Source: Candidatus Saccharimonadota bacterium
GTDB lineage: Bacteria; Patescibacteriota; Gracilibacteria; UBA4473
Reading direction: 5' to 3'
Length of the DNA: 32,000 nucleotides
NCBI GenBank assembly: GCA_030429505.1
Contig: JAUIFI010000001.1
Coordinates: 630,001-662,000, forward strand
Under the pieces are notes generated by a model. The model was not told where the DNA came from. It did no database searches and saw only the letters and a program-made list of their open reading frames with translations. How positions within the stretch are numbered: position 1 is the first letter of the stretch; every line of letters begins with the position of its first letter. Below are positions 1 to 32,000 of this stretch, in pieces. The translations under genes were made by a program, and so were the position numbers.

Positions 1-539
1 TGCATCGAGCAGTTGTTATGCGAGCTAGCAACAATAGAAATGCAATTGCTCACACTAAAACCAGAGCGGAAATCGCTAAAACTACTAAAAAAGCTTTTAG
101 ACAAAAAGGAACCGGAAATGCTCGCCGTGGAGCAAAGTCCACTAATCTTCTGCGTGGAGGGGGAGTTACTCATGGTCCTAGGAACAACAGAAATTTTATC
201 AAAGCAATGCCCAAAAAAGAAAGAAGGCAAGCTCTGTTTTCTAGTCTGAGTAATAAAGCCAAAGACAATCATATTTTCGGACTCACATCCTTCGAAGAAA
301 CTACCCCAAAGACAAAAACTTTTGTTGAATTACTCCAAAAACTACCAAACGCAAAAAAATATCTCTTTGTGCTTCCTCAAAAAAACCAAGTACTCGAGAA
401 ATCAATGAGTAATATTCCAAATGTAAAAAGTATCACGGCCTCATATCTCAATCCAACTGATGTCTTAAAAGCAGAAAAAATTTGCTTCGTTAGTGATGCA
501 CTGACCACCCTAGAAAAAACCTTTCTTCCTCAATCATAA
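1..539 (+). CDS. rplD: 50S ribosomal protein L4 (uL4), 5' end cut by window edge
   Basis: The frame stays open back to the window start (..HRAVVMRASNN..). KTRAEI...RQKGTGNARRG is the conserved uL4 core. It sits directly upstream of rplW-rplB. Confidence 0.95.
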   Translation, partial: HRAVVMRASNNRNAIAHTKTRAEIAKTTKKAFRQKGTGNARRGAKSTNLLRGGGVTHGPRNNRNFIKAMPKKERRQALFSSLSNKAKDNHIFGLTSFEETTPKTKTFVELLQKLPNAKKYLFVLPQKNQVLEKSMSNIPNVKSITASYLNPTDVLKAEKICFVSDALTTLEKTFLPQS

Positions 540-541
540 AA

Positions 542-829
542 ATGACGACCCAAACAAACGTCCTCATTCGTCCCATTGTAACAGAAAAAACTGTAGCTCA
601 AAAAGGGAAATACACTTTCGCCGTCAATCCAAAAGCCTCTAAAAAAGCAATAGAAAAAGCCATACAAGAATTTTATGGAGTAGAGATAGAAAAAGTAAAC
701 ATCACAAAACTTCCTCAAAAAAACCGAATGACCGGAAAGGGACGTAGTATGCGCAAAAGAGCCGCTCTCACCAAAGCTGTCGTGACCACCAAAAACGGAA
801 CTAGCATTGACTTTAACGCCTTCAAATAA
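542..829 (+). CDS. rplW: 50S ribosomal protein L23 (uL23)
   Basis: 95 aa with IRPIVTEK...YTFAVNPKASKKAIEKAI, typical of L23. Canonical position between L4 and L2. Confidence 0.95.
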   Translation: MTTQTNVLIRPIVTEKTVAQKGKYTFAVNPKASKKAIEKAIQEFYGVEIEKVNITKLPQKNRMTGKGRSMRKRAALTKAVVTTKNGTSIDFNAFK

Positions 830-1671
830 TGGGAATAAAAATACTAAAACCAACTACAAACGGTCAAAGAAATAAAAGTTATGTTTCTGGTGATCAACTT
901 ACCAAGGGCGCACAACCACTCAAATCACTCCTAACACAAGGACGAAAAATATCCGGTCGAGGTAATCACGGTATCACTATCCGTCACAGAGGTGGAGGAA
1001 CTCGAAGCTACATCCGAATTGTTGATTTTAATGGTACCGATAAGCTCGGCGTTCCTGGAAAAGTCAAAAGTATTGAATACGATCCCGGCAGAAGTGCTTA
1101 TATCGCACTCATCGTTTTTAATGACGGAGACAAAAGATATCACATTGCTCATAAAAATATGAAAGTCAATGATATCGTCATAACTGACAAAAAAGGAAAA
1201 ATCAAAGACGGTAATCGATTTCAACTCCAAAACATCCCTGTTGGATTTTCTATTTTCAACGTAGAAATCTCACCTCAAAAAGGCGGGCAAGTCGTGAGAT
1301 CCGCAGGACAAAGTGCCACTCTCGTCTCTCTTGACGGAGAAAAAGCTCAAGTCCAACTCCCATCTGGAGAAATACGATACGTAGAAAAAACCAATTACGC
1401 TACTTTGGGTACCGTATCAAATGAAGAAAAATCACTCATCCGTATCGGAAAAGCAGGAAGAGTTAGACACATGGGACGACGTCCTCAAGTACGAGGAAAA
1501 GCCATGAATCCATGTGATCATCCTCATGGAGGAGGAGAAGGTGGTTGTCCGATCGGACTCAAACACCCCAAAACTCCATGGGGAGCACCAGCCTTAGGAG
1601 TAAAAACCCGAAACAAGAAAAAAAGTAACCGCCTCATCGTTCGCTCACGACATCGAGCCAAGAAAAAGTAA
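829..1671 (+). CDS. rplB: 50S ribosomal protein L2 (uL2)
   Basis: 280 aa with the GRRPQVRGKAMNPCDHPHGGGEG signature. The start overlaps the rplW stop (TAATG). Confidence 0.97.
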   Translation: MGIKILKPTTNGQRNKSYVSGDQLTKGAQPLKSLLTQGRKISGRGNHGITIRHRGGGTRSYIRIVDFNGTDKLGVPGKVKSIEYDPGRSAYIALIVFNDGDKRYHIAHKNMKVNDIVITDKKGKIKDGNRFQLQNIPVGFSIFNVEISPQKGGQVVRSAGQSATLVSLDGEKAQVQLPSGEIRYVEKTNYATLGTVSNEEKSLIRIGKAGRVRHMGRRPQVRGKAMNPCDHPHGGGEGGCPIGLKHPKTPWGAPALGVKTRNKKKSNRLIVRSRHRAKKK

Positions 1672-1725
1672 TCATATCTCTTTTCTCCTTGATTTAAAAA
1701 TCATACTGATTAACATACCCGCACT

Positions 1726-2004
1726 ATGACACGTTCCGCCAAGAAAGGACCATTTGTAGACCCACGCCTACTCAAAAAAGCAAAAGCTATGAACGATAGT
1801 GGAAATAAAAAAGTGATCAAAACATGGTCACGAAGTTGCACCATAGCACCTACCTTTGTAGGACACACCTTTGGTGTTCACAATGGCAAGGAACACATTC
1901 CAGTGTTTTGTACCGAAGCTATGGTCGGACACAAACTCGGAGAATTCTCCCCTACCAGAAGATTCCGAGGTCATGGTGGAAAATTAGCTAAAGGACAAAA
2001 ATAA
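1726..2004 (+). CDS. rpsS: 30S ribosomal protein S19 (uS19)
   Basis: 92 aa with SAKKGPFVD...[15 protein letters not shown]...[16 protein letters not shown]. Confidence 0.97.
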
Positions 2005-2015
2005 TTTAAAAAATA

Positions 2016-2342
2016 ATGAAAGCCCACCTACGACGCATCCGTATTTCTCCCAAAAAAGCGAACCTAGTCGCAGGACTCGTCCGTGGAAAAAAAGTCATAG
2101 ATGCACTCAACATCCTAAAATTCACACCTAAAAAAGGTGCGAAAATTCTCTACAAAGTGATCCACTCTGCCACCAGTAACGCCGAAAACAATGCTAATCA
2201 AAAGAGAGAAGAACTTATTATCAAAGAAATTATTGTGAATAAAGGCTCCGTTATGAAACGATATCTGCCATCAACACGAGGAAGAGCTTTGCCATTGCGA
2301 AAACCAACCGCACATATTTCCGTATCTCTCGAAAAGAAGTAA
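2016..2342 (+). CDS. rplV: 50S ribosomal protein L22 (uL22)
   Basis: 108 aa with RISPKKANLVAGLVRGKKV..AL.IL.F.PKKGA. Canonical order. Confidence 0.95.
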   Translation: MKAHLRRIRISPKKANLVAGLVRGKKVIDALNILKFTPKKGAKILYKVIHSATSNAENNANQKREELIIKEIIVNKGSVMKRYLPSTRGRALPLRKPTAHISVSLEKK

Positions 2343-2346
2343 TCTC

Positions 2347-2997
2347 ATGGGAAAAAAAGTATCACCACATTCATTTCGTATCGGCATTACCAGAACTTGG
2401 GACTCTATCTGGTTTGCGAAAAAAGATTTCAAACAAAAATTTTTACAAGATATTCGCATTCGAAAATTTTTGAGCGAAGAACTCAAAAAAGCCGGAATCT
2501 CTAAAATCGAAATAAAAAGAGATTCAAAAAAAACGACTGTCATTATTCACGCTGGAAAGCCTGGTATTATTATTGGACGAGGCGGAGAAAATATCGAAAA
2601 ACTCTCAAAACTCCTCACACAAAAATTTGGAGAAGTCTTTGATGTATCCATTCAAGAAGTTAGGAAAGCAGATGCAGACGCAGCTCTCATCGCCCAAGCC
2701 GTCGCCGAACAAATCTCAAGACGTTTCCCCTACAGACGAGTAGTGAAAATGGCCGTCGATAGAGCTAAAGACAACGGTGTCAAAGGCGTCAAAATCATGG
2801 TATCAGGAAGACTAAATGGCGTTGACATCGCCCGAAAAGAAACCTATACCCACGGAAAAGTACCTCTTCACACCCTGCGTGCCAATATCGACTACGCTAC
2901 TGCTACTGCTCCCACAACCTATGGATCTATTGGTGTGAAAGTTTGGGTCTACCACGGATTAGTTTTCAAAAACGAAAAACTCAACGAAGTATTCTAA
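2347..2997 (+). CDS. rpsC: 30S ribosomal protein S3 (uS3)
   Basis: 216 aa with MGKKVSPHSFRIGI...W.S.WFA and the KH-domain motif GIIIGRGGENIEKL. Confidence 0.97.
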   Translation: MGKKVSPHSFRIGITRTWDSIWFAKKDFKQKFLQDIRIRKFLSEELKKAGISKIEIKRDSKKTTVIIHAGKPGIIIGRGGENIEKLSKLLTQKFGEVFDVSIQEVRKADADAALIAQAVAEQISRRFPYRRVVKMAVDRAKDNGVKGVKIMVSGRLNGVDIARKETYTHGKVPLHTLRANIDYATATAPTTYGSIGVKVWVYHGLVFKNEKLNEVF

Positions 2998-3002
2998 AGA
3001 AT

Positions 3003-3091
3003 CTGTCATTCTGCTCGGTACGAATGGAGGAGCGTCATTTATTTCAGAACCTCTTTCTCAATTTGTCATCCTGAACTTGTTTCAGGATCTC
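3003..3091. repeat. Cluster of REP-like hairpin repeats (TGTCAT-CCTGAA-N5-TTCAGGAT family)
   Basis: A full copy at 3065-3090 is TGTCATCCTGAACTTGTTTCAGGATCT, with 8-bp stem ATCCTGAA/TTCAGGAT and a 5-nt loop. A related hairpin at 3004-3026 is TGTCATTCTG..CATTC/GAATG. A truncated copy lies at 3033-3052. The same unit recurs at 30402-30427 and, inverted, at 30458-30483. Confidence 0.7.
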
Positions 3092-3131
3092 TTTAAAACC
3101 GATAAAAAAAGAATTTTCTTCTTCATATTTT

Positions 3132-3159
3132 TTTGCTACGTAACATGTTACGTAGCAAA
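3132..3159. promoter_or_regulatory. 28-bp perfect palindrome TTTGCTACGTAACATGTTACGTAGCAAA (orphan copy of the 19493-19520 site)
   Basis: Exact dyad symmetry centred between 3145 and 3146. It is identical over 28/28 nt to 19493-19520. It is followed by a 6-codon stub, ATGAAAAAAAACTTGCAATAA (3161-3181), resembling the 5' end of the AbrB-like gene at the other site. A T-run lies 5' and an A-run 3' on both strands, so it is not a canonical intrinsic terminator. Confidence 0.75.
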
Positions 3160-3268
3160 GATGAAAAAAAACTTGCAATAACGGAAAAAAACGCCAACTA
3201 ATCCACACACACAAAATATTAAAAAAAAATGTCAATTATTTTGTATTACCACAATACTAAAAATCACC

Positions 3269-3296
3269 TTGACAAGAAGACCATCCTCCATACAAT
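3269..3296 (+). promoter_or_regulatory. Sigma70-type promoter internal to the r-protein cluster (TTGACA-N16-TACAAT)
   Basis: TTGACA at 3269-3274, a 16-nt spacer, then TACAAT at 3291-3296. It lies 22 nt upstream of the rplP ATG at 3318. Confidence 0.55.
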
Positions 3297-3317
3297 GGGA
3301 CGGCTTTTTTGCAAAAA

Positions 3318-3734
3318 ATGCTTCAACCCAAGAAAACAAAGTTCAGACGACAACATCGTCTGCGATCACAAAAAAAAGGGATTGCTACCCGAGGTATCAC
3401 TATTGCCTTCGGTGAAATCGCCATCAAAGCCACATCTCGGGGTGAAGTTACTGCTCGTCAAATCGAATCCGCCAGACGAACCATCGCCCGAGCTGTGAAA
3501 CGAGGTGGGAAAATATGGATTCGGGTTTTCCCCGACAAAGTTCTCACCGCTAAAGGTGCTGAAGTCCCTATGGGATCAGGGAAAGGAGCACCTGACCGCT
3601 GGGTCACTCAAATCAAACCAGGGAAAATTTTATTTGAAATGGCTGGAGCTGATATGGAGCTCATGAGAAAAGCTCTTGACCTCGCTACCTACAAACTTCC
3701 AGTAGACTGTAAAATCATTACTCACGAACTCTAA
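3318..3734 (+). CDS. rplP: 50S ribosomal protein L16 (uL16)
   Basis: [14 protein letters not shown] is the canonical L16 N-terminus. The track ORF begins at a TTG at 3309, so the ATG at 3318 is preferred. Confidence 0.95.
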
Positions 3735-3735
3735 G

Positions 3736-3960
3736 ATGAAAGTACAAGAACTCAGACAATTAACGCCCAAGAAACTACAAGAAGAACTGAAAAAAGCTCA
3801 AAGAGAACTTGCTGGAGTTCGCTTTCATGTAAAGACAGGGCAAAATCAAAATCACGCACAAATCAAAAAACTTAAAACATCAGTAGCACGAATCCTTACA
3901 CTCCTTGCTGAATCAAGTCGAAAAAATATCCCCCTAGCCTCTCAAGAAAAACAATCATGA
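3736..3960 (+). CDS. rpmC: 50S ribosomal protein L29 (uL29)
   Basis: 74 aa with ELRQLTPKKLQEELKKAQRELAGVRF. The stop overlaps the rpsQ start (ATGA). Confidence 0.93.
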   Translation: MKVQELRQLTPKKLQEELKKAQRELAGVRFHVKTGQNQNHAQIKKLKTSVARILTLLAESSRKNIPLASQEKQS

Positions 3961-4190
3961 TTACGAAAAAAGGCATTATCGTGAAAAAATCAGGTGACAA
4001 GACCGTAAAGGTCGAAGTCAATGAATATCGTCCCCATCCCAAATATAAAAAACGGTATCGAATCACCAAAAATTTTCTTGTTCATGACGAAAAAAACACC
4101 GGAGAAATTGGTCAAGAAGTAACAATTCAACCAACAGCTCCTATCTCCAAAAGAAAATCATGGACACTCACAGAACCAATTAAAGCATGA
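3957..4190 (+). CDS. rpsQ: 30S ribosomal protein S17 (uS17)
   Basis: 77 aa with [17 protein letters not shown]....HPKYKKRY......VHDEKN. ATGA overlap with rplN. Confidence 0.93.
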
Positions 4191-4555
4191 TCCAACATAT
4201 GTCTCGACTTCGAGTAGCAGATAATACGGGTGCTAAATCCGTTATGTGTATAAAAGTCCTCGGAGGATCTAAACGTCGTTATGCAAAAATCGGTGATATT
4301 ATCGTAGTATCAGTAAAAGAAGCGACTCCCAAGGGAGTCGTAAAAAAGAAATCAATCCAGAAAGCAGTCGTTGTCAGACAGGTTTCAACCCTCAAAAGAC
4401 CAGACGGATCTTCGCTTCGATTTGACGAAAATGCCGTCGTAATTGTCAACGAACAGAAACAGCCAAAAGGGACTCGTGTTTTTGGACCTATTGCCCGAGA
4501 ACTAAGAGCCAAAGGCTTTCAAAAAATTATATCTCTCGCCCCAGAAGTCCTATGA
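4187..4555 (+). CDS. rplN: 50S ribosomal protein L14 (uL14)
   Basis: 122 aa with [17 protein letters not shown] and a LAPEVL C-terminus. Confidence 0.97.
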
Positions 4556-4908
4556 AAATAAGACCAAACGACACTGTATTTATCAGAACTGGAAAGGACA
4601 AAGGTCAATCCGGAACTGTAACTAAAATCCTAAAAAAACAAAATAAAGTTGTTGTAGAAGGTGTAAACAAGACAAAAAAAAATGTCAAAGGTAGAGATGG
4701 ACAACCAGGAGAACAAATCGAATTTTTTGCCCCCATTCATATATCAAACGTAGCCTTGATTGATCCAAAAACCAATAAACCAACTCGAATTCAATATAAA
4801 CGAGAGGGAAAAGAAAAATTACGAATAAGCGTCCGCTCTGGAGAAATCATTACCGGTAAAGCCAAAATCACCAAAAAGAAATCTGAAACTAAAAACATTA
4901 AAGCATGA
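4552..4908 (+). CDS. rplX: 50S ribosomal protein L24 (uL24) with lysine-rich C-terminal tail
   Basis: KOW motif ([13 protein letters not shown]). ATGA overlaps on both sides. Confidence 0.93.
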
Positions 4909-5465
4909 ATATAACATCTCTCCTTTACGATAATTTCCAAAAAGAAGGTAAAAGCAAACTTCAGAAAGAGTTGGGTATCAAAAATCCTATGCAAGTACCA
5001 GAGATAGAAAAAGTATGTATCAATGTAGGAATGGGATCCTATTTACAAAAAATCGGGAAAAAAGACTACGCCTTTGTCGAAGACAATATTCGTGCTATTA
5101 CCGGACGAAAACCACTAGTTCGGAAAGCAAAACTATCTGTATCTAATTTCAAACTCCGAGAAGGTCAACCAGTCGGCATATCAGTCACTCTTCGAGGCAA
5201 AGCCGCTTATAACTTTATTGACAAACTGATTCATATCGTTTATCCACGTGTGCGTGACTTTCGTGGAGTGTCTCGAAAAATATTCGATCGTAGCGGCAAC
5301 TGTTCTCTGGGATTTAACGATCACACAGTATTTCCCGAAGCTATCCAGCCAGAAGACTCTCGGCAAATTCACGGAGTACAAGTTACCATTGTGACATCCA
5401 CAAATAATCCCGAACATACCCAAGCACTCCTATCCTCTCTTAGTTTCCCTTTTAAAAAACAATAA
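4905..5465 (+). CDS. rplE: 50S ribosomal protein L5 (uL5)
   Basis: 186 aa with [34 protein letters not shown] and YPRVRDFRG. Confidence 0.96.
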
Positions 5466-5467
5466 CT

Positions 5468-5692
5468 ATGGTCCGCAAAGCATTGATCGTCAAACAAACA
5501 AAACTCATGGAACGCTACCTTCTCGCTAAAAAAGAAGGTCGCAAAATGAAATACGCCACCAAAGTGTATAACAGATGTTCCATAACTGGACGACCAAAAG
5601 GCTATATGAGAGATTTTGGAATTTCGCGATGCGTGTTCCGAGAACTAGCTGAAAAAGGACAGATTCCTGGTATTCGTAAATCTTCTTGGTAA
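5468..5692 (+). CDS. rpsN: 30S ribosomal protein S14 (uS14), short 74-aa form
   Basis: C-terminus [40 protein letters not shown]. It sits between rplE and rpsH. Confidence 0.93.
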
Positions 5693-5707
5693 TCAAAATT
5701 ATACAAC

Positions 5708-6085
5708 ATGGTAGTTGACCCTATTGCTGACTTTCTTACCCGCATTCGAAACGCCCAAAGAGCGAGAAAAAATTCGCTCACTATCCCCTATTCTACCATA
5801 AAACACGCTATTGCCGACGTGATGAAAAAAAACAATTTTCTCGAAAAAGTCACAAAGGACACTTCTGGAAAATTTCCCATCCTAGTTTTAGAACTTCCAG
5901 AAAAAGAAATAAATCTCTCACGAGTCTCTCACTGTGGACAAAGAATCTACACAAAAGCAAAGGATATTCGTAAAACCGTGAATGGATTCGGTATTTCCAT
6001 CATTTCTACCTCCCAAGGTGTTATGACTGGATACGAAGCACGAAGTAAAAACATTGGGGGAGAATTTTTATGTGAAATTAGTTAA
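5708..6085 (+). CDS. rpsH: 30S ribosomal protein S8 (uS8)
   Basis: DPIADFLTRIRNAQRA N-terminus. 125 aa. Confidence 0.96.
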   Translation: MVVDPIADFLTRIRNAQRARKNSLTIPYSTIKHAIADVMKKNNFLEKVTKDTSGKFPILVLELPEKEINLSRVSHCGQRIYTKAKDIRKTVNGFGISIISTSQGVMTGYEARSKNIGGEFLCEIS

Positions 6086-6087
6086 CC

Positions 6088-6642
6088 ATGTCTCGAATTG
6101 GAAAATTACCGATCTCTATCCCTGAAAACGTCACGATTGAAATAAGTGACGACAAAATAAAAGTCAAAGGTCCTAAAGGAGAGCTTTCTTTGACATTTGA
6201 ACCCATCTATGTCTCTATTAAACAAGAGGAAAAAACAATAACCGTGACTCCAAAAAACGAAACCAAAGAAGCCAAATCAAGACATGGACTCTACCGAAGC
6301 CTTATTGCCAACATGATTGAAGGCGTCAATCAAGGATTTTCGAAAACATTAGAAATCAAAGGTGTTGGATATCGAGGCTCAATGAAAGGCAATGCCCTAG
6401 AAATGAATCTCGGATACTCTCATCCTATCAGTTACACACTCCCTGAAGGAATTCAAATAAATTTTGCAGAAAAAAGCCAAAACATCCTTACTGTTTCCGG
6501 CATTGATAAACAACTCGTTGGTCAAGTATCAGCCGAAATCAGATCCTTCAGAAAACCCGAACCCTATAAAGGGAAAGGAATTAAGTATCAAGATGAAATT
6601 ATCCGACGAAAGGCCGGAAAATCAGTCGCTAAAAAAGGTTAA
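6088..6642 (+). CDS. rplF: 50S ribosomal protein L6 (uL6)
   Basis: MSRIGKLPISIPENV...VKGPKGEL and EPYKGKGIKY. Confidence 0.96.
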   Translation: MSRIGKLPISIPENVTIEISDDKIKVKGPKGELSLTFEPIYVSIKQEEKTITVTPKNETKEAKSRHGLYRSLIANMIEGVNQGFSKTLEIKGVGYRGSMKGNALEMNLGYSHPISYTLPEGIQINFAEKSQNILTVSGIDKQLVGQVSAEIRSFRKPEPYKGKGIKYQDEIIRRKAGKSVAKKG

Positions 6643-6648
6643 TAAATC

Positions 6649-6990
6649 ATGAAAACACAACAAAAGTCACTCCGCAGACAAGCTCGGGCACGCCGGAGCC
6701 ACGCAACAACCAGAACATCTGGACGAACACGATTGATTGTTTATCGATCAAATCGCACCATCTACGCTCAGCTTATAAATGACATCACTGGAAAAATCAT
6801 AGGATCTGCCTCCGGATTGAAGTCAAAAGCAAGTGGCATTAAAGCTGCAGAAGAAGTTGGAACTAACATTGCTAAAATAGCTAAAGCAAAAAAAATTAAT
6901 GACATTGCTTTTGATAGAAACGGTTATAAATACCACGGACAAGTCAAAGCAGTCGCCGAAAAAGCTCGTGAAGCTGGTCTTACCTTTTAA
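6649..6990 (+). CDS. rplR: 50S ribosomal protein L18 (uL18)
   Basis: RLIVYRSNRTIYAQLI......FDRNGYKYHG.VKA.AE.ARE.GL.F. Confidence 0.95.
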   Translation: MKTQQKSLRRQARARRSHATTRTSGRTRLIVYRSNRTIYAQLINDITGKIIGSASGLKSKASGIKAAEEVGTNIAKIAKAKKINDIAFDRNGYKYHGQVKAVAEKAREAGLTF

Positions 6991-7005
6991 TTTTATTTTC
7001 CCTCT

Positions 7006-7758
7006 ATGACAGAAGAAACAACCAAAACCACTGAATCAAACACAGAAAATATGACTGTGACGGAAGAGAATACCTCAACAAACAAAACTCCAGCCGAAGA
7101 AAAAAAAGACAATCGACGAAAACCAAGAGATGGACAAAGAAGAGAACGTCGCCCCAGAGAACCAAAAGAGTTTGAGGAAGCCATTCTACAAATAGATCGA
7201 GTTACTCGTGTAGTCGCTGGAGGAAGACGTTTGCGATTCAGAGTATCTGTAGTAGTAGGAGATCAAAAAGGTCGTGTTGGATTTGGCATTGGAAAATCTG
7301 GAGAAGTTATGATTGGTATACAAAAAGCTGTTGCTAAAGCAAAAAAAAGCCTCATCAACGTACCGATTTTCAACGGAACACTTCCCCACGAGCAAAGTGG
7401 AAAATTCAAGGCTTCTACAGTCCTTCTCTTCCCAGCTCCAGAAGGAAAAGGAGTCATTGCTGGTGGAGCAGCTCGGAGAATTCTAGAATTAGCTGGCGTT
7501 AAAGATGTCCTCTCAAAAGTCCATGGGTCTCGCAATAAACTCAACATCGCCCGAGCAACCTTACAAGCCTTGCAAAAGCTTCATAATCAAGCTCCTTTAG
7601 GTAAAGAATCTGAAAAAGAAGATACAAAAACTGAAGAAAAGAACAATAAAACAACATCCGAAGAAAAAAAGAAAGCAAGCTCTAAAAAAGCTGAGTCCAA
7701 AGAAAAAAAAGCAACATCCAAAACCACAACTAAGGCTAAAAAAACAACGAAAAAATAA
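7006..7758 (+). CDS. rpsE: 30S ribosomal protein S5 (uS5) with long low-complexity N- and C-terminal extensions
   Basis: The core is IDRVTRVVAGGRRLRFRVSVVVGDQKGRVGFGIGKS...GSRNKLNIARAT. It is flanked by a ~55-aa T/E/K/R-rich N-extension and a ~55-aa K/E/T-rich C-extension. Confidence 0.93.
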   Translation: MTEETTKTTESNTENMTVTEENTSTNKTPAEEKKDNRRKPRDGQRRERRPREPKEFEEAILQIDRVTRVVAGGRRLRFRVSVVVGDQKGRVGFGIGKSGEVMIGIQKAVAKAKKSLINVPIFNGTLPHEQSGKFKASTVLLFPAPEGKGVIAGGAARRILELAGVKDVLSKVHGSRNKLNIARATLQALQKLHNQAPLGKESEKEDTKTEEKNNKTTSEEKKKASSKKAESKEKKATSKTTTKAKKTTKK

Positions 7759-7767
7759 TATTTTCCT

Positions 7768-8205
7768 ATGAAATTGAATCAACTCGCTCCCAAAACACGA
7801 AAAACTCGAAAGAGAAAAGGTCAGGGTAATGCTGCCGGACAAGGTACTTACGCCGGACGAGGCTGTAAGGGTCAAAATTCTCGAGCAGGAGGAGGTGTGC
7901 GATTAGGTTTTGAAGGCGGACAAACTCCCCTCATCCAACGCATGCCAAAGCTCCGTGGATTCCGGAATCCCAACCGAGTTGAAACACAAGTCATCAATCT
8001 TTCAGATTTAGAAGCAAAATTCAAAGACGGAGACACGGTAAATCTCGAGACCCTGATCAAAGCCAAACTCATCAATAAAAACAACTCCAAAGTAAAAATC
8101 CTTGGAAATGGTACGTGCAAGAAAAAATTAAACATTACAGACAGTATACTTCTTTCGAAAACCGCTGAAAAAGCATTAGCAAAACCAGCAAAAAAAGGAG
8201 AGTAA
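7768..8205 (+). CDS. rplO: 50S ribosomal protein L15 (uL15)
   Basis: RKRKGQGNAAGQGTYAGRGCKGQNSRAGGGVRLGFEGGQTPL. It starts 9 nt after the rpsE stop, leaving no room for rpmD. Confidence 0.95.
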   Translation: MKLNQLAPKTRKTRKRKGQGNAAGQGTYAGRGCKGQNSRAGGGVRLGFEGGQTPLIQRMPKLRGFRNPNRVETQVINLSDLEAKFKDGDTVNLETLIKAKLINKNNSKVKILGNGTCKKKLNITDSILLSKTAEKALAKPAKKGE

Positions 8206-8238
8206 AAAAATAGTTAATTAATTCAAAATCTTAGCGAA

Positions 8239-8286
8239 CCAAATTCAAAACACTGCTCCCTTCTTTTAGGAACACTATTTTGAATT

Positions 8287-8289
<3 letters not shown>
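8239..8289. terminator. 12-bp inverted repeat between convergent rplO and tRNA genes
   Basis: CCAAATTCAAAA (8239-8250) pairs with TTTTGAATTTGG (8278-8289) across a 27-nt loop. The right arm overlaps the CCA end of tRNA-fMet. There is no clean U-run, so the function is uncertain. Confidence 0.3.
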
Positions 8290-8361
<72 letters not shown>

Positions 8362-8366
8362 TTCAA

Positions 8367-8457
8367 TGGTGCACGAGAGAGGACTTGAACCTCCACGAGA
8401 ATAAAAGTTCTCACTAGCCCCTCAAGCTAGCGCGTCTACCAATTCCGCCACTCGTGC
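8367..8457 (-). tRNA. tRNA-Leu (GAG), long variable arm, CCA encoded
   Basis: The reverse complement reads GCACGAGTGGCGGAATTGGTAGACGCGCTAGCTTGAGGGGCTAGTGAGAACTTTTATTCTCGTGGAGGTTCAAGTCCTCTCTCGTGCACCA. The anticodon loop is TTGAGGG. It lies 5 nt from tRNA-fMet. Confidence 0.92.
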
Positions 8458-8561
8458 GTCAAAAATACGGAACAAGTGACGAGATAAAATACACAAAAGT
8501 CACTTTAGACCAAAAAAGAGCTTGAGGATTCTAAGGGGCTGTCCTTTTCTTGTCAACCGGA

Positions 8562-8589
8562 TTGATATTCAGACTAAAATAAGTATAAA
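8562..8589 (+). promoter_or_regulatory. Candidate promoter TTGATA-N16-TATAAA for the ATPase gene
   Basis: The -10 box ends 11 nt before the ATG at 8601, implying a very short leader. The AT-rich context makes this weak evidence. Confidence 0.35.
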
Positions 8590-8600
8590 AAAACAAAGAA

Positions 8601-11171
8601 ATGAATAAAACGAAAAAGACAATACTCAGACTCTCCGTTCCTCAATCAAACGAAAGAGGTCCCTTAGCCTTCGAACAAATTCTAGCCAGTCTTCACGGGC
8701 TTCTCATCAAAGAAATAAAAAAATCCAGTGACGAATCAATAAGCTTCGAAATCGTACGTTCTGAAAAAAGAATATTCTTTTATATTGTGATCCCTTCACA
8801 CTTACGAACACTTATCTCATCACAATTCTACTCTCAATACCCTGAAGTTGAAATCGAAACCGTTTCTGAATACTTCACCAAAAAACTTGTCAAAGACAAA
8901 CAACTTCTGATTGCTGACATCGCCCCAAAAGAGTTATGGATATTTCCCTTTAAAAGACACCCCCAATTTGAGGATTCTACAACAGGGAATTTTGAAGACC
9001 CTCTTGGTCCTATGACCGCAGCTCTTTCCCATCTTCATGGGAAAGATGATACAGCACTTCTTCAATTCATCATCGCCCCAGTACCAACGAGTTGGAACAA
9101 AACAGCTCAAAGTGCCATCGAAAACATGTCCAAATCTGGTATGTGGAAATGGAGCTGGGTTCAAAGAGCCTACCAGTGGAGCAAACTCAGTCCAGGAGAA
9201 GAAGAAAAGTTTAAAAAAACGCTCACTCGAATAGGACTGTCTCTATTGAGTAAATTCTTCGGAGGAAGTAAACCCGAAACAAGTGAAGAAGAAAACCAAG
9301 AAGGGAAAACATCCTCAAAACACGAAAAAGAAGGACCAATCGCCGCCGCTCAAGATAAAATAAGTCGACTCAATTTCTCGGTAAACATCAGAACGCTCTA
9401 TATCCATTCTGATCCAGACACGCAACACGCAGAAGCCAAAATTCGAGAAATTGCCGGAACTTTTCAACAGTTTGCACTTCCCAAAATGAACCGTTTCGGA
9501 GTCACAAAATTAGAACGAGATATGAAATCAAAGTTATTCAAAGACATTATTTCCCGAAAGAACCATAACCCCTTTGTCTTAAGCCAGGAAGAACTTGCCA
9601 CTATATTTCACCTCCCAACAAAAACCGTCAGTAGTCCTCGTATTCAATGGGTTCTATCACAAAGACTCGAACCACCAGTAGACCTCCCAGATGAAAAAGA
9701 AGGAAACGTTACCATAATCGGAGAAACAAACTTTAGAAATCAGCATGAACAGTACGGCATCAGAACGAATGATCGGAGAAGACACGTATACATCATTGGA
9801 AAAACGGGAATGGGAAAATCAACCTTACTAGAAAATATGATTTTCTCAGATATAAAAGACGGTAAAGGAGTCGCAGTCATAGACCCTCATGGAGATCTTG
9901 CAGAAGCAGTTTTACGATTTGTTCCTAAAAACAGAACCAATGATGTTATTTACTTCGACCCAGCAGATAAAGAGTTTCCAATCGCCTTTAATATGCTAGA
10001 AGGAAAAAATGCAGAAAAACGCTCACTCGTAGCATCTGGACTACTTGGAGTATTCAAAAAACTTTACTCTAATTCTTGGGGACCTAGGCTTGAACATTTT
10101 TTAAGAAATACCATCCTTGCCCTTGTTGAAGCTCCTGATACAACGATGCTTGGTATCCCAAGAATGCTCGTTGATAAAATCTATCGAGAAAAAGTTCTGC
10201 ATTTCGTGACAGACCCCATGGTTCAATCGTTTTGGCGTACAGAGTTTAGTGGTGGGATGTCCCCACAAAAAATGGCTGAAGCCGTCAGCCCTATTCAAAA
10301 CAAAGTCGGACAATTTCTATCTACCCCCACAATCCGAAATATTTTAGGACAAACAAAATCAAGTCTCGACCTACGCTTCGCCATGGATAGTGGAAAAATC
10401 ATTATTGTAAACCTATCTAAAGGAAAAATTGGAGAAGATAATTCATCACTCCTTGGATCACTCCTTATTACAAAATTTCAACTCGATGCCATGAGTCGAG
10501 CCGATATTAGAGAAAAAGATAGAAAAGATTTCTATCTTTATGTCGACGAATTTCAAAACTTCGCTACTGATTCTTTCGCTACAATCTTATCCGAAGCCAG
10601 AAAATATCGACTCAACCTCACCATGGCCAATCAATACGTTGCTCAAATGTCTGAAGAAGTAAGAGATGCAGTATTTGGAAACGTAGGAAGCCTCATATCA
10701 TTCCAAATAGGGTTTGATGACGCCAAAATTTTCTCCGAACAATTTGACGAAAAAATCGTAAAAACAAACGACCTCATCGGACTCCCAAAATACCACGTTT
10801 ACAACCGCATATTAGTTGAAGGAATCACAACACAAGTTTTTTCAGGAAAAACCCTCCCTCCCCCCAGTATCATTAGCGAAGAAGATCCTGAAGAAAGACG
10901 AGATAAAGTCGTCAAATTTTCTCGTCAACGCTACGCCAAACCACGAGAAATCGTCGAAGAAAAAATCGCTCGTTGGACTCGACCGGAAGAAGAAAAATAT
11001 AAAAAAAGAAAGGAAGAAGAACAAAAGAAGAAAGCAGAACTAGCCACCTCTCAAACAAACATTCCTTCTAAAAATGTTACAAAAGAAGTAAAAAATGACA
11101 TCAATCCACATCCTGAAAAAAAAAGTGAAAATCCAGTACCAAATTCTATAGGAGCAAAAGAAAAACAATAG
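8601..11171 (+). CDS. Soluble VirD4/TraD/TraG-like (FtsK-HerA superfamily) P-loop ATPase with large uncharacterised N-terminal domain
   Basis: Walker A is IIGKTGMGKSTLLEN (~9798-9824). Walker B is FYLYVDEFQNF. NLTMANQYVAQM and GNVGSLISFQ match type IV coupling-protein-like cores. I recognise nothing in the ~380-aa N-terminal region, and no N-terminal TM helices are visible. The tail is K/E-rich and looks disordered. Confidence 0.75.
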   Translation: MNKTKKTILRLSVPQSNERGPLAFEQILASLHGLLIKEIKKSSDESISFEIVRSEKRIFFYIVIPSHLRTLISSQFYSQYPEVEIETVSEYFTKKLVKDKQLLIADIAPKELWIFPFKRHPQFEDSTTGNFEDPLGPMTAALSHLHGKDDTALLQFIIAPVPTSWNKTAQSAIENMSKSGMWKWSWVQRAYQWSKLSPGEEEKFKKTLTRIGLSLLSKFFGGSKPETSEEENQEGKTSSKHEKEGPIAAAQDKISRLNFSVNIRTLYIHSDPDTQHAEAKIREIAGTFQQFALPKMNRFGVTKLERDMKSKLFKDIISRKNHNPFVLSQEELATIFHLPTKTVSSPRIQWVLSQRLEPPVDLPDEKEGNVTIIGETNFRNQHEQYGIRTNDRRRHVYIIGKTGMGKSTLLENMIFSDIKDGKGVAVIDPHGDLAEAVLRFVPKNRTNDVIYFDPADKEFPIAFNMLEGKNAEKRSLVASGLLGVFKKLYSNSWGPRLEHFLRNTILALVEAPDTTMLGIPRMLVDKIYREKVLHFVTDPMVQSFWRTEFSGGMSPQKMAEAVSPIQNKVGQFLSTPTIRNILGQTKSSLDLRFAMDSGKIIIVNLSKGKIGEDNSSLLGSLLITKFQLDAMSRADIREKDRKDFYLYVDEFQNFATDSFATILSEARKYRLNLTMANQYVAQMSEEVRDAVFGNVGSLISFQIGFDDAKIFSEQFDEKIVKTNDLIGLPKYHVYNRILVEGITTQVFSGKTLPPPSIISEEDPEERRDKVVKFSRQRYAKPREIVEEKIARWTRPEEEKYKKRKEEEQKKKAELATSQTNIPSKNVTKEVKNDINPHPEKKSENPVPNSIGAKEKQ

Positions 11172-11174
11172 TTT

Positions 11175-11636
11175 CTATTCACTCAAAGATATAATTTTTG
11201 AAAAATGTTCCTGGGAAAGAGGCATTACTGATAATCTATTTCCTCTTTTCAAAAGTTGCATATCCACAAGATCAGAAACATCCTTCATGAGAGAAAGAGA
11301 AACAGGATTTTCTAACTTTCGAATCGGTTCAACATCTACCATATACCACCGAGGATTTTCCCGACTAGAAGTCAAATCAGGATGATCGGAGTCAGAATCA
11401 AATGCCGTATGGTCAGGATATCCATCTCGAACCACCTCACAAATACCCACGACAGCAGGTTCTTTACAATTAGAATGGTAAAAAAGCACTTGATCCCCCT
11501 TTTTTATCTCATCACGCAAAAAATTTCTCGCTTGATAATTTCGAACCCCATCCCAATGGGTCGTTCCATCCCTCATCAAATCATCAAAAGAATAACAAGT
11601 AGGTTCTGACTTAAAGAGCCAAAATCGAGTCGCCAT
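11175..11636 (-). CDS. EVE (PUA-like) domain protein
   Basis: FWLFKSEP..YS.DDL......WDGVRNYQARNFLRDEIKKGDQVLFYHSN...PAVVGICEV matches the EVE/THYN1 family. The track start at 11645 is a TTG, so the ATG at 11636 is preferred. Confidence 0.85.
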   Translation of the reverse strand: MATRFWLFKSEPTCYSFDDLMRDGTTHWDGVRNYQARNFLRDEIKKGDQVLFYHSNCKEPAVVGICEVVRDGYPDHTAFDSDSDHPDLTSSRENPRWYMVDVEPIRKLENPVSLSLMKDVSDLVDMQLLKRGNRLSVMPLSQEHFSKIISLSE

Positions 11637-11714
11637 AAAGTCCAAAAAATATTACAATAGCGCCATATTAGCAGTTTCATAATCCATAAGCAATAACTAT
11701 TCATCGATAACCAT

Positions 11715-12644
11715 ATGAATATAGAACAAGCAATCGAACGATATCTCAAGCATCTCAAAAATATCAAAAACGCCTCTCCTTACACCATCAGAAACTATCA
11801 ACGTAGTTTAGATTTACTCGTAAAAACACTTGGAAATAAAGCGACACTTTCAGACATTACTATGGAAAAAGTAGACACCTTCCGAGATCAAATTTTCGAA
11901 TTAAAGAGTCGCGATGGACAATCATTATCACGACGCACTCAAAATATCTACCTGACACCAGTGAGAGCTTTTCTAAAGTTCTGTATCATACGAGAACTGT
12001 CACCAGAAATACTTTCTCCAGAAAAAATAGAACTCCTAAAACTTGATCCACGAGATGTAGCAGGACTCACTTCTGAAGAACTTAATCGTTTAAGAAATAC
12101 GAATACTTCTAAAAACGAAATAATTAAAAGTCGCGATAGAGCTATCGTTGAAATGCTCTTTTCTACGGGACTAAGAATCTCAGAGCTCTGCAAACTCGAT
12201 CGAGAAAACATTAACCTCAAAACCAAAGAATTCTCTGTGCTTGGAAAAGGAAAAAAAAGGCGAACCGTATTTCTTACAGAAACTGCTACCGCATTACTCG
12301 AAAAATATCTAAATTTAAGAACTGACAACTTTCCTCCTCTCTTTCTGAATGCAAAAAAAAGGAAAGATGAATTTATTACTCAAGGAGAATCTCGTCGCAT
12401 ATCACGAACCGCAATCGAAATAATGATTCGTCATCGAGGTCGTCAAGCTGGTATCACAAAACCAGTCACGCCTCATATCCTCAGACACACTTTTGCCACC
12501 ACATTACTCCGCAATGGTGCTGATCTAAGATCAGTCCAAGAACTTCTCGGACACTCTAGCATCGCCACTACTCAAATCTACACACACTTTGTCAATGCTG
12601 ATCTCAAAAAAACCCATCAAAAATTTCTAGAAAAAGAAGATTAA
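11715..12644 (+). CDS. Tyrosine site-specific recombinase, XerC/XerD family
   Basis: N-terminal SAM-like core-binding domain (YL..L...KN.SP.TIRNY.RSL). C-terminal catalytic signature HILRHTFATTLLRNGADLRSVQELLGHSSIATTQIYTH. Confidence 0.9.
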   Translation: MNIEQAIERYLKHLKNIKNASPYTIRNYQRSLDLLVKTLGNKATLSDITMEKVDTFRDQIFELKSRDGQSLSRRTQNIYLTPVRAFLKFCIIRELSPEILSPEKIELLKLDPRDVAGLTSEELNRLRNTNTSKNEIIKSRDRAIVEMLFSTGLRISELCKLDRENINLKTKEFSVLGKGKKRRTVFLTETATALLEKYLNLRTDNFPPLFLNAKKRKDEFITQGESRRISRTAIEIMIRHRGRQAGITKPVTPHILRHTFATTLLRNGADLRSVQELLGHSSIATTQIYTHFVNADLKKTHQKFLEKED

Positions 12645-12771
12645 GTTGCGAGAACAAAAAAAATTTTTACAATCAAAAAGCTATTAAAAAAAATCTAAAA
12701 ATATTTCGAGCTTAAGCTTGAAATAAGAAGGGAGAAGACTAAGAAATACAAAGTCAGCTCCAACCACAGAC

Positions 12772-12848
12772 GCCACCTTAGCTCAGTTGGCTAGAGCAGC
12801 GGCTTTGTAACCCGCAGGCCATCGGTTCGAATCCGATAGGTGGCTCCA
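12772..12848 (+). tRNA. tRNA-Thr (TGT), CCA encoded
   Basis: GCCACCTTAGCTCAGTTGGCTAGAGCAGCGGCTTTGTAACCCGCAGGCCATCGGTTCGAATCCGATAGGTGGCTCCA folds as a cloverleaf. The anticodon loop is TTTGTAA, and positions 31:39 form a C:C mismatch. Confidence 0.9.
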
Positions 12849-12850
12849 GG

Positions 12851-12890
12851 AAAAAAATCAGTGCCCCCGAATGGGGGAAGTGATTTTTTT
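12851..12890. terminator. Intrinsic terminator-like hairpin after tRNA-Thr
   Basis: A7-TCAGTGCCCCC-GAAT-GGGGGAAGTGA-T7. The core is a CCCCC/GGGGG stem flanked by an A-run and a T-run, so it could act in both directions. Confidence 0.6.
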
Positions 12891-13080
12891 GCCATGAGCG
12901 AAGCTCAACCGGATGAGAACCGATGGTTCGTTTTGTTTCCCATGAACGCAGTGAATGGCTGGAACAAATCTCAAGCGAGTTCCAAAACATTGGAACGAAG
13001 TGACGAGTATCCGATAGATAATTGTTCTATAACAGATTAAAATTAAAAAGATAACAAAAGAATTGTCTAAACCAAAACTC

Positions 13081-13161
13081 GGCGCCAGTGGACACTATTA
13101 CTCATTCACAAAAGACCCAAATGGCATAGCTCTAGAGTTAACCCTCTCCTTTAAAGTTTAG
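13081..13161 (+). pseudogene. C-terminal remnant of a VOC/glyoxalase-family gene
   Basis: Translates to GASGHYYSFTKDPNGIALELTLSFKV*. This matches the terminal beta-strand motif (H..F.DPDG..iEl) of glyoxalase/bleomycin-resistance/dioxygenase proteins. There is no start codon, and an in-frame stop lies at 13030-13032. Confidence 0.4.
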
Positions 13162-13196
13162 GAATAAGCAAACTATGGGATATCTTAGTCAAAACC

Positions 13197-15344
13197 TCAA
13201 GACCTCTCCAAAAATTCCAACAAATTGACCACGACTTTTGCTAACTGTTCACGCGTCAAAGCATCATCCGGTCCAAAAAATCTTGCCCCAGAACTCGAAT
13301 CATAACCGCTAATAATACCGTTTTGAGAAGCCCATATCACAGCCCGAGAAAAATCTTGATCAGAAGAAATATCCGCAAAATCACTCTCATCAACATTAAT
13401 ACCAGACAAATCAACTCCTGATAGCATCACGAGAATTCGTATAGTCTCCCCACGAGTAATGGAAAGTGTAGGCATCATTTTCCCATCAATTAAAGCTGGT
13501 ACTGCTTTGATCTGTTTCGCTCGCTCAAAATAAGGTGCTGACCAGAAATCAACACCTACATCTGAAAATGGAGGAGCTGAAACCACATCAGGCACACTAA
13601 ATCCAAAAGACTCCAAGCCAACTTTAACAAGTTGTTCACGCGTCACCTCATCATGCTTCCCAAAAAGTCTCAAGCCATCATCATATCCAGTCATGATTCC
13701 CGCCGCTGAAACTTTATCAACATATTCTTTTGACCAGTCTTCAGAAGAAACATCACTAAATTCTCGCGGGCTAGAAATTGCCACCAATTCACTAAAGGTA
13801 ATCGATCGAGAAGTATCCTCAACCACTTTATCCTGTGTAGAAGTCACAGTGTCATCAACTTCGGATGTAGCATTAGTCACATTCTCAGTCTCTTCTTCGA
13901 CCTCCACCACAGATTGAGAAGATTCTTTTTGAACTCCCAAAGTCTGACAAGACTGTGTCCCACACAAAGCGTATCCCTTTGCCCGAACCCATTCATGCAA
14001 ACACTCTGATTGTAAACCCAAGCATTCACGATAATTTTGATAAGCTTCACTTCCATCCTCCACAGCATACATACGAACACACTGCCCTCCCCCACCAGGA
14101 TTACAAACACTAATTGTCGGGCGAACTGGAGCACCTCCTCCGTTATTACTTGCAGAAATCGCAGGAGGCGTGAATGTTGCTACATTCAAAGCAGCTCCAT
14201 CCGCAATCGCTGTCACATCTTGAGCTGCCATATCATCAATCACCGCTGCAGTAATAGACAAATACGTATCCCCCTTCACAGAAGAAAAATTTGTATCTGC
14301 ATTAAGTGCCGCCGTATCAGTTACACTCAAATTAATCACAATACTAAGCCCATCAGAGGAAGCTGTCGTACTATCCACTAAAGTGTATCCATGAGTTTTA
14401 GTAGGAGCATTCTGAATAGTAATCCCTGTTACCGCTAAAGTACTAGCATCCACCGGCTCACTAAAATTCAAAGTCAACAGCCGAGTCGCCATATTCAATG
14501 TCCAAGAAGTCACCGTCGGACTTGTTGTATCCGCTGTAAAAGTTGTCGCATCAATCGCCGCTCCATCCGTCACATTCGTCAAATCCAAAGCATTTTCAAG
14601 AGCATCAGTAATGAGGCTTCCCGCTGCAATTTCCAAAAACGAAGTCACTGCCGAAACTCCCAACCCCGTATCTAATTTGATCGCATTAAGATCTGTCGCC
14701 GATAAAGTAATCGTCAATGTATCACCATCAGTCCACGCCGAAGTACTATCAGTCAAAGTATAAAACTCTCCAGCAGTACTTGTATTATTGCTTTCTTGTA
14801 GAGTAATCTTTGTCTCATCCACATTCGCTGTCGTATCCATTTGCTCTGAAAAATTCAATACCATCGTGCCGGTATTCATATTTAAGACCCAATTATCAAC
14901 CACCGTAGGCGCTGTCACATCCACCGCAGCTGCATTAATATCAGTCGCACCTTGAGCACAAGCATTTGCTGCCCCATCATCAAAGATCTCATTTGCTGCA
15001 CAAGCAATAGTTAGTTCACCGGCACCTCCCAAATCAATATTGGCACTCATGGTTAAAACAGCATACCGAGTACTCGCAATATGAGTGACGTTAGTGATAG
15101 TCAGACCATCCGTCCCAGCCACTGTAAAATCCCCCGCTACGATCTGAACTCCAGCTACACCAGTTGTCGAACTAACAGCCTCAGAAAAAGTAATAAGGAT
15201 TTTATCCGTGGTCCCATTTTTAGCTTGAATACTAGCAGTAAAAGTCGGCGCTGCCGCCTCCGTTATAGGTACAAAAAAGAACCCCGACATCACACTCAAA
15301 AAAAGCGCAATTAACATCGAAACTCGACGGAAAAAAGTGAACAT
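13197..15344 (-). CDS. Secreted S-layer-type protein: signal peptide, three Ig-like repeats, Cys-rich linker, three C-terminal SLH domains
   Basis: The N-terminal hydrophobic signal is MLIALFLSVMSGFFFVPITEAAA. Three ~125-aa repeats carry (A/S)PT(F/V)...L(I/N)(T/F)SE(A/Q/P)(V/M)(S/D). The SLH motifs are FSDVSSEDWSKEYVDKVSAAGIMTGY, FSDVGVDFWSAPYFERA and FADISSDQDFSRAVIWASQNGIISGY (nt ~13200-13760). Confidence 0.85.
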   Translation of the reverse strand: MFTFFRRVSMLIALFLSVMSGFFFVPITEAAAPTFTASIQAKNGTTDKILITFSEAVSSTTGVAGVQIVAGDFTVAGTDGLTITNVTHIASTRYAVLTMSANIDLGGAGELTIACAANEIFDDGAANACAQGATDINAAAVDVTAPTVVDNWVLNMNTGTMVLNFSEQMDTTANVDETKITLQESNNTSTAGEFYTLTDSTSAWTDGDTLTITLSATDLNAIKLDTGLGVSAVTSFLEIAAGSLITDALENALDLTNVTDGAAIDATTFTADTTSPTVTSWTLNMATRLLTLNFSEPVDASTLAVTGITIQNAPTKTHGYTLVDSTTASSDGLSIVINLSVTDTAALNADTNFSSVKGDTYLSITAAVIDDMAAQDVTAIADGAALNVATFTPPAISASNNGGGAPVRPTISVCNPGGGGQCVRMYAVEDGSEAYQNYRECLGLQSECLHEWVRAKGYALCGTQSCQTLGVQKESSQSVVEVEEETENVTNATSEVDDTVTSTQDKVVEDTSRSITFSELVAISSPREFSDVSSEDWSKEYVDKVSAAGIMTGYDDGLRLFGKHDEVTREQLVKVGLESFGFSVPDVVSAPPFSDVGVDFWSAPYFERAKQIKAVPALIDGKMMPTLSITRGETIRILVMLSGVDLSGINVDESDFADISSDQDFSRAVIWASQNGIISGYDSSSGARFFGPDDALTREQLAKVVVNLLEFLERS

Positions 15345-15471
15345 AATAAAAAACTAGAGAGTAAGCGCAAGAATTTTAAAAAAAACATTCCCAAACATCA
15401 ATAAAAAAAGCTTGCAAAAAAACAAAAACATAAAACTAAGTAGTATTAGAAATATCAAAAAACAAGCAAAT

Positions 15472-15499
15472 TTGTATTAACTTTGAAAAATCATACAAT
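15472..15499 (+). promoter_or_regulatory. Candidate promoter TTGTAT-N16-TACAAT
   Basis: The -10 box ends 3 nt before the first ATG (15503). This favours the second ATG (15527, MKKFILK...) as the real start. Confidence 0.4.
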
Positions 15500-15526
15500 C
15501 ACATGGAAAAGTATCATACACTCAAA

Positions 15527-16669
15527 ATGAAAAAGTTCATACTCAAGACCACGCTTTTACTCTGTGGAATCGGAGTACTATTTAATACAGTTCAAGCTCA
15601 ACAAATTCCCGTCATGGAATTCTATCACGGTGCCACCTGTCCTCATTGTCACCGAGAAAAAGCATGGTTTCCAGAATTAAGAAAACTCTATCCCGACGTC
15701 CAAATCAAAGAATACGAAGTATGGCTAAATGCTGGAAATAAAGCCATATTTCAAAAACGATTAGCAGAGCTTAATACCACTTCATCCGGAGTCCCCACCA
15801 ATATCATCAACGATGAAGTCATCGTTGGCTTTGATCCAGAGAGGATTCTTGACGCGTTTGAAAGACACTTTGGACCTCCAGCCAACCCAGAATCAACCAT
15901 AGAAATTCCAAAAGAAAATGATGGTTGGAAGAAATATCTCAACAGCTCATGGCCTATGATGAGCTTCATGTTAGGAATACTCGATGGTTTCAACCCATGT
16001 GCTATGTGGACACTCTTAATTCTCATTGGCTTCCTCCTATCCATGGAAGACAAGAAAAAAAGATGGCTCATTGGACTCATCTTTGTCGGAAGCTCTGCTG
16101 TTATCTACTTTGGGGCTCTCCTCGCCTATCTTCTTGGATTTTCCCAGATCGCCGCCTTCGCAACCGGAACCATTATGAACTGGATTTTTCATATTGTAGG
16201 AATCACCGCCATTGGAACTGGTATCTTTGCCTTCAAATCAGGACTTCAAGGCAAAGGCATTGATTGCGATATTCGAGATGGAAAAAGCAAAAAAAACTTC
16301 AAAGACAAACTTCAAAATATTCTGGCAAAAGAAAAAATGCTCGTCATCATCATAAGCATTATTGGACTTGCATTCTCAGTCAATATGATCGAACTTCTGT
16401 GCAGTTTTGCTATCCCGACCGCCTTTACCGCTACACTCGTTAAGCTCGATATCTCTTTTGCACAACAAATATTAGCACTACTTATCTACGATATCGCCTA
16501 CATCCTAGATGACATACTAGTACTATTCATCGCGCTCTGGACCCTAAATCTCAAAGTTTTCTCTCCTAAAATAGTTAATATATCTCATCTCATTGGAGGT
16601 ATTATTCTCGCTATTTTAGGGGCTTTTCTCATATTTGATCCAAGTTTTCTCGGAGAAATTTTATCATAA
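15527..16669 (+). CDS. Membrane thiol-disulfide oxidoreductase: thioredoxin/glutaredoxin-fold (CPHC) domain fused to a CcdA/DsbD-like polytopic domain
   Basis: Signal/anchor MKKFILKTTLLLCGIGVLF. CxxC active site in FYHGATCPHCHREK. TM domain with LDGFNPCAMW and a second Cys in ELLCSFAIP, about 6 TM helices. The ORF track has an alternative start at 15503. Confidence 0.65.
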   Translation: MKKFILKTTLLLCGIGVLFNTVQAQQIPVMEFYHGATCPHCHREKAWFPELRKLYPDVQIKEYEVWLNAGNKAIFQKRLAELNTTSSGVPTNIINDEVIVGFDPERILDAFERHFGPPANPESTIEIPKENDGWKKYLNSSWPMMSFMLGILDGFNPCAMWTLLILIGFLLSMEDKKKRWLIGLIFVGSSAVIYFGALLAYLLGFSQIAAFATGTIMNWIFHIVGITAIGTGIFAFKSGLQGKGIDCDIRDGKSKKNFKDKLQNILAKEKMLVIIISIIGLAFSVNMIELLCSFAIPTAFTATLVKLDISFAQQILALLIYDIAYILDDILVLFIALWTLNLKVFSPKIVNISHLIGGIILAILGAFLIFDPSFLGEILS

Positions 16670-16671
16670 AA

Positions 16672-16942
16672 AGAGCGTATCCTTCTCTTCACCGCATACA
16701 AGAGGTTCGAGAAAGGATACGCTGGTGCGCAACGGGCTTAATATTGCAAGAGTATTTCTACTCTATGCTAAACCCAATATAAGACATACAACAGTCAAGA
16801 TCAAGGCACTCGAGTCAGTGGCTCTCAATTCGGCGCATGCACGCCACTTTAAGTGGCTGGATGCCTAGGAACATCCAGCCTGCAACGCGTTGACCTTGAT
16901 CGGTATCGAGCTACCGATTTCAAGACCAGCTTAGTGCGTCAC
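16672..16942 (-). ncRNA. Candidate structured ncRNA of unknown class (~270 nt)
   Basis: A gene-free block that is much more GC-rich than its surroundings: 32/60 G+C in 16841-16900 against 13/60 in 16961-17020. On the minus strand an extended -10 box TGATACAAT sits at 16957-16949. An 11-14 bp hairpin (16674-16723) followed by CTTTTT is oriented for minus-strand termination. Internal hairpins include GGCTGGATG/CATCCAGCC (16855-16880) and CGGTA/TACCG (16901-16916). Ends could close via GCUGGU/ACCAGC. Strand assignment is moderately secure; the RNA class is unknown. Confidence 0.5.
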
Positions 16943-17043
16943 GGTTACATTGTATCATAGGATGTTAAACGAATGAAAATAAAAATACATAAAGTCAACT
17001 AAAAATATCTGCAAAAGTAAAAATCACGCTATACTCAAAAAGC

Positions 17044-18384
17044 ATGAAAAATACTGCCCGAAACGTCATCCGACACATCCAGTCACAGGGCTATAAAGCA
17101 TATTGGGTCGGAGGATGCGTCAGAGACATGCTACTTCATAAAAAACCTCAAGATTACGACATTGTTACCGATGCTTCGCCAGAAGTCATCGAAAAACTTT
17201 TTGAAAAAACCTACGATATCGGGAAAAAGTTTGGCATCATCCATATCCACGAAAAAGGACATGAATTTGAAATCGCCACCTTTCGTTCAGATAGCGGCTA
17301 CAGCGATGGACGCAGACCTGACGCAATACTTTTCAGTAACCCAGAACAAGACGCCAAACGCCGAGACTTCACCATCAACGGAATATTCTACGATCCTATA
17401 GAAAAACAATACCATGACTTTATCAAAGGCATATCAGATCTCCGTCGAGGACTACTTCGCTTCATCGGTAACCCTGACCAAAGAATCAAAGAAGATCATC
17501 TAAGAGTTCTCCGCGCAATAAGATTTAAAAATCGTTTCAACCTCACCTATGAAAAAGACACCAAAAAAGCCCTCAAAAAACACGGATCTCTTATTATTAA
17601 CGTAAGTGGAGAAAGAATTCGAGATGAATTGAATAAAATTATTGTTCACAAAGACAGATACAAAGCCTTCCAAGACTTAGACAAACTAAAATTAGGACAA
17701 AAAATACTCCCCGAAGTCTGGGCTACCAAAAACATTCCCCAGTCCCGAGACTATCACTCAGAAGGCGACGTCTTTGATCACACTTTGTTGGTACTCAAAA
17801 ACCTTCGCCCCCACCTCCCCACACATACCTACTGGGCAGCCTTATTACACGACATCGGCAAAACTGAAACAATTCAATACCAAGGAAAACGCATCCGTTA
17901 CCCCGACCATCAATATGTCAGCTGCACATTAGGAGAAACACTACTTAAACGACTTTCTTTCTCGAAAAAAGATCAAAAAAACATTCTCTGGATCATCAAA
18001 CACCATCATATCTTCGATAACTGGGATGACATGAAAGAATCAACTCGACTACACTATTATGACCATCCTCTCTTTCTTGATCTCTTGGAAGTACACAGGG
18101 CTGATATATTCGGCTCCAAACCACTTTCCTACCAAACCCGAGACCAACTCCGGCAAAAAATTCTCCATATCCAAGCAGGCTATTACGATGCCCATACAGA
18201 GAAAAAAACACCTTCTCACAACACCGATCTTCTCAGCGGAAACGAAATCATGAAACTCCTTAATATTGAATCCGGATCCAAAGTCGGAGAAATCAAAGAT
18301 CAATTGCGAGAAGAACAACTCCACCAGAACATCACCAACAAAAAAGAAGCCAAAGCTTGGCTCAAAAAAAATATCCAAAACTAA
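17044..18384 (+). CDS. cca: CCA-adding enzyme (tRNA nucleotidyltransferase, PolyA_pol head plus HD domain)
   Basis: YWVGGCVRDMLL...DYDIVTDA head motif and RRDFTINGIFYD. The HD region is ALLHDIGK. Confidence 0.88.
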   Translation: MKNTARNVIRHIQSQGYKAYWVGGCVRDMLLHKKPQDYDIVTDASPEVIEKLFEKTYDIGKKFGIIHIHEKGHEFEIATFRSDSGYSDGRRPDAILFSNPEQDAKRRDFTINGIFYDPIEKQYHDFIKGISDLRRGLLRFIGNPDQRIKEDHLRVLRAIRFKNRFNLTYEKDTKKALKKHGSLIINVSGERIRDELNKIIVHKDRYKAFQDLDKLKLGQKILPEVWATKNIPQSRDYHSEGDVFDHTLLVLKNLRPHLPTHTYWAALLHDIGKTETIQYQGKRIRYPDHQYVSCTLGETLLKRLSFSKKDQKNILWIIKHHHIFDNWDDMKESTRLHYYDHPLFLDLLEVHRADIFGSKPLSYQTRDQLRQKILHIQAGYYDAHTEKKTPSHNTDLLSGNEIMKLLNIESGSKVGEIKDQLREEQLHQNITNKKEAKAWLKKNIQN

Positions 18385-18593
18385 AGACAACAAAAAAGCA
18401 TTGAAAATATACTTTTCTTTAAATTTACTTGCCTTTTTTACCTTATTAAATACTATGATAGGGTAAATCATTTGATATCGTAAGGTTTTTCTGTCCTGAA
18501 GTTCGCTCGTACTCCGCTCTCATCAAGTTCAAGAGATATATCATCACGACTATCACACGGTTTATATTTTTTGTATTTCTTTCGTTTTATCTC

Positions 18594-18881
18594 ATGGATA
18601 AGAAAAAATTGTTTATAGGAAATCTTTCCTATGATATTAGTGATACTGAACTGGCAAACGCTTTCTCACAAGCAGGAACCGTCACATCAGCTCAAGTCAT
18701 CACTGATAAGTTCTCAGGCCGATCAAAAGGATTCGGTTTTGTAGAAATGTCTACCGAAGAAGAAGCTCTCGCCGCTATAGATATGTGGCATGAAAAAGAG
18801 CTTCAAGGCAGAGCCCTCATTGTCAACGTTGCTCGACCAAAAGTCGAACGACCTCGAGAAGGAGGGAGATTTGATTCGTAA
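18594..18881 (+). CDS. RRM-type RNA-binding protein (RNP-1/RNP-2)
   Basis: RNP-2 is LFIGNLSY and RNP-1 is KGFGFVEM. The C-terminal tail is short and basic. 95 aa. Confidence 0.9.
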   Translation: MDKKKLFIGNLSYDISDTELANAFSQAGTVTSAQVITDKFSGRSKGFGFVEMSTEEEALAAIDMWHEKELQGRALIVNVARPKVERPREGGRFDS

Positions 18882-18910
18882 AAAATCTTCAAAAAAACGA
18901 ACATATATCA

Positions 18911-18941
18911 AAAAAAGCAGGGTGAGTACACCTGCTTTTTT
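18911..18941. terminator. Bidirectional intrinsic terminator
   Basis: AAAAAAGCAGGGTG-AGTA-CACCTGCTTTTTT lies between the convergent RRM gene and the 129-aa ORF. Confidence 0.75.
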
Positions 18942-18971
18942 GATACGAATATAAACCCAACAAAACGAAAT

Positions 18972-19361
18972 CTATCCTTTCACACACTTCCAGACAATTA
19001 TGACTTCAATATCAACCCATTTATCACCACCATCACTCCCCTGGGTAACATCATAAAAATCATATCGAACAAATTGTACCTTTTTACAATCTTTCCCTCC
19101 CAGTAATTCACAAAAACCCTTCGCTTTACTATACGCATCAATAACAGCATTGAGAATAGCCATCAGAGCCATAGCTGGCTTCAGCTCTCCCTTATACGTT
19201 ACCTTACCACTCGTCCCCTTCGTCTTAAACTCCATATTACATGGCTGAGAAAAAGGCTTATCCGGAACACCATCTCCTCCATCCAGAAATATATCCGGAT
19301 GTATGCTAACACCGCACATACCATGAGAAAAACCACCACCAGACTGTTTTCCTTGTTTCAT
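18972..19361 (-). CDS. Hypothetical 129-aa protein (Gly/Cys-containing, no recognisable domain)
   Basis: ATG-initiated ORF in a clean slot between the terminator at 18911-18941 and the divergent AbrB promoter region. I recognise no motif. Confidence 0.55.
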   Translation of the reverse strand: MKQGKQSGGGFSHGMCGVSIHPDIFLDGGDGVPDKPFSQPCNMEFKTKGTSGKVTYKGELKPAMALMAILNAVIDAYSKAKGFCELLGGKDCKKVQFVRYDFYDVTQGSDGGDKWVDIEVIIVWKCVKG

Positions 19362-19492
19362 GAGAAAAAAAGTTAAGAATACAATTCAATCCTGAACCTC
19401 TCCTATAGACAAGACAAATGAGCACATCATGTAATTTTAAGGAAAAAGAAAAAAGAGCTTCAGAAAGACTGAACACTCCTTTAAAAAAAAAC

Positions 19493-19520
19493 TTTGCTAC
19501 GTAACATGTTACGTAGCAAA
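19493..19520. promoter_or_regulatory. 28-bp perfect palindrome TTTGCTACGTAACATGTTACGTAGCAAA overlapping the AbrB-like gene promoter (putative operator)
   Basis: The dyad spans a -35-like TTGCTA (19494-19499) and a 17-nt spacer. A -10-like CAAAAT lies at 19517-19522 and the ATG at 19529. It is identical to 3132-3159. Confidence 0.7.
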
Positions 19521-19528
19521 ATAAAGAC

Positions 19529-19687
19529 ATGAAAAAACACATTCGCAAAGTCACCAGAGTCGGAAAACGGAGTTTATGCATTGTCATTCCTGCTGAAATC
19601 ATAGATGAGCTCAGTATTCGGGAGAAGCAAAAGCTCACATTACGGCGGTCGGGGAAGAAGATTATTATCGAGGATTGGATGAAGTAA
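19529..19687 (+). CDS. AbrB/MazE/SpoVT-family DNA-binding protein, 52 aa (below the ORF-track cutoff)
   Basis: My own translation is MKKHIRKVTRVGKRSLCIVIPAEIIDELSIREKQKLTLRRSGKKIIIEDWMK*. The pattern (K.)vGkrSl.v.IPaEi...L.i.e...l.l...g..iiIe is the swapped-hairpin AbrB/SpoVT fold signature. Confidence 0.7.
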   Translation: MKKHIRKVTRVGKRSLCIVIPAEIIDELSIREKQKLTLRRSGKKIIIEDWMK

Positions 19688-19737
19688 TGAAAAACAACCA
19701 ATTGTAAACTCTGCAGGAATCAATACACTTATGTACG

Positions 19738-20259
19738 ATGCCCCCCTCATCTCAAAACAAACAATTCTATAGACAATCAATCGTCATACTGGTCACAAAG
19801 CTCATTATATTAGAAGTGACAATGATTCTATTTACCAAAGCACTTTATTACGGAGCGACAATTCTGAGCAATACTCCAGATTTTGTCGAATGGTTCGCAG
19901 AAGGAAACTCCATCTACTGGACGCTACGATTAATTGAAATCATAGCTATCGTGTGGATAACTTTATTTTGGGCATCAAAACGATACGAAATCACGAGCCA
20001 AAGAGTAGTCGTTACCAAAGGAGTCTTTGTAGACCAAGAAAACGTCTACCTTATGAACAATATAGAAAACGTAAAGCTCTATCGGCCATTTCTGGGAATG
20101 ATATTTGGATATGGAAATATCAAACTCTACGCCCCAACGCTCAATGAATACGTATGCCTAGATTACGTACCCGATGCGAGAAATCTGGCAAAAAGACTAA
20201 CAAAATACGTATCAGCACACAAAAAAAACGTAAACATCATGTCTTCAAAAAGCAAATGA
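19738..20259 (+). CDS. YdbS-like bacterial PH-domain (bPH_2) membrane protein
   Basis: Two N-terminal TM helices are followed by KRYEITSQRVVVTKGVFVDQENVYLMNNIENVKLYRPFLGMIFGYGNIKLY. This is typical of membrane-flanked bPH_2 domains. Confidence 0.75.
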   Translation: MPPSSQNKQFYRQSIVILVTKLIILEVTMILFTKALYYGATILSNTPDFVEWFAEGNSIYWTLRLIEIIAIVWITLFWASKRYEITSQRVVVTKGVFVDQENVYLMNNIENVKLYRPFLGMIFGYGNIKLYAPTLNEYVCLDYVPDARNLAKRLTKYVSAHKKNVNIMSSKSK

Positions 20260-20837
20260 ATGCTCTCATGTCCCTTGCCACCGATTTTGCAAGTTCATGG
20301 CTTACTCTTCATCTTTTTGCCATGGTCCTAGGACTAGGAGGAGCGACATATTCAGATATCTTGCTGGTAAAATTTCTCAAAGACTTCAAAATCTCCCAAA
20401 AAGAAGCCGAAGTCATCCATACCATGTCACAGGTGATCTTAATCGGCATTGTACTCGCCTTTCTCAGCGGCGCTATGCTCTTCCTGCCGAAAGCCACGGA
20501 ACTTCTGCAAACCCCAAAATTCATCGCCAAAAATATCGCCTTTGCCATCATCGTCATCAATGGCTTTTTCTTACACCGCATCGTTCTCCCCAAATTACTC
20601 GACTTCTCCTTTCATAAAGAAAAATATTTGATCAAAAAAATTATTCACCTTCGCCACGCCGGCTTTATCATGGGAGCAATCTCTGCCACCTCATGGTACA
20701 TGGTCTTTTTTATGGGCAGTTTCAAAAATATTCCCCTCTCTCTCACCGAACTTTTGGGAATTTACTTCAGTGTCATGCTCATTGGTATCGGAACCGCTCT
20801 AGGGATAGAAAGAAAAATAAAACAAAACGCAAAGTAA
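20256..20837 (+). CDS. Polytopic membrane protein, unknown function (~5 TM)
   Basis: The start ATG at 20256 overlaps the upstream stop (ATGA). The track ORF's upstream 34 aa (from 20154) is a basic read-through inside the previous gene. Hydrophobic helices run throughout (WLTLHLFAMVLGLGG, VILIGIVLAFLSGAMLF, and others). Confidence 0.65.
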   Translation: MNALMSLATDFASSWLTLHLFAMVLGLGGATYSDILLVKFLKDFKISQKEAEVIHTMSQVILIGIVLAFLSGAMLFLPKATELLQTPKFIAKNIAFAIIVINGFFLHRIVLPKLLDFSFHKEKYLIKKIIHLRHAGFIMGAISATSWYMVFFMGSFKNIPLSLTELLGIYFSVMLIGIGTALGIERKIKQNAK

Positions 20838-20946
20838 AAAACAAAAAAGATAGTTTTTCACCCCATCAATTTTCTAAAAAAAACAAAACTTGCGCTAGAA
20901 AAAAAATGAGCAATAATCGCCTCATCTTTCTTTTTATTTTTATACC

Positions 20947-21075
20947 ATGGAAGATGGATGTGCTTGTGGTTACGGCTGTGAGAAATGTGAAGAATGTGGA
21001 ATGGCTCTGTGCGAATGTACTTGTTATGAAGACCAAGATGAAGATGAGTTCGAAGATGATGAAAAAAACTGGTAA
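20947..21075 (+). CDS. Candidate 42-aa cysteine-rich acidic peptide (8 Cys)
   Basis: My own translation is MEDGCACGYGCEKCEECGMALCECTCYEDQDEDEFEDDEKNW*. It is the only sensible reading of the 257-bp gap. The overlapping track ORFs (20693..21082 plus, 20866..21246 minus) look like junk. A possible promoter is TTGCGC-N16-AATAAT at ~20889-20917. Confidence 0.4.
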   Translation: MEDGCACGYGCEKCEECGMALCECTCYEDQDEDEFEDDEKNW

Positions 21076-21094
21076 AAGATAGACAAAGATCCTC

Positions 21095-22804
21095 CTATCT
21101 TCTCCTTTTTCTTCTTTGTCCATTTCCCCCCCTTCCTCTTTTCTGGTTACGACTTCCTTGAGCTCTCTTACCATTCTCTTGAGCAGGAGTTGCCCGTTCA
21201 ATTCGTATTGGTGAACGACGCTTTTTTTGTGAAGCATGAAAAGCATCTAAAATCACCTCCGCCTCAGCCAAAGGAACTGTGATAAACGAATACGATTCCA
21301 TAATATCAATATCTCCAATCAACTGACGAGAAACACCAAAGTTTTTTTCAATCATATTGAGAATCTGTACTGGATGAGCCCCTGTCTTATATCCGGTAGT
21401 GAGAAAAAGACGTGTGGTTCCCAAATTATTGATAGATCGGTCTTTACTACGATCACCTCGATCTGATCGAGTTTTTCTCGCCTCCTGAAGATTTTTGTAC
21501 GAAGTCTCATCCAAACTAGCTGAAAAACTATATTTAAGGAGAGCTGCTATCACATTTTGTGGCTTTTGACCCTTAAACATCTGAGCTCCCAAATCTTCAT
21601 ATCTTTTGAGGTCATCCGAAGTATGAAGCAAAGTCTCTATATCTCTCATGATTTTTTTCTTCTTGAGATCCACCATCTCCCCAGCATCGGGGAGAGATTG
21701 TTTTTGTATCTCAGCCTTAGCATGATGTCCAAACTGCCTTAATTTTCGATACTCAGATGGAGTGATGAGCGTAATAGCCTTCCCTTCTTTCCCAGCTCGT
21801 CCAGTACGCCCAATACGGTGAACATAAGATTCTGAATCTTGAGGCAATGCGTAATTGATCACATGAGTCAAATCACTCACATCAATCCCCCGAGCAGCCA
21901 CATCAGTGGCGACCAAAACTTCCGTCTTTCGATCACGAAAATTTCTCAAAACTTGCTCTCGCCTGTCCTGCGTAATATCTCCATGAAAAGGTTCAGCTCG
22001 GTACCCTCTTTGATTAAGATGCTGACTAACGTAGTCGCTATCGATCTTTGTACGACAAAAAATAATCCCATAAAAATCCTCTTCCATATCAATAATCCGA
22101 CAGAGTGCCTCAAATTTATGATGTTTAGAAATCTCAAAATAAATCTGATCCACAGAATTATTAGCGATCTGATCAGCTTGTGTTTTGATATTCACCGCAT
22201 TGTTCATGTATTTTTGTGCCAAATCTGCAATGCGCTTGGGCATAGTAGCGGAAAAAAGGAGCATCTGCCGCTCCTTACTCGCATATCCCAAAATATCCTC
22301 AATATCATCGATAAACCCCATATTGAGCATCTCGTCAGCTTCATCTAGAACAAAATATTTGATCTGATCGAGTTTCAGAGTGCCCTTTTTCAGGTGATCT
22401 AATACCCGTCCAGGAGTACCCACAACAATATCGACACCACTCGATAAATGCTTACTCTGCATTCCCCATGACTGTCCTCCATAAATCGGAATGATAGAAA
22501 AATTTTTAGATCCTTTCAGAGAGTCCAACTCTTCGGCAACTTGAACAGCTAGCTCCCGAGTAGGAGCCAAAACTATGGCTTGTGGTACCTTAGATTTTTG
22601 AGGAGTCAGCTTATCAGTAAAAACCAGTCCAAAAGTCGCTGTCTTACCGGTCCCAGTCTGTGCCTGTGCGATAACATCCTGCTGAGACGTGAGAAGCAAA
22701 GGAATCGTTTGAACCTGAATTTCCGTAGGCTCCTCAAAGCCTTTCTCAGAAATAGCTTCCAAAGCACATTGAGACAAACCAAGATCTTGAAATGATTGAT
22801 TCAT
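21095..22804 (-). CDS. deaD: DEAD-box ATP-dependent RNA helicase with DbpA-type RNA-binding domain and R/G-rich tail
   Basis: Q-motif F..LGL......A......EPTEIQ; AQTGTGKT; VLDEADEML; SAT; HRIGRTGRAG. The C-terminal domain is DbpA-like and the tail is RGRGGNGQRRKRRR. Confidence 0.9.
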   Translation of the reverse strand: MNQSFQDLGLSQCALEAISEKGFEEPTEIQVQTIPLLLTSQQDVIAQAQTGTGKTATFGLVFTDKLTPQKSKVPQAIVLAPTRELAVQVAEELDSLKGSKNFSIIPIYGGQSWGMQSKHLSSGVDIVVGTPGRVLDHLKKGTLKLDQIKYFVLDEADEMLNMGFIDDIEDILGYASKERQMLLFSATMPKRIADLAQKYMNNAVNIKTQADQIANNSVDQIYFEISKHHKFEALCRIIDMEEDFYGIIFCRTKIDSDYVSQHLNQRGYRAEPFHGDITQDRREQVLRNFRDRKTEVLVATDVAARGIDVSDLTHVINYALPQDSESYVHRIGRTGRAGKEGKAITLITPSEYRKLRQFGHHAKAEIQKQSLPDAGEMVDLKKKKIMRDIETLLHTSDDLKRYEDLGAQMFKGQKPQNVIAALLKYSFSASLDETSYKNLQEARKTRSDRGDRSKDRSINNLGTTRLFLTTGYKTGAHPVQILNMIEKNFGVSRQLIGDIDIMESYSFITVPLAEAEVILDAFHASQKKRRSPIRIERATPAQENGKRAQGSRNQKRGRGGNGQRRKRRR

Positions 22805-22974
22805 AAATTTTCAGAAAACATAAAACACTAATCTAGTCAAAAAAATAATTTACACAAGAAAAAAGGGAAGAAAACAAGAAAAATATTTTTTTGCTCTCAA
22901 TCCATCATAAAAATACATTTTACAATCACCACACTACTCCCACTAAGTAAAAAATAGAATATCTAAAGAGAAAT

Positions 22975-24198
22975 TTACTCATCATTCTCTGTAAAAGCAA
23001 GTGGACCTACACTATTTTGCATAAAACTACGCTTTGTAGAATGAAAATCAGACGAATCAAAAACAAAATCAGGTCCTTGTCCTCCTTTTTGTTGAAAATT
23101 ATCAAACCAAAAATAAGCTCCTTTAAAATTTCTCTCAAAAGCTGTTTGAAGCATTTCAGAGACAATAGACTCTCCTCCAATATTAGGCTGAATTTCTCCT
23201 AAAACCACATCAACTCCCTCAGGAAGAATACCCGACAAATCACTAATATCATCAATAAGTTTATTCGACATATCAGTATCAGTAACATACCAATGAATCT
23301 GTAAGGTATCACCTGCCTGAAGCATAGGAGCCCAATCCTTCAAGTATCGAATTTTTCCTGTCCCTAAACTAATAGGAAGAGGAACATCTAAACCTCTCAC
23401 CATCTCTATCCCTTCTCGAACAAAATTTTGAACATCTGCTAATTCAGCATGAGTATTGTCCGGTTCATTCAAAATCTCAACAGCCTCTATCCACCTCACA
23501 TCATCTCCTAGCTCACGCAAAGTACGAGCCAAAAGTCGTTGATCAAGATCAATCATCGCTTTTCGTTTCTGGGGATCACTAAAAATATCTTGATGATCAA
23601 AAGAAAGGTCATGATTGTGAAGCGTAACAACTAATTTTGTATTTGTAGCTTTAGCGATTTCTACCAAAGCTTTAAAATCTTGAACAGCCAAAGCTTCATT
23701 CTTGAAACCTATAGGAGAACCGTCAGGACCGTAATCTATACCACTATTAGATTTTGAACCAAGAGTGAGCCAAACCCTCGCCACAGGAACATTTAATTGC
23801 CTAAATTGCTCCAAAATACCCTCATAGTTAGCACGGATTCCATTATTGGTACCAATAGCTTGCTCATACTGTGCTAAATAAAAACTAACACCAGAATTAT
23901 CAAAAAAATCTTTTACCTTTTCTTTTGAGAAAAATTCTGGATTTTGACGAGATTCTAATCTTCGAAATGCCTGGCTTAAAATAAAATTCAATTGTGTTTC
24001 ATCGATTTTGTTTGCAATATCAGAATCTTCATTCTTAGCGACATCAGCAAGAAGTCCTTTTCGAGATACTGCATACTCCTGCATATCAGTTAAGCCCGGT
24101 GCATAATCAGTATTATTTGCGATATCTTCATTAAATGCATCTAAGGAATTCACTCCCATCACTACAAAAGAAAATAAAATCTGTTCATTATACACCAA
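22975..24198 (-). CDS. TIM-barrel glycoside hydrolase, GH5-like
   Basis: The EILNEPD acid/base motif and the later VVLGEIQP are compatible with GH5 architecture. The track start is a TTG. A TTGATC-N16-TATAAT promoter at 24214-24187 overlaps it, so the ATG at 24159 (MGVNS...) may be the true start. Confidence 0.55.
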   Translation of the reverse strand: MVYNEQILFSFVVMGVNSLDAFNEDIANNTDYAPGLTDMQEYAVSRKGLLADVAKNEDSDIANKIDETQLNFILSQAFRRLESRQNPEFFSKEKVKDFFDNSGVSFYLAQYEQAIGTNNGIRANYEGILEQFRQLNVPVARVWLTLGSKSNSGIDYGPDGSPIGFKNEALAVQDFKALVEIAKATNTKLVVTLHNHDLSFDHQDIFSDPQKRKAMIDLDQRLLARTLRELGDDVRWIEAVEILNEPDNTHAELADVQNFVREGIEMVRGLDVPLPISLGTGKIRYLKDWAPMLQAGDTLQIHWYVTDTDMSNKLIDDISDLSGILPEGVDVVLGEIQPNIGGESIVSEMLQTAFERNFKGAYFWFDNFQQKGGQGPDFVFDSSDFHSTKRSFMQNSVGPLAFTENDE

Positions 24199-24230
24199 AA
24201 AGAACTTCGATCAAAAAAATAATTTCCTGC

Positions 24231-24785
24231 CTATCGATTGAATATTTTTCGAAAAAACATTTGAAATAAATATCTAGCTCCAAATACCAAGCCACCCGCC
24301 ACAGCACCTCCTGCATGACCCAAAAGCGAAATCTGAGGAAGAAGACCTATGGCAATATTAATCAATAACCACGTAAAAAGAGTCTTCACAAAAGCCTTTT
24401 GGTGAGCATACATCCCTATAGTAAAAACTATCAATCCCATCATAATTCCAGAAAATCCAAGAGACGGTACCCTCATAAAAGGAAAAGTAATACCTATTAA
24501 AACCAACCAAATCATCAAAACAACTCCTATGTATTGAGTCTTACTCATCCGACTCTCCAACAACGGCGAAATCTGAAAAAACACCGCCATATTCATCAAA
24601 ATATGAAATAATGCCAAATGAGAAAAATGAGATAAAAACGTCCCCACACTCCACATCCCCGGAGTACTGAGCATGAGAGGAAAAGGAATAATTCTCATAT
24701 GAATCAGTAAAAAAATTATTCCATTTAGAGCAAGAATACCTATTGTCACAGGAAACCGACCATAGAAACTTTGAAAAAAAGACAT
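24231..24785 (-). CDS. Rhomboid-family intramembrane serine protease
   Basis: About 6 TM helices. HILMNM (HxxxN), the catalytic GFSGIMMG (GxSG) and LGHAGGAVAGG (catalytic His) are all present. Confidence 0.85.
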   Translation of the reverse strand: MSFFQSFYGRFPVTIGILALNGIIFLLIHMRIIPFPLMLSTPGMWSVGTFLSHFSHLALFHILMNMAVFFQISPLLESRMSKTQYIGVVLMIWLVLIGITFPFMRVPSLGFSGIMMGLIVFTIGMYAHQKAFVKTLFTWLLINIAIGLLPQISLLGHAGGAVAGGLVFGARYLFQMFFRKIFNR

Positions 24786-24885
24786 AATATAAGCAAAAAT
24801 AAGATATCATCTTCAAGAAATTTTACGAATCAATAGCTTTTGGAAACTATCTTCCAAAGTAACAATAAAAAATAAAATAGATGAT

Positions 24886-24914
24886 TTGACAATTGATGAA
24901 AATTAAATTAAAAA
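24886..24914 (+). promoter_or_regulatory. Promoter TTGACA-N17-TAAAAA abutting the kinase start codon
   Basis: The -10 box ends 7 nt before the ATG at 24922. This predicts a leaderless or near-leaderless mRNA. Confidence 0.5.
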
Positions 24915-24921
24915 GAGAAGC

Positions 24922-26064
24922 ATGAAAACAAATCTGGAATCTCCTACCGAAATCTATGAAATGAACTTACAAAATCTAGCAGAAAATCCAAAAGATGAAG
25001 AAGCTTTATTTGAAGAAATCATAGAAGCTAAAGAACGAAGGGATAATTTAGTAAGAAAAAAATATCAATTGGAAAAAACACTGAAAGAGATCAGCCTTAC
25101 TCGTGAGGAAATTATAAATATAGGACAAAGACTACAAGAAGAGATTGAAGACATCAGGGAAAAAGTAAACAATCTCATAAATTCAAATAATATAGATGAA
25201 GACGTTCAAAAGATAAAAGAGCAAATCACAAAAATACTAACCCAAGTAGAAGAAGATTTAAGTGTTTCAGAAGAACTATTAACACAGCTTGCAACAGAAG
25301 AAATCACAGAAATATCAGAAGAATCTCTGAAAAACTATAAAGCTCAAATAGAGAGTCTAAAAGAAGAAAATACAGAATTACAAAAGGAAATCGATCAAAA
25401 AAATTCTCCAAAAATAGATATAAGCAGAATAAGACATAACATAAAAAGTCCTTTGGCTTCAGCACAAGGATCACTCTCTACTATTGAAAACGATGCCGAA
25501 GAAGCCATTCAAGATATCAACATAAATATAGATAAAGCCTTAGAAGTACTAACAGAAACAGAAAAAGGCAATGTGATAGAAGAAGTATCCATACACAAAA
25601 TAACTAAAATAATAGAAACATCACTTATCACCGGACAAGGTTTAGCAAAAACCACAAATAGAAGCATAGTATTTTCATTACAGCAAGAGGACCATCTTGA
25701 TCCTTCTGTAACACTGCAATCAATCCCATGTTACATCGAACAAACAATCGACAATCTCATAAGCAATAGTATAAAATATAACGACAAACAGAAGGGAGAA
25801 ATAGCCGTATATCTCAAAATAGACGAAAAAAAACTAATTATCACCATAAAGGATAACGGGCGAGGAATGAACTCTAAAGAACTGCAAACTCTCGGAACTC
25901 GTTATACAAGATTTCAGAAAAAAAACGATGTTATAGAAGGCAATGGCATCGGTCTGAGCGGTGTAAACAACATGCTTGAAAAAATAAATGGTACCATAAC
26001 CTTTCAAAGTGAAGAAGGACAAGGTACATCAGCCATCGTAAAACTCCCCCTTCAAAAAATTTGA
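24922..26064 (+). CDS. Cytoplasmic sensor histidine kinase with long N-terminal coiled coil (orphan)
   Basis: H-box IRHNIKSPLASAQG, N-box DNLISNSIKYN, G1 DNGRGM and G2 GNGIGLSGV. There is no TM segment, and no response regulator lies in the window. Confidence 0.85.
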   Translation: MKTNLESPTEIYEMNLQNLAENPKDEEALFEEIIEAKERRDNLVRKKYQLEKTLKEISLTREEIINIGQRLQEEIEDIREKVNNLINSNNIDEDVQKIKEQITKILTQVEEDLSVSEELLTQLATEEITEISEESLKNYKAQIESLKEENTELQKEIDQKNSPKIDISRIRHNIKSPLASAQGSLSTIENDAEEAIQDININIDKALEVLTETEKGNVIEEVSIHKITKIIETSLITGQGLAKTTNRSIVFSLQQEDHLDPSVTLQSIPCYIEQTIDNLISNSIKYNDKQKGEIAVYLKIDEKKLIITIKDNGRGMNSKELQTLGTRYTRFQKKNDVIEGNGIGLSGVNNMLEKINGTITFQSEEGQGTSAIVKLPLQKI

Positions 26065-26149
26065 AAGAAAAATATCACCTCCAACGTATAAGAGTATGAA
26101 GTCGGCCACTTCTACTTCATCTACTCATTATTTATAACTATCTCATATC

Positions 26150-26650
26150 ATGAATAAAAAGTTATTCACTTTCGGCCTTATGACCATCGCTGGTATCGCT
26201 AGCATTAGTACTACGAATGCATTTTTTGGAAAAAATATGGATTTCGCAGAACTCAAAGCCATGATCCTTCAGTACGACAATGCTGAAGATTTTCACACAG
26301 CTATGAAAGCTAAACACGAAGCCATGAGAGCAGAACACCAAGTTATGCGTGAACAAGTCACAAAAACTGTTGAAAATATTTCTAATGGTGTCAGGGTCAC
26401 CAAAATCTCTGACAACCCTGAGGTTGTAGAAAAGCTACAATCGCACGAGATGAAAGAATCACGAAACGAATCAATCACAAGAACAAAAAATAATATCTCT
26501 AATGGTATTGAAATCACCATCACCTCTACCGATCCCGAAGTCGTTGAAAAAATCCAAAATAGAGAAATCAAAAAAGGAAAACGAGGTCATAAGTTTGGAC
26601 GAAAAGGAAAACATGGCTTCGGGCAAAGACGAAGCTTTCAGGGAATGTAA
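26150..26650 (+). CDS. Secreted protein with two ~38-aa tandem repeats and basic G/K/R tail
   Basis: Signal peptide MNKKLFTFGLMTIAGIASISTTNAF. The repeats are ENISNGVRVTKISDNPEVVEKLQSHEMK and NNISNGIEITITSTDPEVVEKIQNREIK. Confidence 0.7.
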   Translation: MNKKLFTFGLMTIAGIASISTTNAFFGKNMDFAELKAMILQYDNAEDFHTAMKAKHEAMRAEHQVMREQVTKTVENISNGVRVTKISDNPEVVEKLQSHEMKESRNESITRTKNNISNGIEITITSTDPEVVEKIQNREIKKGKRGHKFGRKGKHGFGQRRSFQGM

Positions 26651-26685
26651 AACACAAGAGCTTTAAAATATTTACTAACCTAAAA

Positions 26686-26711
26686 AAAACTCTCGAATAC
26701 TCGAGAGTTTT
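26686..26711. terminator. Bidirectional intrinsic terminator
   Basis: AAAACTCTCGA-ATAC-TCGAGAGTTTT lies between convergent genes. Confidence 0.75.
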
Positions 26712-26758
26712 GTTTAAATGATTTATATAAAAAGTTTTTTTAGACAAACTAAGAATAG

Positions 26759-27478
26759 TTAGTTCACAACTAAAGTAGTTACTCCTGATTTTGAGAAAAT
26801 TGTATAAATCCCTGACGAAAAATCATCCGTAAAGATTATTCCATTAGAAATGGTCTTCACTTTCCTACCCATAATATCATATATTTCCGAATCTTCCTCT
26901 GAAGGAGAAATACGAACAGTTTCTCCCTTATTTGAAGGATTCGGGTAGCAAAGAAAATTCTCCTTGCTATTGACATTCGGAGAAGAAACCGATGTAAAGA
27001 TAAACTTTGGTCGATAACGGAAAAGAGCGGGAAATTCTCCGATTTTTACAACTCTACCATCACCAATCGCGAAAAGAGTCACCAAATAAGTATTATTTCG
27101 ATACCTAAAAATATCGTGCTCCCACAGATCCAAAGAAATACGAAATTTCCCATCGGATTTCAAATCTTGAGCTTTATTTATTTTGTAATCAAAATACCCA
27201 TGCAAGGGTAATTGTTTCCCATCAAATGCGGTGAAAACTAGATAATAATCATAATCTATGTATTCATGCATATGATCCTCCCCTGAGGTGTCTTTCACTT
27301 CAGGATCAAAACAAAAAAGCACATTACGGTCAGTTATTAGCGTATCATCCGGGTACTGAGGACCCAGTAGCGAACAAGGATTCAATTGCCAAACATCGGG
27401 ATGAATATCCACATCTTGTGCAAAGATATGACTATTCAAGATGCATAAAAAAACCAAAAAACAAGATAAATACTTCAT
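26759..27478 (-). CDS. Secreted protein with T9SS-type (Por_Secre_tail-like) C-terminal sorting domain
   Basis: Signal peptide MKYLSCFLVFLCILNSHIFAQD. The C-terminus is CYPNPSNKGETVRI....IYDIMGRKVKTI......FSSGIYTIFSKSG..TTLVVN. Confidence 0.75.
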   Translation of the reverse strand: MKYLSCFLVFLCILNSHIFAQDVDIHPDVWQLNPCSLLGPQYPDDTLITDRNVLFCFDPEVKDTSGEDHMHEYIDYDYYLVFTAFDGKQLPLHGYFDYKINKAQDLKSDGKFRISLDLWEHDIFRYRNNTYLVTLFAIGDGRVVKIGEFPALFRYRPKFIFTSVSSPNVNSKENFLCYPNPSNKGETVRISPSEEDSEIYDIMGRKVKTISNGIIFTDDFSSGIYTIFSKSGVTTLVVN

Positions 27479-27681
27479 TGTATATACCCTCCTAATAAAT
27501 CAAAGAACGAATAGGCAATATCTCGAGCAAGCTCAGAAATAAACCCACTACAAGGAAATCATAATACATATTAATTAAAAAGTTAAGATAAAATGAAATT
27601 ATAAAAATAATTATCCGATCAATTGAAAACTTTTTTGAAAGAAAATATCGATCGCTTGCGTCCTAAAAGAAAAGAAGTGCT

Positions 27682-27711
27682 TTGACAAAAAGAAAATTCC
27701 TATTGTTATAA
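27682..27711 (+). promoter_or_regulatory. Promoter TTGACA-N18-TTATAA abutting the efflux operon start codon
   Basis: The -10 box ends at 27711 and the ATG is at 27718. The predicted transcription start coincides with the start codon. Confidence 0.45.
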
Positions 27712-27717
27712 GAAATC

Positions 27718-29649
27718 ATGAAAAAACCAGAAAAAAACTCCATACTAAAACAAAGTAAAGAGAAACGCCATCTCCATAAAATCTGGATTACTCTTGGCGT
27801 TATTTTAATAGGAAGCTCCGGAGCGTATTGGCAATACTCAAAAAAGAATCAAACTGCTCCCACTGAACCGGAAATTTTTACCGTAGCCAAAAAAGACCTT
27901 CGATCTGTCGTCTCTTCCGATGGGAATATCATCAACCCCAACATCGTCAATCTCTCTTTCTTCGTCAATGGAACCATTGAGAAAATCTTGGTCAAAGAAG
28001 GCGACAAAGTCGAAAAAGGACAAATACTCGCTGAACTTGATAAACGAGATTTTCAGTTTGACCTACAAAGTGCACAAAACGACGTACGCATCGTCAATGC
28101 CAACATAAAATCCAAGCAAGCCGAACTCACAGACACAGATCTCAAAGTAGCACAAAATGACCTAACTACAAGCAAAGAAAGCTTAGAATCAACTGAACGA
28201 GACCATGAACAAAAAGTCACCCAAGCCCTTGATTCAGCATCAATAAACATTGAAGCATCAATCCCCGAAATAGAAACAGCACTTCAGGACATAGACGATA
28301 TACTTGGAATAAACAACATTCATTCGGAAAAAACAGCCATATATGCCATTTTTCATAACTCAACCAAAGAGACAGAAGCAAAAAATCAACACCACAGCAT
28401 TCATCAAGCATTCAAAAATTTTTCTCGAAAATATAACTCCCAAAAAGGAATTTCAAAAACAGAAAATGTTCCTCAATACCTTAAAGATATAACAGAAATA
28501 ACAAGATCAACACAAAGCTTATTAGAAGACGTTGTAGAACTCATTAAAGACACACGCCCTACAACCTACATAACAGAAAGCGAGATTAAAACTATTCTTT
28601 CCTCTACCCAAAGCACACTTGATACCATGATCAGTCAGGTTTCAACGCTAACAAAGGCTAGACAAGCCATTGATTCTTCTATCATTACTCAAAAAAATGC
28701 CCTCATCAGTGCGGAAAACTCACTCAACAGCACCCAAACAAAATTTGAAAACAGTGAACGAAACTATGAAAAAGCTGAAGTGAATAAAGAATCGAGCTTA
28801 TCTGTCCTCTATGCCCAACTCGAACAAGCCAAACTCAAAGTCGAAAAAGCGCAATACAACCTCAGCCTCACGACACTTACATCACCCATCAACGGAGAAA
28901 TTATCCAGCTCAACGGAAACGAAGGCGAAGCCATCAAAGCCGAATCTACGAGTAGTGAAAATGCTTTTATAAAAATCTTGAGTGACGCCAACTTTACCAC
29001 TGAAGTCTATGTCGAAGAAATCGATATTGCCCAAATATCACTCGGGCAAGCCGTCGATATCACCCTCGATGCTATTCCCGATACGATATTACGAGGAGAA
29101 GTTACCTTCATCTCGAGCACTGCGACCACCGATAATAACGGCATCGTCACCTACTTGGTCCGCATCTCCATCACCGATCCCAAAGACGCTCCGATTCGAG
29201 AAGGTATGACGACCTATGTCGACTTTATCCTCGGAGAAGCAAATGATGTACTCGCCATACCAGTCACCGCTATCCGTCGAAATCGCATCACCATGACAGA
29301 CGGAAGCACACGAGAAGTGAAGACCGGATTCTCTGACGAAAGCTTCATTGAAATTACAGAAGGTCTGAAAGAGGGAGAGAAAATCTTACTCAATCCTCTC
29401 CAAGAAAAAAATGGCAGAAGAGCTCGTACTATAGGAAGACAATCTCTGCAAGGCAACGTCACCAGAACCCTCCCTCCCGAGCGTATCGAAGCTATGAAGC
29501 AAGCTGGCTTCACCGACGAAGAGCTTCAAAAATTACAAGCCGGAGAATTTACCGACGCCATGCGAGAAAAAATGCAAAAGATGAGAGAAGCAGGAGGGAA
29601 TGATAGAGGCGGTTTTCGAGGAAGGACTGGCGGCGGATTTGGACGATAA
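27718..29649 (+). CDS. HlyD/MacA-type periplasmic adaptor (membrane fusion protein) with greatly expanded coiled-coil hairpin and RGG tail
   Basis: N-terminal TM (IWITLGVILIGSSGAYW). Lipoyl half-motifs are GTIEKILVKEGDKVEKGQILAELD and LTSPINGEIIQLNGNEGEAI. They are separated by ~290 aa of heptad-like sequence. A beta-barrel/MPD region follows, then a C-terminal GGFRGRTGGGFGR tail. Confidence 0.85.
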   Translation: MKKPEKNSILKQSKEKRHLHKIWITLGVILIGSSGAYWQYSKKNQTAPTEPEIFTVAKKDLRSVVSSDGNIINPNIVNLSFFVNGTIEKILVKEGDKVEKGQILAELDKRDFQFDLQSAQNDVRIVNANIKSKQAELTDTDLKVAQNDLTTSKESLESTERDHEQKVTQALDSASINIEASIPEIETALQDIDDILGINNIHSEKTAIYAIFHNSTKETEAKNQHHSIHQAFKNFSRKYNSQKGISKTENVPQYLKDITEITRSTQSLLEDVVELIKDTRPTTYITESEIKTILSSTQSTLDTMISQVSTLTKARQAIDSSIITQKNALISAENSLNSTQTKFENSERNYEKAEVNKESSLSVLYAQLEQAKLKVEKAQYNLSLTTLTSPINGEIIQLNGNEGEAIKAESTSSENAFIKILSDANFTTEVYVEEIDIAQISLGQAVDITLDAIPDTILRGEVTFISSTATTDNNGIVTYLVRISITDPKDAPIREGMTTYVDFILGEANDVLAIPVTAIRRNRITMTDGSTREVKTGFSDESFIEITEGLKEGEKILLNPLQEKNGRRARTIGRQSLQGNVTRTLPPERIEAMKQAGFTDEELQKLQAGEFTDAMREKMQKMREAGGNDRGGFRGRTGGGFGR

Positions 29650-29654
29650 ACACT

Positions 29655-30368
29655 ATGACCAAAACAACGAAAAATATCATCGAGCTCAAAGACGTTCATA
29701 AGTCATACTACCTTGCCAATGGTGAGGAAGTACCCGTCCTTCGAGGTGTCGATGCGACCATCGGGCTTCACGAATTTGTCGCCATCATGGGCGAATCCGG
29801 CGGAGGAAAATCAACATTGATGAATATCATCGGCTGTCTTCACCCGCTCGAAAGCGGACAATATTTTTTGGAAAACGAAGATATCGGCGAAGTGCGAGAC
29901 GATTTCACACTATCCTTTATTCGCAACCGAAAAATGGGCTTTATCTTCCAGCAATTCAACCTCATCGCCAAACTCACCGCCCTCAAAAACGTCGCCCTTC
30001 CTGGCTTTTACGCCGGCATGCACCGATCCAAAAGAGAAGATAAAGCTGCCCAACTGCTCGAAACCGTAGGCTTAGGAGACCGACTCGATCACAAACCCTC
30101 AGAGCTTTCCGGCGGGCAACAACAACGCGTCTCCATCGCTCGAGCTCTTATGAATGATCCGGAAATTATTCTCGCAGATGAACCCACCGGAGCCCTAGAT
30201 TCAGTCACCGGAAAAGAAATTCTCCAACTTTTTCTGGATTTCAAAAAACGCGGGAAAACCGTCATCGTCGTCACTCATGACCCAAAAGTCGCCGATTACG
30301 CCGACCGCATCATTTTCATGAAAGACGGAAAAGTACTTGATCATAACTATAAACTGACAAAAGCCTAA
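29655..30368 (+). CDS. ABC transporter ATP-binding protein, MacB/LolD family
   Basis: Walker [13 protein letters not shown], signature [15 protein letters not shown], Walker [14 protein letters not shown]-loop VVTHD. Confidence 0.93.
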
Positions 30369-30401
30369 ATGATGAAAATAAAAAAATTGTCGCAGTGCTT
30401 T

Positions 30402-30483
30402 TGTCATCCTGAATTTATTTCAGGATCTATGAACAAAAATACCACTCACTCTTGGAGCTCCCGAAACAAGTTTGGGATGACAG
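30402..30483. repeat. Inverted pair of REP-like hairpin units between the ABC ATPase and permease genes
   Basis: 30402-30427 is TGTCATCCTGAATTTATTTCAGGATC. The reverse complement of 30458-30483 is CTGTCATCCCAAACTTGTTTCGGGAG. Both match the unit at 3065-3090. Confidence 0.7.
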
Positions 30484-30505
30484 ATTCTTTGTTAACTTTT
30501 AAAAA

Positions 30506-31699
30506 ATGATACGTTGGGAAATGCTACTCATGGCGTGGAATGCACTCGTTGCGAATAAGATTCGTACACTGCTCTCTATGCTCGGTATCATTATCGGCGT
30601 TTCTACTGTCATTGCCGTCATTGGCATCGGTGCTGGAGCACAACAAACTATCGATCAGCAATTTAAAAATCTCAGCGTCACCTCTATCATTGTTTTCCCC
30701 AATCGTGGAGGCGCCGGCAGTTCCAAGCTCTCCGCAGATGATGTTCCCTACGTCCTCTCACGAGCGAACTTCGTCGTCAATGGAACCGCCATGATCTCAG
30801 GAAATACAACCGTCTCTGCTGGTAAAGAAAATCAGAGCACATCAGTCCTAGGGATCAATTCAAAATTTTTTGACATTGCCAATCTCTCTATAGGACAAGG
30901 AGAACTCATTACCGACGCCATGGAACGTGAGCATCAGAAAGTCGTCGTCCTAGGATACACACTGGCTGAAACACTCTTTGGTGAAGGCAATGCCTTTCAG
31001 GCCGTCGGACAACCCGTCACCGTTGCCAGACGAAAATTTACCATCATCGGAGTTTTGGCTGAAAATGGTGCCAGTTCCTTTGGAACTTCCTACGATGATG
31101 CTGTTTACACGCCTTTTTCGGTTGCGGAAAAAACCGTCCTCGGCGGCAACGCTCAAGTCCGCCTGACCTTTCTCGGACGAGAAGTGGAAACTCTAGAACT
31201 CGCTGAGGAAGAAATCACCACACTCCTGCGAGAAAAGCATCGACTGCGAGACAGTCAAGAAGACGATTTTCGAGTTCGTGACCCAGGCTCTATCGTCTCC
31301 TCAGCCAAAGAAACCACCAGCACCATATCTTTTCTCCTTACTTCTGTCGCCACTATCGTCCTGATCGTATCGGGAATCGGTATCATGAATGTCATGTTTG
31401 TCACCGTCGCCGAACGCACCAAAGAAATCGGCGTACTCAAAGCCATTGGTGCTAAAAAGCAAGATATCCTGTCCCAATTTTTATTAGAATCTGTCATCTT
31501 ATCTGTATCCGGCGGCATCATTGGAATTATCCTAGGACAGACCATCATACCACTTCTTCAGGAGTACGGCGCTGTCCGTTCCCTCTCTGCGGTACTTCTG
31601 GGTTTCTTTTTCTCAGTGATGGTCGGCATCTTCTTTGGCTTTTATCCGGCGTTGCAGGCATCAAAGCTCGATCCGGTAGATGCGTTGAGGAGTGAGTAA
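30506..31699 (+). CDS. ABC transporter permease, MacB/FtsX family
   Basis: The N-terminal TM contains NKIRTLLSMLGIIIGV. A periplasmic MacB_PCD-like domain follows. The C-terminal FtsX region includes ERTKEIGVLKAIGA and ends PALQASKLDPVDALRSE. Confidence 0.92.
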   Translation: MIRWEMLLMAWNALVANKIRTLLSMLGIIIGVSTVIAVIGIGAGAQQTIDQQFKNLSVTSIIVFPNRGGAGSSKLSADDVPYVLSRANFVVNGTAMISGNTTVSAGKENQSTSVLGINSKFFDIANLSIGQGELITDAMEREHQKVVVLGYTLAETLFGEGNAFQAVGQPVTVARRKFTIIGVLAENGASSFGTSYDDAVYTPFSVAEKTVLGGNAQVRLTFLGREVETLELAEEEITTLLREKHRLRDSQEDDFRVRDPGSIVSSAKETTSTISFLLTSVATIVLIVSGIGIMNVMFVTVAERTKEIGVLKAIGAKKQDILSQFLLESVILSVSGGIIGIILGQTIIPLLQEYGAVRSLSAVLLGFFFSVMVGIFFGFYPALQASKLDPVDALRSE

Positions 31700-31704
31700 A
31701 AAAA

Positions 31705-31736
31705 GAAGCCTGGAGGAAAAAATTTCCCCAGGCTTT
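31705..31736. terminator. Intrinsic terminator-like hairpin between convergent genes
   Basis: GAAGCCTGGAGG-AAAAAATTT-CCCCAGGCTTT, flanked by an A-run 5' and TTT 3'. Confidence 0.6.
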
Positions 31737-31784
31737 AATAACTAAGGTTTTGTGAAGTGTTTTTTAATAAATTTCTAATTAGTG

Positions 31785-32000
31785 TTATGGATAAATCATT
31801 ATTTTCTGATTGTGCTGTCTTTGCCCTCCTGGGGCCATAAGCACTAATTGGTAGACGCCGGGTACTATGCCGACCGTTGAAAATGGTTGTTCATTTGAAC
31901 CATGAAACGACCTTACTGGTCGTCCCGTAAAATCAAACAGAACTATATCCGATTTAGGATAAACAGAAGAGACCAAAAAGCTGTTCCCAGCTTTGATCGG
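31785..32000 (-). CDS. C-terminal part of a protein with T9SS-type sorting domain (5' end outside window)
   Basis: The frame is open to the window edge (PIKAGNSFLVSSVYPKSDIVLFDFTGRPV....GIVPGVYQLVL.......QKIMIYP*). The track's M is a TTG inside the open frame. Confidence 0.65.
   Translation of the reverse strand, partial: PIKAGNSFLVSSVYPKSDIVLFDFTGRPVRSFHGSNEQPFSTVGIVPGVYQLVLMAPGGQRQHNQKIMIYP

Follow-up and report, generated by a model that had tools for sequence, protein, structure and literature searches.

The current study identifies a GC-rich, gene-free block of DNA upstream of cca as a candidate gene for a structured RNA, and its anatomy, the strand bias of its fold, its lack of coding potential and its lack of a known family are all direct observations. 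We put the chances at roughly even that the block is a lineage-restricted, independently transcribed gene for a closed, multi-hairpin, trans-acting sRNA of ~276 nt, read from the minus strand (16942-16667).

The block was found in a 32-kb window, by which we mean the whole stretch of DNA that was analyzed, and it lies in the interval from the stop codon of a plus-strand gene for a thioredoxin-fold/CcdA-like membrane protein (15503-16669; hereafter Trx-CcdA-like) to the start codon of cca (17044-18384, also on the plus strand), whose product contains PolyA_pol, PolyA_pol_RNAbd and HD domains (Pfam). The contig to which the window belongs measures 1.02 Mb. The genes near the block that are concerned with RNA handling comprise cca, a gene for an RRM protein and one for a DbpA-type DEAD-box helicase, while the window itself opens with a ribosomal-protein operon running from L4 to L15.

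An earlier note on this DNA had described the region as free of genes, and this is borne out for 16667-16957, where neither translation table 11 nor table 25 offers a credible ORF and no protein relative was detected. The sole table 11 ORF is a TTG-start frame of 77 aa (16635-16868, plus strand), which extends over the last bases of the Trx-CcdA-like gene and has no Pfam match. Reading TGA as a sense codon (table 25) opened no credible ORF in the block, and since the long genes lack in-frame TGA and at least one gene ends in TGA, this codon is a stop in the source organism. Similarly, a six-frame translation of the block found no relative among 5.8 billion proteins (E <= 10). The G+C content is 47.9% over 16672-16957 and 54.5% over 16800-16900. 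By comparison, the adjacent spacer (16958-17043, the 86 nt preceding cca) has 25.6%, four other spacers range from 23 to 31% and the 32-kb window as a whole has 39.6%. The compositional contrast reported earlier is real, although the values given for it (50% and 22%) were slightly generous.

Transcription signals and predicted fold

The features of the block are collected in Table 1. The extended -10 box that the earlier note had recognized on the minus strand, TGATACAAT, is indeed present at 16957-16949. Its accompanying -35 sequence is weak (TTCATT, 3/6 matches by eye), which explains why a sigma-70 consensus scan did not call the site. The ATACAAT core of TGATACAAT also occurs upstream of the Trx-CcdA-like gene (CATACAAT) and upstream of the gene starting at 27478 (TATACAAT), and the promoters in this window seem to depend on the -10 box and in many cases to leave almost no leader. 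For its part, cca is provided with a -10 box of its own (TATACT, with 8 nt between it and the ATG), and the flanking genes on the plus strand have no need of the block. Judging from the spacing to the -10 box, the minus-strand transcript would start at ~16942, and this predicted start coincides exactly with the first base of the helix P1.

At the other end of the block, the hairpin followed by CTTTTT that had been proposed at 16723-16667 proved to be a terminator-like hairpin with a CUUUUUA tail. Its arms (16674-16684 and 16713-16723) are 100% complementary and can be extended to ~16 bp, with a folding energy of -25 kcal/mol (z -5.7). A simple terminator scan did not report the 16674-16723 hairpin because its apical part exceeds the 8-nt loop limit of the scan. 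Only on the minus strand is this hairpin followed by a U-tract, and here, as had been claimed, there is no gene for it to serve: none lies on the same strand within 1.3 kb, and the next one, an SLH gene, is 1.3 kb downstream, past the convergent Trx-CcdA-like gene. Promoter-like and terminator-like signals of the same orientation flank a noncoding stretch, which is the layout of a stand-alone sRNA gene.

Table 1. Positions of the predicted features of the block and of its flanking repeat D1, numbered from the first letter of the window
Feature	Position	Strand	Remarks
Extended -10 box TGATACAAT (TG-n-TACAAT)	16949-16957	-	Upstream DNA AT-rich
Predicted transcript 5' end, coinciding with the 5' arm of the P1 closing helix (GUGACGCA)	16935-16942	-	~7 nt past the -10 box
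Closing helix P1, 7 bp, interrupted	16942-16935 / 16731-16725	-	GUGACGCA with UGCGCAC, pair probability ~0.8
Hairpin H1	16887-16930	-	9-bp lower stem (two G-U), AA bulge, 6-bp upper stem, GCUCGA loop
Hairpin H2	16855-16880	-	9 perfect bp plus 2 G-U pairs, CCUA loop
Hairpins H3 (apical stem 16831-16846) and H4 (16806-16822)	16806-16853	-	
U-rich linker, mostly unpaired (CUUGAUCUUGACUGUUGUAUGUCUUAUAUU)	16777-16805	-	Contains CCUUGAUC
Hairpin H5	16733-16776	-	8+3+6-bp stem, asymmetric AAUAU internal loop, GAAA (GNRA) tetraloop
P1 3' strand UGCGCAC	16725-16731	-	One base upstream of the terminator stem
Putative intrinsic terminator, ~16-bp hairpin (16674-16723) then CUUUUUA	16667-16723	-	Arm complementarity, folding
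D1 left copy TCTCGGAGAAATTTTATCATA	16648-16668	+	Last codons of the Trx-CcdA-like gene
D1 right copy TCACGGTTACATTGTATCATA	16939-16959	+	Contains the -10 box and predicted start of the opposite strand

Within the predicted fold, the closing helix P1 is composed of two segments, with 16942-16940 paired to 16727-16725 (P 0.82) and 16938-16935 paired to 16731-16728 (P 0.76). The two internal stems noticed earlier were both recovered. The bulged stem placed at ~16894-16924 corresponds to a stem spanning 16891-16928 with pair probability 0.87-0.98, and as a whole H1 (pair probability 0.87 and 0.98) reaches -15.4 kcal/mol (z -3.0). Likewise, the 9-bp stem at 16855-16880 has 100% complementary arms (16855-16863 and 16872-16880; P 0.96) and amounts to 11 bp when its two G-U pairs are counted, in which form H2 reaches -17.4 kcal/mol (z -4.45). 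H5 is predicted with P 0.90-0.98 and reaches -17.2 kcal/mol (z -5.1) on the minus strand vs. -12.0 kcal/mol on the plus strand. The least certain part of the fold is H3/H4, for which P ranges from 0.32 to 0.85, GCCACU/AGUGGC pairings compete and the folding z-score is -1.9 on the minus strand and -0.8 on the plus strand. All of the sequence elements that had been listed for the region were located where they had been placed or within a few bases.

Based upon these features, several steps can be proposed for the candidate sRNA. RNA polymerase would start at the extended -10 promoter TGATACAAT, with its weak -35, and the first eight transcribed bases (GUGACGCA) would pair with UGCGCAC just 5' of the terminator. 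This P1 pairing would close a domain of ~220 nt comprising the five hairpins H1-H5 along with a single-stranded, U-rich linker, after which the constitutive ~16-bp hairpin and its U-tract would release the transcript as a stable, folded small RNA. As the terminator has no serious competitor and no minus-strand gene follows it, such an RNA would act in trans. Our guess is that it would be a lineage-restricted regulatory RNA of the protein-binding or scaffold type, rather than a cis-acting leader. A discrete transcript, its exact ends, a functional fold and any function of the candidate sRNA are what we infer from the sequence.

The folding statistics of the block are exceptional for this window. 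A minus-strand RNA of 279 nt folds with -106.2 kcal/mol, as compared to a shuffle mean of -78.9 kcal/mol (z -6.1), and none of 200 shuffles was as good. Among 456 segments of 280 nt taken from both strands of the 32-kb window, the block ranks first for over-folding, and its excess folding energy is equaled only by the region comprising tRNA-Thr plus a terminator. Individually, H2, H5 and the terminator reach z <= -4.4. As PMC8250186 cautions, folding z-scores computed from one sequence do not demonstrate functional structure.

The same statistics also bear upon a different explanation, which we judge fairly unlikely, namely that the block is GC-rich palindromic DNA devoid of RNA function, such as the decayed remains of foreign DNA or clustered DNA hairpins, in which the promoter and terminator signals are incidental and the hairpin mainly serves to stop or stabilize the convergent Trx-CcdA-like transcript. 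The plus strand folds well too (-94.3 kcal/mol, z -4.5), as DNA palindromes would. Furthermore, palindromic 6-mers are marginally enriched in the block (7 observed vs. 3.4 expected, p about 0.05), and those found at hairpin centers (CCTAGG, GCATGC, CTCGAG and ACGCGT) are as typical of DNA-level palindromes as they are of RNA hairpins. Hexamers resembling a -10 box are common in AT-rich DNA as well, and the promoter consensus scan called a single site vs. 2.6 expected in shuffles. Arguing against inert DNA is the preference of the fold for one strand, since the minus strand is ahead by 12-13 kcal/mol with 8 G-U pairs vs. 4 on the plus strand, and both H5 and H3/H4 are clearly better folded on the minus strand. 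Both the start and the end of P1 are also collinear with the promoter and the terminator, all pointing in the same direction, whereas the hairpin lacks a U-tract on the plus strand and would therefore be a poor terminator for the Trx-CcdA-like gene. Moreover, it is rare for 270 nt of junk to persist in a compact 1-Mb genome such as this one, whose other spacers here measure ~90-240 nt.

Alternative pairings within the block

The earlier note had also suggested a switch-like rearrangement in which one segment of the block could pair with either of two partners. The segments GAUCAAGG (16894-16901) and CCUUGAUC (16799-16806) are complementary at 8/8 positions, the latter entering H4 by a single base. 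By our estimate, about 0.6 complementary pairs of 8 nt are expected by chance in ~280 nt, so this single 8-nt complement lies within chance and the suggestion of a switch does not stand. In the proposed closure of the ends by GCUGGU/ACCAGC, the two segments are complementary and compete with P1, which is the better supported of the two helices. The 3' strand of this alternative closing helix, ACCAGCGUA (16726-16718), overlaps the 5' strand of the terminator.

A large folded domain located directly before a terminator is the layout of a leader, and this overlap with the terminator's 5' strand is a further point of resemblance. It is therefore conceivable, albeit with very slim prospects in our estimate, that the block is a cis-acting, riboswitch-like leader, in which the terminator gates antisense read-through over the Trx-CcdA-like gene, possibly as far as the SLH gene. 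In Listeria, Clostridium and Enterococcus, there are known examples of antisense RNAs under riboswitch control. However, the overlap comprises only 4-6 of the ~16 bp of the terminator, so ACCAGC/GCUGGU is not a real antiterminator, and complementarity and pair-probability analysis found no other segment of the block that is complementary to the terminator. The block thus lacks both a downstream gene on the same strand and a mutually exclusive antiterminator/terminator pair, the features by which riboswitch and attenuation leaders are recognized. The location of the next minus-strand gene, 1.3 kb away and beyond a convergent gene, likewise argues against a riboswitch-type leader, and no riboswitch class was matched.

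Known RNA families, relatives and comparable systems

At the gathering threshold, Rfam 15 reported only three tRNAs in the whole window, all of them outside the block. A search of 551 nt with 4227 Rfam models at E <= 10 and with lax filters yielded only a chance snoRNA match, which was also outside the block. The families covered included RNase P (RF00010/11), SRP RNA (RF00169/RF01854), tmRNA (RF00023), 6S RNA (RF00013), riboswitches, the T-box, group I/II introns and OLE/GOLLD/ROOL/HEARO/raiA. The inability of the earlier note to recognize RNase P, tmRNA, SRP or 6S RNA in the block is accordingly matched by the lack of any Rfam family for it, and the Rfam scan that had been proposed as a check assigns no known family even at E <= 10. 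By eye, the block contains neither the P4 motifs of RNase P (GAGGAAAGUCC / ACAGAA..GGCUUA) nor the helix-8 motif of SRP RNA (a GGAA tetraloop with an AGCA loop), and ARAGORN detected no tmRNA in the window. With regard to 6S RNA, the predicted minimum-energy and centroid folds are both multi-hairpin with a 7-bp closing helix, rather than a rod with a central bubble, which as a prediction from one sequence speaks against 6S RNA without being decisive.

These results make it very improbable that the block is a divergent housekeeping RNA that escaped Rfam, of which a 6S-like RNA would be the most plausible, and a minimal RNase P or unusual SRP RNA less so. Parallels do exist: the block would yield ~220 nt plus a terminator from a stand-alone gene, its closing helix would join the 5' and 3' ends, its size is similar to that of 6S RNA (RF00013), and it resides in a housekeeping neighborhood, with genes for an RRM protein and a DEAD-box helicase besides cca. 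6S RNAs are also poorly conserved in sequence. Against this stand the absence of a match at E <= 10 among all 4227 models (that of RF00013 included), the negative tmRNA search, the missing P4 and helix-8 motifs and a predicted string of five local hairpins, which is unlike the long 6S rod and its central bubble.

A number of other classes were considered and rejected. The block contains no tandem repeats of the kind expected from a CRISPR or TIGR guide array. As a template repeat of a DGR it would require a second copy and a reverse transcriptase, neither of which is present in the window; by Pfam, the window ORFs encode no reverse transcriptase, Cas, Tas-like or transposase domains. A type I toxin is similarly unsupported, as the only peptides are 9-19 aa and by inspection not hydrophobic, while the likeness to domain 5 of group II introns is confined to a superficial AGC..GUAU in the terminator, with no Rfam match. 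An RNAduplex target scan of the 28 gene starts in the window found nothing above shuffled controls.

By its flanking proteins, the source organism falls among the CPR bacteria that are called Gracilibacteria or Peregrinibacteria in the sequence sources, and the best non-self matches share only 59% identity for cca and 64% for the Trx-CcdA-like protein. In five cca loci of relatives (L001-L005), the upstream spacers are only ~105 nt, and among the matches listed, none of the CPR loci of the genome collection has an RNA-sized gap upstream of cca. In six Trx-CcdA-like loci (L006-L008, L329-L331), the gene either runs straight into nrdG or another gene, or is followed by a 231-nt spacer, which is unrelated to the block and contains REP-like palindromes. 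The block is consequently missing beside both flanking genes in every relative examined, all of which share at most 64% protein identity. However, gene order is scrambled in these relatives, so a missing block at these positions does not show that their genomes lack the RNA. The earlier note had named a region missing from relatives, together with a lack of covariation, as evidence against its proposal; both syntenic positions do lack the region, but the scrambled order limits what this can mean.

The search for homologues of the block spanned exact patterns, translated matches and fetched loci, and because it was limited to these, its negative outcome does not mean that the RNA is absent elsewhere. 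Nhmmer found no homologue of the block in 88 loci obtained from a profile search of the genome collection (mostly Verrucomicrobia and Acidobacteria, among the matches listed), nor in any of the fetched loci of relatives that contain the flanking genes, and a single-protein query of the genome collection gave nothing. Blastn of the block against phages and plasmids gave no match, and three 18-21-mers of the block gave 0 matches in IMG/VR. For the translated searches, the stop-free frames of the block were used as pseudo-proteins in order to pick up any homologous RNA gene that had been miscalled as an ORF; with HMMER, these returned only repetitive junk from 1.84 billion representatives. Back-translated pattern scans of viral and metagenome collections yielded no confirmed match, which is a weak negative, as the tblastn confirmation is too strict for RNA homologues. 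A metagenome scan with the 18-mer CCGATCAAGGTCAACGCG returned, among the matches listed, loci of 69.5% G+C, none of which resembled the RNA; CCGATCAAGGTCAACGCG reads as a common high-GC coding sequence, and the loci listed were high-GC coding DNA.

With no homologue recovered, there is no covariation evidence for the block. The earlier proposal of a novel structured RNA therefore stands insofar as the block is gene-free, GC-rich, strongly folding and without an Rfam family, and falls short in that it has no homologue and hence no covariation. Together with the weak -35, the ambiguous H3/H4 and the missing block in relatives, this weakens the reading as an sRNA gene. The lack of conservation in every collection searched and the missing block at the syntenic positions of relatives are also what inert palindromic DNA would predict.

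The block belongs to a known kind of object, the orphan GC-rich intergenic structured-RNA candidate without a family. The GC-IGR approach (of Stav in 2019 and Brewer in 2021) reportedly takes long GC-rich spacers of AT-rich genomes as the signature of structured RNAs, and the block resembles the orphan ncRNA candidates of that approach as a long, GC-rich, ORF-free spacer with a strong predicted fold and no known family. It differs in that those candidates became motifs via homologues with covariation, whereas the block is a single-sequence candidate. Parallels also exist to stand-alone trans-acting sRNAs, such as those of the RsaE/RoxS type and sponges of the CsrB/RsmZ type, which share with it a transcription unit of their own between protein genes, a combination of multiple hairpins with a stretch of single-stranded RNA, and a terminator hairpin and U-tail at the 3' end. 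Unlike these, the block lacks repeated GGA or C-rich loop motifs. It is also longer than typical base-pairing sRNAs and more tightly closed by its 5'/3' helix, with no target complementarity detected within the window.

CPR bacteria have tiny genomes, and we know of no experimentally characterized regulatory RNA in them. If the block does encode a structured RNA of 276 nt that is kept in a 1-Mb genome, it would probably do something important and would give access to RNA-based regulation or to the biology of RNPs in an uncultured CPR group. A bolder proposal, which we consider quite doubtful, is that the block is the founding member of an undescribed class of medium-sized structured ncRNA in CPR bacteria related to Gracilibacteria/Peregrinibacteria, encoding a closed RNA of five hairpins that would be stable and might serve as an RNP scaffold together with cca, the RRM protein and the DbpA-type helicase. 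Its homologues would have diverged too far, and lie in too different places, for exact-pattern or translated searches to detect them. Orphan GC-rich spacers are numerous, and the block is at present one well-formed candidate of this sort; as an inserted module or inert DNA, it would be a minor curiosity.

The flanking direct repeat

The block is exactly flanked by D1, an imperfect direct repeat of 21 nt, whose copies are identical at 16/21 positions (76%) and share an identical 7-bp core, TATCATA. D1 is the sole pair with at least 16/21 matches in a region of 451 nt, and any such pair arises in 5% of shuffles. Both copies terminate in TCA plus a stop codon. D1 could hint at the insertion of a small module by site-specific recombination, and a block flanked by a direct repeat could be inserted DNA with incidental signals. 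We rate it distinctly unlikely that the block is a small module, inserted or mobile, or a relic of such a module, with att-like repeats left by site-specific integration at the 3' end of the Trx-CcdA-like gene; such a module may carry an RNA gene, so an inserted origin is compatible with an sRNA gene and not exclusive of it. Besides the exact placement and scarcity of D1 and the shared ends of its copies, insertion would account for relatives that have the Trx-CcdA-like gene without the block, and a tyrosine recombinase gene lies 4 kb away. However, this recombinase gene and tRNA-Thr form a pair that is syntenic in relatives and looks housekeeping, the phage, plasmid and IMG/VR collections hold no match, and the two D1 copies may match only as -10-like boxes (TGATAnAAT) on the minus strand. 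The block also lacks terminal inverted repeats (by inspection) and a second copy in the 32-kb window. MITE/REP elements are recognized by such terminal repeats and by multiple copies in the genome; the flanking direct repeat D1 is present.

Like small integrated modules of the att type, the block is flanked by a direct repeat (21 nt with a 7-bp core) that extends over the 3' end of a gene, while it differs from them in having no internal recombinase, no inverted terminal repeats and no other copy in the window, with a cargo of only ~284 bp. A dif/Xer (IMEX) site is unlikely, since GC skew is negative throughout the window with no sign change of the kind expected at a replication terminus; judged by inspection, the likeness to a XerD arm is confined to the GGATGTTAAAC arm, and the spacing departs from the 11-6-11 geometry of XerC/XerD arms. 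The C-terminus of the Trx-CcdA-like protein that is encoded by the left copy of D1 aligns with its homologues and ends at the same residue.

Repeats and palindromes around the GC-rich block

The GC-rich block, a ~276-nt gene-free candidate for a minus-strand small RNA gene, is bracketed exactly by the two copies of a 21-nt imperfect direct repeat. This is the sole pair of such quality in the region and only 5% of shuffles contain one. The repeat may represent an insertion scar or an att-like site, or else a duplicated -10-like box. The right copy holds the minus-strand -10 box of the block and the left copy forms the 3' end of the Trx-CcdA-like gene. The element GGATGTTAAAC, directly to the right of the repeat, resembles the arm to which XerD binds in bacterial dif sites, TTATGTTAAAT; the spacing of the arms speaks against a dif site at this position, and so does the uniform GC skew.

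Many of the hairpin centres and junctions between window positions 16725 and 16945 consist of 6-bp palindromes that double as restriction sites (CCTAGG, GCATGC, CTCGAG, ACGCGT), and a 10-mer palindrome, CAACGCGTTG, is found here as well. The excess of 6-bp palindromes in this interval is only marginal (7 observed vs 3.4 expected, p ~0.05). REP/MITE-like palindromes (TGTCATCCCCGCGAAGGCGGGGATCCA, TGTCATTGCGAGCGTAGCGAAGCAATC, TGTCATTCCCGCTCGTCGGGAATCG) are found in the spacers of related genomes, but none of them is present in the target block.

Coordinates of repeats, palindromes and a terminator in the window and in loci of two relatives (L329, L330)
Feature	Position	Remark
21-nt imperfect direct repeat	16648-16668 and 16939-16959	16/21 identical, core TATCATA
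GGATGTTAAAC	16960-16970	directly right of the 21-nt direct repeat
A-tract/hairpin/T-tract terminator	12851-12890	3' of tRNA-Thr
REP/MITE-like palindromes in spacers	L330 10337-10566 and 14548-14600; L329 ~13850-13900	

Genes downstream of the ribosomal-protein operon

In window 7768-12848, the ribosomal-protein operon ends after L15, and the expected run of secY and its customary downstream genes does not follow. Beyond L15 are encoded, in order, tRNA-Met and tRNA-Leu (minus strand), a TraG/VirD4-like coupling ATPase, an EVE-domain protein, a tyrosine recombinase and tRNA-Thr. Either an integrated element or a rearrangement particular to the lineage may account for this arrangement. The recombinase-tRNA-Thr order is common to the window, L329 and L330. 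Next after the tRNA-Thr terminator is a GC-rich stretch of ~125 nt (overall region 12849-13041), the ends of which, CCGGATGAGAACCG..GTTCG.TT ... GA.TATCCG, recur behind tRNA-Thr in L329 (~1890-2120). Possible identities for this stretch are a 48-aa ORF (12895-13041) and a small conserved RNA or element.

Gene starts and genetic code

Promoters in the window appear to be -10-only, with very short or absent leaders (17028-17046, 15490-15546 and the 27478 region). At the cca start, for example, TATACT is separated from the ATG by 8 nt (17028-17046). The Trx-CcdA-like gene opens with a tandem repeat of 23-24 nt (15490-15546), through which both its ATCATACAAT box and its ATGAAAAAGT start are duplicated. 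Homologues of this gene begin 8 codons downstream of its annotated first ATG (15503).

The nearest relatives carry the label Gracilibacteria, a group noted for reading UGA as glycine. The long genes of the window, such as 8601-11171 and 27718-29649, contain zero in-frame TGA codons and TGA serves as a stop codon, as in the gene at 13197-15344; thus, the genome uses the standard code.
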